This document shows positions 1 through 64,000 of a DNA stretch of 64,000 nucleotides, one piece after another. The translations under genes and the position numbers were made by a program. Positions within the stretch are counted from its first letter, which is position 1. The number at the start of each line of letters is the position of its first letter. Under the pieces are notes generated by a model. The model worked only from the letters and a program-made list of their open reading frames with translations, ran no database searches and was not told the origin of the DNA. Origin of the DNA: an uncultured Candidatus Saccharibacteria bacterium (GTDB taxonomy: Bacteria; Patescibacteriota; WWE3; UBA101185; UBA10185); contig CAZEBU010000002.1 in assembly GCA_964510435.1 (NCBI GenBank), forward strand, positions 81,080-145,079, in the 5' to 3' direction.

Positions 1-31
1 TTAGTTTGTTAGAATCGAGGCCGTAGAAATA

Positions 32-256
32 ATGAGTAAAACAACAAAGAAAGTAATATCTAAAGACGGAAAAGTCATCGAAACACTTCAGGCAGGAATG
101 TTCAAAGTAGAGTTAGAGGACGAGACTATTGCTTTAGCTACATTATCTGGTAAAATGCGAAAGTTCCGCATTAGGATATTGGCCGGAGACACAGTAAAGA
201 TCGAGTTTTCTCCCCATGATCTAACTAGAGGTAGGATTACCTATAGATACAGGTAA
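32..256 (+). CDS. infA: translation initiation factor IF-1
   Basis: 74 aa; S1-like IF-1 sequence ([21 protein letters not shown]...[21 protein letters not shown]). Conserved position upstream of rpmJ-rpsM. Confidence 0.9.
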
Positions 257-266
257 CCATTTTTAT

Positions 267-383
267 ATGAAGGTACGTGCATCTGTAAAAAAAATGTGCG
301 AAAAGTGCAAAATTATAAGAAGAAAGGGTGTCGTGAGGGTTATTTGCTCAAGAGATCCTAAACATAAACAAAGACAGGGTTGA
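267..383 (+). CDS. rpmJ: 50S ribosomal protein L36
   Basis: 38-aa ORF not in the track (below its size cutoff): [38 protein letters not shown], with the Cys/His zinc-ribbon pattern typical of L36. Lies between infA and rpsM as in most bacteria. Coordinates hand-counted. Confidence 0.85.
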
Positions 384-387
384 TTCT

Positions 388-774
388 ATGGCTAGAATTG
401 TAGGCATTAACGTTCCGGATGAAAAAAGAGTAGAAACCGCCCTAACCTATATACACGGCGTGGGGGCAACTATCTCGAAGAAAATACTTGAGAAAACAGG
501 TATTGGTCTTGATACTCGAGTAAAAGATCTCTCTGAAAGCGATCTGGCTAAGATCCAAAGTACTATTGTGGAATTACAGGTTACGGTTGAAGGTGAGCTA
601 AAAAGAATAACTAGACAAAACGTGCGCAGGTTAATGGATATCAAATCTTACAGAGGCCAAAGACACCGAGACGGGCTACCGGCAAGAGGACAGAGTACAA
701 AAAGGAATGCTAGAACCAAGAAAGGTAAAAGGAAGACTGTGGGAGGTCAAAAGAGAAAGTTAGTCAAGAAATAA
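388..774 (+). CDS. rpsM: 30S ribosomal protein S13
   Basis: 128 aa; MARIVGINVPDEKRVETALTYIHGVG... and a basic C-terminus typical of S13. Confidence 0.95.
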   Translation: MARIVGINVPDEKRVETALTYIHGVGATISKKILEKTGIGLDTRVKDLSESDLAKIQSTIVELQVTVEGELKRITRQNVRRLMDIKSYRGQRHRDGLPARGQSTKRNARTKKGKRKTVGGQKRKLVKK

Positions 775-780
775 CAATTT

Positions 781-1170
781 ATGGTAAAACCATCAAAGAG
801 AAAAAAATCCAAAGATAAAATAATTCCTTCTAGCGGGAAGGTACACATCAAGGCTGGTTTTAATAATACGCTAATTACCATTACAGACCCGGACGGCAAC
901 ACTCTTTTTACAGGCAGCGCCGGAAAAGCAGGTTTTAAAGGCTCTCGAAAATCAACCCCCTATGCAGCCACTAAAGCTACTGAAACTATTGCCTCCCAAG
1001 CTCGCAATGCAGGGCTAAAAGAGGTTTCCGTAACGGTAAAAGGTCCCGGATTGGGGAGAATACCTGCTATAAAAGCACTAAAAACTGGAGGCTTACACGT
1101 AATATCAATTTCGGACAGCACACCGGTTCCCCACAACGGTTGCAGACCTAAAAAGAAGAGAAGAGTTTAA
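781..1170 (+). CDS. rpsK: 30S ribosomal protein S11
   Basis: 129 aa; [24 protein letters not shown]...TPYAATKA motif of S11. Confidence 0.95.
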
Positions 1171-1172
1171 GA

Positions 1173-1784
1173 ATGGCTAGATATAAAGGACCTAAATGTA
1201 GATTGTGCAGAAGAGAAGGCGAAAAATTATATCTTAAAGGTATGAGATGCCACACTGATAAGTGCGCTATTAACAAAAGAAACTACGCGCCCGGTCAACA
1301 TGGAAACTCCCGAAGGAGAAGAAGAAGACCCTCTGACTACGGTAAACAGTTACGAGAAAAGCAGAAAGCAAAAAGAATTTACGGAGTTCTAGAAAGACAA
1401 TTTAAAAAATATGTTGATGATGCGTTGGAAACAAAAGGGGTATCAGGCGAAAAGCTTTTAAAACATTTGGAAACTAGATTTGATAACTTGGTCTTTCGAA
1501 GCGGTTTTGCTGTTTCTCGGGCTCAGGCCAGGCAGTTTATTAGATCAGGGTTTTTTGAGATAAACGGTAAAGTAGCCACCATACCTTCCATGCAACTGCT
1601 AATTAATGATATTATCAAGCCAGTAAATTTCGAAAAGATCCATTTAAGAGAAGGTTTTGTACTTCCTGAATGGCTTGAAGCCAACGTAAAAGAAAAGTAT
1701 GTAAAATTTGTTAGTCTGCCCACATTAGATAATTCACTAGAAAATATCAATGTGCAGTTAATTATTGAATATTATTCTAGATAA
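1173..1784 (+). CDS. rpsD: 30S ribosomal protein S4
   Basis: 203 aa; MARYKGPKCRLCRREGEKLYLKG N-terminus and an S4 RNA-binding domain. Confidence 0.95.
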   Translation: MARYKGPKCRLCRREGEKLYLKGMRCHTDKCAINKRNYAPGQHGNSRRRRRRPSDYGKQLREKQKAKRIYGVLERQFKKYVDDALETKGVSGEKLLKHLETRFDNLVFRSGFAVSRAQARQFIRSGFFEINGKVATIPSMQLLINDIIKPVNFEKIHLREGFVLPEWLEANVKEKYVKFVSLPTLDNSLENINVQLIIEYYSR

Positions 1785-1795
1785 GGAGAATTTTT

Positions 1796-2725
1796 ATGCA
1801 AATTACTTCTAAAGATTTAAAAATTAGAACCATCTCCGAAACAGATACACAAGGTGTATTTGAGTTCGACCCATTACCTAAAGGTTTTGGTCATACCCTA
1901 GGCAATACACTCAGAAGAGTTTTGCTTACTTCAATGGATGGCGCGGCTATTGCGCAAATTAAGGTTGAGGGAGCCAATCACCAGTTCTCAACTCTAGAGG
2001 GAGTAAAAGAGGATTTAGTAGAAATTATTCTAAACTTGAAAAAAGTTCGCCTAAAAAAATTTAGTGACAACCCGGAAGTGGCTATTTTAAAAGCAGAGGG
2101 ACCAGGAGAAGTAACTGCTGAGAAAATCGAATCTACGGCAGATATAGAGGTTATAAACAAAGACTTGCATATAGCTACCTTAGCTAACAAAAAAACTAGA
2201 CTAGAGATCGAACTAATAGTGGAGTCAGGGGTTGGTTACTCCCCTATGGAAGAAAGAAAAACTTCCAAAGTTGGTGTGATCGTCATCGATGCTTTATATT
2301 CTCCGGTAATTAGTGCCAATCTGGAAATTGAGGAGACAAGAGCCGGAGGTAGAACCGACCTTGACAAACTCGTTCTCACGGTGGAAACGGACGGCACGAT
2401 CAAACCTTCCACGGCTGTCTACAAATCCGCAGGTGTTCTTTCCAGGTTCTTTGAAGTATTAGAGAAGTGGGAGCAAGAACCGGAAAAGAAACCGGAAGAC
2501 ATAGAAATTCAGACCGGAGAAGTTTTGAACATTGAGGAGATCCTCGTTGATGAGCTCCCTTTACAAACTCGAACCGTTAACGCACTTAAAAAAGCAGGTG
2601 TTGATACCTTGGCAAAGTTGTCCAAAAAGTCCGAGGAGGAATTAGCTGACATTAAAAACCTTGGTGAGAAATCAATTTCCGAGATCAATAAATTGCTGGT
2701 CAAAGAAGGTCTGAAAGAAAAATGA
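1796..2725 (+). CDS. rpoA: DNA-directed RNA polymerase subunit alpha
   Basis: 309 aa; N-terminal dimerisation domain followed by a C-terminal alpha-CTD (ELPLQTRTVNALKKAGVDTL...). Follows S4 in the alpha operon. Confidence 0.95.
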   Translation: MQITSKDLKIRTISETDTQGVFEFDPLPKGFGHTLGNTLRRVLLTSMDGAAIAQIKVEGANHQFSTLEGVKEDLVEIILNLKKVRLKKFSDNPEVAILKAEGPGEVTAEKIESTADIEVINKDLHIATLANKKTRLEIELIVESGVGYSPMEERKTSKVGVIVIDALYSPVISANLEIEETRAGGRTDLDKLVLTVETDGTIKPSTAVYKSAGVLSRFFEVLEKWEQEPEKKPEDIEIQTGEVLNIEEILVDELPLQTRTVNALKKAGVDTLAKLSKKSEEELADIKNLGEKSISEINKLLVKEGLKEK

Positions 2726-3192
2726 GACACAGAGTCGCTAAAAAGACATTGCAAAGGGACAAGAGTCATAGAGTAGCATTACTAAAAAACCTTTCCACTA
2801 GCCTTATTATCAACGAGAAGGTTATAACAACAGTTTCCAAAGCAAAGTACTTAAGACCTCATATAGAAAAACTTATTACTAAGGCAAAAAAAGGAAATGG
2901 CTTTAACAACGTCAAGTATATGAAAAGCAAGCTTTTCAAAGAAGATGCTGTACGAAAAATCTTGAGTGATTTAGGCCCAAGATTTAGTAAAAGGCCTGGA
3001 GGCTACACCAGAATAATTAAGATCAAGAATAGAGAAGGTGATAATGCTCCCATGGCAAGAATTGAGTTTGTTGAGAAACCAAGAAAAAAGGAGAAAAAGG
3101 TTACTGAAAAGGTAGAAAAGAAATCTGGGAGAAAAATAACAGCTAAGAATGTTAAGAAAAATAAGGCGAAAAATAAGGAAGCTATAAAATGA
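2722..3192 (+). CDS. rplQ: 50S ribosomal protein L17 with Lys-rich C-terminal extension
   Basis: 156 aa; L17 core (RHRVAKKTLQRDKSHRVALLKNL...) plus a ~45-aa K/E-rich tail. Overlaps rpoA by 4 nt. Confidence 0.9.
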   Translation: MRHRVAKKTLQRDKSHRVALLKNLSTSLIINEKVITTVSKAKYLRPHIEKLITKAKKGNGFNNVKYMKSKLFKEDAVRKILSDLGPRFSKRPGGYTRIIKIKNREGDNAPMARIEFVEKPRKKEKKVTEKVEKKSGRKITAKNVKKNKAKNKEAIK

Positions 3193-3605
3193 AAAAGACC
3201 TATATCCCAAGCAAAAATGAGATCAAACAAAACTGGCATTTGATAGATGTAGATAACAAAATCCTCGGCAGAGTAGCTACGGAAATAGCCACATTACTTA
3301 CAGGAAAAAATAAACCAAGCTATACTCCTCATATCAACGTGGGAGATAAAGTGGTGGTGATCAATGCAGAGAAAATTGCAGTGACAGGAAGAAAATTAAC
3401 CCAAAAAAAATATCACAGATTTACAGGCTACCCCAGCGGAATTAAAACCGAGTCTCTGGAAAAACTACTGGAAAGGAAACCTACGGATGTAATTAAAAAA
3501 GCTGTGTGGGGCATGCTTCCAAACAATAAACTTAGAAAAGAGAGAATCATCAATTTACATATCTACAAAGGTGAGGAACATCCACACCAAGGGCAAATAA
3601 AATAA
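3189..3605 (+). CDS. rplM: 50S ribosomal protein L13
   Basis: 138 aa; MKKTYIPSKNEIKQNWHLIDVDNKILGRVATEIA... typical of L13. Overlaps rplQ by 4 nt. Confidence 0.9.
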   Translation: MKKTYIPSKNEIKQNWHLIDVDNKILGRVATEIATLLTGKNKPSYTPHINVGDKVVVINAEKIAVTGRKLTQKKYHRFTGYPSGIKTESLEKLLERKPTDVIKKAVWGMLPNNKLRKERIINLHIYKGEEHPHQGQIK

Positions 3606-3606
3606 T

Positions 3607-4023
3607 ATGGCAAAAGTAGACTCACAAGACAATTTGGTTATGACCTCAGGAAAAAGGAAAACAGCCATCGCCAGAGTATTCCTTTACCGAGAAAAAGGTG
3701 ATATTTTTGTAAATGACAAAAAGATTGATGATTACTTTACCAAAGAAATTGAACATATTGCTTGGAAAAAACCCTTTCACATCATAGGTGTTTCACATCC
3801 TGATACTCAGTTTAGAGGTACCATTAAAGTTTTTGGTTCAGGGAAATCAGCCCAACTTGATGCAATAACACACGGAATCTCCAGAGCGTTAGCCAAAATG
3901 GACGACGAATATAGGACAGCGCTAGGAAAAGCCGGTTTATTGACCAGAGATCCCCGAATGGTGGAACGAAAAAAGTATTATTTAAGAAAAGCTAGGAAAC
4001 GTCCACAGTATTCAAAGAGATAA
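3607..4023 (+). CDS. rpsI: 30S ribosomal protein S9
   Basis: 138 aa; the C-terminus ...RKARKRPQYSKR is diagnostic of S9. Confidence 0.9.
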   Translation: MAKVDSQDNLVMTSGKRKTAIARVFLYREKGDIFVNDKKIDDYFTKEIEHIAWKKPFHIIGVSHPDTQFRGTIKVFGSGKSAQLDAITHGISRALAKMDDEYRTALGKAGLLTRDPRMVERKKYYLRKARKRPQYSKR

Positions 4024-4299
4024 CCTATCCTTTAACAACTCTTTTAAATGTAGTAATTCACTTTCTATATTATTAATCTTTGATCTCAACTCGTACTTAT
4101 GGACATCATTCATATTAACAATAGGTGTATTGTAGATCGAGGAAATCTTATCCAAAACTTTTAAAGGAGGGCTTGTTCTCCCCCTCTCATAAGCAGAAAT
4201 AGTTTTCCCGGAAAGTCCTATTCTCTTAGCAAAACGATCCTGGGAAAGATTGTAACCATCTCTTATTTTCTTTATTTTTTTTCCAATATGTTCGGGCAT
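4012..4299 (-). CDS. XRE-family helix-turn-helix transcriptional regulator
   Basis: 95 aa; N-terminal HTH_3 pattern (IKKIRDGYNLSQDRFAKRIGLSGKTISAYERGRTSP). Divergent from the RadC-like gene. Confidence 0.7.
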   Translation of the reverse strand: MPEHIGKKIKKIRDGYNLSQDRFAKRIGLSGKTISAYERGRTSPPLKVLDKISSIYNTPIVNMNDVHKYELRSKINNIESELLHLKELLKDRLSL

Positions 4300-4328
4300 G
4301 GCAGTTATCTAAATTAATTAGAAACTAA

Positions 4329-4366
4329 CATATTGTAACAAGTATTGCAATAACCTATATTGCATA
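4329..4366. promoter_or_regulatory. divergent promoter/operator region with three TATTG(Y)AA direct repeats
   Basis: tattgtaa (about 4331), tattgcaa (about 4343) and tattgcat (about 4358), spaced 12-15 bp apart in the 68-bp gap between the XRE gene and the RadC-like gene. attgcaat is itself palindromic. Confidence 0.35.
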
Positions 4367-4367
4367 T

Positions 4368-5084
4368 ATGTACGGAAAACTGACCTTAAGGGATTTCGAT
4401 AAGGGAAATCAGCCTCGCGAAAGACTCGTAAATAAAGGCTCGGAAGCTCTTTCAGATGTTGAGCTGATGGCCATAATATTAAGATCCGGAGGAAAACACA
4501 AATCAGTTTTGGATATTTCCTACGAACTGCTAAAAAAACACGGCAACCTGGTTAATATATTCCAATGTGATCTGGAACAGCTGGCAAAGGAGAAGTACAT
4601 CGGGCGAGTGAAAGCCATAACTATAATAGCTGTCTTAGAAATATCTAAAAGAATACATTTGGCAAATAAGAAAGAGTATAGGTACATTCACAAACCCAAA
4701 GATGCCTTCCAAATAGTAAAGAAAGAACTTTTTGGTAAACGGCAAGAACATCTTTACTTAATTTCTCTTGATACTAGAAAGAGGTTTCTTTCTAAGGATC
4801 TGATCTGTATCGGATCTGTTAATGAAACGTTGATTCCTGTTAGGGAAATAATACAAAAAGCATTACTAAAGGACGCCGTCAATATTATCCTTGTGCATAA
4901 CCACCCCTCTAAGGATCCCAGTCCCAGTAAGGAGGATCTAGTAATTACCGAAAAAATTGCAAAAGCATGCCAACTAACCGGTTTGTCGCTTTTGGATCAC
5001 ATTATTACGGCTGACAATGAGTTTGCTAGTATAAAAAGTCTAGATTTATTTAATAGTGAAAAGTTAAGCAATGAAAGGAGGTGA
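4368..5084 (+). CDS. radC: RadC-like JAB-domain protein (UPF0758)
   Basis: 238 aa; N-terminal HhH-like region and a C-terminal JAB/MPN domain with HNHPSxxxxPSxxD (HNHPSKDPSPSKED). Confidence 0.85.
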   Translation: MYGKLTLRDFDKGNQPRERLVNKGSEALSDVELMAIILRSGGKHKSVLDISYELLKKHGNLVNIFQCDLEQLAKEKYIGRVKAITIIAVLEISKRIHLANKKEYRYIHKPKDAFQIVKKELFGKRQEHLYLISLDTRKRFLSKDLICIGSVNETLIPVREIIQKALLKDAVNIILVHNHPSKDPSPSKEDLVITEKIAKACQLTGLSLLDHIITADNEFASIKSLDLFNSEKLSNERR

Positions 5085-5088
5085 AGAA

Positions 5089-5220
5089 ATGAAAACAAAG
5101 TTAATTGTGATTTCCAGTTTGGCAATCTTAATACTAATTCTGGCCGGTGTGTCGTGGGCTGCATTCGGAGATAGAAGTAAGATCTTAGGGAGCAGTTTTT
5201 CTGTGGGGAGTGTTACCTAA
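5089..5220 (+). CDS. small predicted signal-peptide/membrane peptide (43 aa)
   Basis: ATG 4 nt after the radC stop, preceded by a ggaggtgaag RBS. Encodes MKTKLIVISSLAILILILAGVSWAAFGDRSKILGSSFSVGSVT. Hand-counted; overlaps the 3' end of the convergent ORF 5185-5598. Confidence 0.35.
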   Translation: MKTKLIVISSLAILILILAGVSWAAFGDRSKILGSSFSVGSVT

Positions 5221-5598
5221 TTCAATAGTAGATACCTTTATCTCCCCATCAATCAAAATATGGTCTTTATAGACAACAAGTTTCTTTACCCTAGACCTCA
5301 GTAGTTCTCTTTTTAGTAGACCAGATGCATTTCCCTCCCTTATTAGTTCATTGTACTTATCAATAAACTCCTCTCTGGCTTTTGTTAACGCGCTTTTCCT
5401 AACTTTGAAAATTTTAAATTCTCCCAATTCACCTTTTCTTTCTCCTAGCTGTGTGGATAGAGACTCACGTTCTTTACTAATTTCTTTCAGTTTAGTATCA
5501 AGGAGGTCTTCTCTAAATCTCTTTTTTACAAATTCCTCAACAGGGTAAGTACAATCAAATAGGAATAAGTGTGTCGAGATGAAGATTATAGGGTACAC
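5185..5598 (-). CDS. hypothetical coiled-coil protein
   Basis: 137-aa ORF, charged and helical (KLKEISKERESLSTQLGERKGELGEF...). I recognise no family. Confidence 0.4.
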   Translation of the reverse strand: MYPIIFISTHLFLFDCTYPVEEFVKKRFREDLLDTKLKEISKERESLSTQLGERKGELGEFKIFKVRKSALTKAREEFIDKYNELIREGNASGLLKRELLRSRVKKLVVYKDHILIDGEIKVSTIELGNTPHRKTAP

Positions 5599-5724
5599 GA
5601 AACTAGAAAATATCTCAAAAAAACAGCTTTAAACGTCGTTTAATAAATGATATACGACATGCTCACAAATAGTTCTTTTATAGATAAGCTGATTTTAGTG
5701 CTAGTGAGGTTATAATCGTGTTTT

Positions 5725-6441
5725 TTATGATACTGGCTTAATAACATCAGCATATGGTGCAACAAATTGAGTACCTTCATCGGAGACAATTGGTGTTTCT
5801 TCTTTAATCGTTTTCCTGTTTTCTTCAGCAAGTTCCTGCTTAGAAATATCATAGTAAATCTCTCCTCCACTTTTAAGGTAATCACTTTTAACTTTTTTAT
5901 CACTTATATCGATAATGATTTTAACCTTTGATAGAAGATCAAGAGATAAAATGTCTGCCTTTTTACACTTCTTTTGTAGATTACCAATGTGCACGCTGTA
6001 GACATCCAGTAGGCTTTCGTTTACTTCTTTATCTTTAAGCGAGGTCATTATTGCATTTACTTCTTCTTCAAGATATTGGGTATCAGAGTTTATAGTCTCT
6101 ATTAAAGAATACAAATTTGAGTAATCATTAATGATATCAATACTCAGAATTTTAAGGCTTAAACCTGAGCTTAAAAATAATTTATAAAACCTGAGCATAA
6201 GTCTAATTACATTATCTTCATGATCGAAGGAAGCTTCTAAAGTTCTTAGGTTTCTGGACATATTTACTCGTAGTGGTATTAGCTCGTGTTCAATTTGGAC
6301 AATTGTGTTCCTATGATCAATATACTTATCTCTACGTAATTCTCTTAAGCGTCTTTTAGATTCAAAGTGATCTGACCATATACCAGCAAATAAACCACCT
6401 GAAAAAGCTGATAATAATATTAATATGGCATCTTCCTTCAT
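5725..6441 (-). CDS. hypothetical membrane-anchored protein
   Basis: 238 aa; one N-terminal TM helix (AILILLSAFSGGLFAGIW) then a helical soluble domain. I recognise no family. Confidence 0.5.
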   Translation of the reverse strand: MKEDAILILLSAFSGGLFAGIWSDHFESKRRLRELRRDKYIDHRNTIVQIEHELIPLRVNMSRNLRTLEASFDHEDNVIRLMLRFYKLFLSSGLSLKILSIDIINDYSNLYSLIETINSDTQYLEEEVNAIMTSLKDKEVNESLLDVYSVHIGNLQKKCKKADILSLDLLSKVKIIIDISDKKVKSDYLKSGGEIYYDISKQELAEENRKTIKEETPIVSDEGTQFVAPYADVIKPVS

Positions 6442-6527
6442 ATATGTATATTATATGTCAGTTTAGTTGTAATATATCCTTACAGGCACCACGCTAGTTC
6501 ATTAATGCAACAATAGTGATTGTGGTA

Positions 6528-6556
6528 TTTACAAAATTATAAATGGTTGCTAAAAT
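6528..6556 (+). promoter_or_regulatory. sigma70-like promoter (-35 TTTACA, 17-nt spacer, extended -10 TGcTAAAAT)
   Basis: tttaca at 6528-6533 and tgctaaaat at 6548-6556. The predicted transcription start is near 6563, at the base of a structured region. Confidence 0.45.
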
Positions 6557-6562
6557 GTAAGC

Positions 6563-6655
6563 GTGCTAGTCGGGCGAAAGCCCTTCTTCAGCTAAGACAT
6601 GTCTAAGCCGAGAGACTAGCACACTAAGAGCGCCTTTTCTGGCGCTTCTTTTTAT
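6563..6655 (+). ncRNA. candidate small RNA with a three-way-junction fold, ending in an intrinsic terminator
   Basis: A 9-bp outer stem gtgctagtc/gactagcac (6563-6571 / 6614-6622) encloses hairpins gggcGAAAgccc and gctaagacatgtctaagc. A GC stem agagcgcc..ggcgct (6627-6647) plus a cUUUUUaUU tract follows. Sits directly downstream of the promoter above and is antisense to the last ~11 codons of ORF 6624-7061. Confidence 0.4.
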
Positions 6656-7061
6656 TAGATTTCATTTTATTCTTATTCATAACACTTCCAAGTTTGTAAA
6701 TATTGTTATAGATTCCTATTTTTTCAACGACTACTTTTATCTTCATTCTTGGGGATACTGGATGAATAAGCTCATAACTTATAAGGTCTTTCATCTTACC
6801 CTTATATTTTTTCTTTCTCCTTCTTATTTCTGAAATACTCTCACAATTTTCAATGACCTCTGGTGCGTATTGTAAACACCTAAGTCTCATATATTGATCG
6901 CTAATATTTCTAGGCATTCTATTTGAGTCGTAAATGAGATGATTAAATCCTTCTGATGTGAAATGAACGTCAGATTTTAGAACAGGACAATAAACCTTTT
7001 TAATTTTTTTGTAGTCTTTACGCTTTTCTTCAATTAATTTCTGTATATCTTTCGTGATCAA
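6624..7061 (-). CDS. hypothetical highly basic protein
   Basis: 145 aa; a cysteine-containing N-terminal half and an extremely K/R-rich C-terminus (KNKMKSNKKKRQKRRS). No family recognised. Confidence 0.45.
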   Translation of the reverse strand: MITKDIQKLIEEKRKDYKKIKKVYCPVLKSDVHFTSEGFNHLIYDSNRMPRNISDQYMRLRCLQYAPEVIENCESISEIRRRKKKYKGKMKDLISYELIHPVSPRMKIKVVVEKIGIYNNIYKLGSVMNKNKMKSNKKKRQKRRS

Positions 7062-7313
7062 TTATCTGTCTTTCTTATAGTACTTTTATAAAACAATAAG
7101 CTGGTCTACTACCAATCCCTTGCTTTTTTAACGGTAACTCTCTTTAGAAATTCCTGCAAAAGTCGCTATTTTGCGCCCATAAAGTAGCACTCCAAGGTCT
7201 TAGGTGTCAAGTGGTGATTTTCTAGGTACGCGCAACAATTAAACATAACATCCAGGAGTCCCGTTAAATTTATTGTAAGCAAGCTTTTATAACCATCGAT
7301 AGTGGTATATACC

Positions 7314-7814
7314 TCACTCCGAGTTTATATTTTGCCAAAATATCTTTGGGTGGGGATATCCACCATAAATGGCGGCACTCTTATAAGCCTTTTTTACATT
7401 CTTTAAACCCTGCGTAGTCAAAACTTTGGTTAAACGCCCCCTGTACAGTTCTCTCGAAAGCTTTGGTTTAAACACAGGCATGCAAATCCAGTCCAGTATT
7501 TCCTCAATCAATGTATGCTCTTCATCCCTAAGATTTCCTGCTTTAATAGAGTAGCCTTTATTAGTCTTTTCAGTTTTATCACTATATATAGTCTTGTTAG
7601 AGTTCATCCTGTGGTACGTTCTATGGGGAATCTTTGATTCATTCTGTGGTGCAAATCCAATCACAGAGTCCACTTCATTTATCGTTACAACAGTTCCCTT
7701 TCTTGAAGGGCTCTGCTCTATTAACTGGTACACGTTTTCTAGTCTTTTAAGTGCCTTGCCTACAGTTCTGTGGTCACATCCAAACTCTCTGGCTATTTCT
7801 CTCCAACCACACAC
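7314..7814 (-). CDS. N-terminal HTH-domain protein (possible mobile-element or phage remnant)
   Basis: 166 aa with a GTG start. Residues 5-25 (REIAREFGCDHRTVGKALKRL) form a classic HTH like those of transposase OrfA or terminase small subunits. An in-frame stop lies 2 codons upstream, so the N-terminus is intact. Confidence 0.45.
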   Translation of the reverse strand: MCGWREIAREFGCDHRTVGKALKRLENVYQLIEQSPSRKGTVVTINEVDSVIGFAPQNESKIPHRTYHRMNSNKTIYSDKTEKTNKGYSIKAGNLRDEEHTLIEEILDWICMPVFKPKLSRELYRGRLTKVLTTQGLKNVKKAYKSAAIYGGYPHPKIFWQNINSE

Positions 7815-8000
7815 GCACTACCCACGTTTTAGGGTGTATACCTTACCCGCACTTTTAACAGCACCAGCTGAAATTCTTGTTCTAAGAAGTAAAAGGGTAT
7901 AAATATGCTTAGCTAGATAGTCTTCCCCAAATACACTATTTAAATTCGAGGGAATTGGGATTTTATAACTTGATTTAATTATGTCAATATTATTCATCTA

Positions 8001-8189
8001 TCAACTCTTCTCGGTCAAAATAATGTACCCCTTTCCCAAACATGCGTGGCACACTCTTCTATCAAAGGAAACAGTCCCAAACCCATTACAGACCAGGCAT
8101 TTATGCGGTTTTAAATCATTTCTATTTTTCATCGTTTTATCCATCTTTTTTATTTCGCTTTCAACAAAAAGGCTGACATATACACCCAA
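8001..8189 (-). CDS. small zinc-ribbon protein (CxxC...CxxC)
   Basis: 62 aa; KCLVCNGFGTVSFDRRVCHACLGKG carries two CxxC pairs. Could be a real small protein or spurious. Confidence 0.3.
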   Translation of the reverse strand: MGVYVSLFVESEIKKMDKTMKNRNDLKPHKCLVCNGFGTVSFDRRVCHACLGKGYIILTEKS

Positions 8190-8494
8190 TTCCTTGGATA
8201 GATATACCGGCTTTTCAGCAGGAACTCTGCTGTCACCTTTTTTACTGCAGCATTATAGACATGTTTTTTAAGTTTATGCAAATGCCGTATTTTGCTTTAA
8301 CCACAGTAAATCATAAAATATATTATTTTAAAATATTTCAAGATTAATAATTTTTTAATTTTTGGGAAGTACGATGTTGGAATGAAAAATACAAGGAAAC
8401 TCCTTAAGTTAATTGATTTACTAGCTCACCTAAACAAGAAAACAGGTAAAAGATACTATGTTTTAGTAACAATAGATGGTTCCTGGTAAAGAAA

Positions 8495-9064
8495 CTACAC
8501 GCCAATTCCTAGTATGTAAACGGGAATATCTATATCTGAAACTCCTCTGGCATTTAAATCCCATACAAACTGTTCAAAATACGACACGCCAGTAGACATC
8601 TTTGCCGCCAACTCTTTCACAGGAACTATCTCAACTCCGGCATCAATATGCCCTAAGTTACTAAAAATGGTCATTTTAGCGCATACATTGTAAACCATAA
8701 AAGAATACTTACCGAATTGCACCTCAACACCTAGCTTATTTTTTATAAAGTCCATTTCCCTGTATGCATTATTAATTTTTATTGGAGAATACCCGTCTAT
8801 AAAGTATTCTGTCGGGTAATCGCATTTCTCTCTTATTCCATATTGCCACCCTTTAGATTTAAAGATTCTTTTAAACTCGTTATTCAATTTTCGTGGAGAG
8901 TACAGTGTCTTACCTGGCATAGTTTTTTCTTTGCTCTCCTTGCTAAAACTCTTTAAAGCATCGTTTAAACCGATTGCTTCTTCAATCTCTTTTAACTCTT
9001 GACTATAATTATTTTTTACATAATCCTCGCCATTAGCGAAGGAATACCTTCCAAATATTTTCAT
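8495..9064 (-). CDS. type II restriction endonuclease, BamHI/BglII/BstYI family
   Basis: 189 aa. IDGY...GVEVQFGKYSF...LGHIDAGVEIVPVKELAAK follows the BamHI pattern (D94 ... GMEFETGNIS ... LKHGEIDLAIILMPIKQLAYY). A Gln occupies the position of BamHI Glu113, as in BglII. Sits 2 nt downstream of a methyltransferase gene. Confidence 0.6.
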   Translation of the reverse strand: MKIFGRYSFANGEDYVKNNYSQELKEIEEAIGLNDALKSFSKESKEKTMPGKTLYSPRKLNNEFKRIFKSKGWQYGIREKCDYPTEYFIDGYSPIKINNAYREMDFIKNKLGVEVQFGKYSFMVYNVCAKMTIFSNLGHIDAGVEIVPVKELAAKMSTGVSYFEQFVWDLNARGVSDIDIPVYILGIGV

Positions 9065-9066
9065 CT

Positions 9067-10005
9067 TTATTTAATCCAACTTATTGGTACCTTCGATACC
9101 TTTTCTTTTCCTGTTGGTTTGTATACTGGTTTACCTAGAGGCCTTATTCTTAATTTTCCAGCTCTTAATTTAGCAATTCTCTTCTCGGCTAAGCTAACAT
9201 ATTTTGCTTCCATTTCCATACCTAATGCATCCCTATTATGCATAATAGCACCAATAACCGTGGAACCCACACCCATAAACGGGTCGTAAACCAAATCTCC
9301 TTCGTTTGTTAATGCTAGAACACATCTCTGAACCAATTCCACGGGAAATTGACAGGGATGACCAGTCTTTTCAGGATGATTGCTTTTTACATTAGGTATT
9401 TCCCAAATTTCCTTCTCCCAATCCCCACAAATTATCTCCCAAAAATCTGAAGGATTCTTTCCTCTTGGATTACCAGAAGGTTTACCTAAATTTTTACCTT
9501 TATAGGAAAGCTTTCCTGGGTACTTTGCAGGAACTCTTACATTATCAAGGTTGAACACATACTCTTTATTCTTATCATTTTTTGTGAACCATAATATTGT
9601 CTCGTACCTACCCGAAAACCTTTTACTAGCGTGGAGTCCGTGACCAAAATGCCAGATTATTCTATTCCTTAGATGAAATCCAACGTCTTTAAAAATATTA
9701 TAAAAATAAATATCTAAGGGAAAAACTTCGCCTTTTTTGATATAGTTTCCAACCTCCCATGCTAAACTGCCGCCGTCTCTTATTTTGGAGTAAATTGCTC
9801 GAGCAAAATCTTTATAAGGATGAAGGTACTTTTCAAAATCTTTTCTTTTCTCATATTCCTTTCCAATATTGTATGGTGGAGAGGTTATAAGTAATTGTAT
9901 GCTATCATCTTCCAATTTTTTTACATGTTTGAATGTATCAACTTGGAGAATATCGTATTTACCAAATTTTTTTTGCATGTTTAATCCCAACTTTGACTGT
10001 GCCAT
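9067..10005 (-). CDS. DNA methyltransferase, beta-class (SPPY motif IV before FxGxG motif I), probable N4-cytosine or N6-adenine type II MTase
   Basis: 312 aa; LLITSPPYNIGKEY (motif IV) followed later by DPFMGVGST (motif I). This order matches the N4C/N6A beta group that includes M.BamHI and M.PvuII. Confidence 0.85.
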   Translation of the reverse strand: MAQSKLGLNMQKKFGKYDILQVDTFKHVKKLEDDSIQLLITSPPYNIGKEYEKRKDFEKYLHPYKDFARAIYSKIRDGGSLAWEVGNYIKKGEVFPLDIYFYNIFKDVGFHLRNRIIWHFGHGLHASKRFSGRYETILWFTKNDKNKEYVFNLDNVRVPAKYPGKLSYKGKNLGKPSGNPRGKNPSDFWEIICGDWEKEIWEIPNVKSNHPEKTGHPCQFPVELVQRCVLALTNEGDLVYDPFMGVGSTVIGAIMHNRDALGMEMEAKYVSLAEKRIAKLRAGKLRIRPLGKPVYKPTGKEKVSKVPISWIK

Positions 10006-10151
10006 AAACCTATGTTATCACACACACAAAACTATCAATTATATACCGGGTCATTACTAAACAATGAGGTTGTGAATTTGTGATTTATATTTTCAAAAAA
10101 TAAGGAATACCAATACATTCATTATAGTTACTTTCTTGGTAGGAAGTTTCC

Positions 10152-11432
10152 CTAAAACGCATCCAATTCAGCAAAGGACGGATTATTGACAATTTCCTCT
10201 ACAGCATCGCTATCAAATTTTTCGTTCTGCCAAAAACCCCGAAGTTCCAAATCTTTTGTTGCAAGGGGGTATATCCATGCAGTAAACACTTTATCTGCTT
10301 TATCAATAAATATTATCCTTACCTCCACACCTCCAGCAAGAGAACCACTAAGTGGAAACGTGACAAATTTGCTTCTATAATAACTATTGTCAAAATTCTT
10401 CAAACCAGTAATTTCGGTTTCTAAACCAACTATAGCTAGATGTGACACGCCGTCATTACCCCCGTCAAGATAATTATCTAAGGCTTCTCTCAAGAAAGTC
10501 ACATACTCCAAGTCACTAATATTCTTTCTCCATTCTAAGTATTCTTCGTAATCGCCTATAGCTGGTTGTGGAAAGGTATCACCAGCATTATAAATATCTT
10601 CAATCTCTATTTTTGGTTGCTGTGCAGTTAACCCATTAGCTTCGCTAGGCTCAGTGTGCTCTTTAGCCCCGTTAGAATCATAAAACTTAAGGTCAGTCGG
10701 AAGATTGAATTTATTAGGCTCATAGGTAGTAATTTCTAGCAATATTGATATGCCTGTGACTAAAGTGACAAGTACTAAAGATACTTCTAAAAATCTTAGA
10801 ATTTTTCTTCTTCCCCAGAAATTATTAAAAAACTTGAATGCTAATATAAACAAAGTAAACGATGCCAGTAATAACGGTAATATTTCTTCAGGAATACTTG
10901 GTTTGGGTGAGTACCCTATAAAAGCACCTATAATTGCGTATAAAATCAGTAAAAAGAGAAGTAAAACTAACCAAAATAATACCTTGACTATTTCGTCGGT
11001 TTTCCTATAGGAGAAAGCCAGACGCGTATATATTTTCTGTATTAATTCCTTAGTATATCTAAAACCATACAACTTAATTAATAATATTGTTCCTATTAAA
11101 AATGTTATCATTCTCCAAATATTATCTGAGAACCAAGCGCTATCTGAGAATTTAAACTCTGCAATCGGATTTATAACCACAATTAACAATATATAAACTC
11201 TTACCCAAGTCATGTTTTTACTCTGATATTCTTTATATGCAAGGTAGATTAGTGATAAGAAAATAATTATCTTGAAGTTATAGAATGTATTACTATTTGA
11301 AAGGTAACTAGGCTGTGTGGCCAACAACCAAATAAATAAAAATAACAAAACTAGTGGTAAACTTTTCAGTATAACCGAGTCAGACTTTATCATTGATAGT
11401 ATTTTCTTATTGTAAGACTCTTTTAGTTCCAT
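10152..11432 (-). CDS. hypothetical polytopic membrane protein with C-terminal soluble domain
   Basis: 426 aa; about 7 hydrophobic helices in the first ~240 aa, then an acidic soluble domain. No family recognised. Confidence 0.55.
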   Translation of the reverse strand: MELKESYNKKILSMIKSDSVILKSLPLVLLFLFIWLLATQPSYLSNSNTFYNFKIIIFLSLIYLAYKEYQSKNMTWVRVYILLIVVINPIAEFKFSDSAWFSDNIWRMITFLIGTILLIKLYGFRYTKELIQKIYTRLAFSYRKTDEIVKVLFWLVLLLFLLILYAIIGAFIGYSPKPSIPEEILPLLLASFTLFILAFKFFNNFWGRRKILRFLEVSLVLVTLVTGISILLEITTYEPNKFNLPTDLKFYDSNGAKEHTEPSEANGLTAQQPKIEIEDIYNAGDTFPQPAIGDYEEYLEWRKNISDLEYVTFLREALDNYLDGGNDGVSHLAIVGLETEITGLKNFDNSYYRSKFVTFPLSGSLAGGVEVRIIFIDKADKVFTAWIYPLATKDLELRGFWQNEKFDSDAVEEIVNNPSFAELDAF

Positions 11433-11685
11433 GGTATCCCAAACTGATTATTTTACTTATCTCTCTAATTAATCCTTATCTTTTTTACCTACTGCTCTTC
11501 GGAGTTCCTTTTTAGCAAGTGGAAAACTTATTATTCTTGATATTTTGTACTTTACTTCGAAATATTAACCACTTTTTTCAAGAAAAAATACAAATCCTTC
11601 CCACAAAATCATTTTACATCATAAACTATATGTTTACTTCCACACTGTAAGGTATAGAAATAAACTCAATTAGGCTGCTCTTTCC

Positions 11686-12153
11686 GTGGGGAGCGCAGAT
11701 ATCAAGCTTTTGGAAGATCTCGCAGCAGGTACCAATCCGGAAAACCTCGTAGACGAGCTGCCCGGACCGTCCTTTAGTGGGCTCCATCCCAATTGGACAG
11801 AAGATTATCCGCTAAAAATCTATAATAACGCTACGGGTCATATTCAACTAACCTCCAACGCCGACTATGAAACTATCAATGATCCGGATGATTTAAGACA
11901 AATAATCTATGTTGAACCCATTAATTGGAGTGATACAGATAACAATGGCTTGGTCGAAGAAGGAGAACTCGGTTCTTCTTTTGGCAGGAAGACCATCATC
12001 AAGTGGAAAACAGAAGGTTTTGACCTAAGCTCTATGAGCTCGGGTTCGGTGAAGGGAATGGTTTTAAGATTCTCCACGGATAATGTGTCGGACACAAAAC
12101 AGGGAAAGAGCGCTATTTTCGATTTCGTATTCGACTCTCTAGGACTGGAATAA
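11686..12153 (+). CDS. hypothetical protein
   Basis: 155 aa with a GTG start; an in-frame stop lies 5 codons upstream. Acidic, no recognisable motif. Confidence 0.4.
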   Translation: MGSADIKLLEDLAAGTNPENLVDELPGPSFSGLHPNWTEDYPLKIYNNATGHIQLTSNADYETINDPDDLRQIIYVEPINWSDTDNNGLVEEGELGSSFGRKTIIKWKTEGFDLSSMSSGSVKGMVLRFSTDNVSDTKQGKSAIFDFVFDSLGLE

Positions 12154-12160
12154 ACGTTTA

Positions 12161-12190
12161 GAAGCCTCACCCGGGAGAGGCTTCTATTCT
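12161..12190 (+). terminator. stem-loop downstream of ORF 11686-12153
   Basis: gaagcctc-acccggga-gaggcttc is a perfect 8-bp stem, followed by a weak U-tract (tattctgtc). Confidence 0.4.
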
Positions 12191-12224
12191 GTCAAAAAAC
12201 CTGATTTTCTGCTATCCTGAATTT

Positions 12225-14798
12225 GTGCTGATACTGCCCAAATTGATCTATAACTTTATCTATTGGTGGATCTATGAGATACCAAGAAACACTTTTAATG
12301 TTCTTAAAAAGATCACCTATTTTGTAAACAACGAATTTTCTTTTACCTTAAACATCAAACTTATTTTCACACCTCTCTACGGCGACAACACAATCATAGG
12401 CAGGGTAATTGGTTTTATCTTAAGAATAATTTTTATAGTTGTCGGATTTTTCTTTGTAGGATTTCTAGCCTTAGCTTCTGTGATCTTACCAACCTCTTGG
12501 TATCTCCTACCACTTATCATGTTCTATTATCTTGGCTTTTGGTCCCTACCTATCGTCGCAGCTATGTTTTTATACCATATCTACATCACCATTGATCAAC
12601 CTGATAAAAGAGTGGAAAATGTGGATGAAGAAAACAAGTTATTTTCTTTTAGGCCTCAAGTAAAGGAAATAATTAGGAAAATAAAGAAAAACCCCTCACA
12701 GGCTATAGCAAGTTTTATGAAATCTCCCGAAATTAACTCCTTGTTGGAAAAAGCAGAACTTACCGATATCAATTTCCCTGCAAAAATCGGCCAAGTAGAG
12801 AAACTCTCCACTAAAAAAGTAGAGGTTTCATCCTTTGTCTACGGCAAAAAGAACAGATCCAGATATGTAGAAAAAGAGCATTTACTTCTCGGTTTGCTTT
12901 CCTCCATTCCCGGTATAGATAATATCCTTTCGGAATTTGGCATTGAACTTAAAACTATTGAAGAAACCGCTTTGTGGATTGTCGGGAAAAGAGAGGATGA
13001 ATCCAAGCTCTACTTCTGGCAGGAAGATTACGAAACATCAACCATATCAGGTTTCGGTCATGGCCTCATCGGCAGAGTTACGCCCCATCTTGATGCAATT
13101 TCAGTTGATTATACTAAAATGGCTAAGAAAGGCCGGCTTAAAAACATTATTGGCAGGGAAGACGAAATTAAGAAAATTGCTCAATTGCTTGGCGGTTCTA
13201 GAGAAAATGTCTTACTGATCGGAGAACCCGGATGTGGAAAAACCTCTATCGTTATGGGCATGGCGCACAGAATTATGCATGGGACAAAATACAAAACTTT
13301 GCAAAACAAAAGGATCGTTAACTTACAAACCGGAAGCCTGATTGCGGGGTCAAAAACAACCGGTGAAATTGCCGAAAAACTAAAAGACGCACTTGATGAT
13401 GCTATCGGTTCTGGAGATATTATCCTCTTTATTGACGAGATTCATGCACTAGTTGGTTCTGTTAACGAAGGAGAGGGTTACTCCACAATATTCTCTATCT
13501 TAGAACCTCATTTATCCTCAAATCAGCTGCAGTTTATAGGGGCTACAAGCATAGAAAACTATCGTAAGTATATTGAATCCATAGGTTCTTTTTCAAGACT
13601 ATTTGAAATTGTAGAAATCCCTGAATCCAACCAAGAAGATACCTTGGAAATACTTAAATACATAGCTGATCTGCAAGAAGTTACTTTTGGTGTCAGAATA
13701 ACCATGCCTGCACTCTTAACAATTTTAAAACTCTCAGGAAAACTAATTCATAACCGAGTCCTTCCCGATAAAGCCATAGATGTGCTCATCAGATCCGTAG
13801 CCTTAGTCAATGATTCAACTAGGGTAGTCACTTCTAAAGTTGTGGAACAAGAAATATCCGAAATGACGCATATTCCCGTTACGGCAGTTACAGAAGAGGA
13901 GTCAGAAAAGCTTCTTAACATCTATAGAGAGATGAAAAAGTATGTGGTAGGACAAGATCACGCTCTAGAAAAAATCTCCTCAGCTTTAAAAAGAGCCAGA
14001 GTGGGAATAAGAGATGAGAAAAAGCCTATCGCCAGCTTTTTGTTTGTAGGTACAACAGGCGTAGGAAAAACAGAAACAGCAAAAACTCTCGGTAAGGTTT
14101 ATTTTGGAGATGAAACTAATATGATCCGCTTGGATATGAGTGAATATCAACACGTTGACAGCATCGAAAAATTAATTGGTTCCTCAGACGGAAAAACAAG
14201 AGGTCTGCTGACAGAGGCAGTTCGGTCAAAACCTTTTGCCGTGATACTTTTAGACGAAATTGAAAAGGCGCACCATAAAATTTTGCTTACCTTCCTGCAG
14301 GTATTGGACGACGCCCGCTTAACTGACTCCACAGGAAGAACAGTTGACTTCACCAACACAATTATTATTGCCACCAGCAACGTTGGGACAAAGCAAATTC
14401 AAAGCATTACTGAAAAAAGTGGGTCATACGAGGAAATCGAGATCGTCGCCTTAAAAGCGGTAAGAGAAAACTTCGCACCGGAGTTTCTTAATAGATTTAC
14501 GGATATTATTGTCTATAAACCCCTAGATCTAGAACACGTTCGAAAAATTGCCCGCATTTTACTATATGACGTGAAAGGGCGTACTCAAGAGCAAAACGTC
14601 AAGATTTCCTTCTCAGAGGAATTGATCGATGAATTAGTTAAAAGAGGCTACAATCCACAGTGGGGTGCCCGACCTATGGCCAGGGTAATAGAAGATTCCG
14701 TGGAAACTCATATAGCCGAGAAGCTTCTTACCAAGGAGATAAAGAGGGGGGACGTCGTCAAACTTGGCATAGAAGTGTTTGATGAGCGTCCCCATTAA
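12225..14798 (+). CDS. ClpA/ClpB-like double-AAA+ ATPase with N-terminal transmembrane segment
   Basis: 857 aa. NBD1 Walker A is GEPGCGKTS with Walker B ILFIDEIH; NBD2 Walker A is GTTGVGKTE with Walker B ILLDEIE and a sensor region. There is a single Clp_N-like repeat (EHLLLGLLSS). The first ~130 aa hold 3-4 hydrophobic helices. No long M-domain and no IGF/IGL ClpP-docking loop. Confidence 0.85.
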   Translation: MLILPKLIYNFIYWWIYEIPRNTFNVLKKITYFVNNEFSFTLNIKLIFTPLYGDNTIIGRVIGFILRIIFIVVGFFFVGFLALASVILPTSWYLLPLIMFYYLGFWSLPIVAAMFLYHIYITIDQPDKRVENVDEENKLFSFRPQVKEIIRKIKKNPSQAIASFMKSPEINSLLEKAELTDINFPAKIGQVEKLSTKKVEVSSFVYGKKNRSRYVEKEHLLLGLLSSIPGIDNILSEFGIELKTIEETALWIVGKREDESKLYFWQEDYETSTISGFGHGLIGRVTPHLDAISVDYTKMAKKGRLKNIIGREDEIKKIAQLLGGSRENVLLIGEPGCGKTSIVMGMAHRIMHGTKYKTLQNKRIVNLQTGSLIAGSKTTGEIAEKLKDALDDAIGSGDIILFIDEIHALVGSVNEGEGYSTIFSILEPHLSSNQLQFIGATSIENYRKYIESIGSFSRLFEIVEIPESNQEDTLEILKYIADLQEVTFGVRITMPALLTILKLSGKLIHNRVLPDKAIDVLIRSVALVNDSTRVVTSKVVEQEISEMTHIPVTAVTEEESEKLLNIYREMKKYVVGQDHALEKISSALKRARVGIRDEKKPIASFLFVGTTGVGKTETAKTLGKVYFGDETNMIRLDMSEYQHVDSIEKLIGSSDGKTRGLLTEAVRSKPFAVILLDEIEKAHHKILLTFLQVLDDARLTDSTGRTVDFTNTIIIATSNVGTKQIQSITEKSGSYEEIEIVALKAVRENFAPEFLNRFTDIIVYKPLDLEHVRKIARILLYDVKGRTQEQNVKISFSEELIDELVKRGYNPQWGARPMARVIEDSVETHIAEKLLTKEIKRGDVVKLGIEVFDERPH

Positions 14799-14812
14799 CC
14801 GGGTTAAAGAAA

Positions 14813-15037
14813 TCAACGGCTTAAGTAGTACAAATAGGTTGTGATCAACGCCACTCCGGTAACCATTGAAGAGTAACCAAGAAAAAGCAGATCATTCACC
14901 CTTTGCTGGTACGGATGGCCATTCCCTGCTCTGGAGAGGAGAATCCTACTTTTCCTAACCCAGCCAACCCGAATACACACCGCACCTGCAATAAACAGAA
15001 AAGCGCCTATCACCAATAGATTTGGGCATGTCCTCAT
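14813..15037 (-). CDS. small two-TM membrane protein (hypothetical)
   Basis: 74-aa ORF with two hydrophobic helices. Confidence 0.3.
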   Translation of the reverse strand: MRTCPNLLVIGAFLFIAGAVCIRVGWVRKSRILLSRAGNGHPYQQRVNDLLFLGYSSMVTGVALITTYLYYLSR

Positions 15038-15087
15038 GCTCTACTCCTTTTAATATCATTGTTTATTGATGTTATACTACAAAAGTT

Positions 15088-16089
15088 GTGAAAGAGCAAA
15101 AAGAAAGACTGGAAAATCTAAGGAAAAACCTCTTCATCGAAGGGAAAAAAGCGAAGATAGTCAAACTCGAAGAAAGCCTTAACGATGAATCCTTATGGGA
15201 TGATTGGGAAAAAGGTCAAAAGGTATCTCAAGACCATGCAGACTTAAAAAAGGATGTGGAAGATTTCCAAATGCTGGAACTAATGCTAGAGGAAAACGAC
15301 CTGGAAAGCTTTGAAAAGGAAGTAGGAAAACTTGAGCTAAAGACTTTTCTATCAGGAAAACACGATAAAGGAAACGCCATAATAAGCATCCATGCCGGCC
15401 AGGGGGGAACAGAAGCCATGGATTGGGTGGAAATGCTGCTAAGAATGTATTTGAGATATTGTGAGCGGAAAAAATGGCTGACCACTGTTCTTTCTGAAAT
15501 ATCAGGGGAAGAAGCCGGATTAAAAAGTGTGGTTTTTGAAGTGAAAGGGAAATATTGCTATGGCTTTCTTAAAAAGGAAAGCGGAGTACACAGGCTAGTG
15601 AGACAGTCTCCCTTTAACGCAGATAATTTAAGACAAACTTCCTTTGCCTTGGTAGAAGTTATTCCCATGATCGATGATTCAATAGAGGTAGATATAAAAG
15701 ATGAGGACATAGAATTTACATCTTTTCGAGCCAGCGGTAAAGGCGGTCAAAATGTTAACAAGGTATCCACTGCAGTGAGAATCAAACATCTGCCTACCGG
15801 TATTGTGGTAGAAAACCAAACCGAAAGACACCAAGCCAAAAATAGAGAAAAAGCTATGAAAACATTAAGATCAAAATTGTACACACTAGAGAGGGAAAGA
15901 ACCGAAGCCGAAAAGAAAGATCTCAAAGGGGAATACAAAACTCCCGGGTGGGGAAATCAAATTAGAAACTATGTATTACACCCGTACAAACTGGTTAAGG
16001 ACTTAAGAACAAATGTGGAACATACAAATCCGGAAGATGTCTTAGACGGCGATCTAGATCTCTTCATCGACTCACAAATTCAATTGTAA
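15088..16089 (+). CDS. prfB: peptide chain release factor 2
   Basis: 333 aa; SPF tripeptide (RQSPFNAD) and GGQ motif ([26 protein letters not shown]). GTG start. The N-terminal region is one continuous frame (LRKNLFIEG) with no CUU-UGA shift site. Confidence 0.9.
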
Positions 16090-16317
16090 ACCTTGATTTT
16101 TCAGTATTAATAAGAGAACTACGGCAAAAATAATAAAAACGGCTGTTTTTACCAAATCGGTTTTGATGTATTTAATGTGTAGTTGGTGGGTGGCCTTTTT
16201 AGACATAGATTTAGCAACTACTGTGTTACTCCTAAATCCACTTCTTACCTGTGCTCTAAGCAGCTCCTTTTTTCTTCTTTGGCTTTTTGATTTTTTAGTA
16301 GATTTCCTCTTAGACAT
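16072..16317 (-). CDS. small tail-anchored membrane protein (hypothetical)
   Basis: 81 aa; a very basic N-terminus ([17 protein letters not shown]) and a C-terminal TM helix. Confidence 0.35.
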
Positions 16318-16340
16318 ACTGATATATTAACAGCAAATGA

Positions 16341-17036
16341 TTACTCAGAGGGTGTGGTTTCTTTGACTTCTTCGTTATCAATATTGTATTCCCTTTCCGG
16401 CCGGTAAATAATATTAAAGATTTTTTCCGTTTCTTTATTTAATCTATTAACAGCCTTTATACTGATGGTATTTATTCCTTCCCTTAACTTAACCGAGGTT
16501 AAAAAACTGCCGTCAGGATTGGCAATAATTTGTTGATTATTAATAAAAACGTCAGAATCCAAATCCACCTGTCCAGTAATATCCATCACGTCATTAATTA
16601 ATACCTGGTTGTCTTCCGGGTGGAAAATGTTCAGATTAGGTTCATCCGTATATTGTCTATATTGGAAAAAAAGGTAAATAAAAAAACTAAGTATCAATAA
16701 GGAAACAAAACTTATAATTAGTAGGGTGGGTGTAATAATGAATTTTTCCGGTTCCAGCTGCCTAAATTTTTTGTATTTCTCCTCTAATTTATCTTCGAAG
16801 GTGGGTTCGTACTCCCTACGCCATAAAGCTAGTATTTCCTCGGTATCCATGTCCAGAAATTCTGTGTATATTTTTAAAAAACCGGTAGAATGCACTTTTC
16901 CATCAAAAATTGAGTAGTCATCGTTTTCCAAAGCCTTAATGTATTTTTTATGTATCTTTATCAGTCTGTGAACATCCTCAATAGTATGATTCTTCTTTTG
17001 TCTGCTTGTCTTTAGCATTCGCCCAATACTCTTCAT
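16341..17036 (-). CDS. rodZ: RodZ-like protein (N-terminal HTH, TM helix, C-terminal domain)
   Basis: 231 aa; an N-terminal XRE-like HTH (RMLKTSRQKKNHTIEDVHRLIKIHKKYIKALEND), a single TM helix and a C-terminal beta-rich domain, matching RodZ architecture. Confidence 0.55.
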   Translation of the reverse strand: MKSIGRMLKTSRQKKNHTIEDVHRLIKIHKKYIKALENDDYSIFDGKVHSTGFLKIYTEFLDMDTEEILALWRREYEPTFEDKLEEKYKKFRQLEPEKFIITPTLLIISFVSLLILSFFIYLFFQYRQYTDEPNLNIFHPEDNQVLINDVMDITGQVDLDSDVFINNQQIIANPDGSFLTSVKLREGINTISIKAVNRLNKETEKIFNIIYRPEREYNIDNEEVKETTPSE

Positions 17037-17059
17037 ATTTTATTTTTTTTAAAGTAAAT

Positions 17060-19324
17060 TTAATATTCTTCGTCTTCGTATTTCTGGGGCTTTTTTATAT
17101 CTCCAACTGAAGGGTCATCAGATAACGGGATCGAGTCGATTAGCACTTCTCTAGCTTTACTACCTTGGGGAGGTCCCACAATGTTATTTTTTTCCAACTC
17201 ATCCAGTATACGAGCTGCCCGAGCATAGCCGATGGATAATCTTCTTTGCAAAAGTGATGCCGAGGCTTTTCCCGCTGAAACTACAATCTCAATTGCCTCA
17301 TGGTACTTTTCGTCTACTGACTCTCCCCCGGCCGCCACACTCTTTGATCTCACATCATCTGACGGTGTCTCAAGTATTTCTTCTTTATACTCAGGGGGTA
17401 TTCCTTGATCCTTCAAGAAATTGACCACACTGGCTTTCTCATTTTCGGAAACAAAAGCACTCTGCAGCCTAACAGGATTTGCCCTATCAGGAGGAATAAA
17501 CAACATATCACCACTGCCCAACAGTTTCTCCGCCCCTGATTGGTCAATAATTACCCTCGAATCCACAAGCCTGGTAACATTAAAGGCAATCCTACAAGGA
17601 ACATTCGCTTTTATTAACCCAGTCAACACTTCTGCCGATGGTCTTTGTACCGCTAAAATAAGGTGGATACCCGTAGCTCTGGCCAATTGTGCCAACCTGA
17701 TAATACTTTTCTCTACTGCAGTAGGATCCGTCACCATGACATCCGCTAACTCGTCGACGATAATCAAGATATATGGTAAAGCTTGAAAACCGGATTTTTG
17801 GTTGTACATCTCAATGTTTTTAGCTTTGGCACTTTCAAATAACCTGAACCTGCGCATCATTTCACCCTCAGCCCATTTAAAAACGGAGGAGGCTATTTCA
17901 ACATCAGCAACTAGAGGGGTGTATAAATGAGGTATGTCTTCATAAGCATTTAGCTCAACTCCCCTCTTAAAATCCATTAAAATTAGCTTTACCTCCTGAG
18001 GAGTGGCCCTAAATAGTATGGAGAGTATGAGGTTGTGAATAAAGACTGATTTACCTGAATTTGTGGCTCCGGCAATCAGTAAATGCGGCATTCTACCAAT
18101 GTCATAAACTTGCGCCACGCCACCAACATCTTTACCTAAAACAGTGGTTAATTTTGATTTGGCGCCTTTCATTTGCTCCGAAGATATCATCGATCTAAAG
18201 TCCACTTTTTCCCTAGTCCTATTAGGAACTTCAACGCCTATTAGCGCCTTACCGGGAATTGGTGCTTCGATCCTCACCGAACCTGTAGGAGATGCCAAAG
18301 CCGCTGCCAAATCATATTGTAGATTGGCCACCTTGGCAATTTTGATGCCGGGGGGTGTGCTTAGCGCATATTTTGTAACCGAAGGTCCTACTTGTACATC
18401 AACGACTTCCGCAGGAATGCTGAAAGAACTAAGCGTGTCTTTAATAATTTTTTTATTAGTTTCTATATCAACCCCATCCTTAGGTCTTACCGATGGTTCA
18501 TCAAGAAGGTCAAGACCGGGCAACTTCCAAACTTTAGTATTTGTATATGGTAGATTTGGTGCAATGGAAACCAGAGAATCGTCCGACGCCATAGCTAAAG
18601 TACCAACAATAGCCTGTGGTTCCGACATGCTGGGTACTATTTCAAAAGAAGCTTCCCTATCTACAGTTTCCTCACCGGAAAGGCCAATTTCAGCCTCACC
18701 TGCATCCTCTCCGTAAAGCTCGTTTTCATCCATACCAACCATGCCTTCGGTGATCTTGATTTCATCCTTACTTTTTTTCCTAAACAGATTACCGGTTTTT
18801 ATGTTCTCCCGGTAAAAATTAACTACTTGATCAATGGAAACGTTAAAAATTAGGATAACTGAAATTAATAACAATCCCAATAAAACTGCTAGTGCTCCAA
18901 AAACACTTACCATGTTTTTCAAATTAGTGGCAATCATAAATCCCACAAAACCACCGCCTTTCCCTGCCAAAGCAACTTCTCGTGCTATGTTCACATCAAT
19001 GAAAACATGCAAAAACCCGGAAACTGCCACCAGTAAAGTGAGTAATCCAAGAACAATGCGAAAGTCTTTAATTCTGTGTCTCACCGAATCAATCATTAAA
19101 AGACCTGATATACCTGTAATAAAAGGGATAATAATCGCCGAGTACCCAAATACTTTTCTAATAACTAATTGAATTTTAGCGTTGATGAAATAATCAGGAG
19201 CAAGAAAGGAAATTAACGCAACCACAGAAAAAATTAACAGACCCACCGCCAACAGGGACCTTAAGGACTCAGGACTAATATTAAAACTCAATCTAAATTT
19301 CTTTTTTCTGCCTCTCTTGGCCAT
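17060..19324 (-). CDS. ftsK: DNA translocase FtsK/SpoIIIE
   Basis: 754 aa; N-terminal TM helices, an ATPase with Walker A (GATNSGKS), and a C-terminal gamma wHTH domain. Confidence 0.9.
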   Translation of the reverse strand: MAKRGRKKKFRLSFNISPESLRSLLAVGLLIFSVVALISFLAPDYFINAKIQLVIRKVFGYSAIIIPFITGISGLLMIDSVRHRIKDFRIVLGLLTLLVAVSGFLHVFIDVNIAREVALAGKGGGFVGFMIATNLKNMVSVFGALAVLLGLLLISVILIFNVSIDQVVNFYRENIKTGNLFRKKSKDEIKITEGMVGMDENELYGEDAGEAEIGLSGEETVDREASFEIVPSMSEPQAIVGTLAMASDDSLVSIAPNLPYTNTKVWKLPGLDLLDEPSVRPKDGVDIETNKKIIKDTLSSFSIPAEVVDVQVGPSVTKYALSTPPGIKIAKVANLQYDLAAALASPTGSVRIEAPIPGKALIGVEVPNRTREKVDFRSMISSEQMKGAKSKLTTVLGKDVGGVAQVYDIGRMPHLLIAGATNSGKSVFIHNLILSILFRATPQEVKLILMDFKRGVELNAYEDIPHLYTPLVADVEIASSVFKWAEGEMMRRFRLFESAKAKNIEMYNQKSGFQALPYILIIVDELADVMVTDPTAVEKSIIRLAQLARATGIHLILAVQRPSAEVLTGLIKANVPCRIAFNVTRLVDSRVIIDQSGAEKLLGSGDMLFIPPDRANPVRLQSAFVSENEKASVVNFLKDQGIPPEYKEEILETPSDDVRSKSVAAGGESVDEKYHEAIEIVVSAGKASASLLQRRLSIGYARAARILDELEKNNIVGPPQGSKAREVLIDSIPLSDDPSVGDIKKPQKYEDEEY

Positions 19325-19344
19325 TAATCGTATGATAACAGGGA

Positions 19345-21057
19345 TTAAATAAAAATGGAATGTACTATAATAAGCGGTTCTCTTCCTGTCTCTTTGCTTA
19401 GAAATTTTTTCAGGTCTTTTTCTATATTGGTCTTAATCCCACCCCAGTTATTGGCTATATCCCCATCTTTCTCAATAGCCTTATTAACTACGTCTCTGGA
19501 TTTACCAAGAAGAGCTTTTGATTCCTTCACATAGATGAAGCCCCTAGTAATTATGTCCACCTTGCCAACTCTCTGCCTTCCTTTTCTGGAAACAGGTACA
19601 ACAACCACCAAAACACCATCAGTCGATAATAATCCCCGATCCCTTATAACTATGGGGCTAAGTCCTATACCATCAACATATTGATCATGTACTTCAATTC
19701 TTTTCCCTTTTACGGCGCTATTATTACGAAATTCAACCACCTCTCCTTCCTGCAGTTCAAAAACACTATTTTCATTAAACCCCAACTTACCAATCATTTT
19801 GGCATAATCATGAATTTGTCGGATGGTACCCCCTATGGGAATAAAATATTTTGGTTTAACCAAGGAAGCAACCTGGGATAGATCCCCCCTATGACCATGT
19901 CCTGAAACGTGCATGGCATTTCTGTTCAAATGATCAATAACCTCCACCCCCATCAAAATCAAATTATCTACAACTCTCCCCACAGCAATGTCAGTTCCCG
20001 GAGGATTTGGCTCGGAGGAAAATACCACGTAACCACCTTTTTTCACGCTCACATGCCTATGTTCCCTCCGACTTAGCTTATCCAAAGATGAACCAGGCTG
20101 CCCAAAACATCCGGCGATTATATAAACAAGGCTATCTTGAGGTAAACCTTCGGCCTTTTTTACTCCCATAAAAGCGTTATCGGAAAACGGAAGGTACCCT
20201 AAATTTTTGGCAATGTTAATAGATTTTTCTATTGATCTACCTACCGGAACGACTTTTCTACCGGCTTTTATGGCAGCGTCAACAATTTGGCGTATTCTGG
20301 AAATATTCGAAGATATGGTCGTGATGAAGATCTGTTTTCCTTGTAATTCTCCAAAGAGAGAAGGAAATGTTTCGTCGAGTGATCTTTCTGACTCTATAAA
20401 ACCATCCTTCGAAGCTCCCAGACAGTCAGAAGCCAAACAAAGAACACCTTCCTCGCCTATCCTAGAAATAGCTTCCAGGTCAATGGGTGCGTCAATAACA
20501 GGTGTTTGATCTATCTTAAAATCAGCCATGTGCACTACAGTGCCTTGCGGAGATTTAATCACCATACCCAATGAATCAGGTACTGAGTGATTCACATGAA
20601 ACGCCGACACGGTAAACGCGCCTAAACTAACTGGATTGGTTGATGCATCAAATAAATGAAGACTGACAGAATCTTTAAACCTTTTAAACTCTTTTTCCTC
20701 CAACAGCTCTTTAATAAATTCCTGCGTAAGCTTGTTAGCATAGACTGGAACATTTAATTCCTTTAATAAAAAGGGTATAGCGGCAAAATGATCAGCATGG
20801 GCATGAGTAATAAAAAGACCTCTAACCTTGTGGGAATTTTCCAGCAAATAAGTCATATCCGGGATAATAAAATCCACCCCAAAATCTTCCAGTTCCGGAA
20901 ATCCGATACCAAAATCTACGGCAATAATATCCTCGCCGTATTCATAAACGGTAAGATTCTTAGTCACGCCATCACCGATAGCAACAAATCTTAATGGGAT
21001 ATTTGAGGTAGATCCCTTAACTGCGGTCTTTTTTGTGTTCTTAAACTCCATAGTCAT
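19345..21057 (-). CDS. rnj: ribonuclease J (metallo-beta-lactamase/beta-CASP)
   Basis: 570 aa; HAHADH motif (FITHAHADHFAAIP) and a beta-CASP region with a C-terminal domain (HVSGHGHRGDL). Confidence 0.9.
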   Translation of the reverse strand: MTMEFKNTKKTAVKGSTSNIPLRFVAIGDGVTKNLTVYEYGEDIIAVDFGIGFPELEDFGVDFIIPDMTYLLENSHKVRGLFITHAHADHFAAIPFLLKELNVPVYANKLTQEFIKELLEEKEFKRFKDSVSLHLFDASTNPVSLGAFTVSAFHVNHSVPDSLGMVIKSPQGTVVHMADFKIDQTPVIDAPIDLEAISRIGEEGVLCLASDCLGASKDGFIESERSLDETFPSLFGELQGKQIFITTISSNISRIRQIVDAAIKAGRKVVPVGRSIEKSINIAKNLGYLPFSDNAFMGVKKAEGLPQDSLVYIIAGCFGQPGSSLDKLSRREHRHVSVKKGGYVVFSSEPNPPGTDIAVGRVVDNLILMGVEVIDHLNRNAMHVSGHGHRGDLSQVASLVKPKYFIPIGGTIRQIHDYAKMIGKLGFNENSVFELQEGEVVEFRNNSAVKGKRIEVHDQYVDGIGLSPIVIRDRGLLSTDGVLVVVVPVSRKGRQRVGKVDIITRGFIYVKESKALLGKSRDVVNKAIEKDGDIANNWGGIKTNIEKDLKKFLSKETGREPLIIVHSIFI

Positions 21058-21069
21058 TCATTAAGTTTA

Positions 21070-21690
21070 TCAGAACAACTTAAGTTGTCCATCTTGCTCA
21101 TCATCCTCTTTTTCCTCGATAAAATCACCTGATTTGATCTGTTCCAGCACCTCAGGAATTCTCAAAAAATCCTTTTTCAATGCCTCCAGCATCTTGGGGT
21201 TTCTTAAGCCGGCAGCGGGGTGGTAAATGGGAAAAACAAAGAAATTAGTAGTTTTAATTAATTCACCATGATCTCTAGATATCTTTCCCGCCTTGTAAAA
21301 AAAATTCAAAGCAAAACGTCCTAGACTAACAATCAACACCGGATCGATAGTTTTGATCTGAGCAGCTAAATATGGGATGCAGGCGTGTATCTCGTCAGGA
21401 AGCGGGTCTCTATTTCCGGGAGGACGATGTTTGATAATGTTACCAATCCAAACATCTTCTCTCTTGTAACCCAGTTCGGCTAATAGTCTCTCCAATAACA
21501 TCCCCGCCCTGCCTACAAACGGTCTGCCTGTTTCATCCTCCACAGCACCCGGAGCTTCTCCAATAAATAGTAGTTCCGAATCAACGTTACCCTCACCGGG
21601 AACGCCATGTTTTGCTTGCTTGTACAATCTACATTTTTTGCAATTTATAACATTGGTATCTATTTGTTTTACAATTTCCTCTTTTGTCAT
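21070..21690 (-). CDS. uracil-DNA glycosylase, family 4
   Basis: 206 aa; CKKCRLYK...GEGN...LLFIGEAPG...GRPFVGRAG is the family-4 UDG signature with iron-sulfur cysteines. Confidence 0.85.
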   Translation of the reverse strand: MTKEEIVKQIDTNVINCKKCRLYKQAKHGVPGEGNVDSELLFIGEAPGAVEDETGRPFVGRAGMLLERLLAELGYKREDVWIGNIIKHRPPGNRDPLPDEIHACIPYLAAQIKTIDPVLIVSLGRFALNFFYKAGKISRDHGELIKTTNFFVFPIYHPAAGLRNPKMLEALKKDFLRIPEVLEQIKSGDFIEEKEDDEQDGQLKLF

Positions 21691-22214
21691 TTGATCTTCC
21701 CTAATTGTTCCAAGGTACTTATCACCTTTAAAGTGATGCGCCGCTTTCCGCGTTGGTATATTCGATCCGAAATAAAATAAGCCTCTCTAAAAGTCATCCA
21801 GAAATACTGGTCAAACTGAGTTTCACTTATTTCCAATTTGTCCGAAGAGGAATCAACGGTACAAAAATAGTATTCCTTGCCCATCATAGCCACTTCATTA
21901 CCCCCATCATCAAGTAATGTGCCCACTTTATGCCTTCCCGGTTTAAACTCCATTCTATCTATTTCCACAAACTCCGCATTACTATATGCAAGATTCTCTG
22001 CAAAACTCTTTCCCAACTCTTCGACTATTACCCTTTTTAAGGCGCTTATAGGCTCTTCTTTATTATTGATCCTCCCTTGGGGAAGTTGCCATAATCCATA
22101 TTCCTTTTTATAAAACATAAGTATTTTATTTTGGTTAATGACGCAGGCCACTACTCCAGGTCTGAAACCTTCTTTCCTTACTTCATCCAGTTGTTTAGGC
22201 GTAGGTGTTTTCAT
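21687..22214 (-). CDS. NUDIX hydrolase
   Basis: 175 aa; Nudix box QLPQGRINNKEEPISALKRVIVEELG (Gx5Ex7REUxEExGU). Confidence 0.8.
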   Translation of the reverse strand: MKTPTPKQLDEVRKEGFRPGVVACVINQNKILMFYKKEYGLWQLPQGRINNKEEPISALKRVIVEELGKSFAENLAYSNAEFVEIDRMEFKPGRHKVGTLLDDGGNEVAMMGKEYYFCTVDSSSDKLEISETQFDQYFWMTFREAYFISDRIYQRGKRRITLKVISTLEQLGKIK

Positions 22215-22217
22215 AAC

Positions 22218-23297
22218 TCACTGAGGCAGGTATTGTTTGAGATTCTCTTGGGTTAAGTGAACTTCTGTTGCAGAGCCTTCCACTATGTTTTTGGCTACTT
22301 TCCTACATATTGATTCCAGTGTTCTTTCCAAACTTCTGATTCCTGTGTCATAACCAAACGGCCTAACTATGCCCGGCCAAAGGTCGTTATCAATAACCAG
22401 CTCACCGGGCTTAAGACCGGATCTTTCAAAAATTTGGGGCAGTAGGAAATCTCTAGAAATAATCACCTTTTCTTCATCTGTGTAGGAGGGCATCTTGATC
22501 ACTTCCATCCTATCCATTAAGGCAGTGCTTATCGTACCCGTATTATTAGCCGAACACACAAAAAGAACTTCGGATAGATCAACTGGAAAATCCACATAGT
22601 GGTCACGAAATTCATTACTTTGATTGGGATCTAGAATTTCTAATAATACCGCCATGATATCACTCAGCAAACCTCTCTCTCCACTGGCCTTATCTATTTC
22701 ATCCAGTAAAATAACAGGGTTTCTGGCACCCGTTTTTATCAAAGCCTTAACTATTTGTCCGGGCTCTGCTTCCGGCATAGACTTACTGCGCCCCCTAAGT
22801 TCCAAGGTAGAACCAATACCGCCCATGGCAATTCGAACAAATTTACGATCCAAAGACTTAGCTATGGACATGGCTAAAGTCGTTTTTCCTACACCTTGCA
22901 GACCAACAAACAATAAAACCGGTGTTTTAGCAAACATATTACCACCTCGTTTATTAATAAGGATCAAGGACGCCAGATATTCTAGAATTCTCTCCTTAAC
23001 AAAATACATTCCGTAGTGGGTTGAATCTAAAATTTCCTTGGTGTTATCCAGATCCAACTTATCCACGGTTCTTTTATCCCAAGGTATTTTGGAGATTATA
23101 TTTACATACCGGGAGAGAATATCAAACTCCGAGGAATAATGCCCCATCTTGGCCATCCTGTTTAACCTATTTAGCATTTGCCCAAGTCTACTTTCCAACA
23201 ACGGGGGCAATCCCGAAATCTCATCGAGCGTTTTTGACAACTGCTCTAATTCTTCAAAGATATATTTATCTACATCACTCATTATTTCTAACCACAA
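22218..23297 (-). CDS. Lon-type AAA+ ATPase module without LAN or protease domains
   Basis: 359 aa. Collinear with E. coli Lon residues ~230-600 (VPWNARS.../ILDTDHYGLERVKDRILEYLA/GPPGVGKTSL.../LLDEIDK.../MEVI). Ours reads IPWDKRTV...ILDSTHYGMYFVKERILEYLA, GLQGVGKTTL, LLDEIDK, MEVIKMPSYTDEEK. The ORF ends at the AAA/protease domain boundary; no Ser-Lys protease domain is present. Confidence 0.8.
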   Translation of the reverse strand: MWLEIMSDVDKYIFEELEQLSKTLDEISGLPPLLESRLGQMLNRLNRMAKMGHYSSEFDILSRYVNIISKIPWDKRTVDKLDLDNTKEILDSTHYGMYFVKERILEYLASLILINKRGGNMFAKTPVLLFVGLQGVGKTTLAMSIAKSLDRKFVRIAMGGIGSTLELRGRSKSMPEAEPGQIVKALIKTGARNPVILLDEIDKASGERGLLSDIMAVLLEILDPNQSNEFRDHYVDFPVDLSEVLFVCSANNTGTISTALMDRMEVIKMPSYTDEEKVIISRDFLLPQIFERSGLKPGELVIDNDLWPGIVRPFGYDTGIRSLERTLESICRKVAKNIVEGSATEVHLTQENLKQYLPQ

Positions 23298-24210
23298 ATT
23301 TATTAAACTGCTTATCTTTTACTTCATTTATTAAAGGCAGAAGATCCTCCATAGGTGAGTAGACCATCATAAGATCAAGGACCTCCTCAAAATTATCGAA
23401 ACTCATAAATAAAAGCTGGCCGCTGTCAGGTAATTGTGTCTTATAGCTTTTGTACTTAGGATTGTGCGCAATATTTTTCGAAATATCACCCGCAGACTCC
23501 TCTACACTTACCAGGAAGGGCTCATACTCGGTAATAACTAAAGCTTGTTTTACTTTACTAAGAAAATACTTTTCTGACTCCACAGTTTCTAAGAATTCCT
23601 TGTTCATAATCTTACTTTCCTGCTCATCCAGCATCAAAACAAGCGCTAGCCGCCATTCCTGATCAATTTTTTGACCGAAAATAATGTATCTTCCCGAAAG
23701 GTAATCTCCAAAATCATTTAGTATTCCCTCTTCGTCGAGTGCACCCCAAAAGAATTGGTAGGAAGCTAGTAAATCACTCCCTATAATATAAAAATCCACC
23801 TCGAAAGGAATGTACTTAGTTAAATCCCCAACGTCAAAAACGATATTCGGTTGTTCTAGGTTATAAACGACGGTATTATCATATCTTTCTTCCGGAATCT
23901 CCATAGCTACGTCCTTAACAGCCATTTCTTCTCTATCTTTTAGCTTGTTTTGCGTAAAAATGATGGAAATTATGGAAACAGCGGCTGCAACTAAAACCAG
24001 AGCAAAAGCAGTGAGGAACTTTTTATTGATATGGAGCTTAACCCTTACTTTCTTTTTTTCTTTTTCTGGGGGAACAAAAGAAGTTCTCTTAATTTGGAAG
24101 GTGGTAGTGTGGTTAATTAGTTTGTCATCTAATTTGTGACCACAAGATCTACAAAAGTAACCCTCATCATCATGTAAGTTTTTATTACAATTAGGACAGA
24201 TTCTATTCAC
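23275..24210 (-). CDS. hypothetical zinc-ribbon membrane protein
   Basis: 311 aa; N-terminal CPNC...CRSC zinc ribbon, one TM helix (FLTAFALVLVAAAVSIISIIF), then an extracytoplasmic domain. Overlaps the Lon-like gene by 23 nt. Confidence 0.5.
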   Translation of the reverse strand: MNRICPNCNKNLHDDEGYFCRSCGHKLDDKLINHTTTFQIKRTSFVPPEKEKKKVRVKLHINKKFLTAFALVLVAAAVSIISIIFTQNKLKDREEMAVKDVAMEIPEERYDNTVVYNLEQPNIVFDVGDLTKYIPFEVDFYIIGSDLLASYQFFWGALDEEGILNDFGDYLSGRYIIFGQKIDQEWRLALVLMLDEQESKIMNKEFLETVESEKYFLSKVKQALVITEYEPFLVSVEESAGDISKNIAHNPKYKSYKTQLPDSGQLLFMSFDNFEEVLDLMMVYSPMEDLLPLINEVKDKQFNKFVVRNNE

Positions 24211-24226
24211 TTACCAAATTTTACCA

Positions 24227-26371
24227 TCAATTACGTTTGTTGCGAGGTTTTTTGCTGGGCTTATAACCAGCCTCCAATATTTTTTTCGACAGACTCATCT
24301 TCCCATCCCTAGATACATCAAGTACCCTCACTCTCACGGTATCTCCGTCTTTGAGATGATCATGAATATCAGTCACATATTCGTTGGAAACCTCACTAAT
24401 ATGAAGTAATCCCACTTTTCCGGGTAAAATTTCCACAAATGCACCAAAATCGACCACTTCCTGTATAACTCCTTCGTATTCCTCCCCCGCCTTAACGTCC
24501 TTTACCATGTTGGTAACTATCTCAGCCGCTTTTTCCGAATTCTCAAGACTCGTGGAAGAAACTACCACTGTACCATCTTCTTCAATGGAAATATCCGTGT
24601 CGGTTTTTTCCTGTATCTCCCTGATGGTCTTGCCTCCCGGCCCAATGATGGTACCAATTTTCTCACTATCAATCTTCACACTAACTGTCTTAGGAGCGTA
24701 TTGGGATACATCTTTTCTTGGAGTAGAAAGAGTTTTTTCCATAATATCCAACACATACAACCTACCCTCTCTTGATTGCTCAACAATCTTAGGTAGCATT
24801 TCAAAAGGAATGCCGCCCACTTTCATATCCACCTGGATAGCTGTAACTCCATCTCTTGAGCCAGTCATTTTAAAATCCAGCAACCCAAAGGCGTCTTCCA
24901 TATAAGCTAGATCCGTCATGATCAACTGCTTTTCAAAATTTTTATCGGCTATAAGCCCCACGCCAATTCCTGCAATCATCTCACTGATAGGTACGCCGGC
25001 ATCCATCAACGCCAACGAAGAAGCGCAGGTAGCAGCCATAGATGTAGAGCCGCTGGAGGAAAGCGTTTCCGAAACCACAAGAATCATATAAGGAAAGCCA
25101 TCTTGCTCGGGAATAGCGGGTCTCAAAGCATTCTCCGCTATCATTCCATGACCGATCTCACGATTTTTAGGCCAACCTACTCTCCCGGTTTCTCCACTGG
25201 AATAAGGTGGAAAATGATAATAATGCAAGAATTTCTTGGACCTCTCCCCGTACATATCCTGAATAAGTAATTCTTGTGACGGCGAGGCAAGGGTAGTGGT
25301 CGTTAACATTTGTGTCTCACCACGAGAAAATAAAGCGCTGCCGTGTGTCCTTGGTAAAACACCAACCTCGCAAGTAATCGGCCTAATGTCCTCGGCGCCT
25401 CGTCCATCAATACGTTTCCCTGTTTCCAATATTTGCTTCTGCATGGCTTCCTTCTTCAATTCAGCTAGGGCCAGAACCATATCAACTTTTTTGTATTTTC
25501 CCTCCAAATCAGTGAGCACAGTCTCCGTCAATTCTTCAATCTCTTCACTAAGATCAGATTTATCGGCACCCTTACTCATTAGCTCATCGATCTTTTTTCC
25601 CGCTAATTTTTTAACATCCGAGATTAATTCCTCAGGAAGGGCTCTTGACTCATATTCATATTTTTTTCCTTGTGGATTTAGTTCCTTAGCAAATTCCATG
25701 ATCAACTCATATAGTGGGTCTACATTATTTCTGGCGAACTCCACCGCGCCGAGGATCTTTTCTTCAGGTAGATTGTTGGCTTCTGCCTCCAAAGCCATTA
25801 ATTTCTTATCTTTACCCACAAAAGAAACCATCATATCCAGCTCGCTACCGCCATGAAGTTGTTCATGGCCGGGGCACATGAGATACTTTTCGTCAATGTA
25901 ACCCACCCTAGCCGACATCACAGGGCCGTCCCAGGGAATATCCGAAGCTGTAAGTGCCGCCGAAGTAGCAATCATACTTAAAAATTTGGGGTCACTATCG
26001 TGATCCAAAGAGAGTACAGTAGCGATAACCTGAACTTCGTCCATATAGTCATCAGGGAATAGCGGCCTAATAGCGTGGTCGATCATTCTCCCGGCGATAA
26101 TGGCAGCATCAGTTGGTCGCCCGTCTCTTTTTACAAATCTGGAACTTTTGATACTACCGCTAGCATAAAACTTCTCTCTATAATTAACATTAAGCGGAAA
26201 GTAGTCAATATCGGGATTGTAATCAGCTGAGACTACAGTAACCAACATTACGGTATCTCCAAAACTAGCTTTAACGGACATATTAGTCATATTGGCTAAT
26301 TTTCCTGCTTCCAGACTCAATTTTTTACCCGCAAATTCAATTTCTTTATATATTATGTTTTTAGTGGCCAT
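24227..26371 (-). CDS. pnp: polyribonucleotide nucleotidyltransferase (PNPase)
   Basis: 714 aa; two RNase PH domains with KH and S1 domains at the C-terminus. Confidence 0.95.
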   Translation of the reverse strand: MATKNIIYKEIEFAGKKLSLEAGKLANMTNMSVKASFGDTVMLVTVVSADYNPDIDYFPLNVNYREKFYASGSIKSSRFVKRDGRPTDAAIIAGRMIDHAIRPLFPDDYMDEVQVIATVLSLDHDSDPKFLSMIATSAALTASDIPWDGPVMSARVGYIDEKYLMCPGHEQLHGGSELDMMVSFVGKDKKLMALEAEANNLPEEKILGAVEFARNNVDPLYELIMEFAKELNPQGKKYEYESRALPEELISDVKKLAGKKIDELMSKGADKSDLSEEIEELTETVLTDLEGKYKKVDMVLALAELKKEAMQKQILETGKRIDGRGAEDIRPITCEVGVLPRTHGSALFSRGETQMLTTTTLASPSQELLIQDMYGERSKKFLHYYHFPPYSSGETGRVGWPKNREIGHGMIAENALRPAIPEQDGFPYMILVVSETLSSSGSTSMAATCASSLALMDAGVPISEMIAGIGVGLIADKNFEKQLIMTDLAYMEDAFGLLDFKMTGSRDGVTAIQVDMKVGGIPFEMLPKIVEQSREGRLYVLDIMEKTLSTPRKDVSQYAPKTVSVKIDSEKIGTIIGPGGKTIREIQEKTDTDISIEEDGTVVVSSTSLENSEKAAEIVTNMVKDVKAGEEYEGVIQEVVDFGAFVEILPGKVGLLHISEVSNEYVTDIHDHLKDGDTVRVRVLDVSRDGKMSLSKKILEAGYKPSKKPRNKRN

Positions 26372-26490
26372 TTTACTTAGTGGTCTCAGCGCAATGAGGA
26401 TTAAGAGATGAGATACTTCCTACGAAAATTTCGTAAAAAATACTCCACTTCCTAATCTCCACGCAACCATACTCCTTAAAAAATTATTAC

Positions 26491-26757
26491 TTACTTAATT
26501 TCCAGCTTTTTCACCAGAAAGTCATATCTCTCTTCGTCTTTTCGCTTTAGATAGGCTAAGAGTCTTCTTCTCTTATTTACCATTTGCAGAAGCCCTCTCC
26601 TGGAATGATTATCTTTTTTATGTTTTTTCAAATGATCCGAAAGTTCAGAGATCCTTTCCGAAAGCAAAGTAATTTGCACCTCCGGAGATCCCGTGTCACT
26701 TGCGTGCATTTGACTATCTTTGATGATCTTCTGTTTTTTTTCGCTATTTAAAGCCAT
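26491..26757 (-). CDS. rpsO: 30S ribosomal protein S15
   Basis: 88 aa; ...[33 protein letters not shown]... typical of S15. Lies upstream of pnp. Confidence 0.9.
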
Positions 26758-26793
26758 AAACTCTAGTTATGATATCAAAACATGTTTATAAAA

Positions 26794-27459
26794 TCAATCT
26801 TTATAGGGAGGGGTTTTAGAAATAATTCCTTTTAATAAAGCCTTAGCTGTCTTTTCATCCGGAGCTAATTCCCATTGAGTGGCTTTTTGCAGTACCAGAA
26901 GTGAAAGTGAACTAGTCTTAGGTTCTACGACATTAACAAAACCGAATCTCTCGTTCCTATCGGTTATGTCAATATTAATTATCTTTGAAGTTTTTGAAGC
27001 TTTGTCCAAACTCCTGTAGATCTGCCCTAGATCAAAAAGATTTTGCGCACCAATAATAAATAGGACATCAAAATCGTAACCTGCAATTTTCGATCTAATT
27101 TTCTCTCTACTGTTAAAGTTTGGGGGGATAGGACTTATGGTCAAATATAAAATACCCTCATCCGTCGTATAATTAACCTTTGAGGCTTGGGTATCAGAAT
27201 AATCAATGGAAACAACCAAATTTCTTTGTTTAACTTCTCTGGTGATCTTATTTGCATTAATAAGGTCTTTCCCTTCCTCAGGCACTTTCCCGGGATAAAT
27301 AAAGGTAACTTCTTTCTCACTGTTTATTAACATGTGATAAATTCCTACACTAGCACAATAGGCATCCAAACCTGCTACCTTAGAGGTCATTATGGCAATA
27401 TTCTTTGCACCATTAAGCAATGTTGCTACCTTGTCTTTCACCACATCATTATTATTCAT
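26794..27459 (-). CDS. DHH-family phosphoesterase-like protein (degenerate motifs)
   Basis: 221 aa; NIAIMTSKVAGLDAYCASVGIYHMLI resembles DHH motifs I-II of NrnA-like proteins. The DHH triad position reads SIDYS. It occupies the slot usually held by rbfA or an nrnA-like gene between infB and rpsO. Confidence 0.45.
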   Translation of the reverse strand: MNNNDVVKDKVATLLNGAKNIAIMTSKVAGLDAYCASVGIYHMLINSEKEVTFIYPGKVPEEGKDLINANKITREVKQRNLVVSIDYSDTQASKVNYTTDEGILYLTISPIPPNFNSREKIRSKIAGYDFDVLFIIGAQNLFDLGQIYRSLDKASKTSKIINIDITDRNERFGFVNVVEPKTSSLSLLVLQKATQWELAPDEKTAKALLKGIISKTPPYKD

Positions 27460-27552
27460 AAAATTAGTAGGGGCAAATTTTGTCTATCTGACAACAAAAA
27501 ACACTATTTATATTCTTGGGGATTATACAATATTAACCCTATAGCGTCAATA

Positions 27553-29037
27553 CTACATGACTTCCAACCATTGACCGACCTCAGCTTCTATAAATTGTGG
27601 TTTCAACAGAACTCCAAATTCGGTGCCTTTCCCTGCTACGCTTATTTCATCCTTGCCCGATTTAAGCTTTTTAATAGCACCAATGTAGAGGGGTTCGTCT
27701 TTTTCATCAAGATCCACGGGGTTTTTTTCGAAGATGGCTATTCTGTTCTTGGGTTTAAAACTACCGGCTTCAACTTTACAACCTATAATCTTATCACCGG
27801 ATGGTAACTTAAATATTTTTAAAACTTGTGCTCGACCCTTAATTTTTTCCTCCTCAGATTTAGCAGAACCTTCCAAAAGCTCCGAAACCCCGTCTATTAA
27901 TTCGTAGATGGTCTGATAAGATTTCGCAATCACCCCCAATTCCCTGGATAGTTCTTCAACTCGACTCGGTATTCCCACATTAAAACCCAGGACGATACCA
28001 TCACCACTCTGTGCCAGCATCACATCCGAATCTGTAATCTCTCCTGTAGCTGCGCGCAAGAATTTTATGGAAAAAGTTATACCCACCGTAGAAGTAACCA
28101 AATCAGCCAAACTAGCCTTGACAGCTTCTAGTGTGCCTTGCGTATCAGCTCTCAATACAATAGAAACTACTTTTTTAGTATCCTTTCCGATGATTTCTTC
28201 ACGGCTATCATCAACGGCTAAGGTAGCTAACTCACTCCCTTCCTCCACAACTAAGTCGCCTACATTTAGTACTTCCTTAAACCCGGTGATTTCTACGGGT
28301 GTGCTTGGTCCCGCTTCTTTAAGCATGTTTCCCTTGTCGTCCATCATGGATCTCACTCTCGCCGTATAACCACTGGCCATCACTTTATCTCTAACTCTCA
28401 GCGTACCGCTTCTGACGATACAAGAAACTAGCACGCCTCTCTTTCTATCCTTTTTAGATTCGATGATCATGGCCTCTAGTTCAGAATCGGGATTTGACTT
28501 TAGCTGTTGCAATTCGGCCACTAGTAAAATAGCGTCCAAGAGGTTGTGCAAATTCTTTTTAGTCTTAGCAGAAACCTCAACACAGACAACATCTCCACCC
28601 CAATCTTCTACCATGACGTTTTCTTGAGCCAACTCCTGCTTGGCTTTTTGTACGTCCGCATTAGGTAGATCCACCTTATTTATGGCCACGATAATAGGGG
28701 TGTTAGCAGCTTTCGCATAAGTAATAGCTTCCCTGGTCTGAGGTTGTACCCCGGACTCTGCCGCCACTACCAAAACCACAATATCAGCTGCTTTTCCCCC
28801 ACGCGCCCTCATTTGAGAAAAAGCCTCATGACCTGGAGTATCAATAAAAGTTATTTTTTTGTCATGATGAGAAATTTGATATGCACCTATGTGCTGAGTT
28901 ATACCTCCGTGCTCACCCTCTTGTACATTGGTATTCCTAACAGCATCCAAAATACTAGTCTTACCATGGTCAACATGACCCATGATTGTAACAATAGGGG
29001 GTCTGTATTCATTTTTACTGGTATTTTGTTTTGGCAT
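27553..29037 (-). CDS. infB: translation initiation factor IF-2 (short form)
   Basis: 494 aa; G-domain (GHVDHGKTS, DTPGH, NKVD) plus the C-terminal beta-barrels. The long N-terminal region of E. coli IF-2 is absent. Confidence 0.95.
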   Translation of the reverse strand: MPKQNTSKNEYRPPIVTIMGHVDHGKTSILDAVRNTNVQEGEHGGITQHIGAYQISHHDKKITFIDTPGHEAFSQMRARGGKAADIVVLVVAAESGVQPQTREAITYAKAANTPIIVAINKVDLPNADVQKAKQELAQENVMVEDWGGDVVCVEVSAKTKKNLHNLLDAILLVAELQQLKSNPDSELEAMIIESKKDRKRGVLVSCIVRSGTLRVRDKVMASGYTARVRSMMDDKGNMLKEAGPSTPVEITGFKEVLNVGDLVVEEGSELATLAVDDSREEIIGKDTKKVVSIVLRADTQGTLEAVKASLADLVTSTVGITFSIKFLRAATGEITDSDVMLAQSGDGIVLGFNVGIPSRVEELSRELGVIAKSYQTIYELIDGVSELLEGSAKSEEEKIKGRAQVLKIFKLPSGDKIIGCKVEAGSFKPKNRIAIFEKNPVDLDEKDEPLYIGAIKKLKSGKDEISVAGKGTEFGVLLKPQFIEAEVGQWLEVM

Positions 29038-29068
29038 ATCCTTCTATTAACTTTCTGAGACATGTTAT

Positions 29069-30208
29069 TTAAACATCAGTTTTAGATTCTGCTTTGTCCA
29101 TATCTTGCTTTTCCTCTTCTTCCTCATCGGGATCAGGTTTCTTCTCAGGTTCTTCCTTCTTCTTTTTTTCTTTTATAGCTTCGTCCCAAACACCCCTCAC
29201 CAATTTAGTGTCTTTCTCATCGGTTCCAGATTTTTCCTCGGATCCAAAAAGCCCAACAGTACCTTTAATATCAATCTTCCATTTAGTTAATTTATTTGCT
29301 AACCTGGCGTTCTGACCTTCTTTGCCTATAGCCAAACTTTGTTGATCCTCTGGAACTGATACTACAGCACGTTTATCCTCTTCGTCCAGCAAAACTTCGG
29401 TGACCATGGCGGGAGACAAAGACGCCGCGATAAATCTTTCCGTACTTGTCGAATAAGGTATAATATCAATCTTTTCCCCAAATAACTCGGCGATGATCGA
29501 TTGCACTCTTACTCCCTTCTGACCAACACAACTGCCTACCGGATCTATTTTTTCTTCAGAAGATGAAACAGCCATTTTTGTCCTTGAGCCGGGCTCACGC
29601 GCTATTGCCTCGATTTTCACTACACCGGAAGCAATTTCCGGCACTTCTTGTGCGAATAATTGCTCAATAAATCTTGGGTCAGACCTACTGACAATGATCT
29701 CTGGACCTCTGTTGGACTCTCTAATATCCTTGACCAATATTTTTAATCTTTGATTTAACCTATACTGCTCAGTAGGTACCTGTTCTGATTGCAACATGAT
29801 CCCGTAGGCAAAAGGTTTCCCTAAATCCAAAACAACCACATTACTATCTATTTTGAAAACTGTGGCTGTAATAATTGTTCCCAATTTGGCTCTGAATTCC
29901 TGTAAAATAACCTCTTTTTCTGTTTCTCTGATTTTTTGTAAGATAACTTGTTTAGCTGTTTGCGCAGCAATTCTACCAAATCCGGATGGGGTAACATTCT
30001 TACCTTCAACGAATATCTTTGCTTCACCCGTATCAGGATCCAAATCGACAGTCAATTCTTCAGCTTCAACCTGCTCACCGTGTTCCTTTCTGTCTTTTCT
30101 ATACGCAGACACTAGAGCCAGTTTTATAGATTCGACGACTGCCTCCACAGGGATGCCTCTTTCAGTAGCCACTTGATTTAGTGCTGCATTAAATTCTGTT
30201 ACTGCCAT
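29069..30208 (-). CDS. nusA: transcription termination/antitermination factor NusA
   Basis: 379 aa; NTD, S1 and two KH domains, plus an acidic C-terminal tail. Upstream of infB. Confidence 0.9.
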   Translation of the reverse strand: MAVTEFNAALNQVATERGIPVEAVVESIKLALVSAYRKDRKEHGEQVEAEELTVDLDPDTGEAKIFVEGKNVTPSGFGRIAAQTAKQVILQKIRETEKEVILQEFRAKLGTIITATVFKIDSNVVVLDLGKPFAYGIMLQSEQVPTEQYRLNQRLKILVKDIRESNRGPEIIVSRSDPRFIEQLFAQEVPEIASGVVKIEAIAREPGSRTKMAVSSSEEKIDPVGSCVGQKGVRVQSIIAELFGEKIDIIPYSTSTERFIAASLSPAMVTEVLLDEEDKRAVVSVPEDQQSLAIGKEGQNARLANKLTKWKIDIKGTVGLFGSEEKSGTDEKDTKLVRGVWDEAIKEKKKKEEPEKKPDPDEEEEEKQDMDKAESKTDV

Positions 30209-30215
30209 ATTTTAA

Positions 30216-30239
30216 CTAAAAAGGTGGGTACAACCCACC
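30216..30239 (-). terminator. hairpin + T5 between dnaJ-like gene and nusA (terminator or RBS-sequestering attenuator)
   Basis: Minus strand reads ggtggg-ttgta-cccacc followed by ttttt. It ends ~10 nt before the nusA ATG. Confidence 0.4.
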
Positions 30240-30312
30240 AAATTCCTTACATCTAAACACCTTTTTACCCTCGTTAAATTAACATATAACTAGTTTCAGG
30301 TCAACAAAGTAA

Positions 30313-31242
30313 TTACTTAGCTTTCATGTACTCTTCCAATAGTTTTTTCTTTTTTTTCGAAAGCTTACTTGGTATTTTAACCATAACCTGCACTATAACA
30401 TCCCCCCTACCATCTCTGTTTAACCTTGGCAGACCTTTACCCTTGAGTCTGATCTGTGTACCTGCTTGGGTTCCGGCAGGAATTTTCAATTTAGCCTTTC
30501 CCAAACCTGTACTATTCTGCAAATCCACCACAGGAACTTCTATAATATCTCCCAAGGCAGCTTGGGCCATATCAATTTCTGCCACAATACCTAGAGTATC
30601 GCCTATTCTTCTAAACTCCCCGGGTAATTTTAGTCTGAGTGTTAACAATAAATCACCGGGCGGTACATCTTTTGGCCCTGGCATACCTTTTCCGGAAAAT
30701 CTAATTTCCGTGCCATTGCGCACACCGGCAGGGATCTTAATTTTCACCTTCCCACTTTCCACGTTTACTATCTTTTCCACACCAAAAATTGCATCTTTAA
30801 AATCTATGTGCAATTCATAATAGAGATTTTTACCTTGACGACGTTTTCTTCCGGAAAACCCCCGAAAGCCAAAAAAATCTTCAAAAATATCAAAAGGATC
30901 AAAATCATTAATACCCTCACCGGAAGTTGTATAACTATAAGTAAATGGTCCCCAACCTGCCTTTCCTGAAAAACCTCCTCTGAACGGACCTTCACTAGCT
31001 CCCGAAAAACCTGGACCGGTATGTCCAAACTGATCATACATCTTTTTCTTTTGAGGATCCCTTAGTACTTGATACGCTTCATTAATTTCTTTAAATCTTT
31101 TTTCGGCAGCCGTTTTATCAGACTCATTTACCATATCGGGATGGTGCTCTCTAGCTAATTTACGATAAGCTTTTTTGATATCTCCATCGCTGGCTTTTTT
31201 ATTAATACCTAGTATTTCATAGTAATCTCTGTTTGTTGGCAT
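30313..31242 (-). CDS. DnaJ-domain co-chaperone lacking the zinc-finger domain (CbpA/DnaJ class II-like)
   Basis: 309 aa; J-domain with HPD (YRKLAREHHPDM), a G/F-rich linker, and C-terminal substrate-binding beta domains. No CxxCxGxG repeats. Confidence 0.8.
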   Translation of the reverse strand: MPTNRDYYEILGINKKASDGDIKKAYRKLAREHHPDMVNESDKTAAEKRFKEINEAYQVLRDPQKKKMYDQFGHTGPGFSGASEGPFRGGFSGKAGWGPFTYSYTTSGEGINDFDPFDIFEDFFGFRGFSGRKRRQGKNLYYELHIDFKDAIFGVEKIVNVESGKVKIKIPAGVRNGTEIRFSGKGMPGPKDVPPGDLLLTLRLKLPGEFRRIGDTLGIVAEIDMAQAALGDIIEVPVVDLQNSTGLGKAKLKIPAGTQAGTQIRLKGKGLPRLNRDGRGDVIVQVMVKIPSKLSKKKKKLLEEYMKAK

Positions 31243-31275
31243 GAGCGTATTCTAGCACCACAAATTACCTGATGC

Positions 31276-31307
31276 CAGAAAAATTAAGCCCCCACTTTCG
31301 TGGGGGC
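31276..31307 (-). terminator. rho-independent terminator downstream of hup
   Basis: Minus strand reads gcccccacgaaagtgggggc, a 7-bp GC stem with a 6-nt loop, followed by ttaattttt. Confidence 0.55.
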
Positions 31308-31332
31308 CAAATTAACGAATTAGATAATAAAA

Positions 31333-31605
31333 TTATCTAACTGCATCTTTCAAACCTTTTCCGGCTTTGAAAGCAGCTGTTTTACTGGCAGGAATATGTA
31401 GGGGAGCTCCTGTCTGAGGATTTCTTCCCATTCTAGCTGCTCTTGATCTCACTTCAAAAGTACCAACACCCGTCCAAGTAACTTTCTCACCTCTGCCTAG
31501 TGCAGACTTTAGTGTTTCAGCTAGGGCATCCAATCCTTTTGCAGCATCTACTTTTGTCATACCTGCTCTATCCGCAATAGCGGCTATTAAATCTGTTTTA
31601 GTCAC
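31333..31605 (-). CDS. hup: DNA-binding protein HU
   Basis: 90 aa; MTKTDLIAAIA...GFKAGKGLKDAV... is the canonical HU/IHF fold sequence. Confidence 0.9.
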   Translation of the reverse strand: MTKTDLIAAIADRAGMTKVDAAKGLDALAETLKSALGRGEKVTWTGVGTFEVRSRAARMGRNPQTGAPLHIPASKTAAFKAGKGLKDAVR

Positions 31606-31722
31606 TTAAAACACCCCCTCTCGAAACTGCCATACTTAGCAACTGCCTATATACTAAGGCCTGCCCGGCGGCAAACAATTTAATAATCATAGTTTTCAAA
31701 AAATTCCCTAGAATTCTATACC

Positions 31723-32496
31723 CTAAGGTAGGATTTCGTCAATCCTATCAATAGAATTCTTGTCTGTATCTAATAGTACACCTCTAAACGCTTTTCTACC
31801 AGTATTTTCCCATTCAAATCGCTGATTTAATCCCGTTAAATAATATTTAATAATGATATCCTTCTCCACTCCCAGTACCGAATCAATGACACCAGTCATA
31901 CCAATATCGCTAATGTATAAGGTTTTCTGGGGTAGAGCAATATTATCACAAGTTGGTACATGCGTGTGCGTTCCTACAATTGCGTCAACTTTTCCGTCCA
32001 AATAAAATGCCAAGGCATACTTTTCACTAGAAGCCTCCGCGTGAAAATCCACAATAGTTAGGGAGATGTCCTCGTCCTTATATTTCTCTAAAATTTTATC
32101 TGCCGCACGAAAAGGATCATCTACTCTCTCATTTAAAAAAACCCGTCCCAGCAGGTTTATTAATAAAACTTTTCCCTTCTTGCCTGTGTCAATAACCGCA
32201 TGCCCTTCACCTGCAGTACCGGCAGGGAAGTTAGCCGGCCTAATTACCGGTAGAGAGTCAATTTCATCTGCAAAACCTTTTTGCCAAAAAATATGATCCC
32301 CGCTGGTAAAATAGTCGATACCTAGATCCATGAGCTCTCTGATCGTACCCTTGGTTGCTCCACGGCCATGGGCAATATTTTCAGCATTGGCCAAGACCAG
32401 ATCGATCTTTTCTTTCTTGATCATTTTGGGAAGTAATTCTTTTACGACCTGCCTGCCAGGCCGAGCGACTATGTCACCAATAAATAATATCCTCAT
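31723..32496 (-). CDS. ymdB: YmdB-family metallophosphoesterase (2',3'-cyclic-nucleotide phosphodiesterase)
   Basis: 257 aa; MRILFIGDIVARPGR...NAENIAHGRG...DFHAEASSEK...GTHTHVPT aligns along its whole length with B. subtilis YmdB. Lies downstream of rny, as in Firmicutes. Confidence 0.85.
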   Translation of the reverse strand: MRILFIGDIVARPGRQVVKELLPKMIKKEKIDLVLANAENIAHGRGATKGTIRELMDLGIDYFTSGDHIFWQKGFADEIDSLPVIRPANFPAGTAGEGHAVIDTGKKGKVLLINLLGRVFLNERVDDPFRAADKILEKYKDEDISLTIVDFHAEASSEKYALAFYLDGKVDAIVGTHTHVPTCDNIALPQKTLYISDIGMTGVIDSVLGVEKDIIIKYYLTGLNQRFEWENTGRKAFRGVLLDTDKNSIDRIDEILP

Positions 32497-32708
32497 TATT
32501 GCCTTAACCTTTTTATCTCAAAATTGTCAATTCTATACAAATCCAAAATATAGACAGGTTCTTTGGTCGATCTGATAAAAACAAATCCTAGTGACATCAA
32601 GATTAAAACAAGTATGGTCATTAAGCAACCCTTAACGATGGAGCTCAACAATTTCACAAAGATGTAATACAAAATTATAAATAGTAGTACTGCCAAAAGA
32701 TAGAACAT
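32496..32708 (-). CDS. small hydrophobic membrane protein (hypothetical)
   Basis: 70-aa two-TM ORF between rny and ymdB. Its stop overlaps the ymdB start by 1 nt. Confidence 0.3.
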   Translation of the reverse strand: MFYLLAVLLFIILYYIFVKLLSSIVKGCLMTILVLILMSLGFVFIRSTKEPVYILDLYRIDNFEIKRLRQ

Positions 32709-32730
32709 ACTTCCTATTTGCTTTATACCA

Positions 32731-34212
32731 CTATTTTGCTGTTTTCGTAACCCTAGTTTCTCTAATAACAGTCACTTTTACCACTCCGGGATAATTTTGT
32801 TCTAATTCAATTTTTTTGGCAATTTCCCTAGCTAAAAACTCGGTTGAGGTATCATCTACCTTTTCCGGCTTCACAAAGACTCTTACCTCTCTACCGGCTG
32901 ATATTGCATAGACTCTATCGACACCATCAAAATTTGAGGCTGCCTCCTCTAAATCCTTCATCCTCTTCACATAAGACTCGTAATCCTCACCTCTGGCTCC
33001 GGGTCTAGCCCCACTGACATGGTCTACTAAATTTACAATAGCTGACTCAATGGAACTAAAAGGCTTATCTTCATGATGCTCAGCTACACAATTGACCACT
33101 GCTTCCGAAATGTTGTATTTGTTTAGCAGGTCTACACCCAACTCAATGTGAGAACCTTCGTCTTCGGTAACTATTTTTCCAATATCGTGAAATAGACATC
33201 CCAACCTAACGGTGTCCACATCTGCACCCAATTCATGCGCGATGGCCACACCCATTTTGGTTTCTTCCAGAGTGTGCTCGATCATATTCTGACCATAAGA
33301 AAATCTATACTTAAACTTACCCAGCATTTGTACCAATTCTCTGGGAATATTATAGGCACCCAACCTATGACACAAGTTATCACCGGCTTTAAAAATAATA
33401 TGATCTACCTCATTCCTGGTTTTATTGACAATTTCCTCAATACGAGCTGGTTGAATACGACCATCCTTTATTAATTTCTCCAGAGAAACCTTTGCCACCC
33501 CTCTTCTAATAGGATCGAAGCTGGATAAAAGTATTTCTCCCGGGCTTGAATCCAAATCAAATTCCACGCCGGTCAATTCCTCAAGTGCTCTGATATTTCT
33601 TCCCTCTTTACCAATAATTCTTCCCTTAAGATCTTCATCGGGCAGCTTAACTTTAGAACTGGTATATTCAACAATATAATCGGTAGCGCCAAAACGCATC
33701 GCCTCCACTAACAACTGTCTGGATTCTTCCTCAATGTTTCGCTTGATTTCCTCCTGCATAACTCTTATTCTTTTGGCTTTCTCTTCCGCAAGTTCCTTAT
33801 CCACTTGTTTCAGAACTTCTCTTTCCGCCTGCTGACTAGTCATTGAAGCAACTTTTTCCATCTTTTCTCTTCTTAGCCTTAATAGTTCCGTGGCTTCCTC
33901 CCGCATTTTATCTATAGCACCCTTAGCCTTCTTTAAGGTTCTTGATTTTTCCTCCAATTCTCTTAATTTAGAATTTATCTCTGCTTTTTGTACAGCCGAC
34001 TTTCTCTCTTCTTCCATAACACTTTTCTTGATCCTTCTCGCTTCTTCTTCCGCGTCGGTTTTAACCCTTAACGCCTCATCCTTAGCCTCCAGGATAATCT
34101 CTTTTGCTCTTGCTTTTATTCCTGCTAGTTTGGAACCGGCAACAGCCGTTTCAGTAACCTGAGCAGTCTCTTTTTCTTTTTGCACAAATTTATTCAATAA
34201 GTTTTTCAACAT
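32731..34212 (-). CDS. rny: ribonuclease Y
   Basis: 493 aa; an N-terminal coiled-coil, a KH domain (GKEGRNIRALE) and an HD domain (CLFHDIGK). Confidence 0.9.
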   Translation of the reverse strand: MLKNLLNKFVQKEKETAQVTETAVAGSKLAGIKARAKEIILEAKDEALRVKTDAEEEARRIKKSVMEEERKSAVQKAEINSKLRELEEKSRTLKKAKGAIDKMREEATELLRLRREKMEKVASMTSQQAEREVLKQVDKELAEEKAKRIRVMQEEIKRNIEEESRQLLVEAMRFGATDYIVEYTSSKVKLPDEDLKGRIIGKEGRNIRALEELTGVEFDLDSSPGEILLSSFDPIRRGVAKVSLEKLIKDGRIQPARIEEIVNKTRNEVDHIIFKAGDNLCHRLGAYNIPRELVQMLGKFKYRFSYGQNMIEHTLEETKMGVAIAHELGADVDTVRLGCLFHDIGKIVTEDEGSHIELGVDLLNKYNISEAVVNCVAEHHEDKPFSSIESAIVNLVDHVSGARPGARGEDYESYVKRMKDLEEAASNFDGVDRVYAISAGREVRVFVKPEKVDDTSTEFLAREIAKKIELEQNYPGVVKVTVIRETRVTKTAK

Positions 34213-34390
34213 ATTCCTAAACCTCCATAATCAAACTATTACTACAATGGGAAATGTATAAAAATATTTAAGAGAATTAACCTAACACTCTAAATTTAAT
34301 CAGGTTTATCTAGATGTGTGTTTTCTTGTAAATTCCGACTCATAATTAATAAAAAGTAAAGATAATTTTCTTCCATTTCCCAAGCAGATT

Positions 34391-34945
34391 CTATTTTACA
34401 CCGGTAATATTGTCAACTACCGAATAAACAACCTCCCAGGGATATCCTTTACGTGAGAGGTATACCCTCAATTTATTTCTCATAGTTCTTTTGTCCATTT
34501 TTTTGTATCTCGCTAATTTTCTTGTTGCATCTTTTTTGGCCTTCGCATACTCGATCTCCTTTTTCATTAACTTTAGATTATTATCAATAATTTTATAAGG
34601 AACACCTTTACTAAGAAGGAATTTTCTAATTTGCAGTTTACTAACAGGTTTTGTGGATTTTATTTTCTCGTTGACATAGCTCTTAGCGTAGTCATCATCA
34701 TCCAGAAGGTTTAGATTTACAAGCTTTTCCAAGGATCTTTCTTTAATTTTCTCAATCTCAGAGAATTTTAAATTTTTTTTTCTTTTAAGGTAGTGGTCCA
34801 GCTTTTTCTTAACCTCAGCCGTACTGCGAGCTTTATAGCTTATAAAATTGAGGATCTTTAAGTCGATTTTTTCCTGAGTTTCCTTTATTTTTTCCTTATT
34901 CACTATGCTCCCCGCCGATTTCCATGGGCACATCGGATTCCTCAC
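34391..34945 (-). CDS. recX: RecX-like regulatory protein
   Basis: 184-aa helical, basic protein immediately downstream of recA. GTG start in the track; it overlaps the recA 3' end by 50 nt, so the true start may lie further in. Confidence 0.6.
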
Positions 34946-35990
34946 TTACTTTCTTCCTAATGTTCTTCTCAATTTCCAAGGCTATCTTAGGGTTCTCCCT
35001 TAAATAAGCTTTAGAGGCTTCTCGACCTTGACCCAGCTTCACACCATCGTATTCGTACCAGGATCCACTCTTATTAACTATTTCAAAATCAACACCCACA
35101 TCCAAGATATTTCCCTCACGACTAATACCTTCGTTAAACATAATATCAAACTCGGCAATTCTAAAAGGCGGGGCTGCTTTGTTTTTTACCACCTTGACCC
35201 TTACCTTGATCCCGGAAAACTCATCACCATCTTTTAACGATTGTATCCTTCTAATTTCCATCCTCACCGTAGAATAGTATTTAAGAGCCTTTCCACCCGG
35301 TGTTATTTCAGGGTTGCCAAACATGACACCAACTTTCATTCTCAGCTGGTTGGTAAAAACCACCGTACACCTAGATTTACTAATGGCCCCGGCTAATCTT
35401 CTCAGTGACTGGCTCATCAGTCTTGCTTGTAAGGCAATGTGACTATCTCCAATCTCACCTTCTATCTCCGCTCTTGGTACCAAGGCAGCTACAGAATCTA
35501 TAGCTATAATATCTACAGCATTTGACCTAATGAGAGTTTCCGCGATCTCTAATGCCTGTTCACCGGTATCAGGTTGGGAAACCAACAGTTCATTAATATC
35601 AACACCTGTTTTTACTGCGTAAATGGGGTCAAAGGCGTGTTCAGCGTCTATTAAAGCAGCCGTACCTCCTGCTTTTTGAGCTTCGGCGATTATGTGCTGC
35701 ACTAAGGTTGTTTTTCCGGATGCCTCAGGTCCGTATATTTCCACTATTCTACCCCTAGGAACTCCCCCAATGCCTAAGGCAATGTCCAAAGCAATTGAGC
35801 CTGTGGAAATAGCAGCCACACCTTTTGATCTAGGGTTATCTCCCAACTTCATAATAGCGCCCTTCCCAAAACTTTTCTCTATTTGCTCCAAGGCAGCATT
35901 CAAAGCCATATCCTTATTTTTTTTGGTGGTACCACTACTATCTTTATTTCCCTTATCTTTATTATCCTTGACGGCTTTTTTCGGTGGCAT
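34896..35990 (-). CDS. recA: recombinase RecA (with Lys-rich N-terminal extension in the longest ORF)
   Basis: 364 aa; Walker [11 protein letters not shown]1/L2 loops, and [14 protein letters not shown]. The canonical N-terminus [17 protein letters not shown] begins at residue 28 (about 35909). The preceding 27 aa are K/D-rich. Confidence 0.95.
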
Positions 35991-36080
35991 AGATTTCCTT
36001 TCGAAAAATATTTATCCTACTTATTCTAGCAGTTTGGTAAATTTTTTAGCAACAGAGAATATTCTAATTATTGTAGATAC

Positions 36081-37523
36081 TTATACACTAAGGGCCTTCT
36101 CTAACCTTGTCAGGACAACTTCCCGGCCAAGCAACTCCAATATCCTAAAAATCGGTGGTGTGGCCTTTTCTCCCGTTACGGCAACACGCAAAGTCATGAG
36201 GGCTTCTTTAGTTCCAAAATCGTTTTGTTCCATGAACAAGTATGCATTCTTTTCTATTTGAGAAGATTTCCACGCACCTTTACTTACACCCTTAAATAGA
36301 TCTACAAAACCATTTAAGATATATCCGGTTTTCTCCTTACTTTTCGTGTAATGATCTAGTAAAGTTTCATCAATATTAGGTTCTGAGTAAAAATAGTGCG
36401 TTAAGGAGGTAAATTCTGCTAAAGTTTTTATTCTTTCCTTGATCAGAGAGATCACCTCTAGATGATATTCTTCATTATGGTCTCCTGTATGCAGATCAAC
36501 CGAGTAATTTTCACTCCACTGTAGTATCCTCTTTTGGAAAACTTCAGATGACATGCTTCTTAAATAGTATCCGTTTAACCAAAGTAGCTTTTCCCTATCA
36601 AATACCACCAGATCAGTCTTGTGTACCCTCTTTACATCGAATACTTCGACGAATTCATCAAGAGAATATATTTCTTTATCACCGCCGGGATTCCAACCTA
36701 AAAACATCAGGAAGTTAAGAATAGCCTCCACGATATAACCTTCTCTAAGAAAATCCACAGCTAACACAGCTCCATACCTTTTAGACAACTTCTTGCTCTC
36801 GCCCTTCTCCTTTAGGTTTGGCAAATGAATAAACGTCGGCAATTCCCAACCAAATGCCTGATATAAAAGAATGTGTTTTGGGGTAGAGGGCAGCCAGTCA
36901 TTTCCTCTCATCACATGCGTGATCTTCATCAAATGATCGTCTACCACCACAGCTAGGTGGTAAGTGGGATAACCACCCGATTTAAGCAAAACGGTATCAT
37001 CAATTTCCTTGCTCTCAAATTCCAACGCACCATAAACTTCATCAAAAAACTTAACTCTTTCATTTTTAGGTACTTTGAGCCTCACTACATAAGGGACACC
37101 CTCCAACATAAGTTTTTCAGCCCCCTCCCTCTCTAATTCCCGGCAACGACCGTCGTACATAGTCCTGGCATAACCTTTTTCTGTCTGCTCAGCACGCATT
37201 TCCCCCAATCTCTCCTTGGTACAAAAACAGCGGTAAGCTTTACCAAGATTAATCAACTCATCAACGTGTTTATGATAGATATCCAATCTTTCCGATTGGA
37301 TAAAAGGTCCTTCGTCCCAATCCAATCCAAAATCACTTATCACTTTGAGGATCCTCTCTATCGCCCCCTCTACATATCTTCCTCTATCTGTATCTTCAAT
37401 ACGTATGACAAACTTACCGCTATGCTTCTTCGCGAAAACATAATTATAGAGGACTGTTCTAATATGCCCTATGTGATAATCTCCCGTTGGGCTAGGCGCC
37501 ATCCTGGTTCTTATTGTCTTCAT
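36081..37523 (-). CDS. gltX: glutamyl-tRNA synthetase
   Basis: 480 aa; HIGH motif (SPTGDYHIGHIRT) and KMSKS motif (KLSKR). Class I GluRS. Confidence 0.9.
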   Translation of the reverse strand: MKTIRTRMAPSPTGDYHIGHIRTVLYNYVFAKKHSGKFVIRIEDTDRGRYVEGAIERILKVISDFGLDWDEGPFIQSERLDIYHKHVDELINLGKAYRCFCTKERLGEMRAEQTEKGYARTMYDGRCRELEREGAEKLMLEGVPYVVRLKVPKNERVKFFDEVYGALEFESKEIDDTVLLKSGGYPTYHLAVVVDDHLMKITHVMRGNDWLPSTPKHILLYQAFGWELPTFIHLPNLKEKGESKKLSKRYGAVLAVDFLREGYIVEAILNFLMFLGWNPGGDKEIYSLDEFVEVFDVKRVHKTDLVVFDREKLLWLNGYYLRSMSSEVFQKRILQWSENYSVDLHTGDHNEEYHLEVISLIKERIKTLAEFTSLTHYFYSEPNIDETLLDHYTKSKEKTGYILNGFVDLFKGVSKGAWKSSQIEKNAYLFMEQNDFGTKEALMTLRVAVTGEKATPPIFRILELLGREVVLTRLEKALSV

Positions 37524-37565
37524 AAGTTTATTCTACCAGATAGAAATACATGATAATATATAATT

Positions 37566-38696
37566 GTGACCCTGTCTGAAGCTTCAAAGATAGTAAGAAA
37601 AGGCGTAGTTCTCACCGGAATTTTTGCTGTCGTCTATTATATTTTTTTACTACTTCTCTTTCCAGGCGCTAAAAAACTATTTATTGTTATGTTCCCGGAG
37701 AAAGATCCTCCTACACCTGTTTACGGTGTTTTACCGCCACTTGAGTTTATCGAAAAAGATATCAATGACGATAGAACTCCCAGCTTTATACTTGATACTA
37801 AAGACGGAAGATTACCAAAAGGCTTACCTAGGAAAATGACCGTTTACGAATATATCAGGTCCGTGCCTCCTTTCGAAAAGGGGAAAAATGCCTCAGCTAC
37901 AGCTGAAAAACTAGGGTATTACGAAGACGATCTCATCACTAGTTTAAAAGAAACCACCTACAGATGGCGTAAACTAAATTCCAACGGCTTACTGGAAATA
38001 AACACTAATACCAAAGATGTTATACATCTAACGCCTCTCACTGGAAAAGCAAGCAGGTTTCCCCGAGGAGAGCTAACGGAAACCAAAACTCTTAATTATG
38101 CCAAAGAACTTTTAGAAGACGTGGGAAGATTTGAGGATGAGTTGTACCTCAATGGTACACAAAAAGTTACCTTCGTGCAGTTTTACGGCAATAGGCTGGA
38201 AACAACTGAGGCCCCTCTAGATGCCCAGCTGGCTCGTGTTGACTTCTTTCGTAGTATAGAGGAATACCCCATACTAGGACCTGACCCTAAAGTAGGTTTA
38301 CAGTATATATACTTAAGAAGGCCTACTAAAAACGAGCCTCATTATAATTATCCCATCTTGGAAAGCCATGTTCGGGAAATAAAAACTCAAGCAAATGCCA
38401 CCTACCCCATTATTACCGTCGCAGACGCTTGGAATTTAGTAAAAAACAGCAAAGGAGTCATAGTTAACGCCACACCCTCCGGAAGCAGCCTACTAGATAA
38501 AAGCGTTACACCCATAGTAGAGGATATTTACATCAATAACATTTACCTTGCTTACTACGACAATAGTTCTTACCAGGAATACTTGCAGCCTATTTATATC
38601 TTCGAAGGCAAATACACCACGGGCGGAACACAAGGTGGTACCATTACCATTTACTACCCGGCATTAACACCAGACTTTATCCAATCGGTAAACTAA
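37566..38696 (+). CDS. hypothetical N-terminally anchored extracytoplasmic protein
   Basis: 376 aa; one N-terminal TM helix then a large soluble domain. No family recognised. Confidence 0.5.
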   Translation: MTLSEASKIVRKGVVLTGIFAVVYYIFLLLLFPGAKKLFIVMFPEKDPPTPVYGVLPPLEFIEKDINDDRTPSFILDTKDGRLPKGLPRKMTVYEYIRSVPPFEKGKNASATAEKLGYYEDDLITSLKETTYRWRKLNSNGLLEINTNTKDVIHLTPLTGKASRFPRGELTETKTLNYAKELLEDVGRFEDELYLNGTQKVTFVQFYGNRLETTEAPLDAQLARVDFFRSIEEYPILGPDPKVGLQYIYLRRPTKNEPHYNYPILESHVREIKTQANATYPIITVADAWNLVKNSKGVIVNATPSGSSLLDKSVTPIVEDIYINNIYLAYYDNSSYQEYLQPIYIFEGKYTTGGTQGGTITIYYPALTPDFIQSVN

Positions 38697-39805
38697 AACC
38701 ACTCATAGCTGGAAAATAACCAGTTAAGCAAATTTCTTGTATCCAGAAATCTATCATCGCTGGCTAGAACAATGATGGTTATGTCTTTCACTCCTTCGTT
38801 ATATTGATAGATTAAGACTTCCCCTGCGCCTGTTGTGGTACCTGTTTTTACACCCACCGTACCTGGTATTTCCCATAATAATCTATTGGTATTTGATATA
38901 TTCACCTCAAACTCCCCGTTCACATCATAAAAAGTATGATCCTTGGTTTGGTATATCTCTCTAATCAGGGGAATCTTAGCAGCCTCCCTGGACAACAAAT
39001 ATAAATCCCACGCTGAAGAGTAGTGAGAACCATCCTGTCCATCCAAGCCAATTTCATTGGTGAAAAATGTATCGTTCATACCAAGGTCTTGGGCTTTTTT
39101 GTTCATTAGATCTATAAAAACCAACCTGCTAAATTTCGAGGATGAGAGAACACAGCTTGCGTCAGCTGCTGAGCTCACCAGTAAGCTGTAGAGTAAGTCT
39201 TTCACTATAAACTCTCTGTCCAGAGGTAACCATAACTTTGTACTATCAACTGCCGTACAATCAGGAGTAATAGTAAGAACTTCATTTTCCGAGTAAATAT
39301 CCATAGCCACCAAAGCGGTCATTAATTTTGTAGTAGAAGCCGGTGCGAAAGTTCTCCGCAAATTATGTTCGCTGAGCACTTTTTGTGAATTATTATCTAC
39401 AACCACATGAGCTTTTGCTGTAATAAAAGGGAAGGCAATTTTATTAGTCAGCACGGGACCCTTTTTTAAAGTGCCCGACACTCCCAAAACAGTGCTACCA
39501 GCGGGGGAATTCCCGCTGTAAGATGGTTCGCCATAAATGTAAGTAATTATTCCCGTATGTAGCAAAGAAATGTTACTTTGGTAAGTCTCTTGCCTTAGGA
39601 CATACCTTACAGGCAAAAATAATACCGCCACAAAAAGGCTAACTACTGCAAACTGGTAAATCAATCCGTAGAAACGTTTTTTCTGAACAACAATAGAAAT
39701 GTAGTCAAAAAACCACAGGAAAGAGATGAGGTATCTGATGATGATAAATTGTAATTTTTGTATCAGTGTTAATGCCACATTAAAAAAAATCTTAAAAATA
39801 CTCAA
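38693..39805 (-). CDS. D-alanyl-D-alanine carboxypeptidase (peptidase S11, PBP5-like)
   Basis: 370 aa; an N-terminal TM helix, SxxK (PASTTKLMT), SxN and KTG (VKTGTT) motifs. Confidence 0.8.
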   Translation of the reverse strand: MSIFKIFFNVALTLIQKLQFIIIRYLISFLWFFDYISIVVQKKRFYGLIYQFAVVSLFVAVLFLPVRYVLRQETYQSNISLLHTGIITYIYGEPSYSGNSPAGSTVLGVSGTLKKGPVLTNKIAFPFITAKAHVVVDNNSQKVLSEHNLRRTFAPASTTKLMTALVAMDIYSENEVLTITPDCTAVDSTKLWLPLDREFIVKDLLYSLLVSSAADASCVLSSSKFSRLVFIDLMNKKAQDLGMNDTFFTNEIGLDGQDGSHYSSAWDLYLLSREAAKIPLIREIYQTKDHTFYDVNGEFEVNISNTNRLLWEIPGTVGVKTGTTTGAGEVLIYQYNEGVKDITIIVLASDDRFLDTRNLLNWLFSSYEWF

Positions 39806-39824
39806 ATGAGATTAAATAATTCCT

Positions 39825-41120
39825 TTAGGGAGAAATTCTTTTTACATCTCTAGGCAGATAGGTAGCTTCTTTGACACTGGGCAGATCCAGCAAGAGCATA
39901 ATAATTCTACCCGGACCTAAGCCACCGCCACCATGAGGCGGGCAACCGTATCTAAAAAAGTTCAAATAGTCTTTTATAGTATCTAAGGAGACATTTTTTT
40001 CCCCAGCCTGTTTTTCTAAATATTCCACCCTGTGTTCTCTCTGTGCGCCGGTGACAATTTCCACTCCTTTATATATCAGATCATAGCTCATGGTCAAATG
40101 CGGTTTATCCTCATATCTCATGTGGTAGAAGGGTCTCACCTCTATGGGGTAATCAATAAGATAAACGTAATCGGATCCTGTTTCCTCCTTAAACATTTTA
40201 CCTAGTTCGCGTTCTTCCTCCGGGCTGACATCATGCGGTCTCTCACTTTTTACACCTCTTTTTTTCAGAGCATCTTTGGCATCTTCCATGGTGATCCTAG
40301 GAAACGGTCTTTGAGGAAGCTCCAGATCAGGTAGAAGTACTTTTTTTGCCTGTTCCATCATGGAAAACATAATGTTTTCCAGTTCGTCCATAACATCAAA
40401 ATGAGAATCTATATAGGAGATCTCAAAATCCCAGCCGGTAAACTCTGTCATGTGCCTGGTAGTAAAGGAAGGTTCTGCCCTAAACACCGGTCCCACCATA
40501 AAAACTTTTTCGAAACCGGCCGCCAAAGCTGCTTGTTTGTAGAATTGCGGTGATTGAGCAAGGAATGCCTTACGATCAAAATAATTAATTTCAAAGACCT
40601 CGGACCCGGACTCGCTAGGTGCATTCATAATGGCGGGCGTATATATTTGAAAGTAGTTCTCTTTTTCGAAAAAACTTCTCATGCCTTTTTCCAGTTCGGT
40701 CCATATTCTAAAAATCTTTTGCTTTTCAGGCTTCCTTAAGTCAATCCAACGCCAGTCAAAACGAGTTGATACATCCGTTTCCTCACCACCTTTTTCAACA
40801 ACTACCGGTATGGGAAGCCTAGGGTCGGCATTGGATAAAACTTCAATTTTTTCTATAGCCACTTCGATACCACCGGGAGCCTGTTTTTCCTTTTTCACTT
40901 TACCTTCTATGGACACTACGGACTCGTGACTTAAGTGGTCAACAATATCAAAAACTTCCTCATTTTCAGCCTGTACAACCACGGTTTGGATCGTGCCGGT
41001 TACATCTCTGATGATTAAAAAGGCAATTTTTCCCTGATTTCTTATTGTTTGTACAAAACCTTTAATCAAGACATCCTTACCGACATATGCAGATAGATCT
41101 TTGGTCTGGGTTCTTTTCAT
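39825..41120 (-). CDS. aspS: aspartate--tRNA ligase, archaeal/eukaryal-type (class IIb)
   Basis: 431 aa; N-terminal OB anticodon-binding domain, FLAQSPQFYKQ, motif 2 FRAEPSFTTRH, and motif 3 GGGGLGPGRIIMLL. Lacks the bacterial-type insertion domain. Confidence 0.8.
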   Translation of the reverse strand: MKRTQTKDLSAYVGKDVLIKGFVQTIRNQGKIAFLIIRDVTGTIQTVVVQAENEEVFDIVDHLSHESVVSIEGKVKKEKQAPGGIEVAIEKIEVLSNADPRLPIPVVVEKGGEETDVSTRFDWRWIDLRKPEKQKIFRIWTELEKGMRSFFEKENYFQIYTPAIMNAPSESGSEVFEINYFDRKAFLAQSPQFYKQAALAAGFEKVFMVGPVFRAEPSFTTRHMTEFTGWDFEISYIDSHFDVMDELENIMFSMMEQAKKVLLPDLELPQRPFPRITMEDAKDALKKRGVKSERPHDVSPEEERELGKMFKEETGSDYVYLIDYPIEVRPFYHMRYEDKPHLTMSYDLIYKGVEIVTGAQREHRVEYLEKQAGEKNVSLDTIKDYLNFFRYGCPPHGGGGLGPGRIIMLLLDLPSVKEATYLPRDVKRISP

Positions 41121-41156
41121 AACTACTTACATTCAACTTATTATCCTACATATTTT

Positions 41157-41438
41157 TTGTCAATCCTTTGTTGTACAATGAAAACGATGGATGGAAAATA
41201 CATCAAAGCCATGTTTAAAATATTTCTGGTCATGGTAGTCATTGCCCTTGCGGTACAAGCTGTCTCGCTAGGTATATATTGGTATCAAAGGAGAAATTTC
41301 GAGGATAAGGAGTATATAAAAAACAATAAAGAGAAATGTGAAAAAGTTCTAAGCGGAGAAGAAGGAGATTTGACCGATTACTCTTTTTGTAAGAGATTCA
41401 TGGGGTGGTTGGAGGTCAACACCAGATTAGACGACTAG
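41157..41438 (+). CDS. small membrane protein (hypothetical)
   Basis: 93 aa; one TM helix (IFLVMVVIALAVQAVSLGIYWY). Confidence 0.35.
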   Translation: MSILCCTMKTMDGKYIKAMFKIFLVMVVIALAVQAVSLGIYWYQRRNFEDKEYIKNNKEKCEKVLSGEEGDLTDYSFCKRFMGWLEVNTRLDD

Positions 41439-42676
41439 TTTTCATCAACCTCAATTAAATAAGTGAGCAAAGAGGCTACCATTGCCAGAATAAAAACCCA
41501 TTTCCAGTATGTAAATACTTGTAAGGCTATGAGAACACTGACAGCCATGATGACAACTCCAGCATGTACAGTTAATTCTCTGTACATAAAATAGTCAGAA
41601 CCTCCAAGCTTTTTGGCTTTTTCATATGACAGGGACATAAGTGGCAGGGAAATAGCTCCGGATACGAATCTATCCATAATGTTAAGCCCATAAAAAAGTG
41701 TAGGACTGCTAAAAAAAATTCTGGGTAGATAAAGAACCGCATTTACTAAAGTGCCAATGGCATGTATTTTTTTTGTCCCGTGCTTATCGATCATTTTTCC
41801 AATAAACAAAACTGTGATCGAAGAAATAAGAAAAGATAGGGTATTCACAAAGCCAATGGAAGCAAAGTTTTGCAAAACAAAAAAAAGTAGTATGGGCCAG
41901 AATGTAGCGTATATGGCAAACTCAAAACCTTGGCCAAAGTAACTAAGTGATAGGTTCTTCATTTTACTATTTAGCAAGTAGTTTTTTAGTACTTTTAAAG
42001 TACTGTGTTTTTTGTGTTTCCAATCATGAATAACAAAAGTAATCGGCAGCGCTGCTACAACGAGAAGGATTATGCTGATACTAAATAAAACACCAAAACC
42101 ATACCAAACAATTATTATCCCACCTATGGCGGGTCCCAAGCCGGAAAATAATCTGGTTAAAAAAAATCTCAAACTGGTGTTTTTTGCAAAGTGTTTTTTA
42201 AATTTACCAACTTTTCGCAAGAAAAAAACATGGAAAGGAATCCAATAAAAAGTGACTTTAAATCCGGCGAGTGAACCTGCCAATAGAATTAAGAAGAGAT
42301 TATCCTTAGATAAATACCAAAGCATAATTTCTACAATTAAAATAACGAAGCTGACGATCATAGAAAGTTGAAAATGAAACTTAGAAAATATCGTCTCACC
42401 AAAAAGTAGAAGAGAAATCCAAACAAAGGTAGAACGGAGCAAATAGTACACCAGCACCCAAGAAATACCATTGATGACAATGTTACCGCTAAAAAATAAA
42501 AAACTCTCGGAAATATTATAAATATAAATTGGTAAAAATATACCCACCAGAGAAACGGCCATAACTCTTATAGCGTGGGTTAGGTAAAGGGCACTATTTT
42601 CGGAAAGATGAATTCCGTGGTCTTTGTGATAAAAGGGAAAATGAAAATGTACTTTTGAATATATATCTGAGGGCAT
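41435..42676 (-). CDS. MFS-type transporter
   Basis: 413 aa; about 12 predicted TM helices with a 6+6 topology and a central loop. Confidence 0.65.
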   Translation of the reverse strand: MPSDIYSKVHFHFPFYHKDHGIHLSENSALYLTHAIRVMAVSLVGIFLPIYIYNISESFLFFSGNIVINGISWVLVYYLLRSTFVWISLLLFGETIFSKFHFQLSMIVSFVILIVEIMLWYLSKDNLFLILLAGSLAGFKVTFYWIPFHVFFLRKVGKFKKHFAKNTSLRFFLTRLFSGLGPAIGGIIIVWYGFGVLFSISIILLVVAALPITFVIHDWKHKKHSTLKVLKNYLLNSKMKNLSLSYFGQGFEFAIYATFWPILLFFVLQNFASIGFVNTLSFLISSITVLFIGKMIDKHGTKKIHAIGTLVNAVLYLPRIFFSSPTLFYGLNIMDRFVSGAISLPLMSLSYEKAKKLGGSDYFMYRELTVHAGVVIMAVSVLIALQVFTYWKWVFILAMVASLLTYLIEVDEN

Positions 42677-42690
42677 AGGTTTATTTTATA

Positions 42691-44346
42691 TTATTCTAAG
42701 GTAGGTTTTTTAATATCCTTTAAGATCAAATCTATATAGGTCTGCGAATTATAAATATTTTTCTTTAGATTGTAGGCTACGTCTACTACATCCCCTACCT
42801 CAATATTTAAATTTAGATCATTTTCATTAAAAAGAATGGCTTTGTAAAATTTTTCTCCGCTCACAAACTTTAATGACAAGTGTCGCCCGTCCTTACCCAC
42901 TCTATTAACGGATGATACTCCCATTTCCCGAGTAGCAAAAACGGGTTGGTTATTACCTAAACCATATGGCCTCAACTTATCCAGATCATCTATTAAACCT
43001 TCATTTATAACCGAGGAGGGTACCTGTAGATCTACTTCTAGAACTCTGATAAATAAATCTTCGCTTATCATCTTTTTAGATAGCCTCTCTAGGTTTTCCA
43101 ACATCTCTTCGAATTTGTCAGCATGGATACTAAATCCTGCCGCCATAGGATGCCCACCTAAACTCAAGAACAAATCTTCTATCTCTCTCAACAGTTCAAT
43201 GATGTTTACGCCTGGTATAGATCTTACTGAACCCTTATAAACATCGTTGGTGGTGCTAATAACTACCGCGGGTCTGTAATACTTTTTTGCTAATCTTGAT
43301 GCCACCAACCCTATTATTCCCTCATGATAATTCTCATTATGAGAAACGATCACGTGCGGTATTTCTTTTTCATCCACTTTTGTTGCCAACTCGTACATTT
43401 CAAATGTCTTATCCTGACGCGCGCTGTTTATTTGATTTAGCTTCCAAGCCAACTCTTTCACCTTGGCGGGGTCGTTTTCCAAAAGTAAATTCAAAGAATC
43501 AACCGCGTCCTCTACCCTACCACTGGCATTTAGCCTTGGGCCTATCAACCATCCTAGATCATAAGTGGTAACTTCCACACCTTTTTTGCCGGAAAGTTCT
43601 AAAAGTGATCTTATCCCTGGGGGAGGTGCGGTATTTAGTATTTCCAGACCCTTTTTTACTATCGTACGATTAAAACCAAGGACTGGTTGTAAATCGGTTA
43701 CAGTGGCTAAGCAGCAATATGACATAAAATGGGGGTCGTCAGCACCCAATACGCTGGCTAATAACCAAGATATGGTAGCTCCAACAACCTGATCATACCA
43801 AACGATTACATCGGCTTTTGGAACTTCGGGTGGCTTCTGATGGTGATCAGTAATAATTACTTGATGGTCATCTCTTTTCAATAATTCAACTTCTGCAGAG
43901 GAGGTAATTCCACTATCAACTGTGATGACTAAAACCCCCTTCTCAACCTCTTTCTTATCTAATCTCTCTAGGGCGGCCTCAATCGAACTTTTCGATAAAC
44001 CATAGCCGTGTTCAAATCTATTGGGAATAAAAGCGTAAACATTCTTATACCCCAATTTATGCTGTAATGTACTATACAAAATAGCGGTGGCACAAATACC
44101 ATCTACGTCATAATCCCCATGAATAATAATCACTTTTTCTTTTTCTATAAACTCATTAATTAAAGTTCTCGCTGATCTAAGAGATAAGAGAAGCTCTTTA
44201 GGAAGTTTTTTAAACCAATAAGATACGGGTGGTGGGTTAAGGAAAGTATCTTTTTCATCATCTGTAATGTATCCGCGATTTTCCAGTATTTTTTTGATTA
44301 CATCTCCTTTGCCGTCGTACTCATCCATAATTTCCCATTTGTACAT
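42691..44346 (-). CDS. recJ: single-stranded-DNA-specific exonuclease RecJ
   Basis: 551 aa; DHH motifs (IIHGDYDVDGICA, ITDHHQ), a DHHA1 domain and a C-terminal OB fold. Confidence 0.85.
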   Translation of the reverse strand: MYKWEIMDEYDGKGDVIKKILENRGYITDDEKDTFLNPPPVSYWFKKLPKELLLSLRSARTLINEFIEKEKVIIIHGDYDVDGICATAILYSTLQHKLGYKNVYAFIPNRFEHGYGLSKSSIEAALERLDKKEVEKGVLVITVDSGITSSAEVELLKRDDHQVIITDHHQKPPEVPKADVIVWYDQVVGATISWLLASVLGADDPHFMSYCCLATVTDLQPVLGFNRTIVKKGLEILNTAPPPGIRSLLELSGKKGVEVTTYDLGWLIGPRLNASGRVEDAVDSLNLLLENDPAKVKELAWKLNQINSARQDKTFEMYELATKVDEKEIPHVIVSHNENYHEGIIGLVASRLAKKYYRPAVVISTTNDVYKGSVRSIPGVNIIELLREIEDLFLSLGGHPMAAGFSIHADKFEEMLENLERLSKKMISEDLFIRVLEVDLQVPSSVINEGLIDDLDKLRPYGLGNNQPVFATREMGVSSVNRVGKDGRHLSLKFVSGEKFYKAILFNENDLNLNIEVGDVVDVAYNLKKNIYNSQTYIDLILKDIKKPTLE

Positions 44347-44394
44347 AAGCCAATTAGAACATCAAACAAAAAATATTACAAGACAAAATGCATC

Positions 44395-45306
44395 TTACCT
44401 TCTTTTCTTTCTAGAGATATGCTCCTCCCAAAAAACCAGTGTAGGGCTAGCTGTAAATATTGACGAATAAGTTCCGGAAAGTATGCCAATAAGCAGTGCT
44501 AAAACAAAGTTTTTTATAGTTTCACCACCTAATATATAAAGTGAAAACAAGGTAATTAATACCGTAAGAGAAGTGGCAAATGATCTGTTCAAAGTTTCCA
44601 CGACAGAAAAGTTTACCACTCTCTCAAATCCCCAGCCTGGAGGTAATTTCTTTAAATTTTCCCTAATACGGTCAAAAACTACTATTGAGTCATGAATAGA
44701 AAAACCAATAACTGTTAGAGTGGCGGTAATAAAAAGGGCATCAATTTCAATATTGTAAATTCTCCCTAAAATAGAAAATATACCCAGCAGCAAAAATGCG
44801 TCGTGCAGCATAGCTACAAGGGCACTAACACCAAATCTCAAACTTGAATAGGGTTTGGGAATATTCCTGAAGACAAAAGTAATATAAAGCATAATGCCGA
44901 GAGAGGCTAATCCTAAAGCCTTAAATGCATTTATGGTGGTCTCTTTACCAATGGATGGCCCAACAGTTTCAAATGAGTCTTGTCTTATGCCGGGTATCTT
45001 TCCTAATAATTCTAAACTTATCTCATCATTAAGTGTTGATTCAACGGGATTGGTGCGTACTTCAAGTACTTGCTTATCGGAATACACTTCGTTTATCTTT
45101 ATACCTTTTTCCCGAATAGTATTTTCCACCTCTTCTCTAGCAATATCAACATCGTCTAAGTCACCAAGGTTATACTTAAAAACGGATCCGCCTGTGAAAT
45201 CTACCGCTAAATTCAACCCAAAAAGAATCAGAGAGATTATACCGGGAATAAGTATCACGCTGGAAAATATCAGATATAACTTTTTGTACTTCATGAGATC
45301 AATCAT
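44395..45306 (-). CDS. secF: protein translocase subunit SecF
   Basis: 303 aa; six TM helices with SecF signature regions. Overlaps secD. Confidence 0.9.
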   Translation of the reverse strand: MIDLMKYKKLYLIFSSVILIPGIISLILFGLNLAVDFTGGSVFKYNLGDLDDVDIAREEVENTIREKGIKINEVYSDKQVLEVRTNPVESTLNDEISLELLGKIPGIRQDSFETVGPSIGKETTINAFKALGLASLGIMLYITFVFRNIPKPYSSLRFGVSALVAMLHDAFLLLGIFSILGRIYNIEIDALFITATLTVIGFSIHDSIVVFDRIRENLKKLPPGWGFERVVNFSVVETLNRSFATSLTVLITLFSLYILGGETIKNFVLALLIGILSGTYSSIFTASPTLVFWEEHISRKKRR

Positions 45307-46693
45307 CTTTAGCTACTCCTCTGTAATTACCCACGTTGAAAACTTCTATTAATGTTCTAACTATAAAAATAGAGGTAAACAAGGAAACCAAAATACCTAT
45401 GGCTAAAGTTAAAGCGAACCCCTTGACCGGTCCCGTACCAAACTCAAAAAGTATGTAGGCTGTAATTAATGAGGAAATGTTAGAATCCCTAATGGAGCTC
45501 CAGGCTCTGTTAAAACCGTGTTTTATAGCTAGACTCTGAGGTTTTCCCCAGAGTATCTCCTCTTTTATCCTTTCGAAAATTAAAATATTGGCATCGCTGG
45601 CCATACCAATAGAAAGAATAAATCCGGCAAGTCCCGGCAAAGTTAGCACAACGGGAATAGCTTTAAAAATGGCTAAAACAATAATGGTGTAAGTGATAAG
45701 TGAGACGCCAGCCAAAACCCCCAATCTCTTATACATATAGAACATAAAAAGTAGCACTAACCCTAACCCCACCAAACCAGCAAAAAAACTTTTATTAATA
45801 GATTCCTCACCCAAAGTGGCGCCAATAGCCCTTTGCTCTACTACGCTCACCGAAATGGGCAATGCTCCGGCTCTAATTTGCACACTTAAATTTCTTGCTT
45901 GGGTGAGATCAAAATTACCACTAATAATTGGGTCGCTGATCAATCCCTGTGCCAGCTGGCTGTCTACTACCGCCATGGACAAAGGTACAGTTTCTTGATC
46001 TAAAAAGATAGCAATGGGTTTATTAACATTTTCCTTGGCTATCTCCGAAAACCTCTCCAGTCCTTCCTCGCTGAATCTCAATTGTATCTGCGGCCGATTA
46101 GCGTTTCGAATATCAGCCTCTGAACCAAAAACTACATCCGCTCCTTCTAGATCTGCACCTGTAATGCCTGTCTCTTCCCACACTTCAGGATCAAAATAGT
46201 ATTCCTGATACTTTTCCTCCACCCATTCCTTATCCTCTTTTAAGACCATAAATTTCAGTTGGGCTGTCTGGCCGATAAGATCAATGGCATCCGTAATCTC
46301 ATCCAAGCCGGGGATCTCCACAACGATACGGTATTCTTCCCCAATCTTAACCGTGGCGATGAAGGGTTCCGACACACCCAGTAGGTTAACTCTTCTCTCA
46401 ATCACCCGCATAGCTGACTCTACAGCGTTTTCAGACTCCTCAGGCGAAATGCCGGCAAGGTCTGCTTGTAAAACAATTCTCACTCCGCCATTTAAATCTA
46501 ACCCTCTCTTAAACCTGGAAAAATCAAAAGTATAACGACCACCAAGAACACTAAATTGATATCCTCCAATATGAGAATCAATTTTCAGCCACTTATTGTC
46601 AGACTTAATATCGATCCTGGGTAAAACAATAAGAAGACAAACAGCCGCAATGGTGGATATTAATCCTAATCTAAAGTAAACGCTCTTAAACAT
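45299..46693 (-). CDS. secD: protein translocase subunit SecD
   Basis: 464 aa; an N-terminal TM helix, a periplasmic domain and a C-terminal 5-TM bundle. Lies upstream of secF. Confidence 0.9.
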   Translation of the reverse strand: MFKSVYFRLGLISTIAAVCLLIVLPRIDIKSDNKWLKIDSHIGGYQFSVLGGRYTFDFSRFKRGLDLNGGVRIVLQADLAGISPEESENAVESAMRVIERRVNLLGVSEPFIATVKIGEEYRIVVEIPGLDEITDAIDLIGQTAQLKFMVLKEDKEWVEEKYQEYYFDPEVWEETGITGADLEGADVVFGSEADIRNANRPQIQLRFSEEGLERFSEIAKENVNKPIAIFLDQETVPLSMAVVDSQLAQGLISDPIISGNFDLTQARNLSVQIRAGALPISVSVVEQRAIGATLGEESINKSFFAGLVGLGLVLLFMFYMYKRLGVLAGVSLITYTIIVLAIFKAIPVVLTLPGLAGFILSIGMASDANILIFERIKEEILWGKPQSLAIKHGFNRAWSSIRDSNISSLITAYILFEFGTGPVKGFALTLAIGILVSLFTSIFIVRTLIEVFNVGNYRGVAKDD

Positions 46694-46698
46694 CTTTA

Positions 46699-47289
46699 TT
46701 AAATCACTGCGTAGAACTCTTCTTCGTCTCCAATGAGCATGGTTCTACTTTGAGAAAGGATCTTGGCTACAAAATGGTCGTTTTTTCTCTTTCGAAACAT
46801 AAAATCCTCTTCGGACATGACAGAGAAATTAATCTCTCTGCCCATCTCTCTTTCACCCATAGAAACAATTCTTTTTATTATCTCCATATTTATATCACCC
46901 ACCATTAACAAATCTACATCCAAAACCGTAGATTTCCTTCCCCTTAAAAATGCCGTTGATAAAACAGCAAATTTAATACTGCCTAGGTCTTTGATATTCC
47001 TAAGTATTAATCCTCCCAATCCATCCTCTTTGGTTACCAAGGAGAGAAGTTCAGAAAAATAGATATGTGAAGCATCTGCTTTGTAGTAGATCCGGTTACC
47101 GCTCTGCCTCTTTTTTAGTAACCCCATACTTTCCAACTTAGCCAGTTCGCGTCTTACAGCGTTTATTTCCGCCTCTACACTACGCACAATAGCTCTAACA
47201 TGGTACTGTTCTTCAGGCTGGGAAAGCATCATTTTTAGTATCTTCAGTCTTACCTCGGATACAAATAAGTTTTTGAGATTATCAGACAT
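46699..47289 (-). CDS. winged-helix DNA-binding protein (putative regulator)
   Basis: 196 aa; an N-terminal wHTH (VRLKILKMMLSQPEEQYHVRAIVRSVEA) and an uncharacterised C-terminal domain. Confidence 0.45.
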   Translation of the reverse strand: MSDNLKNLFVSEVRLKILKMMLSQPEEQYHVRAIVRSVEAEINAVRRELAKLESMGLLKKRQSGNRIYYKADASHIYFSELLSLVTKEDGLGGLILRNIKDLGSIKFAVLSTAFLRGRKSTVLDVDLLMVGDINMEIIKRIVSMGEREMGREINFSVMSEEDFMFRKRKNDHFVAKILSQSRTMLIGDEEEFYAVI

Positions 47290-47316
47290 TTTTGTAAAGT
47301 CTAGGACAGATAACTC

Positions 47317-48498
47317 TTAATTATATACAACTTGTTCTACATTTCTATCAGGCACGATAGAAATCCAGAACTTACCTCTGCTAAATTCGATCTCCTCTCC
47401 ATCTAGGTCATAAAACATAGTACGGGCATCCCTATCCTCTTTGGTCCAAGTGGCCTCCACAACCCGCCCGTCAACAAAAATAAGGCCGGTGCCACTGCCT
47501 ACCAACTCGTATTCCAATCTGCTCTTATCATCGCCTATTATGGGAGTTTCAGCGACGAACTGTACAATAACATTTTCAACGGTAATTTGCTCCTTAGTCT
47601 CCCTATCCACGTGCGGTGCGGGGTTGCCGTCTGCATCGTACCCCATAAACCTCAGATAGTGCTTTTCTTCGGGGTTGTACTTAAAAATAGCCGAATAATC
47701 GCCCTCGTACCAAAAATCAATCGTTAAATTCCAGGCCTCTTGCTTATCCTGGTACTTTTCGCTGCCATCAAATTTCCAAACTTTAAATTCCCTATTACCT
47801 GCCCACCCCAAAGAATCTCCGTGCTCTCTAAGTTTTACGCCATTAGTATAGAGAGTGTGCTCAAAAGCCACATTAAGACTTTCATCGCGCCAATTAGCTG
47901 TTGCAGAGGCACCCCCTCTGAAGAGGCTGCGCACCAGCCATTCATCAATAGCTAACTTCGCCTGGGGGGAATAACCTTCATGCATAAGCATAGCATCACC
48001 CATTTCCTTCACTAGAACCAGATAATACTCCCTAGTACTCCTTACCGGACCTATTTTTTCCGGTGTTTCATTAAGATAAAAAGATATAAACCTAGTAATA
48101 CCACCCTCGGCAACGACCTCATAGACAAAATCTGCATAAATTAAACCTGATTGCGGTCTGGCGTCAATGTGGTTATTGATCATCACAGCTAAAGGTCTTA
48201 TATCTTTCCAGGCTTCGGCATCTTTTTCATCAATTTCTGCACCTGTGATGGGATTTTGTACAACATTTTCCGGTCTTGAACCGCTGCCGTCTCTACCCAT
48301 TCTATTTTTTATAAAATCAAAGGGTGATTTTTTCAATAAAAAAATCCATACGACTAGGAAAATAAAAAAGGCAGTTACCGAACCAATAACGATGGGTAAT
48401 ATTTGATTTTTCTTTTTGGGTTCTTCTACATTGAACTTAGAAACGTGAGGTGCATCTTGGATAGGAACATCCGAAGTGTTGTTATTATTCATCTCCAT
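47317..48498 (-). CDS. DUF3048-like membrane-anchored protein
   Basis: 393 aa; an N-terminal TM helix. RPLAVMINNHIDARPQSGL resembles the DUF3048 (YerB-like) signature. Confidence 0.5.
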   Translation of the reverse strand: MEMNNNNTSDVPIQDAPHVSKFNVEEPKKKNQILPIVIGSVTAFFIFLVVWIFLLKKSPFDFIKNRMGRDGSGSRPENVVQNPITGAEIDEKDAEAWKDIRPLAVMINNHIDARPQSGLIYADFVYEVVAEGGITRFISFYLNETPEKIGPVRSTREYYLVLVKEMGDAMLMHEGYSPQAKLAIDEWLVRSLFRGGASATANWRDESLNVAFEHTLYTNGVKLREHGDSLGWAGNREFKVWKFDGSEKYQDKQEAWNLTIDFWYEGDYSAIFKYNPEEKHYLRFMGYDADGNPAPHVDRETKEQITVENVIVQFVAETPIIGDDKSRLEYELVGSGTGLIFVDGRVVEATWTKEDRDARTMFYDLDGEEIEFSRGKFWISIVPDRNVEQVVYN

Positions 48499-48536
48499 GT
48501 ACTCATTATATATATTGAGTACAAAACTTGTCTAGT

Positions 48537-50345
48537 TTAAATTTTGCCTAATTTTCTTGCCAGCTGAGTAACTTCCTGCAAATAACCGGAAACCTCACCT
48601 ACCGCCTCTTCCCAAAACGCTTCTTGGCTTATATCTACACCAAATTCCCCAAATAGGTCCTGGGGAGATTTTGACCCGCCAACAGAAAAAAGTTTGATCA
48701 CAGTTTTTATATAGTCCTTATCTTTTTTCACCCTGCTTTGTAAATATTTAGAAATAAGGAGTCCACCGGCGTACGAATAAACATAAAAGAACATTCTGAA
48801 GTGGGGAATATATATCCACCAATTATCCGCACCAAAGGCGGCCTCTCCCATATAAGCTTCCATGTGCTTTCTAAATAAAGAGCCGATTTCCTTTTTGGTA
48901 AGATAACCTTTTTCCCTAGTTTGTGTGTGCAAATCCAGTTCAAAACTATAAAAGGCCATTTGTCTAAAAATTGTGCTCACATCAGAATCCAGCTTCATGA
49001 TCATAATGGTTAGCTTATTTTCATCATCTGTATCCTTTAGGATCCTTTGCAAAACAAAATCTTCCATAAAGGTGCTAGCTACTTCGGCAATGAGAGTGAA
49101 AACACCTAGATTGAGTTCGTTTTCATGCTGGTTTATCAGTTCGTGGTGAATACCATGGCCCATTTCGTGTGCTAGGGTTAACACATCGTTTAGTTTGTCG
49201 TTGTGATTAAGCAGGATATAGCTAGGCATAGTAGTTCCGCCACTAGAACAGAAAGCTCCACTTTCCTTACCCTTATTGGGAAAAACATCAAGTTGTCCGC
49301 CATTTAAAAATTTCTTAAAGATTTCGGCAAACCGGTTATCCAAGTGATGTAGCGTTTTATAGACTAACTCGGCAGACTCTGCAAAGGAGTATTTTGCCTC
49401 AACTAAAGTGTATTCTACGTTTCGTTCGTAATAATCCAGTCTGTCCTGTTTTAAAAGCTTAGCTTTTAACTGATAATACTCCCGAGGGATATTATAGCTT
49501 TTAATTAGGGCGCAACGCAGGTTATCCACAATTTGCGAGTCAAGGTCATCAGCCAGATGTCTTTTCTCATCAGGACGAGAATAATTCCTCAATAAATCTC
49601 CTACTTTGCTGTTCTCACACACAGTATTCAACTCGTACTCGGCCACATCAAGGTGTTTCTCAAAAATTTCCTCCAATACTTGCGCAGCTTTTTTCCTAAC
49701 CTTTTTGTCTTTATTACTTGTTAAAGATAGTATTTGCGAAAAGTTCTTTTTAGCACGCTCGCCGTCTTCGTCCAATACAAATTTTTCCTCTTTGCTTAAA
49801 AATTCGCTCATCATACGCACCCAATTCCCAAAAGACATTTTATCGGTAAGGTTTAGTATTCTCTCCTCCTTTTCGGACAAAAGATGGTCAGCCATCCTAA
49901 ATAGTTTTTCCAAGTAATGTTTGTACTCCTTAAGCAGTGGGCTTTCTAGAAATTTTTTCTGGTCTTTTTGAGGAATTTTAGATATCTTCAGTTCGAAAAA
50001 CTGCACGTCGTTGGTGATGGCTACTTCAAAATCATGCAACTTGTTTTGTTTGGCCTTAATAAAACTATTTGTCTTCTCCAGAGCCGAACGCAGACCAAAA
50101 TAGTATCCTTGCTTACCACTTGTCCCATAAAGTTTTGCCCAATTTTCATATTCATGCAAAGCCTCTTTTAATATCTTGGGATATTGTAAATAGTCATCCC
50201 TTTCTTTCCATTTATTTATAAATTTATAGCTTTCCTCCTTGATTACTGCCAGCTCTTTCTCGATAGCGGGATCTCGGTCGTCCTTGAATAGGGGACTAAG
50301 ATCCCATTTGGTTTTAGAAAAATCAAGTTTCCCCATAGACGCCAT
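48537..50345 (-). CDS. pepF: oligoendopeptidase F (M3B metallopeptidase)
   Basis: 602 aa; HEMGHGIHH zinc-binding motif within an M3 fold. Confidence 0.85.
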   Translation of the reverse strand: MASMGKLDFSKTKWDLSPLFKDDRDPAIEKELAVIKEESYKFINKWKERDDYLQYPKILKEALHEYENWAKLYGTSGKQGYYFGLRSALEKTNSFIKAKQNKLHDFEVAITNDVQFFELKISKIPQKDQKKFLESPLLKEYKHYLEKLFRMADHLLSEKEERILNLTDKMSFGNWVRMMSEFLSKEEKFVLDEDGERAKKNFSQILSLTSNKDKKVRKKAAQVLEEIFEKHLDVAEYELNTVCENSKVGDLLRNYSRPDEKRHLADDLDSQIVDNLRCALIKSYNIPREYYQLKAKLLKQDRLDYYERNVEYTLVEAKYSFAESAELVYKTLHHLDNRFAEIFKKFLNGGQLDVFPNKGKESGAFCSSGGTTMPSYILLNHNDKLNDVLTLAHEMGHGIHHELINQHENELNLGVFTLIAEVASTFMEDFVLQRILKDTDDENKLTIMIMKLDSDVSTIFRQMAFYSFELDLHTQTREKGYLTKKEIGSLFRKHMEAYMGEAAFGADNWWIYIPHFRMFFYVYSYAGGLLISKYLQSRVKKDKDYIKTVIKLFSVGGSKSPQDLFGEFGVDISQEAFWEEAVGEVSGYLQEVTQLARKLGKI

Positions 50346-50467
50346 GTGTGGATTATATCACACACGAGAGTGCTTTTAGCTGGTATATAGGCGTATTCTT
50401 ACGGCTATAATAGTTGACAGTGGTTCTCGTTTATGATATATTTCCAGAGTTAATTTATGGAAATTAT

Positions 50468-50493
50468 CCCCATGCGCAGGGGCATTTTTTTTT
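50468..50493 (+). terminator. GC hairpin + T9 in the greA leader (attenuator/terminator-like)
   Basis: ccccatgcgcagggg followed by ttttttttt, ~60 nt upstream of the likely GreA start (MLDKNKLYI at about 50555). Confidence 0.35.
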
Positions 50494-50506
50494 AGTGTAA
50501 ACTAAA

Positions 50507-51019
50507 ATGACATCCCATAAAAACAACGCCCAAGAAGTAAATTTAAGTAAATTTATGCTAGACAAAAACAAATTGTATATAACTAAAGACGGACTAAAGA
50601 AATTGAAAGGCGAATTAAAGGCACTTATCGAGGTTAAAAGACCGGAAGTTGCTCTGAATATTCAGTCCGCTAGAGAAATGGGAGACATTTCGGAAAATGC
50701 AGCTTATGACGAGGCCAAAAGAGAACAGGCGTTTGTGGAAGGCCGGATATCAGAGTTAGAGGAGATTATCAAGAATTCAAAGATCGCTGAGGTGAGTAAA
50801 GGAGACGCTATTGTCGTAGGATCAAGGGTTGTGGTACACATTGATGGTGATGAAGAAGAGTTTCACATTGTGGGCGCTCCTGAAGCCAACCCCACAGAAG
50901 GAAAAATTTCTCACGAATCACCTCTTGGTTCCTCTCTGCTTGGTAAAAAAGTGGGAGATAAAATTAATGTCGAAGTTCCTATCGGCAAACTAACCTATAC
51001 CATATTAAAAATAAAGTAG
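50507..51019 (+). CDS. greA: transcription elongation factor GreA
   Basis: 170-aa ORF; an N-terminal coiled-coil with acidic tip (GDISENAAYDEAKREQAF) and a C-terminal FKBP-like domain. The true start is probably the internal Met at about 50555. Confidence 0.9.
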   Translation: MTSHKNNAQEVNLSKFMLDKNKLYITKDGLKKLKGELKALIEVKRPEVALNIQSAREMGDISENAAYDEAKREQAFVEGRISELEEIIKNSKIAEVSKGDAIVVGSRVVVHIDGDEEEFHIVGAPEANPTEGKISHESPLGSSLLGKKVGDKINVEVPIGKLTYTILKIK

Positions 51020-51053
51020 AAATCTTGCTACCAACAATAGCTAGATTAGTTAA

Positions 51054-51078
51054 AACGCCTCAGGAGGCGTTTTTTTAT
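51054..51078 (+). terminator. rho-independent terminator of greA
   Basis: aacgcct-cagg-aggcgtt is a 7-bp stem, followed by ttttttt. Confidence 0.65.
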
Positions 51079-51107
51079 TAGCTAAAAAGTGTTAAATTAG
51101 ATGTATT

Positions 51108-53204
51108 ATGGCTAATTTAAAAGAGTTAAGAAAAGAAAGGATAAAAAAGCTCGAAAAACTCAGAGAAATAGGTATTGATCCCTATCCTTCCAGCTCTAAA
51201 AAAGATCTTTCAAACCTTGAGGCCACCATTAATCATGAGGATTACAGAAACAAATCACTACATCTCACCGGCAGAATTCTCTCTTTGAGAGAGCATAATA
51301 AGCTGGTTTTTATAGATCTGCACGATTATTCGGGTAAGGTACAACTTTATATCAAAGATGACAAACTAAAAAAGACTAACGTTCAGGAGCAAATCCTAGG
51401 GTTTTCTGATCTGCATCTTCTCGATATTGGTGACTTCATAGAAGCTGAAGGGAAAATGACAAAAACAAAAACCGGTGAAGTTTCTCTGCAGGTATCTTCC
51501 CTAAAGATCCTAGCTAAAGCGATCCGTCCTTTACCGGAAAAGAGGGAGGGATTAAAGGATGCGGAAACAATTTTTCGAAAAAGATACCTGGATCTGGCCA
51601 CCAAACCTGAACGGAGAGAACTTTTTGCCAGAAAATCAAGATATTGGCAAGCTAGCAGAAATTTCTTGAATAACAAGGGGTTTATTGAAGTAGAAACTCC
51701 CATTTTGGAACATGTTACCGGCGGTGCCGATGCCAAACCGTTTATTACTCATCATGACGCTCTTGACGAGGATTTTTTCTTGAGGATCTCCTCAGAGTTA
51801 TATTTAAAAAGACTAATTGGGGGCGGATTCGAAAAAATATACACCTTTGGGGCAAACTTCAGAAATGAGGGCCTGAGCGACGAGCACCTGCAGGAATTTT
51901 ATCAACTAGAATGGTACTGGGCTTATGCAGACTACCGACAAAATATGGCCTTGGTAAAAGAAATGTTTAGACATATAGCCAAAGAGATCTATCAAAAAAC
52001 CGATTTCGTGAAAAACGATTATAAGTTTGACCTGGCCGACAAGTGGGAAGAAATCGAGTATGTAAAAATAATTAAGGATAAATTTAAAGTAGATGTCTTT
52101 GAAACCTCCGACGAGATGGTGCTAAATATACTTAAGGAAAATAATGTCACCCTCCCGGGCACGGTTAATAGAAACAGATTAATAGACAATTTATGGAAAC
52201 TTGCCCGCAAAGATATTTCCGGACCAGCCTTTTTAATTGATCTACCAAATTTTATATCACCATTGGCAAAAGAACTCCCAGGCAGTAAGCGTCTAACGGA
52301 GCGGTTTCAGGTTATCATCGCTGGTAGTGAGTTGGGAAATGGCTACAGCGAGTTGAACGATCCTTTCGATCAGTTAGCAAGGTTTAAGGAACAGCAAGCG
52401 GCCAGGGATGCCGGTGATGAGGAAGCGCAAATGCTAGATATTGATTATGTAGAGATGCTCGAATACGGTATGCCGCCAACTTCCGGATATGGACAAAGTG
52501 AAAGGATCTTCTGGTTTTTAGAAAATATCACCGCCAGGGAAGGAACTCTTTTTCCTCAGATGAGAAAAAAGGTCGATGAAGTAAATAAGGATATTTATCA
52601 ACTATCTGCGGCAAACCACCAAAAAGCATCACCCGAATTACCGGAGCTACCTAGGACAGTAGAATTTTCCAAAGAGGCGGTACACCCCCTCTTGGAAAAT
52701 TTTGTAGACGATAACTATCAAAAATTACACGCCAAAATGGTGGCCAAGGGTATGGAGGCCTATGCCGAATCATTCGGGGAAGATAAAGATCTCTGGTATA
52801 TCACTGGTTTACTCCATGATCTAGATTATTTCAAATTTCCGGATGAACATCCTTTAGTAGAGCTTGTCTGGTTTAAAAAATGGCACTTTCCCGACCAATT
52901 TCTGCATGCGGTTGCTTCTCATGCCCATAAAAAAACAGGTGTTGAGCCGGAAACCAAAATCGCTCATGCTTTAATGGCTATTGATGAGCTGGCAGGCTTT
53001 TTGTATGCCTACTCGCTAATGAGACCGGAAGGTTTTACCGGTATGAAAGCCAAATCAGTTAAGAAAAAGTTCAAAGACAAAGCCTTTGCCAGAAAAGTAG
53101 ATAGAGAAGAAATTAAAGCGGGTTTTAGCAATCTAGGGATAGATTTCTCCAAACATATAGACTTTCTAATAGAAATCTATCGAGAAATGGATGAATTTAA
53201 ATAG
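51108..53204 (+). CDS. lysS: lysyl-tRNA synthetase (class II) fused to a C-terminal HD-domain
   Basis: 698 aa. Residues 1-~490 hold the OB anticodon-binding domain and class II core (FRNEGLSDEHLQEFYQLEWYWAY, motif 3 GYGQSERIFWFL). The C-terminal ~190 aa carry an HD domain (LHAKMV...LLHDLD...ASHAH...AIDE). Confidence 0.9.
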   Translation: MANLKELRKERIKKLEKLREIGIDPYPSSSKKDLSNLEATINHEDYRNKSLHLTGRILSLREHNKLVFIDLHDYSGKVQLYIKDDKLKKTNVQEQILGFSDLHLLDIGDFIEAEGKMTKTKTGEVSLQVSSLKILAKAIRPLPEKREGLKDAETIFRKRYLDLATKPERRELFARKSRYWQASRNFLNNKGFIEVETPILEHVTGGADAKPFITHHDALDEDFFLRISSELYLKRLIGGGFEKIYTFGANFRNEGLSDEHLQEFYQLEWYWAYADYRQNMALVKEMFRHIAKEIYQKTDFVKNDYKFDLADKWEEIEYVKIIKDKFKVDVFETSDEMVLNILKENNVTLPGTVNRNRLIDNLWKLARKDISGPAFLIDLPNFISPLAKELPGSKRLTERFQVIIAGSELGNGYSELNDPFDQLARFKEQQAARDAGDEEAQMLDIDYVEMLEYGMPPTSGYGQSERIFWFLENITAREGTLFPQMRKKVDEVNKDIYQLSAANHQKASPELPELPRTVEFSKEAVHPLLENFVDDNYQKLHAKMVAKGMEAYAESFGEDKDLWYITGLLHDLDYFKFPDEHPLVELVWFKKWHFPDQFLHAVASHAHKKTGVEPETKIAHALMAIDELAGFLYAYSLMRPEGFTGMKAKSVKKKFKDKAFARKVDREEIKAGFSNLGIDFSKHIDFLIEIYREMDEFK

Positions 53205-53207
53205 AAT

Positions 53208-54434
53208 ATGAATAATACCGAACAAACTGCCTCTGCTCAAGAAAGTACTGAACCCGAAGATAGTATTTTAACTAAGGAGGTTATACAAAAGAAAAAAGAA
53301 CGTTTTTCTCAGGGAGTTAAAACAGCCATCTTTATTTCTATCGGTTTTCTCATCTTCTTTTCTTTGCTTTTCATTTTCATCACTATTTACAATCGCACCA
53401 AGGACACCTATGTAGTTTCCACCACAGATCCTGAAAATATAGGGCAGGAGATTGTTATCATCAACCCGGAAGAGAAGCAGCCGAAAGAAGAGTGGGAAAA
53501 ATACGGCAATGAGAAATTTAGGTTTTCCTTTAACTACCCTCCCGGGGACAGATTTTTCCTTGACGAAGAGATCAGGGAGGATTATTTTGTAAAAATCATT
53601 GCCGATGACACTATACCGCATGAGAACACCACAGGTAGAAATTTGATCAAGGGGTATATTTTCGTCATCAATCCGCTGCAAATAGCTATCAGAGATATTG
53701 ATAGCGTAGTCAGTCTAAAAAGAGAGTGGTATGTTGAACAATGTGATCAATCCGCAAATGTAACTGGTATAAAAAGTGTGGTTCTTAATGAAGTAGAGGG
53801 CAAAGGTTTTGAAGTCTTTAATTGCAATAGTGATTATCGAGTAGCCTACTACGCCGCTAACGACCTCGTTTATGAAGTAACACAAGTTTATAAAGGGGAC
53901 ATAGGTTTTGAACAACTGTATAAAACTACTGTGGGACTTATTAATGATTCGGTCTTGATCAACATCACTCCTCCTGATACCGGGCCTTACACGTTATTTG
54001 AAAATGTGAGAGAGGGTTTTTCCTTTGAATACGACAAAACCATGGACAACGAATGCTGTTTTGTACCCTCGCCACCGGATAGAACTGCAAAAATAAATAT
54101 TACTTTATCCGAGGGAAGCAACTTAGCTGCTATTGGTTTCTTTACCATCCGCTCAGATCCAGCAAAAACTTTACTTGAATACCTAGAAGAAAAAAAGCAG
54201 ATCCTCATCGACGACTATAAAGTTATTAAAGGGCATGAGCCAAACGGTACAGTAACAGAGTTTAAATTAGGAGGACAAAAAGCTTACTATCTTTCCGGTT
54301 ATTCTTGGAAAGGAAATGACTTGATCTACACAACTCTGCCAAAAAGTAATAGCTACCTCATTATTTCCAAAACTAATCTTTCAGATGAAAACTACCAAGC
54401 CATCGTGAACTCTTTGAAAATACTTACCCGATAA
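53208..54434 (+). CDS. hypothetical N-terminally anchored protein
   Basis: 408 aa; one TM helix (AIFISIGFLIFFSLLFIFITIY) and a large extracytoplasmic domain. Confidence 0.5.
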   Translation: MNNTEQTASAQESTEPEDSILTKEVIQKKKERFSQGVKTAIFISIGFLIFFSLLFIFITIYNRTKDTYVVSTTDPENIGQEIVIINPEEKQPKEEWEKYGNEKFRFSFNYPPGDRFFLDEEIREDYFVKIIADDTIPHENTTGRNLIKGYIFVINPLQIAIRDIDSVVSLKREWYVEQCDQSANVTGIKSVVLNEVEGKGFEVFNCNSDYRVAYYAANDLVYEVTQVYKGDIGFEQLYKTTVGLINDSVLINITPPDTGPYTLFENVREGFSFEYDKTMDNECCFVPSPPDRTAKINITLSEGSNLAAIGFFTIRSDPAKTLLEYLEEKKQILIDDYKVIKGHEPNGTVTEFKLGGQKAYYLSGYSWKGNDLIYTTLPKSNSYLIISKTNLSDENYQAIVNSLKILTR

Positions 54435-54972
54435 ACTCAGTGATCAAACTTTTAAAAAGGCTGAGGTCTCCGTAGTAATGGTCGTTTCCTTCAAGTTCTA
54501 TGGTTTTGTGATTTTCCACTTCCTGCACTTTTAGATAAGTGCACATATCTTGGTAGAAAAATACAGGATCCAAAGATTTTTGGATAAAAAGGGTGGAGAT
54601 AGTGTACTTTTTGACCCATTTGTCAACTTCAAAACCACAGTACTTTCCCCATTCAACGGGTAAACCTACAAAAACGCATTTTTTAGGTTTTAAGATCCCT
54701 TTAAAGATTCCCTTCAGACCTAGTAGCGCTCCGGCAGATTTGCCAAAAACCAGGTAGTTTTCGTACTGATCTATAACTTTTGACACCTCCAAAAGTTCAT
54801 GGTCCAGCAGAATTACCGGCTCTCCGGTTTCCCAATGTCTATAATATTGAATATAAGTTTTGTTGAAAAGAGGTTTTAAAACTTCTTCCACATCCCGAAT
54901 CCATTTCTTGTGTGCAAAGCTATTTCCTGAAAATAATATTAGATCCATACTTTTATTTTGAGTGGGCAGCAA
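54424..54972 (-). CDS. small alpha/beta-hydrolase-fold protein
   Basis: 182 aa; nucleophile elbow GxSxG (FGKSAGA). Confidence 0.45.
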   Translation of the reverse strand: MLPTQNKSMDLILFSGNSFAHKKWIRDVEEVLKPLFNKTYIQYYRHWETGEPVILLDHELLEVSKVIDQYENYLVFGKSAGALLGLKGIFKGILKPKKCVFVGLPVEWGKYCGFEVDKWVKKYTISTLFIQKSLDPVFFYQDMCTYLKVQEVENHKTIELEGNDHYYGDLSLFKSLITEFIG

Positions 54973-55888
54973 AAAATTCCCAGATCAAATCAGTGGCTCG
55001 TACACTCCTCCCGGAGATATTTTTTACGAGTTCAAATAAACCTCCCGGCCAAACATGCTTGGTGTTTACTGCGTAAAAAATAATTTCCGAGGAATTTTCA
55101 CAGTCAGCATAGATTTCTTTTGCGTAGTGATCAGTTTTTGATATTTCCGAAGGACGTTTAGTGCATTTATTGTTATCCAGCCAAAAATTCAACGAATCAT
55201 ACGCACCCGTAAACTCAAAAACATCATCTCTGCCGTTGCCTCCGGCAAAAGGTATGGAACTATCCTCTTTCCCATGGATTAGTATGATCGGCACCGGCGA
55301 AAAAGTTTTCTCTAATAATTTAAACTCCTCATCATCCTCATGTTTTCCACCCACAGCAGCACCAACAGGCGCAACGGCTGCTATCTTGTCATTAAGCTTC
55401 AGAGCAACCAAATGAGCCATCATACCGCCACTAGAGTACCCGGTAACATAAATTCTCGATACATCAACACTATATTCTTCGGATAATTTACCTATTAAGT
55501 GTCTCACATAACCAATATCATCGATGTTCTTCTCTTGCGCATACCCGCAACAAAATTCGCTATTCCAAGAATAAGGAGATAGAGACCTATCCTTGGAACC
55601 ATAGGGGTATAAAACAATAAATCCCTCCCTATCTGCTTTCATACTCAATCCCGTAACGATCTCCATGATCCTTGGGTTGTCCGAATATCCATGAAAGGCA
55701 ATGACCAGAGGGTAGTTAGTTTTATTGTTGTATCCCCTGGGCAAATGTAAACGATATTTTCTTTGTACATTGTCAAAGTCTGTGTAGTGTTCCTTTGATC
55801 TAAAAGTTGTTAGGCCTACAAAGACAGATATTCCTAAAAGTATTAATATAAGAATGGAAACAAAAAAATTTTTCAACATACCGTACAT
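54953..55888 (-). CDS. esterase, PHB-depolymerase family (alpha/beta hydrolase)
   Basis: 311 aa; an N-terminal TM/signal, GYSSGG nucleophile motif, and RIYVTGYSSGGMMAH. Confidence 0.7.
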   Translation of the reverse strand: MYGMLKNFFVSILILILLGISVFVGLTTFRSKEHYTDFDNVQRKYRLHLPRGYNNKTNYPLVIAFHGYSDNPRIMEIVTGLSMKADREGFIVLYPYGSKDRSLSPYSWNSEFCCGYAQEKNIDDIGYVRHLIGKLSEEYSVDVSRIYVTGYSSGGMMAHLVALKLNDKIAAVAPVGAAVGGKHEDDEEFKLLEKTFSPVPIILIHGKEDSSIPFAGGNGRDDVFEFTGAYDSLNFWLDNNKCTKRPSEISKTDHYAKEIYADCENSSEIIFYAVNTKHVWPGGLFELVKNISGRSVRATDLIWEFFAAHSK

Positions 55889-55897
55889 CGATTATAT

Positions 55898-56617
55898 ATG
55901 AGAGATGTAAAAATAAAAAAGTATTTAAAAAAAATGCATTATTCTTATGCTCTTGGTTTGATTCCCACCATCGAACTACTGCGCATAAAACCTACTAAGG
56001 CAATCAAGGTTCTTTTTAAAGAACAATCGGATAACTACCTGGAAACAGAAAAAATTAAACATCTCTGCAGAAAAAACAGAATAAAATTTGAATACAATGA
56101 TAGATGGGTAAACAAAATATCCCACAAGAAAAACACCTACGCAGTGGGGATCTTCGAAAAATACCAGGCGGAACTTGAGAGAAATAACAACCATATAGTT
56201 TTAATAAACCCTAGTGACATGGGAAATCTAGGAACAGTTATCAGATCGATGGTAGCTTTTAACTTTAAAGATTTGGCCCTATTAACTCCGGCTACGGACA
56301 TTTTCGATCCAAAAGTGGTCAGTACTACCACAGGTGCGTTATTCAAGATAAATTTTAAACATTATGAGACTTTTGCGGAATACTCTGAGGAATTTGAATT
56401 TCATAACTTGTATTTTTTTACTATGGATGGTGAAAAGAAAGTAAAATCAGCTAAATTCTCTAAGCCTTACAGTTTAATTTTTGGAAACGAAAGCAAAGGA
56501 ATTGATAAAGATCTTCTCATCTTGGGAAACACGGTACGGATACCTCACAGCGAGAACATAGAGTCTCTAAATCTAGCCGTATCAGCTTCTATTGGTATGT
56601 TTGAGGCATCACATTAG
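55898..56617 (+). CDS. SpoU/TrmH-family RNA 2'-O-methyltransferase
   Basis: 239 aa; SPOUT motifs (VLINPSDMGNLGTVIRS, LIFGNESKGI, NLAVSASI). Confidence 0.8.
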   Translation: MRDVKIKKYLKKMHYSYALGLIPTIELLRIKPTKAIKVLFKEQSDNYLETEKIKHLCRKNRIKFEYNDRWVNKISHKKNTYAVGIFEKYQAELERNNNHIVLINPSDMGNLGTVIRSMVAFNFKDLALLTPATDIFDPKVVSTTTGALFKINFKHYETFAEYSEEFEFHNLYFFTMDGEKKVKSAKFSKPYSLIFGNESKGIDKDLLILGNTVRIPHSENIESLNLAVSASIGMFEASH

Positions 56618-57171
56618 GTATTTTTCCACTTAATATTGCAGCCAACACTTGGTTTCTGTTCAACATCTACTGGCTTGCCTTCCAGAAGGAGATCTATGAC
56701 ATTCCTTAGATCCTCTCCCGTCACGGGAATATTGTTTTCCGGCCGGCTATCGTCCATCTGGCCACGGTAAACTAGTTCTCTATCTTTATCAAAAACAAAA
56801 AAATCGGGCGTACAGGCAGCTTTGTAGGCCTTGGCCACCTCTTGCTGCTCATCGAAAACATAGCTAAACGGGTAAGCATACTTCTTAGCATAAAGCTCCA
56901 TATTAGCAAAACTATCTTCCAGATACTGCTTGGCATCATTAGAATTAATGGCAACAAAACCTACATCTTTTTCGAGATAATCATTTACCAGATCAACGAG
57001 TCCGGGAATAATGTGTTTCACATAAGGACAATGGTTGCAAATAAAGGCCACAACTAATAACTCAGTTTCTTCGAAATCACCTAAGGATACGGTACCGCTG
57101 GTGACTGCGGGAAGCGTAAAATCCGGAGCTTTTGTTCCCAGGGGTATCATATTTGAAGGAGTCAAAACCAT
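56614..57171 (-). CDS. thioredoxin-fold redoxin (AhpC/TSA/TlpA-like)
   Basis: 185 aa; a CxxC active site (CNHCPY) within a thioredoxin-like fold. Confidence 0.75.
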   Translation of the reverse strand: MVLTPSNMIPLGTKAPDFTLPAVTSGTVSLGDFEETELLVVAFICNHCPYVKHIIPGLVDLVNDYLEKDVGFVAINSNDAKQYLEDSFANMELYAKKYAYPFSYVFDEQQEVAKAYKAACTPDFFVFDKDRELVYRGQMDDSRPENNIPVTGEDLRNVIDLLLEGKPVDVEQKPSVGCNIKWKNT

Positions 57172-57379
57172 ATTGCCCAGTATAGCACATCAATTTATTA
57201 GTCAATATGGAATAAAAAAAGAGGCGCACAATATCCAAGCGGTTAGCTAGGGCACGGCACGCCACGTCTTACCACCCTTTTCACGTTTTCCCGGAGAGGG
57301 GGGAGTGGGGAAGGTAAGTAGAACTTAGATGCTATTCTACTACAAATAGGGATATTTTAAAAATCTAAAAAAAGCCAAG

Positions 57380-58606
57380 TTATCTAGTTAGCACTAAAGC
57401 ACTAGGCAAACTCCTGCCGGGACCTACCACATATCTACCATCAATATACATGGCAGAAGAACCGCCGCCGTCTAAGTTTAGGGCATGCTTGGCACCCAAA
57501 GCTCTCATGGCATAGGCTGCCTCTTCCACCGTGGCGCTGGTGATTATTGCCAAATACAAATTTTCATTACCCATACCAAGTGCTCCACGTGTGCCCTTAA
57601 TTTTCTGATACGAGGTTAGATCGCCATCTTTGACCACGACTTCTCCGTTTTTTAACAATGATGGGTAATTTGACACCCCCGCATCCACGCTATCTCCACC
57701 ATATTCGTTGGATTTCTTATAAAATTTGAAGGAACTTCCCCTAAAGGTAAACAAGCCTGTTTTATTCCATGATAAGGCATCTTTGTTGATCCATTTTCCT
57801 CTGCTCGAATGATACAGGGCATAGTCAAAAGAGTTAACTTTACCGCCACAGGATGAATAGTCGGGTGGACAAAAGTATGCGCCGTTCATACCGGCAAATC
57901 CACCATTTTCACTAACATATTCGTGTAGAGGTTTTGTCGGGCAGTTATCAGAACAGTCTCCGGAAGAAGCCGCCACTGTTTTTACCCTCACCCCTGATAA
58001 AGCAACTTTGATCAAGTAAACTCCATGACTTCCCTTTTCCGTTTGTACGGTGATATAAGTATAACCAGAGGAAGGTGGTGGCGGAGGAGGCGGTAAAGTA
58101 GCCAGATATTTATCATATGATTCGTCCAACTTTGAATTCTCTTCCGCAATCTCCTCTACTAAACCCTCAAATTCCTGATCAATAATTTTTTGTCCCCATT
58201 TGTCTATACTACTTAAGCTTTCCTCTGTTTCTAAGCCAGAATTTTCATTTCTTTTTACTTTAGCTTCAAAATCACCGTAAAGTTCATAAACTTCATTGAC
58301 ATTGGCTACCAAACTTCCTTCGGGTGTATTTTTAAATAGTTCTATCTCCTCCTCCAAATTTGCTAGCTGGTTTTCTAAATTCTGAGCTTCCAAAAGAGCT
58401 AAATGCTCATTAAATAGTTCTTCGGATAAGTTTTCTTTAAAATTTTCCTGGGCCTCCTTAACTTGGCTGTAACTTAAACCCAGATTGCTTATCTCATTTT
58501 GCGAGCGCACAAACAGAAAGCTCAATAACAATATGGGTGCATAAATCAAAATGGCAGCGAAGACCACCGCATAGATGTGTTTTTTCCTAGGATGGGGCAG
58601 TTTCAT
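57380..58606 (-). CDS. phosphodiester glycosidase-family protein (NAGPA-like), membrane-anchored
   Basis: 408 aa; N-terminal TM helix, coiled-coil, a poly-Pro linker, and a C-terminal domain with LNLDGGGSS typical of PF09992. Confidence 0.7.
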   Translation of the reverse strand: MKLPHPRKKHIYAVVFAAILIYAPILLLSFLFVRSQNEISNLGLSYSQVKEAQENFKENLSEELFNEHLALLEAQNLENQLANLEEEIELFKNTPEGSLVANVNEVYELYGDFEAKVKRNENSGLETEESLSSIDKWGQKIIDQEFEGLVEEIAEENSKLDESYDKYLATLPPPPPPPSSGYTYITVQTEKGSHGVYLIKVALSGVRVKTVAASSGDCSDNCPTKPLHEYVSENGGFAGMNGAYFCPPDYSSCGGKVNSFDYALYHSSRGKWINKDALSWNKTGLFTFRGSSFKFYKKSNEYGGDSVDAGVSNYPSLLKNGEVVVKDGDLTSYQKIKGTRGALGMGNENLYLAIITSATVEEAAYAMRALGAKHALNLDGGGSSAMYIDGRYVVGPGRSLPSALVLTR

Positions 58607-58677
58607 ACTTTTGTTAATGATATGTTAAATTTAGGCTTTTTAAAAGAAAGAGCCTGTTTAACGCTGGTAAGCTCATT

Positions 58678-58705
58678 TTCAAAAAAACCCAACATGTCGT
58701 ATAAT
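58678..58705 (+). promoter_or_regulatory. sigma70-like promoter (TTCAAA-N16-TATAAT)
   Basis: ttcaaa at 58678-58683 and tataat at 58700-58705, 28 nt upstream of the ATG at 58734. Confidence 0.4.
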
Positions 58706-58733
58706 CCCTAGGACAACACATCGCATAAATAAA

Positions 58734-59075
58734 ATGCCAAAGGAGAAGACTGTGAATGGAACTACCGATGCCTTGTATAAATGTGGTGAAAGCCTTCAGG
58801 TTGCCAAGGAGGACAAAGAATTTCGTGAGGTTATTGAGTGTTACCAGGAAGTCCTAGACAATGCGGAGGACGCCAGGGGAAAACTCAATGTTCTCATGAT
58901 GATGTGCCAGACCTACCTTAGGCTGAAAGATTTTGCTAAGTCAGATTACACAACTACACTGAGTCTTCTGGGTAAGTGTGCGGTCTTGGCTTCAGAAAGC
59001 GGTAATCATAAAAACCGTGCCTTAGTGTTGCAGATGAGAAGGTACTGCAAACAACGTGAGCACGAGACTGTGTAG
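58734..59075 (+). CDS. hypothetical helical (TPR-like) protein, GC-elevated
   Basis: 113 aa; GC content is visibly higher than the flanks. Weak resemblance to the ORF at 63094-63762. Confidence 0.45.
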   Translation: MPKEKTVNGTTDALYKCGESLQVAKEDKEFREVIECYQEVLDNAEDARGKLNVLMMMCQTYLRLKDFAKSDYTTTLSLLGKCAVLASESGNHKNRALVLQMRRYCKQREHETV

Positions 59076-59170
59076 GAAGAAACCTTCCAACTAGAACTCT
59101 ATCAAATTCTCCTGATAGGGTTCTTTTTTGTGACGAGCTAGTTAATAGCACGTTTTACTTCCTATAATAT

Positions 59171-60940
59171 ATGTGCGGTATATTCGGATACGTTTCTAAA
59201 ACAAAAACTGACACTTTCGAAGTTATCCACAAGGGTTTAAAAAGGCTAGAATACCGAGGTTACGACTCCTGGGGTATATCCTTGCTGGATGAAAAAATCA
59301 TAAAAACATACAAGACAACTAATGATCTCTCGGAAAATCCCCAATTTACCACACCTAAAGTAAAAATCGGCATGGGACACACTCGATGGGCCACTCATGG
59401 AGGTGTAACAAAAAATAACGCACACCCGCACTCTTCATCTGACGGTTCTTTCGTTTTAGCTCAAAACGGTATTGTGGAAAACTATAGGCAGTTAAAGGAT
59501 TTTCTCACTAAAGAGGGGTACGAGTTTTCGACCCAAACAGATACAGAGGTTATTGTAAAGCTTATTGAGTACTATCTAAAAAAGATGAAGGGTTTCGAAA
59601 AAGCGGTTGTCTCTGCCTTTAAAAAACTTAAAGGCCGTAATACTATCATCATCTTGACCAATGAAAACAAGATCATAGCCATAAAAAACGGGTCTCCACT
59701 TACCGTTGGCCTAAAAAAAGGCGAATGGTTTTTTTCTTCCGACACCTTGTCATTCTCCGACAAAACTAAGCGGGCCATTATTTTAGAGGACGGGCAGATG
59801 GTTATTTTTGATGATTCAGGATTAATTATTAAAGATTTGGCATCTCAAAAAGTTGTCCACAAGAACACTACTGATCTTTCGTACCAACAAGACAAAATTG
59901 ATAAAGAGGGGTTTGACCATTTTATGCTCAAAGAAATAGTCGAACAGAAAAACGCCATTCTTGATTCTACAAATTATTCTCTCAACGAATTAAAACCGCT
60001 TATTGATCTTATTAAGAAAAGTGAAAAGGTTTATACCGTAGGTGCGGGAACCGCTAGCTTTGCTGCCGGTCAAGTTGCATATTTACTAAGGAAAATTGCC
60101 CAAGTACCTGCAGTAGAACTTAAAGCTTACGAAGTCGAGAGCTACCAAGATATTTTTAATAATAACTCGGTCTTGATTGCCTTAAGCCAAAGCGGGGAAA
60201 CCGCTGACACTCTTGAGGTTATTACATTAGCCAAAAAGAAAAAAACTAAAATCGTTTCTTTAGTAAACATGATGGGGTCCACCATATCCAGAGGATCAGA
60301 TCTACCATATTTTCTCAGAGTTGGTCCGGAAATATGCGTGGTTTCCACTAAAGCCTTTACGGGAAAAATTGCTTGGGGTTATTTATTGGCAAATGCCTTA
60401 ATGAGAAATTACTCTGATGCTAAGGAAAACTTGGCAGAAACTTCGAAGAAGCTGGATAAATTTCTAAAACCCGACTTTTTTAAAAATATAGAAACTCTAT
60501 CTAAAAAGTTAATTAAAAAGGAACACATTTTTATTCTTGGTAGGGGCCAAAACTATTACATCGCTCAGGAAGGGGCCTTAAAAATCAAAGAAACTTCCTA
60601 TAAACACGCTGAGGCTTTTTCCGCCGGTGAGCTGAAACATGGAGTCATCGCTCTGGTAGAAAAGGGTGTTCCTGTAATTTGCGTAGTTTCAGAGGATGAG
60701 GAAAAAGACACTATGCTAAATGCTGCCTACGAGGTTAAAGCTAGAGATGGAGAAATTATAGGTATTGCTAATAAAGACAACAAGGTATTTGATACTTTCA
60801 TCAAAACTCCCAATGGCAAAGCCTTAGATTTTTTAGTCAATGTTATTCCGTTTCAGTTGATGGGTTACTATATGGGACTATTACAGGGATTTGATCCTGA
60901 TAAACCGAGGAATTTGGCTAAGAGTGTTACCGTGAAATAA
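59171..60940 (+). CDS. glmS: glutamine--fructose-6-phosphate aminotransferase
   Basis: 589 aa; MCGIFGY N-terminal nucleophile, two SIS domains, and the C-terminus ...AKSVTVK. Confidence 0.95.
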   Translation: MCGIFGYVSKTKTDTFEVIHKGLKRLEYRGYDSWGISLLDEKIIKTYKTTNDLSENPQFTTPKVKIGMGHTRWATHGGVTKNNAHPHSSSDGSFVLAQNGIVENYRQLKDFLTKEGYEFSTQTDTEVIVKLIEYYLKKMKGFEKAVVSAFKKLKGRNTIIILTNENKIIAIKNGSPLTVGLKKGEWFFSSDTLSFSDKTKRAIILEDGQMVIFDDSGLIIKDLASQKVVHKNTTDLSYQQDKIDKEGFDHFMLKEIVEQKNAILDSTNYSLNELKPLIDLIKKSEKVYTVGAGTASFAAGQVAYLLRKIAQVPAVELKAYEVESYQDIFNNNSVLIALSQSGETADTLEVITLAKKKKTKIVSLVNMMGSTISRGSDLPYFLRVGPEICVVSTKAFTGKIAWGYLLANALMRNYSDAKENLAETSKKLDKFLKPDFFKNIETLSKKLIKKEHIFILGRGQNYYIAQEGALKIKETSYKHAEAFSAGELKHGVIALVEKGVPVICVVSEDEEKDTMLNAAYEVKARDGEIIGIANKDNKVFDTFIKTPNGKALDFLVNVIPFQLMGYYMGLLQGFDPDKPRNLAKSVTVK

Positions 60941-60949
60941 AAATAGAGA

Positions 60950-61436
60950 AAAAAAGAACCCGTGGTCTGCGTCTCAAGCTGGCACGAAGCCTACTCAAGC
61001 GTATAGCAGAACACGGGTCGGTTGTTGTGGTGCTGGTTTGAAGACACCCACGAATAATGCTGAAAACTGAGATTCAGCAAGATCCCGGAGCTAAGTGGAT
61101 GCAAAATTTCTTGTTTATGCAACCGCAACCGCGGAGCGATCGCGCAAGAAATCTTTCATTCTCTCCAGCACAAAAAAAGCCTCCCCACAAAGTAAGTGTG
61201 CTTCCGGCGCACCTTCGTGTTTTAGCATGGCACCCCTCAATGGGGCGGACCTTTGATCCCAAGGCTACCTTCCTCCAAATCCCTTACGGGATCCCACGAT
61301 CGGAACTATGCTCGTTGGTTTTCACCAACTTGAATAGCCTGGATTGGGTATTTCTCAGTCGTGCCTCTGCCGATTTTTTCCTTTCTCAATTTTTAAGATT
61401 CGTTTACTTCATTTGATTGGTGTAAGACGAAATGTA
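60950..61436 (-). ncRNA. GC-rich structured non-coding RNA candidate of undetermined class (possibly divergent RNase P RNA)
   Basis: About 480 nt with no credible ORF and ~50% GC in a ~36% GC genome. A near-consensus promoter lies on the minus strand: TTGACA (plus 61467-61472), an 18-nt spacer, then TATAAA (plus 61443-61448). The 3' end is a 12-bp hairpin cccgtggtctgc...gcagaacacggg (60957-61017) followed by T7 on the minus strand. Internal GNRA hairpins are present (gttggtGAAAaccaac, cccGTAAggg). aaaggtccgccccattgaggggtgccatgctaaaac loosely resembles the RNase P P4/P8 region. Confidence 0.35.
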
Positions 61437-61512
61437 ACGCAATTTATATACCATAATGTCAATTCTGTCAACCTATAGTGAGAAGGGTAGGTAAGATAGA
61501 GTTACAATAAAA

Positions 61513-62355
61513 TTATTTACCGGGTACCAGCAACAGATCAACATAATCATTTTTCCCGTTTTCCGGTATATTCTTTTTAACCACATCTTCCACATTCGTT
61601 TTAACAGTTTTCCTTTTGACCTTATTGATCACTTCAATGGTGTAGCCAAGATCTGCAAAAAACCGCAGTAATTCCTTAGGTTTGACATTCCATTCCTTCA
61701 TACCATAAGGCCAGAACTCCATCAAAACAATTGGGCGGCTCCTCTTGATCAACTTCTTGCCGCCCATAAAAACCAAACCCTCAGAACCCTGCGTGTCAAT
61801 TTTGATCAGATCGATCTTGTCCAACATGCCCATTTCACCAAAATGTTCATCAAGTGTCATAGCTTCAACTTCCAGATAAGAATTTCCTCTGTAAGTGTTG
61901 TTTTTAGAAAAAGAATGCCCGCCCACATTTACTTCGTCTAAATAAAGTTTTTGCTTGCCCTTTTTATCTGATAAAGCACGAGGATACAAAGTTACGTTAT
62001 CCTGTTTAAGATCTGCTAACCTGCCCTGCAAAACTTTGTGGGTACTTGGCTCAGGTTCAAAGGAGAAAACCCTCCCGGATGGAGAAACCTTTTTGCTTGC
62101 TTCCACGGTATACAAACCAAGATTAGCGCCAATATCTACTACCCTCATACCCGGCTCAAGCAGTTCTTCAAAAAGTCTGAACTCAAAACTTTCACTTAGC
62201 CTTTGGAAAAAAATGACGATCTTAAAGATCAAGCTTCTATGCTTATATTTGTATGTCAATGATGAAAAAGGAGAAATTATCGGAAAATCCCACACCTCGT
62301 GGGTTGTTGCGAACCTGGTAAATTTTTCGGACAATTTTGCGTAAGTCTTTCTCAT
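61513..62355 (-). CDS. FkbM-family methyltransferase
   Basis: 280 aa; VVDIGANLGLYTV...FSFEPEP is the TIGR01444 FkbM signature within a SAM-MTase fold. Confidence 0.8.
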   Translation of the reverse strand: MRKTYAKLSEKFTRFATTHEVWDFPIISPFSSLTYKYKHRSLIFKIVIFFQRLSESFEFRLFEELLEPGMRVVDIGANLGLYTVEASKKVSPSGRVFSFEPEPSTHKVLQGRLADLKQDNVTLYPRALSDKKGKQKLYLDEVNVGGHSFSKNNTYRGNSYLEVEAMTLDEHFGEMGMLDKIDLIKIDTQGSEGLVFMGGKKLIKRSRPIVLMEFWPYGMKEWNVKPKELLRFFADLGYTIEVINKVKRKTVKTNVEDVVKKNIPENGKNDYVDLLLVPGK

Positions 62356-62408
62356 AAATCATTCTTAAATGACTCATTATATCACCCACTTAAAATAACA
62401 ACCCATAA

Positions 62409-63002
62409 ATGTATAATGAATTAATGTTTATGGACATAGGTCTTAGCCTTATTTATGCGGTTTTAATTTCCAACTTTTTCCATTTAGATCTAAATTTAAC
62501 CATAATACTGCTTAGTGTTGTTTTTGGTTTGTTGCCGGATCTTGATGTCTCAGTGGAAATATTTCAGGAGGGCATGTTGAAAGGTAACGGAGACAGATTT
62601 CATAGGACATTAACTCACTTTCCCATCTTATATATCCCCATAATACCGGTGGTTTTCTTTAAATATGGAGGTTTTTGGGGTGCTTTATTTACCGTAAACA
62701 TCATCTCTCACTTTCTACACGATTCTGTGGGTTCCGGATGGGGCTTAAAGTGGCTTTGGCCTTTTTCGAAAAGATCTTATAAAATTTTCTCAAATCCTAT
62801 TCACGGCAAATTATCCAGAAACTTTATTGTTTCCTGGAGTCAGGAAGAACTTAAAATTTCCATCGAAAAATACGGTGACAAGAACTGGGTGAAAAACCTC
62901 TATCTTACCTTTAGCAACACTTTAATTTTGGAACTAATCGTTCTCTTTACAGGGATAATAGTTTTAATAGCTACTGTATTAATTAAAGGGTATAGTCTTT
63001 AA
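62409..63002 (+). CDS. membrane-bound metal-dependent hydrolase-like protein (YdjM/DUF457-like)
   Basis: 197 aa; multiple TM helices with H..TH and HxxHD-like motifs (HRTLTHFP, HFLHDSVG). Confidence 0.5.
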   Translation: MYNELMFMDIGLSLIYAVLISNFFHLDLNLTIILLSVVFGLLPDLDVSVEIFQEGMLKGNGDRFHRTLTHFPILYIPIIPVVFFKYGGFWGALFTVNIISHFLHDSVGSGWGLKWLWPFSKRSYKIFSNPIHGKLSRNFIVSWSQEELKISIEKYGDKNWVKNLYLTFSNTLILELIVLFTGIIVLIATVLIKGYSL

Positions 63003-63093
63003 AAACCTATAGCTTTGACTAGGAAGGGTGTTGGCATTATAATTACGCAAAGCATTCCACCAAAATTATTATCGACTCAACAAAGGAGGCATC

Positions 63094-63762
63094 ATGCAGT
63101 ATAAAAATGATCTCTTGGATTTCAATGAGCTCATTGAAAAAGGAGAAAAGGTACGGGAGATTATAGGAGATTCGAAGGCAGCCATCTCGGAGTTCGTACT
63201 GGCTTACAATTTTGCTACAAGCAATGAGCAAAGGTCTACGGCACTAAGGCAGATCGGGTTGTGCGAAGAACATCTAGGCAACATGGATCGTGCTCTGAAA
63301 TACTACCACGATGCTCTGGAGGAAGGTCAGTCGGCTGAACCCCGAGACGAAGCCTCCATGGCTAGAGCCCTAAGACACATTTCTTCCGTGAAGCGTAAGC
63401 AAGGTCTTTACGACGAAGCAATTGAAAAAGCCATACTTGCTTGGAGCCACATGAATAGTGTGAGGCCTCCACCTACGGACATTGTCTGGGTGACGCATGG
63501 CGTGGTTCAAGTTTTAGTCGAAGCGGGAAAGGGCCGGGATGAGATCAAGCGCTGGTTAAAGAGGGAGTCGTCCCATATTCTCTACATGCTTCGAAACGAA
63601 GCAAATGACATCCGTCGCTGGGTTTGGTTTTCCGGCTGGCTCATGGACCTGCATAAAGTATACGGTGCGATTGCCTGGCCTGCCAAAGCTCTTGCTTACC
63701 GAATCTCCAAAAAGGCAGAGTTAACAATCAGGCAAGAGCAAATAGAAGGAAAGCGTCTGTAA
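63094..63762 (+). CDS. hypothetical TPR-like helical protein, GC-elevated
   Basis: 222 aa; helical repeats (ALRQIGLCEEHLGNMDRALKYYHDALEEG). GC is noticeably higher than the genome background. Confidence 0.5.
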   Translation: MQYKNDLLDFNELIEKGEKVREIIGDSKAAISEFVLAYNFATSNEQRSTALRQIGLCEEHLGNMDRALKYYHDALEEGQSAEPRDEASMARALRHISSVKRKQGLYDEAIEKAILAWSHMNSVRPPPTDIVWVTHGVVQVLVEAGKGRDEIKRWLKRESSHILYMLRNEANDIRRWVWFSGWLMDLHKVYGAIAWPAKALAYRISKKAELTIRQEQIEGKRL

Positions 63763-63770
63763 ACACTTAA

Positions 63771-63803
63771 AGCCCTGTTAATCTCCCAAACGGGGCTTTT
63801 TTT
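63771..63803 (+). terminator. rho-independent terminator downstream of ORF 63094-63762
   Basis: agccc...ggggct hairpin followed by ttttttt. Confidence 0.5.
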
Positions 63804-64000
63804 CTTGGCGTTTTCTTGGTGACCCTAGTGTCTGAAAAGTGGAACACTCTTATACCATCAATAATTAAAATATCCAAGCTGGTTAGTGTTCACAATACTA
63901 ACACATCCTTATCGCACCAATAGAGGAGATATCTGTGTGGTATTAATACCCAGTAAGTAAATAAACACATGAGAAGATAAATCGGAATAGATAAATAGCG

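What the first reader, a model, noticed from the sequence alone, without database searches (positions are those of the whole stretch)
4012..10005. Accessory/defence-like island directly downstream of the rplM-rpsI operon
Between rpsI and the ClpA/B-like gene the content switches from core genes to a cluster typical of mobile or defence islands. It contains a divergent XRE regulator/RadC-JAB pair (common cargo of integrative elements and anti-restriction modules) and a small secreted peptide. It also contains three orphan ORFs, an N-terminal-HTH protein of transposase or terminase-small-subunit type, and a small zinc-ribbon ORF. It ends with a complete BamHI/BglII-family type II restriction-modification pair. 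No integrase or tRNA flanks it, so it may be an old, decayed insertion. The orphan genes next to the restriction-modification pair are the most likely place in this window for an undescribed defence function.
Basis: partly seen in the sequence, partly recalled or inferred. Interest (0 to 1): 0.65.

Follow-up and report, generated by a model that had tools for sequence, protein, structure and literature searches.

The report
R-M island splitting a fibre-protein gene

Summary
An accessory island is present, but its borders are 5211-11693, not 4012-10005.

- **Not part of the island.** The XRE/RadC pair lies in conserved core synteny. Five divergent relatives share rpsI, XRE, RadC, a 193-aa secreted protein, ClpB-like and prfB in that order.
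- **The "small secreted peptide".** It is the 5' stump of that 193-aa gene, which is annotated TasA/camelysin-like. Its 3' part lies at 11686-12153. The joined protein matches many intact homologues at or near full length.
- **The insert.** It is 6,483 bp long. It is flanked by an identical 8-bp core (GTGGGGAG) within a 17-bp imperfect repeat.
- **The cargo.**
  - An M->R cassette whose endonuclease is BstYI-like (RGATCY).
  - A DnaD-like replication gene broken by one TAG.
  - A DnaJ-type zinc finger.
  - A DUF6804 membrane protein.
  - Three orphan ORFs.
- **No recombinase.** No intact recombinase is present.
- **Site avoidance.** The island has no RGATCY site, and 4.66 kb of it has no GATC, whereas the host shows no depletion.
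- **Orphans and the R-M pair.** The orphans do not travel with the R-M cassette in 106 related loci. The PADLOC hit of the 238-aa ORF looks spurious, but some of its relatives sit next to defence genes.

Verdict: a decayed integrative element, a new member of a known kind, of modest interest.

The parts
4012..4299 (-). XRE-family HTH regulator. It is a conserved core neighbour of rpsI and lies OUTSIDE the island.
   Evidence: Pfam HTH_3 E 2e-14. An orthologue sits in the same position in L001, L017, L018 and L019. It is 55% identical to the L001 copy.
4368..5084 (+). RadC/UPF0758 JAB protein. It is a conserved core gene and lies OUTSIDE the island.
   Evidence: Pfam RadC E 2e-36. It holds the same position in L001, L002, L017, L018 and L019. 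Its codon usage is native, z = -0.5.
5089..5220 (+). 5' fragment (41 native codons, then V-T-stop from island DNA) of the disrupted 193-aa gene. That gene encodes a protein with a SipW-type signal peptide and is annotated TasA/camelysin-like.
   Evidence: Joined to 11694-12153, it matches many intact ~193-aa homologues at or near full length, up to 75% identity.
5196..5212 (.). attL: a 17-nt imperfect direct repeat. It contains the identical 8-bp core GTGGGGAG at 5203-5210.
   Evidence: Sequence read. It matches 11679-11695 at 14 of 17 positions.
5216..5226 (.). Left arm (CCTAATTCAAT) of an inverted motif. In a circularised element it would face 11664-11674 across a 24-nt spacer centred on the GT of the core. 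This is a putative attP dyad.
   Evidence: sequence. The arms are 9/11 complementary. This is an inference, not a statistical test.
5185..5598 (-). 137-aa orphan ORF at the island edge. Its last 8 codons and stop lie in core/host DNA. In a circular form it would be 151 aa and would span attP. It may be the coiled-coil C-terminal remnant of a recombinase.
   Evidence: Only a weak PHROG hit to phrog_95 integrase, E 0.0065, profile positions 493-567 of 651. BLASTP to the L008 serine recombinase is not significant but is colinear with residues 465-536. No homologues other than itself. Circular-form translation.
5725..6441 (-). 238-aa orphan: an N-terminal helix taken to be a membrane anchor, followed by a long helical bundle. 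It belongs to a small family found almost only in Patescibacteria-type genomes.
6624..7061 (-). 145-aa orphan with a sub-threshold LPD3-like match (polyvalent-protein-associated domain).
   Evidence: Pfam PF18798 E 2.4e-5, 24.9 bits against a cut-off of 27. No PADLOC, PHROG or NCBIfam hits.
7314..7997 (-). DnaD-like helicase-loader / replication-initiator winged-HTH gene. One in-frame TAG (7818-7820) splits it into 59-aa and 166-aa ORFs, so it is probably a pseudogene.
   Evidence: In-frame stop seen. For the joined protein, PHROG scores rise from E 1.7e-3 to 8.9e-3 up to 8e-9 to 3e-7, with alignments that cross the stop. The TAG is present in independent contigs L004 and L005.
8001..8189 (-). 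62-aa zinc-finger protein of DnaJ/anti-TRAP type, with two CxxCxGxG motifs.
   Evidence: NCBIfam RtpA E 2.4e-6, below its cut-off. Pfam DnaJ_CXXCXGXG E 2e-3.
8495..9064 (-). Type II restriction endonuclease, BstYI-like. The predicted specificity is RGATCY or a subset of it.
   Evidence: PDB BstYI 1sdo E 2e-31. D105/E114/Q116 align with BglII D84/E93/Q95. PADLOC REase_II E 5e-34.
9067..10005 (-). Beta-class N4/N6 DNA methyltransferase with an SPPY motif. Its stop codon lies 2 nt before the start of R.
   Evidence: Pfam N6_N4_Mtase E 1e-49. PADLOC MTase_II E 6e-68. M.RsrI E 1e-25. M lies upstream of R on the same strand in 86 of 97 related cassettes.
10152..11432 (-). 426-aa multi-pass membrane protein (DUF6804) with a C-terminal soluble domain of unknown function.
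   Evidence: Pfam PF20619 E 1.9e-7. Identical copy in L003.
11664..11674 (.). Right arm (ACTCAATTAGG) of the putative attP inverted motif.
11679..11695 (.). attR: the second copy of the 17-nt imperfect repeat. The identical core GTGGGGAG is at 11686-11693.
   Evidence: The junction is also present in independent contig L003 at 99.97% identity.
11686..12153 (+). 3' fragment (152 native codons from 11694) of the disrupted 193-aa gene. It has no frameshift or internal stop.
   Evidence: It is 77-78% identical to L001 and L002.
7060..11715 (.). A 4.66-kb stretch with no GATC at all. It lies inside a 6.5-kb stretch (5186-11714) with no RGATCY.
   Evidence: The next longest GATC gap in the window is 1,229 bp. 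Between 8.5 and 14 GATC are expected from composition.

Best explanation
**What it is.** The locus is a 6,483-bp horizontally acquired integrative element (5211-11693). It is now probably immobile. It inserted into codon ~41 of a conserved 193-aa secreted protein gene annotated TasA/camelysin-like. The host is a WWE3/Patescibacteria bacterium.

**How it got there (inferred).**
- Integration was most likely site-specific recombination between an element attP and a gene-internal attB.
- The two sites share an identical 8-bp core (GTGGGGAG) within a 17-bp imperfect match.
- The recombinase has since been lost or truncated.
- The 137-aa edge ORF, whose frame spans the putative attP, may be its C-terminal remnant.

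**What it does now.**
- The working cargo is a two-gene M->R type II restriction-modification cassette.
- The methyltransferase has an SPPY motif, so it is probably an m4C enzyme. It would protect host RGATCY sites.
- The BstYI-like endonuclease keeps its D-X8-E-X-Q catalytic motif. It would cut unmethylated incoming DNA.
- R starts 2 nt after the stop of M, so the two genes are probably co-translated.

**The rest of the cargo.**
- A DnaD-like replication gene, inactivated by a TAG.
- A DnaJ-type zinc finger.
- A DUF6804 membrane protein.
- Three orphans. These are leftovers or morons of a phage- or plasmid-like ancestor.

**What lies outside it.** The XRE/RadC pair is resident core DNA, not part of the element.

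**Shown versus inferred.**
- Shown: the insertion, its borders, the repeats, the gene identities, the site avoidance and the synteny.
- Inferred: the recombination mechanism, the enzyme specificity and activity, and the order of decay events.
For: **Split gene**
- The two fragments join into a 193-aa protein.
- Many intact ~193-aa Patescibacteria/WWE3 homologues match it at or near full length, up to 75% identity. Thirteen of the first fourteen full-length hits cover 100% of the query.
- The conserved GSSFSVGSADIKLL motif is restored exactly.

**Empty sites in relatives**
- L001, L002, L017, L018 and L019 all have rpsI-XRE-RadC-193aa-ClpB-prfB-FtsK with none of the island genes.

**Junctions**
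- The junction repeats were read.
- Independent assemblies reproduce both junctions at 99.97-100% identity. L126 and L127 cover attL, and L003 covers attR.

**R-M cassette**
- BstYI E 2e-31 with catalytic residues kept.
- MTase E 1e-49.
- BstYI recognises RGATCY (PMC2731914).
- M lies upstream of R on the same strand in 86 of 97 related cassettes, 26 of which are on predicted viral contigs.

**Foreign signature**
- There are 0 RGATCY sites in the island, against about 5 expected from its composition and 8.9 per equal-sized window elsewhere.
- Only windows overlapping the island are site-free.
- A 4.66-kb stretch has no GATC, against a next-longest gap of 1.2 kb.
- GC is 0.34 in the island and 0.39 in the rest of the window.
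- In the host, RGATCY makes up 32% of all GATC. In genomes that carry related cassettes it is only 11-13%. This argues for a recent arrival.

**Decay**
- An in-frame TAG splits a DnaD-like gene. PHROG E improves to 8e-9 when the two parts are joined.
- No recombinase domains were found anywhere in the island.
Against: - No recombinase is demonstrably present, so the integration mechanism is inferred from the repeats alone.
- An 8-bp perfect repeat could also be a transposition target duplication.
- The serine-recombinase reading of the 137-aa ORF rests on a coiled-coil-rich hit of E 0.0065 and a non-significant BLASTP. The PDB gives nothing.
- Codon usage of the island genes does not differ from the host, with all z within +/-2. 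The donor was therefore similar in composition, or the island is not very recent.
- No empty site or circular form of the same strain was found in metagenome or viral collections.
- The specificity and activity of the R-M enzymes are untested.
- Related cassettes do not avoid GATC, so the GATC-free stretch is not explained by the R-M alone.
Confidence: 0.8

Rival explanations
1. First reader's version. This is one island that starts right after rpsI (4012) and ends with the R-M pair (10005). The XRE/RadC pair is island cargo, and the small ORF is a genuine secreted peptide.
For: - XRE-RadC pairs are common on mobile elements (general knowledge).
- GC falls slightly from about 4000 onward.
Against: - XRE, RadC and the full-length 193-aa gene occupy the same positions in five relatives. 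Their ClpB is only ~59% identical to the window's.
- The 'peptide' is the first 41 codons of that gene.
- The DUF6804 gene beyond 10005 lies inside the repeats.
Confidence: 0.03
2. The element is still mobile and uses an unrecognised recombinase encoded by one of the orphan ORFs. One candidate is the 137/151-aa edge ORF whose frame spans attP. Others are the 145-aa or DUF6804 protein. Excision would restore the fibre-protein gene, as with intervening elements such as skin or SPbeta.
For: - Precise excision would rebuild the reading frame exactly.
- Both gene halves are free of frameshifts and stops.
- The edge ORF overlaps the putative attP.
- Several ORFs have no known family.
Against: - None of the ORFs has a catalytic recombinase signature.
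- No attP or attB sequence was found in metagenome or viral collections.
- The replication gene carries a nonsense codon in all assemblies.
- All sampled contigs show the integrated form.
Confidence: 0.07
3. The island arrived by transposition. The 8-bp GTGGGGAG is a target-site duplication. It was later stranded when the transposase was lost.
For: - A perfect 8-bp direct repeat sits exactly at the junctions.
- 8-bp duplications are typical of several IS/Tn families (general knowledge).
Against: - There are no terminal inverted repeats at the very ends. The CCTAATT motif lies 5 nt from one end and 11 nt from the other.
- The similarity extends beyond the 8 bp into element DNA, 14/17, as expected for attP/attB.
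- There is no transposase remnant.
Confidence: 0.1
4. The orphan ORFs next to the R-M pair form an undescribed defence system that works with or beside the R-M.
For: - The 238-aa ORF hit PADLOC PDC-M08B at E 8e-6.
- Relatives of the 238-aa ORF lie next to several defence-type genes: a type IIG R-M plus PLD-SNF2 helicase (L012), a DNA methyltransferase (L007) and a PLD nuclease (L010).
Against: - PDC-M08B is matched by only 1 of 19 family members, and no M08A partner is present.
- No conserved neighbour exists across 11 loci.
- None of the orphans occurs in any of 106 loci carrying related M-R cassettes.
- The fold is a generic helical bundle.
- Other relatives sit among housekeeping genes such as YchF.
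Confidence: 0.15

Closest known systems
BstYI / BglII / BamHI family type II restriction-modification systems
   Same: - The endonuclease aligns to BstYI over both halves (E 2e-31). It keeps the D-X8-E-X-Q catalytic motif shared with BglII.
- It is paired with a beta-class N4/N6 methyltransferase placed directly upstream.
- Genomes that carry related cassettes are two-fold depleted in RGATCY.
   Different: - It is only ~36% identical to BstYI, so the exact specificity is unknown.
- No controller (C) protein gene is adjacent. From my own recollection, the BglII and BamHI systems have one.
- This copy and its flanking cargo lack GATC entirely, which related cassettes do not.
Gene-disrupting integrative ('intervening') elements such as B. 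subtilis skin in sigK and SPbeta in spsM. These are decayed prophages integrated by large serine recombinases (general knowledge).
   Same: - It is inserted inside a protein-coding gene with both halves intact.
- It has short identical cores at the junctions.
- Its mobile-element content is degenerate.
- The putative attP has dyad symmetry over ~46 bp.
   Different: - No recombinase gene is retained, so programmed excision is unlikely.
- There is no evidence of excision.
- The host is a CPR bacterium with no known developmental programme.
R-M cassettes as selfish mobile modules within genomic islands (Kobayashi-type view, general knowledge)
   Same: - It is a compact M-R pair found in many unrelated contexts, including viral contigs.
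- It sits within a compositionally distinct insert.
- It avoids its own site.
   Different: Here the cassette sits in a larger composite element. The neighbouring genes are not shared with any of the 106 related cassette loci.
PADLOC candidate system PDC-M08 (component B)
   Same: The window's 238-aa ORF gives E 8e-6 to one PDC-M08B model over ~100 residues.
   Different: - 18 of 18 relatives do not match.
- There is no A component.
- The match lies in a helical, low-information region, so the ORF is not filed as a member.

Membership tests
Type II R-M system, BstYI/BglII-family endonuclease | PD-(D/E)XK endonuclease with the family's D-X8-E-X-Q catalytic residues | tested here: met
   D105/E114/Q116 align with BglII D84/E93/Q95 and the equivalent BstYI residues. 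BstYI E 2e-31. Pfam Endonuc-BglII E 5e-21.
Type II R-M system, BstYI/BglII-family endonuclease | Cognate DNA methyltransferase encoded next to it | tested here: met
   N6_N4_Mtase E 1e-49 lies directly upstream. The same M->R order is found in 86 of 97 related cassettes.
Type II R-M system, BstYI/BglII-family endonuclease | Recognition of RGATCY (or AGATCT/GGATCC), with methylation protecting that site | not testable with these tools
   Only indirect evidence. There is no RGATCY in the island. RGATCY is 11-13% of GATC in genomes with related cassettes, against ~25% expected. The SPPY motif suggests m4C, which is an inference.
Integrative mobile element / genomic island | Present in this genome but absent from the same site in relatives | tested here: met
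   Five syntenic loci lack it and carry the intact target gene.
Integrative mobile element / genomic island | Flanking direct repeats (att sites) | tested here: met
   An identical 8-bp core within a 14/17 imperfect repeat sits at both junctions.
Integrative mobile element / genomic island | Integrase/recombinase gene | tested here: not met
   No Resolvase, Recombinase, Phage_integrase or transposase domain was found in any island ORF. tblastn with a CPR serine recombinase finds nothing significant.
Integrative mobile element / genomic island | Composition different from the host | tested here: inconclusive
   GC is 0.34 against 0.39, and GATC/RGATCY avoidance is striking. Synonymous codon usage is not deviant.
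Large serine recombinase (for the 137-aa ORF) | N-terminal resolvase catalytic domain, recombinase domain and zinc-ribbon domain | tested here: not met
   All three are absent. The ORF is only 137 aa.
Large serine recombinase (for the 137-aa ORF) | C-terminal coiled-coil region homologous to the family | tested here: inconclusive
   phrog_95 E 0.0065 at profile positions 493-567 of 651. BLASTP to the L008 recombinase gives E 0.5-0.7 but is colinear. No PDB hit.
DnaD-like helicase loader / phage replication initiator (7314-7997) | N-terminal winged-HTH matching the family profiles over a continuous ORF | tested here: inconclusive
   The profile match is good once the two parts are joined: phrog_2514 E 8e-9, phrog_7498 2e-7, phrog_186 3e-7. 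The ORF is interrupted by a TAG, and only the N-terminal ~150 residues match.
PADLOC PDC-M08 candidate defence system (238-aa ORF) | Family-wide match to the PDC-M08B model, plus an adjacent PDC-M08A | tested here: not met
   Only 1 of 19 family members matches. No M08A hit among the island ORFs.
TasA/camelysin superfamily (the disrupted target gene) | SipW-type signal peptide and the TasA-like jelly-roll fold | tested here: inconclusive
   - Sources name homologues 'SipW-dependent-type signal peptide-containing protein' and 'camelysin'.
- The AlphaFold model has pLDDT 89.7 and is a beta-sandwich.
- Foldseek lists the TasA fibre 8aur (prob 0.99, E 8e-3, TM 0.45) and archaeal TasA-like pili. 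No match reaches E < 1e-3.
- There is no Pfam or NCBIfam hit.

The most novel reading that the evidence does not exclude
The 238-aa protein has an N-terminal helix taken to be a membrane anchor, a helical bundle and a conserved HRNTxVQIEHE motif. Its family has ~30 sequence clusters, found almost only in Patescibacteria-type genomes.

This family could be a new single-gene defence or exclusion determinant that rides on CPR mobile and defence islands. Alternatively, and less likely, the island could be mobilised by an unrecognised small recombinase, namely the 137/151-aa ORF that spans the putative attP.
Probability: 0.15. Interest if true: 0.55.

Novelty: new member of a known kind. Interest (0 to 1): 0.3.

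Why it matters
- **A clean worked example.** It shows horizontal acquisition of a restriction-modification system in a candidate-phyla-radiation bacterium. The junctions are known to the base pair, the target gene is identified, and a recent-arrival signature is present: the element avoids the enzyme's site and the host does not.
- **What it shows about this lineage.** The XRE/RadC pair after the ribosomal operon is core here. A conserved fibre-like surface protein gene can be knocked out by an island.
- **Follow-up value.** It flags a small CPR-restricted membrane protein family that recurs beside defence genes.
- **Limits.** None of this overturns current understanding. The value lies in annotation and in candidates for follow-up.

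Tried and rejected
- **Close relatives of island proteins in viral contigs.** The wHTH, 238-aa and 137-aa proteins gave no relatives.
- **Large protein database.** Searches with the joined wHTH and the 137-aa ORF found only themselves.
- **137-aa ORF.** The PDB search gave only coiled-coil noise. tblastn against phages gave nothing useful.
- **tblastn with an intact CPR serine recombinase (L008) against the window.** The best hit, E 0.057 at 22.2-22.8 kb, is the Lon-like AAA gene and not a recombinase.
- **Degenerate att pattern matching attL, attR, attB and attP.** It had 0 hits in metagenome and viral collections.
- **Rfam over 3.5-12.5 kb.** Nothing reached a credible score.
- **Promoter and terminator scan.** The counts were no more than chance.
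- **Repeat finder.** Its default output did not list the junction repeat, which is too short and imperfect. I found it by reading the sequence.
- **PDC-M08B membership.** Rejected.
- **Alternative genetic code for the island.** I considered TAG recoding. Only one in-frame stop is seen, and several island genes end in TAG, so I rejected it.
- **Assembly artefact.** Rejected, because both junctions recur in independent assemblies.

Full report
**1. What is in the sequence**

| Coordinates | Strand | Call |
|---|---|---|
| 4012-4299 | - | XRE-type HTH |
| 4368-5084 | + | RadC/UPF0758 |
| 5071/5089-5220 | + | 49-aa ORF with a signal peptide |
| 5185-5598 | - | Orphan, 137 aa |
| 5725-6441 | - | Orphan, 238 aa |
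| 6624-7061 | - | Orphan, 145 aa |
| 7314-7814 | - | HTH protein |
| 8001-8189 | - | 62-aa zinc finger with two CxxCxGxG motifs |
| 8495-9064 | - | BglII-family endonuclease |
| 9067-10005 | - | N6_N4 methyltransferase |

Two further genes lie beyond the reported end:
- a 426-aa DUF6804 membrane protein at 10152-11432(-);
- a 155-aa ORF at 11686-12153(+).

The 64-kb window holds no tRNA.

**2. The real borders**

- The 49-aa ORF ends ...ILGSSFSVGSVT*, and the 155-aa ORF begins (V)GSADIKLLEDL....
- Joined at the shared S-V-G-S codons, they give a 193-aa protein.
- A search of 5.8 billion proteins returned 210 relatives. Many are intact ~193-aa Patescibacteria/WWE3 proteins that cover the query at or near full length, with up to 75% identity. 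Thirteen of the first fourteen full-length hits cover 100%.
- The alignment runs straight across the joint. The family consensus there is GSSFSVGSADIKLL.
- At the DNA level, the left fragment follows the intact genes of two relatives up to ...TCTGTGGGGAG. The right fragment follows them from GTGGGGAGCGCAGAT....
- The identical core GTGGGGAG lies at 5203-5210 and again at 11686-11693. It sits inside a 17-nt imperfect repeat (14/17 matches; 5196-5212 and 11679-11695).
- The insert is therefore 6,483 bp, at 5211-11693.
- All nine of its ORFs are on the minus strand.

**3. Synteny**

- Five relatives were examined (L001, L002, L017, L018, L019). Their ClpB is only ~59% identical to the window's where compared.
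- All five have RadC, the intact 193-196-aa gene, ClpB-like, prfB and FtsK in that order. The four contigs that extend further upstream (L001, L017, L018, L019) also show S13-S11-S4-RpoA-L17-L13-S9 followed by XRE(-).
- tblastn finds none of the island proteins in these loci.
The island genes are absent from every empty site.
- Both junctions recur in independent assemblies at 99.97-100% identity:
  - attL in L126 and L127 (runs SRR6439359 and SRR6439358);
  - attR in L003 (GCA_006243215.1).
- This is therefore not a mis-assembly.

**4. The target gene**

- Sources name homologues 'SipW-dependent-type signal peptide-containing protein' and 'camelysin'.
- An AlphaFold model built from 56 sequences has pLDDT 89.7. 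It shows a signal helix followed by a beta-sandwich.
- Foldseek lists the TasA fibre (8aur) and archaeal TasA-like pili and cannulae at probability 0.97-1.0. E-values are only ~3e-3 to 8e-3 and TM-scores 0.34-0.52.
- A TasA-like extracellular fibre subunit is likely but not proven.
- Both halves are free of stops and frameshifts.

**5. The R-M cassette**

- The endonuclease matches BstYI (PDB 1sdo) at E 2e-31. BglII gives E 0.01 and BamHI E 0.68.
- D105, E114 and Q116 align with the BglII catalytic residues D84, E93 and Q95.
- BstYI recognises RGATCY (PMC2731914).
- The methyltransferase is beta-class. Its best solved relative is M.RsrI at E 1e-25. Its motif IV is SPPY, which from general knowledge points to m4C.
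- R starts 2 nt after the stop of M.
- A scan with an R/BstYI alignment retrieved 106 loci, 80 from metagenomes and 26 from predicted viral contigs.
- M was found in 98 of these loci. It lies upstream of R on the same strand in 86 of 97 compact cassettes.
- None of the other island proteins occurs in any of these loci.
- The cassette is thus an independent, widely travelled module.

**6. Site avoidance**

- The window has 90 RGATCY sites. None lies between 5186 and 11714.
- Of 57,516 windows of island length, the only site-free ones overlap the island. About 5 sites are expected from the island's own composition, giving P about 0.006.
- There is no GATC at all from 7060 to 11715, a stretch of 4,660 bp. 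The next-longest GATC gap in the window is 1,229 bp. Composition predicts 8.5-14 GATC there.
- No other 4-bp palindrome behaves this way in that segment.
- The left 1.85 kb of the island (137-, 238- and 145-aa ORFs) has normal GATC density (6 observed, 5.4 expected). This suggests a mosaic of two modules.
- In the host, RGATCY makes up 32% of GATC, so there is no avoidance. In genomes that carry related cassettes it is 11-13%, against ~25% expected.
- This supports an RGATCY-type specificity for the family and a recent arrival in this host.
- Related cassettes are not GATC-free. The total absence of GATC here is therefore a peculiarity of this element that I cannot fully explain.
- Island GC is 0.34 and the rest of the window is 0.39. 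Synonymous codon usage does not differ.

**7. Other cargo**

*DnaD-like replication gene*
- The 59-aa ORF at 7818-7997 and the 166-aa ORF at 7314-7814 are in the same frame, separated by one TAG.
- Joined, their PHROG matches to DnaD-like helicase loaders improve from E 1.7e-3 to 8.9e-3 up to 8e-9 to 3e-7. The alignments cross the stop.
- This is one replication-initiator-like gene carrying a nonsense codon.
- The TAG is present in all assemblies. Those assemblies are nearly identical, so this says little about selection.

*The 238-aa ORF*
- It has 30 relatives among 1.84 billion representatives.
- They share a hydrophobic N-terminal helix, taken to be a membrane anchor, and a conserved HRNTxVQIEHE motif.
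- The model is confident (pLDDT 90), but it is only a generic helical bundle.
- Its PADLOC PDC-M08B hit is not shared by any of 18 relatives.
- Eleven genomic loci carry a relative. Most are labelled CPR/Microgenomates-type and three are labelled 'uncultured Gammaproteobacteria'. They have no conserved neighbour.
- Some neighbours are suggestive:
  - an intact large serine recombinase two genes away in L008;
  - a DNA methyltransferase in L007;
  - a PLD nuclease in L010;
  - a type IIG R-M enzyme plus a PLD-SNF2 helicase in L012.
- Other loci have housekeeping neighbours.

*The 145-aa ORF*
- It has only a sub-threshold LPD3 match.

**8. How it got there**

- No island ORF has a recombinase or transposase domain.
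- A CPR serine recombinase used as a tblastn probe finds nothing real in the window.
- The junction repeat extends into element DNA, as expected for attP/attB rather than a target duplication.
- In a circularised element, the motifs ACTCAATTAGG and CCTAATTCAAT would face each other (9/11 complementary). They would be separated by 24 nt centred on the GT of the core. That layout resembles a serine-integrase attP, but I could not test it statistically.
- The 137-aa edge ORF runs across attL into core and host DNA. It would be 151 aa in the circular form.
- Its only similarity is a coiled-coil-rich PHROG hit to the C-terminal part of large serine integrases at E 0.0065. An alignment to the L008 recombinase is not significant but is colinear.
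- I regard 'recombinase remnant' as possible, at roughly one in three.
- A consistent but speculative history has three steps:
  1. A GATC-free element (int, rep, zinc finger, R-M, DUF6804) integrated into the fibre gene.
  2. The GATC-containing 238/145-aa segment later replaced most of int.
  3. The rep gene then picked up a stop codon.

**9. Verdict**

- There is a defence-carrying accessory island without an integrase or a tRNA target. It is 5211-11693, it excludes XRE/RadC, and it splits a conserved gene.
- The orphans show no link to the R-M pair.
- It is a new member of a known kind: a decayed integrative element with a type II R-M cassette.
- Interest is modest. The sharpest points are the exact junctions, the GATC-free signature, and the CPR-restricted 238-aa family that recurs near defence genes.

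Noticed in passing
window 7060-11715: A 4,660-bp stretch has no GATC, while the next-longest gap in the 64 kb is 1,229 bp. It covers the replication gene, zinc finger, R, M and DUF6804. Related M-R cassettes elsewhere have normal GATC density, so the R-M alone does not explain it.
   Followed up: partly
window 5211-7059 versus 7060-11693: The left 1.85 kb of the island has normal GATC density (6 observed, 5.4 expected) and the right 4.6 kb has none. This suggests the island is a mosaic of two modules with different histories.
   Followed up: partly
loci L020-L125 (related M-R cassettes): In genomes and contigs carrying BstYI-like cassettes, RGATCY makes up only 11-13% of all GATC, against ~25% expected and 32% in this window's host. 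This looks like family-wide avoidance of the predicted recognition site.
   Followed up: partly
window 12225-14798: The ClpA/B-like AAA+ protein (857 aa) has a hydrophobic N-terminal region of ~120 residues that looks membrane-spanning. Proteins of similar length (854-868 aa) hold the same position in all five relatives. A membrane-anchored ClpB-like protein may be typical of this lineage.
   Followed up: no
L008 5542-7308 and L007 5572-7309: In L008 an intact 588-aa large serine recombinase lies two genes from a relative of the 238-aa ORF. In L007 the corresponding recombinase is split into 248-aa and 310-aa ORFs. This may be another decaying island in a Daviesbacteria genome.
   Followed up: partly
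L012 1236-7849: A 1097-aa type IIG R-M enzyme and a 1107-aa PLD-SNF2 helicase (DrmD-like) sit directly beside a relative of the 238-aa ORF in a Patescibacteria genome.
   Followed up: partly
L016 7377-8708: One relative of the 238-aa protein is 443 aa long. It carries an extra ~208-residue hydrophobic N-terminal domain with no Pfam match.
   Followed up: no
L001 5414-6039: One relative has two small minus-strand ORFs (102 and 105 aa, no Pfam) between the 193-aa gene and ClpB. The spacer downstream of the fibre gene may be a minor variable spot.
   Followed up: no
window 5180-5185 and 11715-11720: The nearest RGATCY sites on either side of the island are both AGATCT. Both lie inside the split gene, 18 and 21 nt from the core repeat. 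This may be coincidence.
   Followed up: no
window 5075-5091: A strong AGGAGG ribosome-binding site 8 nt before the ATG at 5089 suggests the fibre gene starts at 5089 (MKTKL...). That agrees with the homologues and not with the listed start at 5071.
   Followed up: partly

Follow-up and report, generated by a model that had tools for sequence, protein, structure and literature searches.

The window (the whole stretch of 64,000 nucleotides analysed here) contains three consecutive minus-strand genes, ORF1, ORF2 and ORF3, which probably do not form one system: more likely they are a mosaic of accessory units, each independent of the other two, in a low-GC variable island. One unit would consist of ORF3 and a convergent small RNA, a second of ORF2, as a single-gene cassette from a family restricted to Microgenomates, and a third of ORF1, perhaps a remnant of a larger gene. 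The island also houses a broken HTH gene, together with a type II restriction-modification pair.

The island and its gene content

The relevant features, with positions in the window, are:

4368-5084: RadC gene, flanking the trio on one side
5185-5598, minus strand: ORF1, 137 aa; GTG start, no internal Met
5725-6441, minus strand: ORF2, 238 aa; N-terminal transmembrane helix, then a helical bundle
6373-6429, minus strand: codons of the ORF2 transmembrane helix (residues 5-23, AILILLSAFSGGLFAGIWS)
6624-7061, minus strand: ORF3, 145 aa; TTG start, pI 10.1, alpha/beta, LPD3-like
7314-7997, minus strand: HTH gene, interrupted in frame by a TAG (7818-7820); upstream neighbour of ORF3
8495-10005, minus strand: type II restriction-modification pair, from endonuclease and methyltransferase profile matches
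8495-9064, minus strand: BglII-like endonuclease (PF09195, 5e-21; PADLOC REase_II, 5e-34)
9067-10005, minus strand: N4/N6 DNA methyltransferase (PF01555, 1e-49; PADLOC MTase_II, 6e-68)

The coordinates and common strand that the preliminary description gave for the three ORFs were confirmed, as was its placing of them between RadC and the HTH protein with the restriction-modification pair (ORF calls and Pfam/PADLOC matches). GC content at 5-12 kb is 0.32-0.35, whereas the flanks have about 0.39. The island borders showed neither a tRNA nor convincing direct repeats; all that an exact-protein look-up with RpsI recovered was fragments from this population, and an island-free relative was not found. 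Compared over 3341 nt, a second assembly has a single difference and so carries no selection signal. The HTH gene is present as 59-aa and 166-aa ORFs in the same reading frame, parted by a TAG that recurs in the independent assembly; TAG serves as a normal stop codon for 8 of 40 long ORFs, joining the two halves across it improved no family match, and the split gene is probably a pseudogene. Codon usage in the frames of ORF1, ORF2 and ORF3 is gene-like or intermediate (scores of 0.27, 0.22 and 0.07, where the long genes of the window give 0.26 +/- 0.04 and spurious ORFs 0.08).

The trio had been proposed as a new abortive-infection or defence system, acting jointly and tied to the neighbouring restriction-modification pair. 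Its genes are indeed co-oriented, compact and less than 2 kb from that pair, and defence genes are often found near ORF2 relatives. However, the suggested co-occurrence check, when run, gave the outcome that had been named beforehand as refuting the proposal, and never found the trio together outside this genome: no ORF1 or ORF3 relative stands beside an ORF2 relative in 36 loci (23 non-redundant), and no other member of the trio stands beside an ORF3 relative in six. Because co-occurrence is absent across the ORF2 and ORF3 loci, and ORF1 is unique, a three-gene system is unsupported. Nor are ORF3 and ORF2 one operon, since they are separated by a predicted convergent RNA gene that has a promoter and a terminator to itself. 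Joint action of the three is highly improbable, and the proposal is close to refuted; the association with defence is retained for ORF2 alone, through the neighbours of its relatives.

A predicted convergent RNA gene and ORF3

Directly behind ORF3, in all six loci of its family, lies a predicted convergent structured RNA gene of about 95 nt. In the window it comprises:

6528-6556, plus strand: promoter (TTTACA, 17 nt spacer, TG-TAAAAT)
6561-6624, plus strand: Y-shaped core (three-way junction), ending at the ORF3 stop codon
6628-6657, plus strand: intrinsic terminator (stem-loop 6628-6647, U-run 6648-6657)

The promoter has 10 of 12 consensus matches and an extended TG. Corresponding hexamers occur at the same aligned position, with unrelated spacers, in four other loci (L010, TTGACT/TATAAT; L011, TTGACA/TATTCT; L012, TTGACA/AATAAT; L048, TTGACC/TATAGT), and the -35/-10 pair is at a fixed distance from the first stem in every complete locus. 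The core consists of an outer stem around two hairpins, one of them GGGC-GAAA-GCCC and the other bulged. The terminator (GAGCGCC-TTTTCT-GGCGCTT, then CTTTTTATTA) is in all six loci a hairpin followed by T5-6, and overlaps the last ~11 codons of ORF3; about 34 nt of the RNA fall within the coding region, and most of it is in the 3' UTR.

The fold has a minimum free energy of -48 kcal/mol (z -5.5). Nucleotide identity between loci is 73-86% for the RNA versus 60-65% for coding sequences, and about 91% of the cells expected to pair do so, versus 28-50% in slid controls. Compensatory changes are seen in 9-10 pairs, and helix 4 (the terminator) has 2 compensatory pairs; covariation is well above shuffled and slid controls, with statistics that are thin because there are only six sequences. 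A covariance model finds the RNA at all six ORF3-family loci and nowhere else in 362 kb, and gives 52.5 bits to a locus left out of its training (L047). No Rfam family reaches its gathering threshold, the best scores (thresholds in brackets) being 22.6 bits (114) for BSnc120, 26.7 (39) for sraL and 26.9 (50) for Atu_C8, so that a motif with covariation support stands outside all Rfam families. Own promoter, own terminator and overlap with the ORF3 transcript, the marks of an antisense RNA, were each found in silico. On these grounds the element is a previously undescribed, conserved, structured, predicted antisense RNA, and ORF3 and the RNA together are a conserved unit that moves between genomes.

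Which strand is the RNA follows solely from the promoter and terminator signals, because the fold pairs equally on both (91.2% vs. 90.5%). Another possibility is that the element is a sense-strand structure or terminator in the ORF3 3' UTR, or a DNA-level hairpin for recombination or transposition that mobilises the cassette: the fold is as good on the sense strand, and in the window slightly stabler (-48.2 vs. -43.0 kcal/mol), and the cassette occurs in unrelated contexts, in two loci near an IS1-like and a Y1 transposase gene. This is nonetheless unlikely. U-runs follow the terminator hairpin in the antisense direction, in every locus, and not in the sense direction; the -35/-10 pairs are kept in each complete locus although the spacers are not; a conserved partner site is absent from the 5' flank of ORF3; and the weak Rfam near-misses are models of small RNAs with terminators, on the antisense strand.

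Assuming an antisense RNA, it would be transcribed from its own sigma-70-type promoter towards ORF3, fold into a Y directly behind the ORF3 stop and terminate inside the last ORF3 codons. Pairing of this RNA to the ORF3 mRNA, at the 3' end, may then keep ORF3 expression low; such restraint would imply that ORF3 is harmful if over-expressed. Control of this kind is exerted on cII by lambda OOP RNA, and on toxin mRNAs by the 3'-overlapping antitoxin RNAs of type I pairs, as in bsrG/SR4 and txpA/RatA of B. subtilis and par RNAI/RNAII of E. faecalis. The predicted arrangement resembles these in having a short structured convergent RNA with its own promoter and intrinsic terminator, overlapping the 3' end of a gene, and in that gene and RNA travel as a compact cassette through variable contexts. 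It differs in that the RNA fits no Rfam family and is mostly in the 3' UTR, and in that ORF3 is a basic soluble protein of 145 aa, not a hydrophobic peptide of fewer than 60 aa as in type I toxins; a small hydrophobic membrane-peptide toxin was rejected on this length, the pI of 10.1 and a maximal Kyte-Doolittle value of 0.71. SymE/SymR is a type I pair whose toxin is soluble and nuclease-like; there, too, a cis-antisense RNA (predicted for ORF3) goes with a protein longer than 100 aa and not with a membrane peptide. In contrast, SymR overlaps the 5' end of symE where the ORF3 RNA is at the 3' end, and SymE has an AbrB-like fold where the ORF3 model has a helix/hairpin arrangement at the N-terminus and then a four-stranded sheet. 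Nothing was found in the literature on type I toxin-antitoxin systems in Patescibacteria.

The ORF3 protein is, as first described, very basic and cysteine-containing (38 K+R, 3 Cys). A nucleic-acid-binding role had been suggested from its C-terminal tail (KKKRQKRRS, encoded by the last ~11 codons); that argument is weakened because the stretch coding for the tail is complementary to the terminator stem and U-run of the predicted antisense RNA, while the rest of the protein is still basic (pI 9.7). As a caution for annotation, so striking a basic tail may be a by-product of a terminator on the opposite strand. The five relatives of ORF3 are solitary, in unrelated contexts, and share the motif V(H/Y)FTSEGFNHLxY. 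PDB sequence-profile searches with ORF3 gave nothing significant. Residues 14-87 align to positions 11-78 of LPD3 (PF18798) at 24.9 bits and E=2.4e-5, below the Pfam cut-off of 27, and five of the six family members match LPD3 at E<=0.1. According to Iyer et al. (2017, PMC5512222), large polyvalent protein-associated domains (LPDs) can also stand alone as proteins, in the setting of phages and conjugative elements. ORF3 departs from LPD3 in being a solo protein in a Patescibacteria chromosome, with a sub-threshold score, and in its predicted antisense RNA, of a kind not reported for LPD3. Viral contigs held no ORF3 relative, no copy of the RNA and no relative of the HTH gene, and GenBank phages and plasmids gave no match for ORF3 or its RNA. 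The cassette couples an LPD3-like domain to a dedicated, predicted structured antisense RNA, and so offers a handle on the function of that domain (toxicity, RNA control).

The ORF2 family and its contexts

All three proteins had been described as being of no recognisable family. This stands for ORF1; ORF3 has its five relatives and sub-threshold LPD3 match, and ORF2, with at least 96 homologous clusters at 36-54% identity in Microgenomates/Patescibacteria, is not an orphan. As judged by homology it belongs to an unnamed Microgenomates/Patescibacteria family, in whose 96 clusters no Pfam domain was found.

Its description as a helical protein with a single transmembrane anchor agrees with one hydrophobic N-terminal segment (residues 5-23, Kyte-Doolittle 1.85) and a helical AlphaFold2 model (mean pLDDT 89.8). 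Within the transmembrane helix is a small-residue packing motif, G15 G16 xx A19 G20, and a K/R-rich stretch comes after the helix; F13, G15, G16, F18 and A19 are kept in at least 90% of family sequences. From the positive-inside rule, the topology would be N-out/C-in with the helical bundle cytoplasmic. Sixteen residues are invariant in the family, including R36, N45, Q49, E51, E53, R58, R63, R84, N105, Y107, D120, Y148 and F226, and model and alignment together give the bundle a conserved polar surface. The structural search proposed earlier returned, for this model, only generic helical bundles, and PDB sequence-profile searches gave nothing significant. A HEPN nuclease was tried and rejected, the test for an Rx4-6H motif within a four-helix bundle failing through wrong spacing.

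A defence or mobile-element context was found for 11 of 23 non-redundant ORF2-family loci, a raw count with no background rate. Neighbours in these include type I, II and III restriction-modification genes, serine integrases, a terminase, and Fic, HEPN, TIR-like and Schlafen/AlbA_2 proteins. Relatives are embedded in one type I operon (HsdS-HsdR-149aa-ORF2h-Cas4-like nuclease, where ORF2h is the ORF2 homologue) and one type III operon (MTase-ResIII-AlbA_2-ORF2h); serine recombinases adjoin relatives in five loci, and one relative lies terminally on an IMG/VR viral contig, with an integrase and a terminase as neighbours. GenBank phages and plasmids gave no match for ORF2. About half of the contexts have no defence or mobile-element gene (e.g., L001, L015, L017, L021). 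Such placement of its relatives, inside restriction-modification operons or next to these, to serine integrases or to a prophage, makes ORF2 a plausible stand-alone exclusion or defence candidate, which might act at the membrane as an effector of the phage-exclusion or abortive-infection type.

Alternatively, ORF2 could be a Microgenomates membrane protein with an ordinary housekeeping role, in envelope or division for example, its proximity to mobile and defence genes being incidental. This alternative would fit the strong purifying selection indicated by the 16 invariant residues, and several relatives do lie among housekeeping or envelope genes (Wzy_C, LysM and ParB in L001; ychF in L017). 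It is decidedly unlikely given that the gene has no fixed position, with at least nine different upstream neighbours among its relatives; that most clusters are singletons on 1-3 contigs; that one copy, in L039, is truncated; and that others are on the viral contig or inserted within the type I and type III operons just described.

Among known proteins, the stand-alone candidate role is best illustrated by the membrane-anchored superinfection-exclusion or abortive-infection proteins of prophages that sit beside the integrase, such as lactococcal Sie2009. ORF2 relatives are likewise single genes with an N-terminal membrane anchor, found at the margins of elements that carry an integrase and of a predicted prophage; ORF2 differs in that no protein of this kind resembles it in sequence or fold, and in that the bulk of ORF2 is predicted to be cytoplasmic. 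The window protein also matches three PADLOC PDC-M08B models (best E=7.8e-6). However, it is the only one of 38 family members to do so, the other 37 having no match, and a PDC-M08A match is absent both from the window and from the relatives' neighbours; PDC-M08B was rejected as an identification. No mention of PDC-M08 was found in the literature.

A more ambitious reading would see in ORF3 with its Y-shaped RNA a mobile toxin or defence cassette of a new, RNA-controlled class, in which a protein of LPD3 type, possibly an RNase-like effector, would be restrained by a dedicated structured antisense RNA outside Rfam, and, at the same time, in the ORF2 family a new Patescibacteria-specific stand-alone membrane-anchored antiphage protein. 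That both hold is rather doubtful. Patescibacteria (CPR) are largely without CRISPR-Cas and are thought to depend on restriction-modification and other mechanisms (PMC4742961). The ORF2 family, lineage-restricted and found repeatedly in restriction-modification operons or beside integrases, is a concrete candidate for testing.

ORF1 and the question of an integrase remnant

ORF1 has a weakly hydrophobic N-terminus, a K/E-rich helical middle and short C-terminal strands. Its earlier description as a coiled-coil protein is consistent with a K/E/R-rich helical composition and with its only matches, weak ones, being to coiled-coil families. Apart from a repetitive 1955-aa protein, no relatives were found in ~5.8 billion clustered proteins or 1.84 billion representatives. 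With a codon score resembling that of real genes, ORF1 is, on sequence criteria, a gene-like, lineage-specific ORFan.

Another possibility is that ORF1 is what decay has left of the 3' part of a large serine recombinase, the whole of 5.1-11.5 kb then being a degraded integrated element. Two independent weak matches place residues 21-121 on the coiled-coil/post-coiled-coil part of serine integrases: one to phrog_95 (E=0.0065), the other to a local HMM of five integrases (3.9 bits, E ~1e-3 for one target). Such integrases often adjoin ORF2 relatives, and a low-GC region with a broken HTH gene would be in keeping. Against this, BLASTP of ORF1 with an integrase was not significant, phmmer against 1.84 billion proteins retrieved no integrase, no further integrase fragments lie upstream in any frame, flanking direct repeats are absent and the codon usage is fully gene-like; a remnant of this kind is improbable. 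ORF1 as a large serine recombinase in its own right was rejected: it has no Pfam match, and so none to resolvase, recombinase or zinc-ribbon domains. The integrase-remnant reading of ORF1 and the mosaic of independent units are compatible with one another.

Three neighboring genes and their relatives

Three minus-strand genes lie between a ribosomal protein operon, an XRE gene and RadC on one side and an HTH gene, a small zinc-ribbon ORF, a BglII-like endonuclease and an N4/N6 methyltransferase on the other:

5185-5598, minus strand: ORF1, 137 aa, GTG start
5725-6441, minus strand: ORF2, 238 aa, ATG start
6624-7061, minus strand: ORF3, 145 aa, TTG start

Their coordinates and strand agree with the preliminary description, as do the protein characteristics: ORF1 is a helical, K/E-rich protein, the N-terminus of ORF2 contains a single strongly hydrophobic segment, and ORF3 has a pI of 10.1 and three cysteines. 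Codon-usage scores, with 30 long window genes as the training set, are 0.27, 0.22 and 0.07 for ORF1, ORF2 and ORF3, respectively (real genes, 0.26 +/- 0.04; spurious overlapping ORFs, 0.08 +/- 0.08). The absence of any recognizable family, proposed for all three, applies to ORF1 alone: ORF2 has 96 homologous clusters and ORF3 five relatives.

It had also been suggested that the three form a new orphan defense system. Outside the window, no two of them share a locus among the 36 ORF2-relative loci (23 non-redundant) and six ORF3-relative loci gathered, whether by tblastn, all-against-all BLASTP clustering or permissive phmmer. This is the outcome that the preliminary description had named as refuting the idea, and a three-gene system is not supported. 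Two parts remain moderately interesting when taken singly: a cassette of RNA plus protein that would be new, and a lineage-specific family that is a candidate for defense or exclusion.

A predicted RNA gene convergent with ORF3

Immediately after the ORF3 stop codon comes a highly stable structure (-48 kcal/mol, z -5.5). BLAST finds the same stretch behind every ORF3 relative, at a local identity of 88-96% as against ~45-55% for the proteins; identity across the whole RNA core is 73-86%, compared with 60-65% for coding DNA. The consensus fold is Y-shaped, with a GGGC-GAAA-GCCC hairpin and a bulged hairpin inside an outer stem, and is adjoined by a separate GC-rich hairpin. Paired cells make up ~91% in this fold versus 28-50% with slid partners, and 9-10 pairs have compensatory changes (0-5 in slid controls, ~4 in shuffles). 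A covariance model trained on five copies detects a sixth, truncated and outside the training set, at 52.5 bits (L047); scanning 362 kb with it gave no copies beyond the six ORF3-family loci. No Rfam family reaches threshold for the RNA, which was likewise not found in IMG/VR, GenBank phages or PLSDB plasmids.

Read antisense to ORF3 (plus strand), each of the five complete loci has a -35/-10 pair whose distance from the first stem is constant, with unrelated spacers. The window's hexamers read TTTACA/TAAAAT; those of the other loci are TTGACT/TATAAT, TTGACA/TATTCT, TTGACA/AATAAT and TTGACC/TATAGT. A U-run follows the GC-rich hairpin in the antisense direction only. The fold pairs equally well on either strand, so the strand assignment rests on these transcription signals and is the main uncertainty for the RNA. 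An antisense RNA gene probably exists here:

~6560-6657, plus strand: predicted small RNA gene of ~95 nt, convergent with ORF3 and overlapping its last ~11 codons

The codons of the K/R-rich ORF3 tail, noted in the preliminary description, are the complement of the predicted antisense terminator; on the ORF3 strand the A-run reads as Lys and the GC stem as Arg. The relative at locus L010 has a shorter tail, with its stop codon inside the hairpin loop. ORF3 remains basic when the tail is removed (pI 9.7). A sub-threshold match to LPD3 (large polyvalent protein-associated domain 3, Pfam PF18798) recurs in five of the six family members. LPDs, domains of unknown function, are found in polyvalent proteins of phages and conjugative elements and also occur in solo form (PMC5512222).

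We propose that pairing of the RNA with the 3' end of the ORF3 mRNA represses ORF3, the two together forming a self-contained mobile cassette. Models for such repression are lambda OOP/cII and the 3'-overlapping type I toxin-antitoxin pairs; a toxin-antitoxin-like function for the ORF3/RNA pair is possible, if somewhat less likely than not.

The ORF2 family

The ORF2 clusters have identities of 36-54%; the few that are named belong to Daviesbacteria, Microgenomates, Shapirobacteria or "Patescibacteria group", and none of the 96 has a Pfam domain. In their alignment a conserved transmembrane segment (SAFFGGLFAG) leads into a K/R-rich stretch and then a helix that hardly varies (DKYxEHRNTIVQIEHELIPxRVNxSRN); other polar positions are also invariant, and the C-terminus has a conserved FVAPY motif. 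The AlphaFold2 model is confident (pLDDT 89.8), with three long helices, the first of them very long, and a small two-stranded sheet returning the C-terminus. A match to the PADLOC candidate system PDC-M08B is regarded as spurious, since among 38 members the window's own protein alone gives it.

In L006, an ORF2 relative forms part of a type I restriction-modification operon, placed between HsdR and a Cas4-like nuclease; in L023 the relative follows MTase, ResIII and Schlafen/AlbA_2 genes, with overlapping ends. A large serine recombinase adjoins the ORF2 relative in five loci, one of them a viral contig from IMG/VR that has a terminase as well. Other neighbors include Fic, HEPN and TIR-like proteins and small GIY-YIG nucleases. 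The upstream gene is close and co-oriented in ~60% of loci but comes from at least nine unrelated families. One copy is truncated (L039), and about half of the contexts look ordinary in this raw tally. From context and anatomy, we read ORF2 as a stand-alone, membrane-anchored accessory protein of mobile and defense islands, for which exclusion or abortive infection would be the leading, if tentative, candidate role.

Several details of these loci can be added. In L006 (1-7568), three co-oriented extra genes, for a 149-aa membrane protein, the ORF2 relative and the Cas4-like PD-(D/E)XK nuclease, lie behind HsdR of the type I operon (HsdS, HsdR), with a reverse-transcriptase gene upstream of HsdS. 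The GIY-YIG genes are stand-alone (82-112 aa; L024, L025, L036, L040) and present twice in L025 and L040. A recurrent upstream partner of 218-232 aa, overlapping the ORF2 relative by 7 nt (L001, 5351-6007; L026/L027/L028; L032; L038), has a "TIIDGTHRSS" motif reminiscent of ParB/sulfiredoxin-type nucleases and no match in Pfam or PADLOC.

ORF1 and the surrounding island

ORF1 has no relatives in 5.8 billion clustered proteins or in an exhaustive scan of 1.84 billion representatives. Its codon usage is gene-like, and its lack of Met codons past the GTG start is not unusual, since only ~2.3 would be expected and the chance of none is ~0.1. Two weak, independent matches to large serine recombinases both involve the coiled-coil region, and this similarity is unsupported by BLASTP, exhaustive phmmer or inspection of the upstream frames; ORF1 remains an ORFan of unassigned origin.

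GC content is 0.32-0.35 at 5-12 kb, compared with ~0.39 in the flanks. The HTH gene upstream of ORF3 (7314-7997, minus strand) is split into 59-aa and 166-aa ORFs by an in-frame TAG (7818-7820), also present in an independent assembly (L046); it is probably a pseudogene, as this genome uses TAG as a regular stop. The island borders have no flanking repeats or tRNA, and no island-free relative was found. Same-population metagenome assemblies break repeatedly within this region, a pattern that fits a variable island.

Immediately upstream of the split gene, a 62-aa CxxC...CxxC zinc-ribbon ORF (8001-8189, minus strand) weakly matches anti-TRAP/DnaJ zinc fingers and phage Q-like antiterminator families. 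Within the low-GC stretch, directly behind the methyltransferase, is a gene for a 426-aa multi-pass membrane protein (10152-11432, minus strand; DUF6804, E=1.9e-7). Almost none of 21 start codons inspected in the window is preceded by a Shine-Dalgarno-like motif. Upstream of ORF2 (6442-6466), a TATAAT box ends ~11 nt before the ATG, suggesting that its mRNA may be leaderless or nearly so.

What the first reader, a model, noticed from the sequence alone, without database searches (positions are those of the whole stretch)
6528..6655. Promoter-to-terminator small RNA candidate, cis-antisense to the 3' end of orphan ORF 6624-7061
A near-consensus promoter (-35 TTTACA, 17-nt spacer, extended -10 TGcTAAAAT) is followed, starting at about 6563, by a compact three-way-junction RNA. 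The fold has a 9-bp outer stem plus a GNRA hairpin gggcGAAAgccc and a palindromic hairpin, and ends in a GC-stem/U-tract intrinsic terminator at about 6627-6655. No plus-strand protein gene lies upstream. The terminator part overlaps the last ~11 codons of the basic-protein ORF on the opposite strand. Possible roles are antisense control of that gene or a type I toxin-antitoxin-like arrangement.
Basis: seen in the sequence. Interest (0 to 1): 0.55.

Follow-up and report, generated by a model that had tools for sequence, protein, structure and literature searches.

The report
New small RNA paired with LPD3-like protein
The flagged spot is a real, independently transcribed ~90-nt structured RNA gene from a family absent from Rfam; it sits tail-to-tail with a small uncharacterised protein gene in nearly all of 80 loci examined (mostly ultra-small Patescibacteria), so the two look like a mobile RNA-protein module, possibly a new kind of toxin-antitoxin pair.

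Summary
Window 6528-6556 is an extended -10 promoter. Bases 6563-6622 fold into a three-way junction (P1 9 bp, P2 GGGC-GAAA-GCCC, P3 bulged hairpin). Bases 6628-6653 are an intrinsic terminator (fold z -5.4). Rfam 15 has no match.

The "orphan" ORF 6624-7061(-) is not orphan. It belongs to a family of at least 1,253 50%-identity clusters of small basic proteins, distantly related to the LPD3 domain of phage polyvalent proteins.

I examined 80 loci that encode a homologue (the window, four contigs and 75 species genomes; 57 of the 75 are labelled Patescibacteria). A covariance model finds the same RNA in 79. It is always on the opposite strand, tail-to-tail with the ORF. Its terminator overlaps the ORF stop or lies within 17 nt in 72 of 74 measured cases. 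A sigma70 promoter sits just upstream in 67 of 79 cases, against 1% at control positions. Compensatory changes occur at 23 of 26 base pairs. The RNA core is 80-87% identical where the proteins are about 47% identical. No third gene is conserved.

So this is a new sRNA family in an autonomous two-gene RNA-protein module. My best guess is that the RNA binds and controls the protein in an antitoxin-like way, with 3' antisense overlap as a second layer. That mechanism is untested.

The parts
6528..6533 (+). -35 hexamer TTTACA of the sRNA promoter
   Evidence: Promoter scan. A TTGnnn box sits at the equivalent position in 67 of 79 homologous loci, against 1% at control positions.
6548..6556 (+). 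Extended -10 element TGcTAAAAT, 17-nt spacer from the -35
   Evidence: A conserved TAnnnT ends 4-9 nt before the first base of P1 across the loci.
6563..6653 (+). Whole predicted sRNA (~91 nt): three-way junction, A-rich linker and terminator. Only copy in the window.
   Evidence: Covariance models R1 (106 bits) and R2 (75 bits); fold z -5.4. No Rfam family matches.
6563..6571 (+). P1 5' strand (GUGCUAGUC); the predicted transcription start is G6563
   Evidence: Pairs with 6614-6622. Seven of 8 modelled P1 pairs show compensatory changes. 66 of 79 family members start with GUG.
6572..6583 (+). P2 hairpin GGGC-GAAA-GCCC, a GNRA loop; it is GUCA in subtypes B and C
   Evidence: 99.7% of cells paired and 3 of 4 pairs with compensatory changes.
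6585..6613 (+). P3 arm. Comparative pairs are 6587-6593 with 6606-6612 (A6590.C6609 mismatch in this copy). Then the A6594.A6605 mismatch, the inner stem 6595-6597/6602-6604, and the loop CAUG.
   Evidence: Six of 7 modelled P3 pairs show compensatory changes. The inner stem and the A.A mismatch are conserved within subtype A.
6614..6622 (+). P1 3' strand (GACUAGCAC)
6623..6627 (+). A-rich linker. Its complement carries the stop codon TAG (6624-6626) of the partner ORF and provides the U-rich tract for termination of the mRNA on the other strand.
   Evidence: In the family the linker is CAAA(A/G) or UAAAG. In the 8 nt after the hairpin, T counts average 4.9 in the mRNA direction and 5.7 in the sRNA direction.
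6628..6653 (+). Intrinsic terminator shared by both genes: stem GAGCGCC/GGCGCUU, loop UUUUCU, then a U-tract
   Evidence: Terminator scan. All 7 modelled pairs covary. The ORF stop lies between -38 and +17 nt from the RNA 3' end in 72 of 74 loci.
6624..7061 (-). Partner gene: a 145-aa basic LPD3-like protein with TTG start and the conserved motif HFTSEGFNHLIY. Its last 9 codons (KKRQKRRS*) are the complement of the sRNA terminator.
   Evidence: Family size: 587 homologues and 1,253 representative clusters. Pfam LPD3: 24.9 bits for this protein, and 50 of 77 relatives hit. AF2 pLDDT 91. BFVD LPD3 domain prob 0.96.
7074..7079 (-). Tentative -10 element (TATAAG) of the partner gene, 12 nt upstream of its TTG start (short or no leader)
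   Evidence: Read from the sequence. It was not picked up by the promoter scan. Analogous -10 boxes lie 6-13 nt before the start codon in L004, L005, L011, L014 and L020. Weak evidence.

Best explanation
Bases 6563-6653(+) are the gene for a ~90-nt sRNA of a previously uncatalogued family. The RNA is transcribed from its own sigma70 promoter, starting at the first G of P1. It folds into a compact three-way junction (P1, a GNNA-capped P2 and a variable P3) and ends at an intrinsic terminator.

Together with the convergent gene 6624-7061(-), which encodes a small basic stand-alone LPD3-like protein, it forms a self-contained two-gene module. The module moves between genomic contexts. The two genes share one bidirectional terminator, so the transcripts overlap by about 25-35 nt at their 3' ends.

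Proposed mechanism (inferred, not shown): the junction core is a specific ligand of the LPD3-like protein and keeps it in check, in an antitoxin-like way as in type III toxin-antitoxin systems. The 3' antisense overlap and the shared terminator add coupling at the RNA level, as in type I systems. The protein may be a BECR/RelE-like RNA-targeting effector.
For: SHOWN
1. Linkage. Covariance models find the RNA in 79 of 80 loci that encode a homologue of the protein. It is always on the opposite strand directly downstream. The ORF stop to RNA 3' end distance is -38 to +17 nt in 72 of 74 cases. A second, divergent module in L065 obeys the same rule.
2. Independent transcription. A TTGnnn-N16-18-TAnnnT box ends 4-9 nt before P1 in 67 of 79 loci, against 1% at control positions. 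The terminator has T-rich tracts on both sides.
3. Structure. 95.3% of cells are paired and 23 of 26 pairs show compensatory changes. None of 500 shuffles reaches the observed values, and slid controls give 33-48% paired. RNAalifold predicts the same fold on its own. All 67 distinct cores fold alone into a hairpin-rich form, and nearly all into the same three-way junction. Abundant G.U pairs fix the strand.
4. Autonomy. The protein is the only gene conserved around the RNA (78 loci); the next real neighbour family occurs in 5 or fewer loci. Flanking genes differ between loci. In the window the module sits in an island with a BglII-type restriction-modification system and a weak PADLOC candidate.

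POINTING TO PROTEIN BINDING
5. The junction core is 80-87% identical at nucleotide level where the proteins are about 47% identical and the terminator hairpins are 46-65% identical.
6. The core has no excess complementarity to the partner mRNA 5' region: median z -0.18, and 2 of 78 below -2.
7. RNA subtypes A, B and C track the protein size classes of about 140, 159 and 180 aa.
8. Genomes with two modules carry different subtypes (L065; L078 and L079).
9. A phage-like contig carries the junction alone, with no protein gene and no terminator (L120).

POINTING TO AN RNA-DIRECTED EFFECTOR
10. The protein is basic.
11. The AF2 model is confident (pLDDT 91).
13. In polyvalent proteins, LPD3 co-occurs with PBECR RNase and RelA/SpoT domains (PMC5512222).
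Against: - There is no experimental evidence for the transcript, for binding or for toxicity.
- The 2017 LPD survey did not list LPD3 among its seven potentially enzymatic LPD domains.
- The protein has no hit in PADLOC, PHROGs or NCBIfam.
- The module lacks the defining type III features: a tandem-repeat RNA, a same-strand operon and a ToxN fold.
- Co-variation of RNA and protein subtypes is also expected from simple co-inheritance.
- The strict convergent layout is not needed for a pure protein-binding mechanism and could instead point to antisense control.
- The phage copy is a single case.
Confidence: 0.45

Rival explanations
1. Purely cis-antisense (type I-like) control. The sRNA acts only through its 3' overlap with the partner mRNA. 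The complementary terminator hairpins pair, and RNase III cleaves upstream of or at the stop codon, or convergent transcription interferes. This lowers protein output. The three-way junction only stabilises the sRNA or helps initiate pairing.
For: - The convergent, overlapping layout is conserved in every locus.
- In about 45% of loci the overlap covers the last 5-12 codons plus the stop, and in subtype C it is a constant 32 nt.
- From my own knowledge: 3'-overlapping type I pairs (txpA/RatA, bsrG/SR4) and type I pairs with non-membrane toxins (SymE/SymR, RalR/RalA) exist.
Against: - Sequence-level conservation of the non-overlapping core (80-87%) far exceeds that of the overlapping terminator (46-65%). 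A stabilising stem would need structure only.
- In subtype B the ORF ends 1-17 nt before the RNA 3' end, so only untranslated sequence overlaps.
- The phage copy L120 lacks both the terminator and the target gene.
- The protein is not a small hydrophobic peptide.
Confidence: 0.25
2. A constitutive ribonucleoprotein rather than an antagonistic pair. The LPD3-like protein needs the junction RNA as cofactor, scaffold or specificity subunit for a shared activity, for example in defence or in interaction with the host cell. Neither partner is toxic.
For: - 1:1 linkage, strong sequence conservation of the RNA core, and co-varying subtypes.
- The 2017 LPD survey did not list LPD3 among its potentially enzymatic LPD domains, which leaves room for a binding role.
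- No homology to known toxins at significant levels.
Against: - The RNA has no variable guide-like segment. The only variable parts are the P3 loop and helix sequences that covary.
- Two loci keep an intact RNA next to a truncated protein ORF (L066 and L078), which is more typical of antitoxin retention.
- The mobile, patchy, sometimes multi-copy distribution resembles selfish or defence modules.
Confidence: 0.2
3. The RNA is a substrate, or a catalytic RNA. Either it is a small ribozyme with a three-way junction, or it is an RNA that the protein processes or modifies.
For: - Compact junction with conserved junction nucleotides, and a topology like a type III hammerhead.
- Conserved E/D37, H41, R51 and R80 in the protein could form a metal-independent RNase site (inference).
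Against: - Rfam ribozyme models do not match even at E <= 10.
- The junction strands (UUCUUCA and CGAGA) do not match the hammerhead core CUGANGA / GAAA (read from the sequence).
- No cleavage-site signature is conserved.
Confidence: 0.05
4. There is no functional link, or no RNA at all. The element is only a bidirectional terminator with chance upstream structure, or it is an unrelated trans-acting sRNA that happens to share a terminator.
For: - The hairpin does have T-rich tracts on both sides.
- Promoter-like sites are common in this AT-rich DNA.
Against: - Promoter, covarying junction and terminator are conserved together next to the same gene in 79 of 80 loci, down to 27% protein identity and in unrelated genomic contexts.
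- G.U pairs fix the structure to the sRNA strand.
Confidence: 0.03

Closest known systems
Type III toxin-antitoxin systems (ToxIN, CptIN, TenpIN)
   Same: A structured RNA gene is obligately linked to one protein gene in a compact, mobile two-gene module. The proposed logic is the same: the RNA binds and neutralises a probably RNA-directed protein. A phage-borne protein-less copy (L120) recalls phage pseudo-ToxI mimics (my own knowledge).
   Different: The RNA is a single ~60-nt three-way junction with its own promoter and terminator, not an array of 34-36-nt repeats processed by the toxin. The genes are convergent, not in one operon. The protein has no ToxN/AbiQ signature.
Type I toxin-antitoxin pairs with convergent 3'-overlapping antitoxin RNAs (txpA/RatA, bsrG/SR4) or enzyme toxins (SymE/SymR, RalR/RalA)
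   Same: Convergent sRNA and mRNA with overlapping 3' ends that include the terminator. The RNA is a stand-alone promoter-to-terminator transcript.
   Different: The protein is 130-190 aa, basic and soluble alpha/beta, not a membrane peptide of under 60 aa. The most conserved part of the RNA lies outside the overlap. In a third of the loci the overlap does not reach the coding sequence.
LPD3 domain (Pfam PF18798) of phage and conjugative-element polyvalent proteins (Iyer et al. 2017, PMC5512222)
   Same: Weak but recurrent profile matches: 50 of 77 family members, best E 4.8e-07. The predicted fold resembles an LPD3 domain in a podovirus polyvalent protein: prob 0.96, TM 0.49.
   Different: Here the domain stands alone, is chromosomal in Patescibacteria, and always comes with an sRNA gene. 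The window protein scores below Pfam's gathering threshold (24.9 against 27 bits). The paper gives no RNA partner or function for LPD3.
RelE/BECR-fold RNase toxins (RelE, BrnT, MqsR, CdiA-CT)
   Different: The scores are in the twilight zone. There is no sequence similarity and no protein antitoxin gene, and the conserved motif FTSEGFNH lies in an extra N-terminal subdomain.
Gene-associated orphan RNA motifs in Rfam (for example the abiF and DUF3800 motifs; from memory)
   Same: A conserved structured RNA is found next to one family of conflict-type genes, with suspected antitoxin-like roles.
   Different: Those motifs lie upstream on the same strand as the gene. This RNA matches none of the 4,227 Rfam 15 families.

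Membership tests
Bacterial stand-alone sRNA gene (promoter to intrinsic terminator) | Own sigma70-type promoter placed to start transcription at the RNA 5' end | tested here: met
   Window: TTTACA-17-TGcTAAAAT, ending 6 nt before G6563. The pattern is present in 67 of 79 loci against 1% at control positions.
Bacterial stand-alone sRNA gene (promoter to intrinsic terminator) | Rho-independent terminator at the 3' end | tested here: met
   All 7 terminator pairs covary. The mean T count is 5.7 in the 8 nt after the hairpin.
Bacterial stand-alone sRNA gene (promoter to intrinsic terminator) | Conserved secondary structure supported by covariation | tested here: met
   23 of 26 pairs have compensatory changes and 95.3% of cells are paired. 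None of 500 shuffles reaches this, and slid controls give at most 48%. RNAalifold agrees.
Bacterial stand-alone sRNA gene (promoter to intrinsic terminator) | Detected transcript | not testable with these tools
   No expression data are available.
Any Rfam 15 family | Score at or above a family's gathering threshold | tested here: not met
   No hit in the window or in 14 loci covering all subtypes. The best sub-threshold hits (22.6 bits, against gathering scores of 114 for BSnc120 in the window and 45 for antisense_SR1 in L045) are carried mainly by the terminator.
Type I toxin-antitoxin | The antitoxin is an RNA complementary to the toxin mRNA | tested here: met
   Cis-encoded 3' overlap through the shared terminator. 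It reaches 16-38 nt into the ORF in about 45% of loci and 28 nt in the window. Actual pairing was not tested.
Type I toxin-antitoxin | The toxin is a small (usually under 60 aa) hydrophobic membrane peptide | tested here: not met
   The proteins are 130-190 aa and basic, with a confident globular alpha/beta model.
Type I or type III toxin-antitoxin | The protein is toxic and the RNA counteracts it | not testable with these tools
   Needs expression experiments.
Type III toxin-antitoxin | The antitoxin RNA is a tandem array of short repeats processed by the toxin | tested here: not met
   No tandem repeats in 6300-7300. The junction is a single copy with its own promoter and terminator.
Type III toxin-antitoxin | The RNA gene lies upstream of the toxin gene on the same strand, separated by a terminator | tested here: not met
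   The genes are convergent in all 79 cases.
Type III toxin-antitoxin | The toxin belongs to the ToxN/AbiQ, CptN or TenpN families | tested here: not met
   Pfam gives only weak LPD3 matches. PADLOC gives none for the window protein and only a 15.7-bit match to a candidate family (PDC-M04B) for one homologue, P0101.
Type III toxin-antitoxin | The RNA binds the protein directly | not testable with these tools
   Inferred only, from core conservation and the lack of an antisense target.
LPD3 (Pfam PF18798) | Profile score above the gathering threshold | tested here: inconclusive
   The window protein scores 24.9 bits against 27. 50 of 77 relatives match at E <= 0.01. Several homologues carry precomputed PF18798 hits.
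LPD3 (Pfam PF18798) | Same fold as LPD3 domains in polyvalent proteins | tested here: inconclusive
   BFVD hit to an LPD3 fragment: prob 0.96, TMq 0.49, E 0.11.
RelE/BECR-fold RNases | Significant structural similarity to solved members | tested here: inconclusive
Hammerhead ribozyme | Conserved core CUGANGA ... GAAA around a three-way junction | tested here: not met
   The junction strands are UUCUUCA and CGAGA. No Rfam hammerhead hit even at E <= 10.

The most novel reading that the evidence does not exclude
The three-way-junction RNA and the stand-alone LPD3-like protein form a previously unrecognised class of RNA-protein conflict module. It would be an RNA-antitoxin or RNA-cofactor system, widespread in Patescibacteria, that matches neither type I nor type III toxin-antitoxin systems: a single non-repetitive structured RNA, a convergent gene and a shared terminator. 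By extension, the LPD3 domain found in phage polyvalent proteins would be an RNA-binding or RNA-targeting domain whose natural ligand resembles this junction. Phages might carry the RNA alone as a countermeasure.
Probability: 0.35. Interest if true: 0.85.

Novelty: new variant of a known kind. Interest (0 to 1): 0.7.

Why it matters
Patescibacteria (CPR) make up a large share of bacterial diversity, yet very little is known about their regulatory RNAs or their conflict systems.

Four things would follow if the reading is right:
- A new structured RNA family (about 60-nt core, strong covariation, not in Rfam) whose function can be addressed directly, because its partner gene is known.
- The first functional handle on LPD3, a domain of unknown function in the giant polyvalent proteins that phages and conjugative elements inject.
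- If the pair is a toxin-antitoxin or defence module, it would widen the range of RNA antitoxins beyond repeat arrays and simple antisense RNAs.
- It would be a compact, orthogonal RNA-protein recognition pair with at least three co-varying subtypes.

One carrier is a cultured bacterium (Thiocapsa sp. KS1), so experiments are feasible.

Tried and rejected
- Rfam: no family matched at gathering thresholds or at E <= 10, in the window or in loci of all three subtypes. The sub-threshold hits are terminator look-alikes.
- Hammerhead or other small ribozyme: the topology is similar, but the core nucleotides do not match (sequence).
- Direct DNA pattern TAGTCGGGCGAAAGCCC-N28-40-GACTA: nothing in genome contigs. 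The one metagenome hit is a chance match in a high-GC coding region (L002).
- Viral contigs: no relative of the protein. RNA-derived patterns gave 35 loci. Of these, 34 are coding-sequence or terminator-like chance matches. Only L120 is a true junction.
- tblastn of a family member against PLSDB plasmids and INPHARED phages: no match.
- PADLOC, PHROGs and NCBIfam for the protein: nothing for the window protein; one homologue (P0101) gives a 15.7-bit PADLOC match to PDC-M04B. PDB sequence profile: nothing meaningful.
- Foldseek against PDB: nothing at E < 0.001. The afdb50 library was unavailable.
- Trans-antisense idea: RNAduplex of the sRNA core against the partner mRNA 5' region gives median z -0.18, with 2 of 78 below -2 (an earlier run timed out). 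Rejected.
- Third conserved gene: all-against-all clustering of ORFs around 78 modules found only shadow ORFs inside the protein gene. Rejected.
- Tandem repeats (type III style): none.
- Other copies in the window: none. The weak R1 hit at 51021-51076 (20.5 bits, E 0.073) was not recovered by the broader model R2.
- Naming the source organism by exact look-up of three window proteins: no names on record.
Full report
**1. What is in the window**

- Promoter: TTTACA at 6528-6533, a 17-nt spacer, and TGcTAAAAT at 6548-6556. It scores 10 of 12 consensus positions with the TG extension.
- Three-way junction: from G6563 the RNA folds as follows.
  - P1 is GUGCUAGUC (6563-6571) paired with GACUAGCAC (6614-6622).
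  - P2 is GGGC-GAAA-GCCC (6572-6583).
  - P3 (6585-6613) is a bulged hairpin with an A.A mismatch and the loop CAUG.
- Terminator: after the linker ACUAA comes a GC-rich hairpin (6628-6647) and a U-tract.
- Fold energy: -42.2 kcal/mol against -26.2 +/- 3.0 for shuffles, z -5.4.
- Overlap: ORF 6624-7061(-) ends with its stop codon (6624-6626) in the linker. Its last nine codons are therefore the complement of the terminator.

Promoter-like hexamers alone are not significant in this 35% GC region: 10 found against 9.4 expected. Rfam 15 gives nothing at gathering thresholds in the whole window. Around the site it gives only terminator-driven sub-threshold hits. The window has no tRNA and no second copy of the element.

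**2. The ORF is not an orphan**

A first search found six homologues. A profile search found 587 clusters at 90% identity, all labelled hypothetical. An exhaustive HMMER search found 1,253 clusters at 50% identity with E <= 1e-3, and 764 with E <= 1e-10. All are stand-alone proteins of about 125-220 aa.

The family has the invariant residues Y17, F34, G38, H41, R51 and S126, and the motif (H/Y)F(T/N)S(E/D)GFNH(L)(I/L)Y.

Links to known families are weak.
- Pfam gives only weak LPD3 (PF18798) matches: 24.9 bits for the window protein against a threshold of 27, and 50 of 77 relatives at E <= 0.01.
- AlphaFold2 with a 77-sequence alignment gives a confident model: pLDDT 91, pTM 0.82. The order of elements is a helix, a beta-hairpin, a helix, a short strand, a long helix and four long antiparallel strands.
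- Foldseek against the PDB finds nothing significant.
- Among viral models the best meaningful hit is an LPD3 domain of a podovirus polyvalent protein: prob 0.96, TM 0.49, E 0.11.
- The paper that defined LPD3 gives it no function. It notes that LPD3 occurs together with PBECR RNase and RelA/SpoT domains in Helicobacter prophage polyvalent proteins (PMC5512222).
- PADLOC, PHROGs, NCBIfam and the PDB sequence profile gave nothing useful.

**3. The RNA travels with the protein**

Contigs carrying the first homologues (L004, L005, L006, L010) all show the same arrangement just past the stop codon, on the opposite strand: a promoter, a three-way junction and a terminator. Helices differ by compensatory changes, and the genomic surroundings are unrelated.

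A scan of one genome per GTDB species with the protein alignment returned 75 loci. Their record titles break down as follows:
- 57 name a Patescibacteria/CPR lineage (Saccharibacteria, Paceibacterota, Nomura-, Roizman-, Woesebacteria and others).
- 9 name other phyla, including the cultured Thiocapsa sp. KS1.
- 9 carry other or unspecific labels: 8 are just "bacterium" and one is Candidatus Elulimicrobiales.

A covariance model built from four sequences (R1) hit 75 times at E < 0.01. Apart from the window's own copy and a second module in L065, every hit is on the minus strand directly downstream of the protein match. A second model built from those hits (R2) finds the RNA in 79 of the 80 protein-encoding loci. 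One of these is cut by a contig end (L067). The one miss (L084) is a partial protein match near a contig end.

Other regularities:
- The distance from ORF stop to RNA 3' end is -38 to +17 nt in 72 of 74 cases. The two outliers (L066, L078) have truncated ORFs next to intact RNAs.
- L065 carries two modules 2 kb apart. The second has a divergent protein (motif SFNNTGFTH) and a divergent RNA, again tail-to-tail with a 16-nt overlap.
- L078 and L079 come from one MAG and carry different RNA subtypes.
- Clustering all ORFs around the modules shows the protein in 78 loci. No other real family occurs in more than 5.

**4. Evidence that it is an independent, structured transcript**

- Promoter: upstream of the RNA 5' end, 67 of 79 loci match TTGnnn-N16-18-TAnnnT ending 4-9 nt before P1, against 1% of control positions. 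66 of 79 RNAs begin with GUG.
- Covariation on the R2 alignment: 95.3% of cells form standard pairs, and 23 of 26 pairs show changes on both sides (269 cells). None of 500 column shuffles reaches the observed values. Sliding the partners by 1-3 columns drops pairing to 33-48%.
- RNAalifold predicts the same four helices, with compensatory changes at 21 of 24 pairs.
- Of the 67 distinct cores folded alone, nearly all give the same junction; two weak copies lose P1 in the MFE fold.
- G.U pairs are common (UG 40 at pair 9-81, GU 35 at 39-75, UG 23 at 6-84). These would be A.C mismatches on the other strand, so the fold belongs to the sRNA strand.
- The A-rich linker (CAAAA or UAAAG) and the U-tract flank the hairpin symmetrically. 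In the 8 nt after the hairpin, mean T counts are 5.7 in the sRNA direction and 4.9 in the mRNA direction. The terminator therefore serves both genes, and the two RNAs overlap at their 3' ends.

Three RNA subtypes are visible.

| Subtype | P2 loop | Other features | Partner protein size |
|---|---|---|---|
| A (this window) | GAAA | long P3 with an A.A mismatch | about 135-145 aa |
| B | GUCA | P3 UUCGGCU...AGCCGAA | 159 aa |
| C | GUCA | P2 GGUC-GUCA-GACC; P3 CUGGCC... | about 180 aa |

**5. What it most likely does**

Firm: this is a two-gene module, and the RNA is under strong selection.

The core is 80-87% identical at nucleotide level within subtypes. In the same comparisons the proteins are about 47% identical and the terminator hairpins are 46-65% identical. 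That is more than a helix-only constraint, so the core seems to be recognised in a sequence-specific way.

The core does not overlap the mRNA. It also shows no excess complementarity to the mRNA 5' region: median z -0.18, and 2 of 78 below -2.

The simplest partner is therefore the co-encoded basic protein. I propose that the RNA binds and restrains it, in an antitoxin-like way as in type III systems. The shared terminator and 3' overlap would add antisense or termination coupling as in type I systems. In the window and in subtype C, the stop codon and the last codons of the ORF lie inside the overlap. Pairing or RNase III cleavage there could yield non-stop mRNAs. This step is inference.

Observations that fit a toxin-antitoxin or defence module:
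- The patchy, context-independent distribution.
- Occasional double copies with different subtypes.
- Two truncated protein genes next to intact RNAs.
- The island context in the window: a BglII-type endonuclease and methylase at 8495-10005, an HTH protein at 7314-7814, and a neighbour with a weak PDC-M08B hit at 5725-6441.

A phage-like contig (L120, with a terminase hit) carries a subtype-A-like junction with a 12-bp P1. It has no terminator and no LPD3-like gene, and a Shine-Dalgarno sequence and a small ORF follow directly. This would suit an RNA that acts in trans on a protein, but it is one case.

The rivals, listed with their tests in the structured fields, are pure cis-antisense control, a non-antagonistic RNP, an RNA substrate or ribozyme, and no functional link.

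**6. Comparison with known systems and novelty**

The module works most like a type III toxin-antitoxin system, but it fails three of that family's defining features: a repeat array, a same-strand operon and a ToxN-type toxin. Its layout resembles convergent type I pairs, but it fails the small-hydrophobic-toxin criterion, and its conserved core lies outside the overlap. Membership of the protein in LPD3 is inconclusive but likely distant.

I found no description of the RNA or of the pairing. Rfam has none. Full-text searches for LPD3 and for CPR structured RNAs returned nothing relevant.

I rate it a new variant of a known kind (RNA-protein toxin-antitoxin-like module) built on a new RNA family. 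There is a real chance that it is a distinct class. Interest is 0.7: the comparative evidence is unusually clean and gives a testable handle on both a CPR sRNA and the LPD3 domain, but the function remains inferred.

Noticed in passing
L120 4339-4405 (+) (IMGVR_UViG_3300014204_003407): A phage-like contig (terminase hit at 2850-3479) carries a protein-less copy of the subtype-A three-way junction with a 12-bp P1 (R2 42 bits). It has no terminator and is followed directly by AAGGAGG and the ATG of a 59-aa ORF. It could be a phage-borne mimic or antidote, or a 5'UTR use of the same fold.
   Followed up: partly
window 5185-11432: The module sits in a variable island just downstream of the ribosomal-protein operon (which ends with rpsI, 3607-4023), an HTH gene (4012-4299) and radC (4368-5084). 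The island contains a BglII-type restriction endonuclease (8495-9064) with an N4/N6 methylase (9067-10005), an HTH or DnaD-like protein (7314-7814), and a 238-aa protein (5725-6441) with weak hits to the PADLOC candidate PDC-M08B (E 7.8e-06).
   Followed up: partly
window 6624-6650 (-) and homologues P0004, P0005: The C-terminal tail KKR(Q/P)xRRS* of the protein is simply the translation of the complement of the GC-rich terminator hairpin. The same tail recurs in relatives with similar terminators. In subtype C the overlap is a constant 32 nt and the stop codon lies in the linker, so termination of the mRNA at the shared hairpin would end it at or near its stop codon.
   Followed up: partly
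L003 2602-3039 (GCA_006243215.1), protein P0001: The only difference from the window protein is Y17D, at a residue that is invariant in the 77-sequence family alignment. It may be an inactivating change in a near-identical strain.
   Followed up: no
L065 1146-1708 and 2956-3491; L078 and L079 (same MAG JBAZSH01): Two modules occur in one genome, each time with different RNA and protein subtypes. This is what one would expect for non-cross-reacting paralogous pairs.
   Followed up: partly
L066 2980-3544 and L078 2950-3388: The protein ORFs are truncated (131 and 88 aa, ending 81-85 nt before the RNA) while the RNA genes score normally (83 and 75 bits). This may be decay of the protein gene with retention of the RNA.
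   Followed up: no
upstream of the protein genes: L004, L005, L011, L014, L020; window 7062-7079: -10-like boxes lie only 6-13 nt before the start codon with no Shine-Dalgarno sequence, which suggests leaderless or very short-leader mRNAs for the partner gene.
   Followed up: no
L059 3488-3576 (Thiocapsa sp. KS1, LN848259.1): A complete subtype-C module lies in the genome of a cultured purple sulfur bacterium (60% GC copy). This organism could be used for experiments.
   Followed up: no
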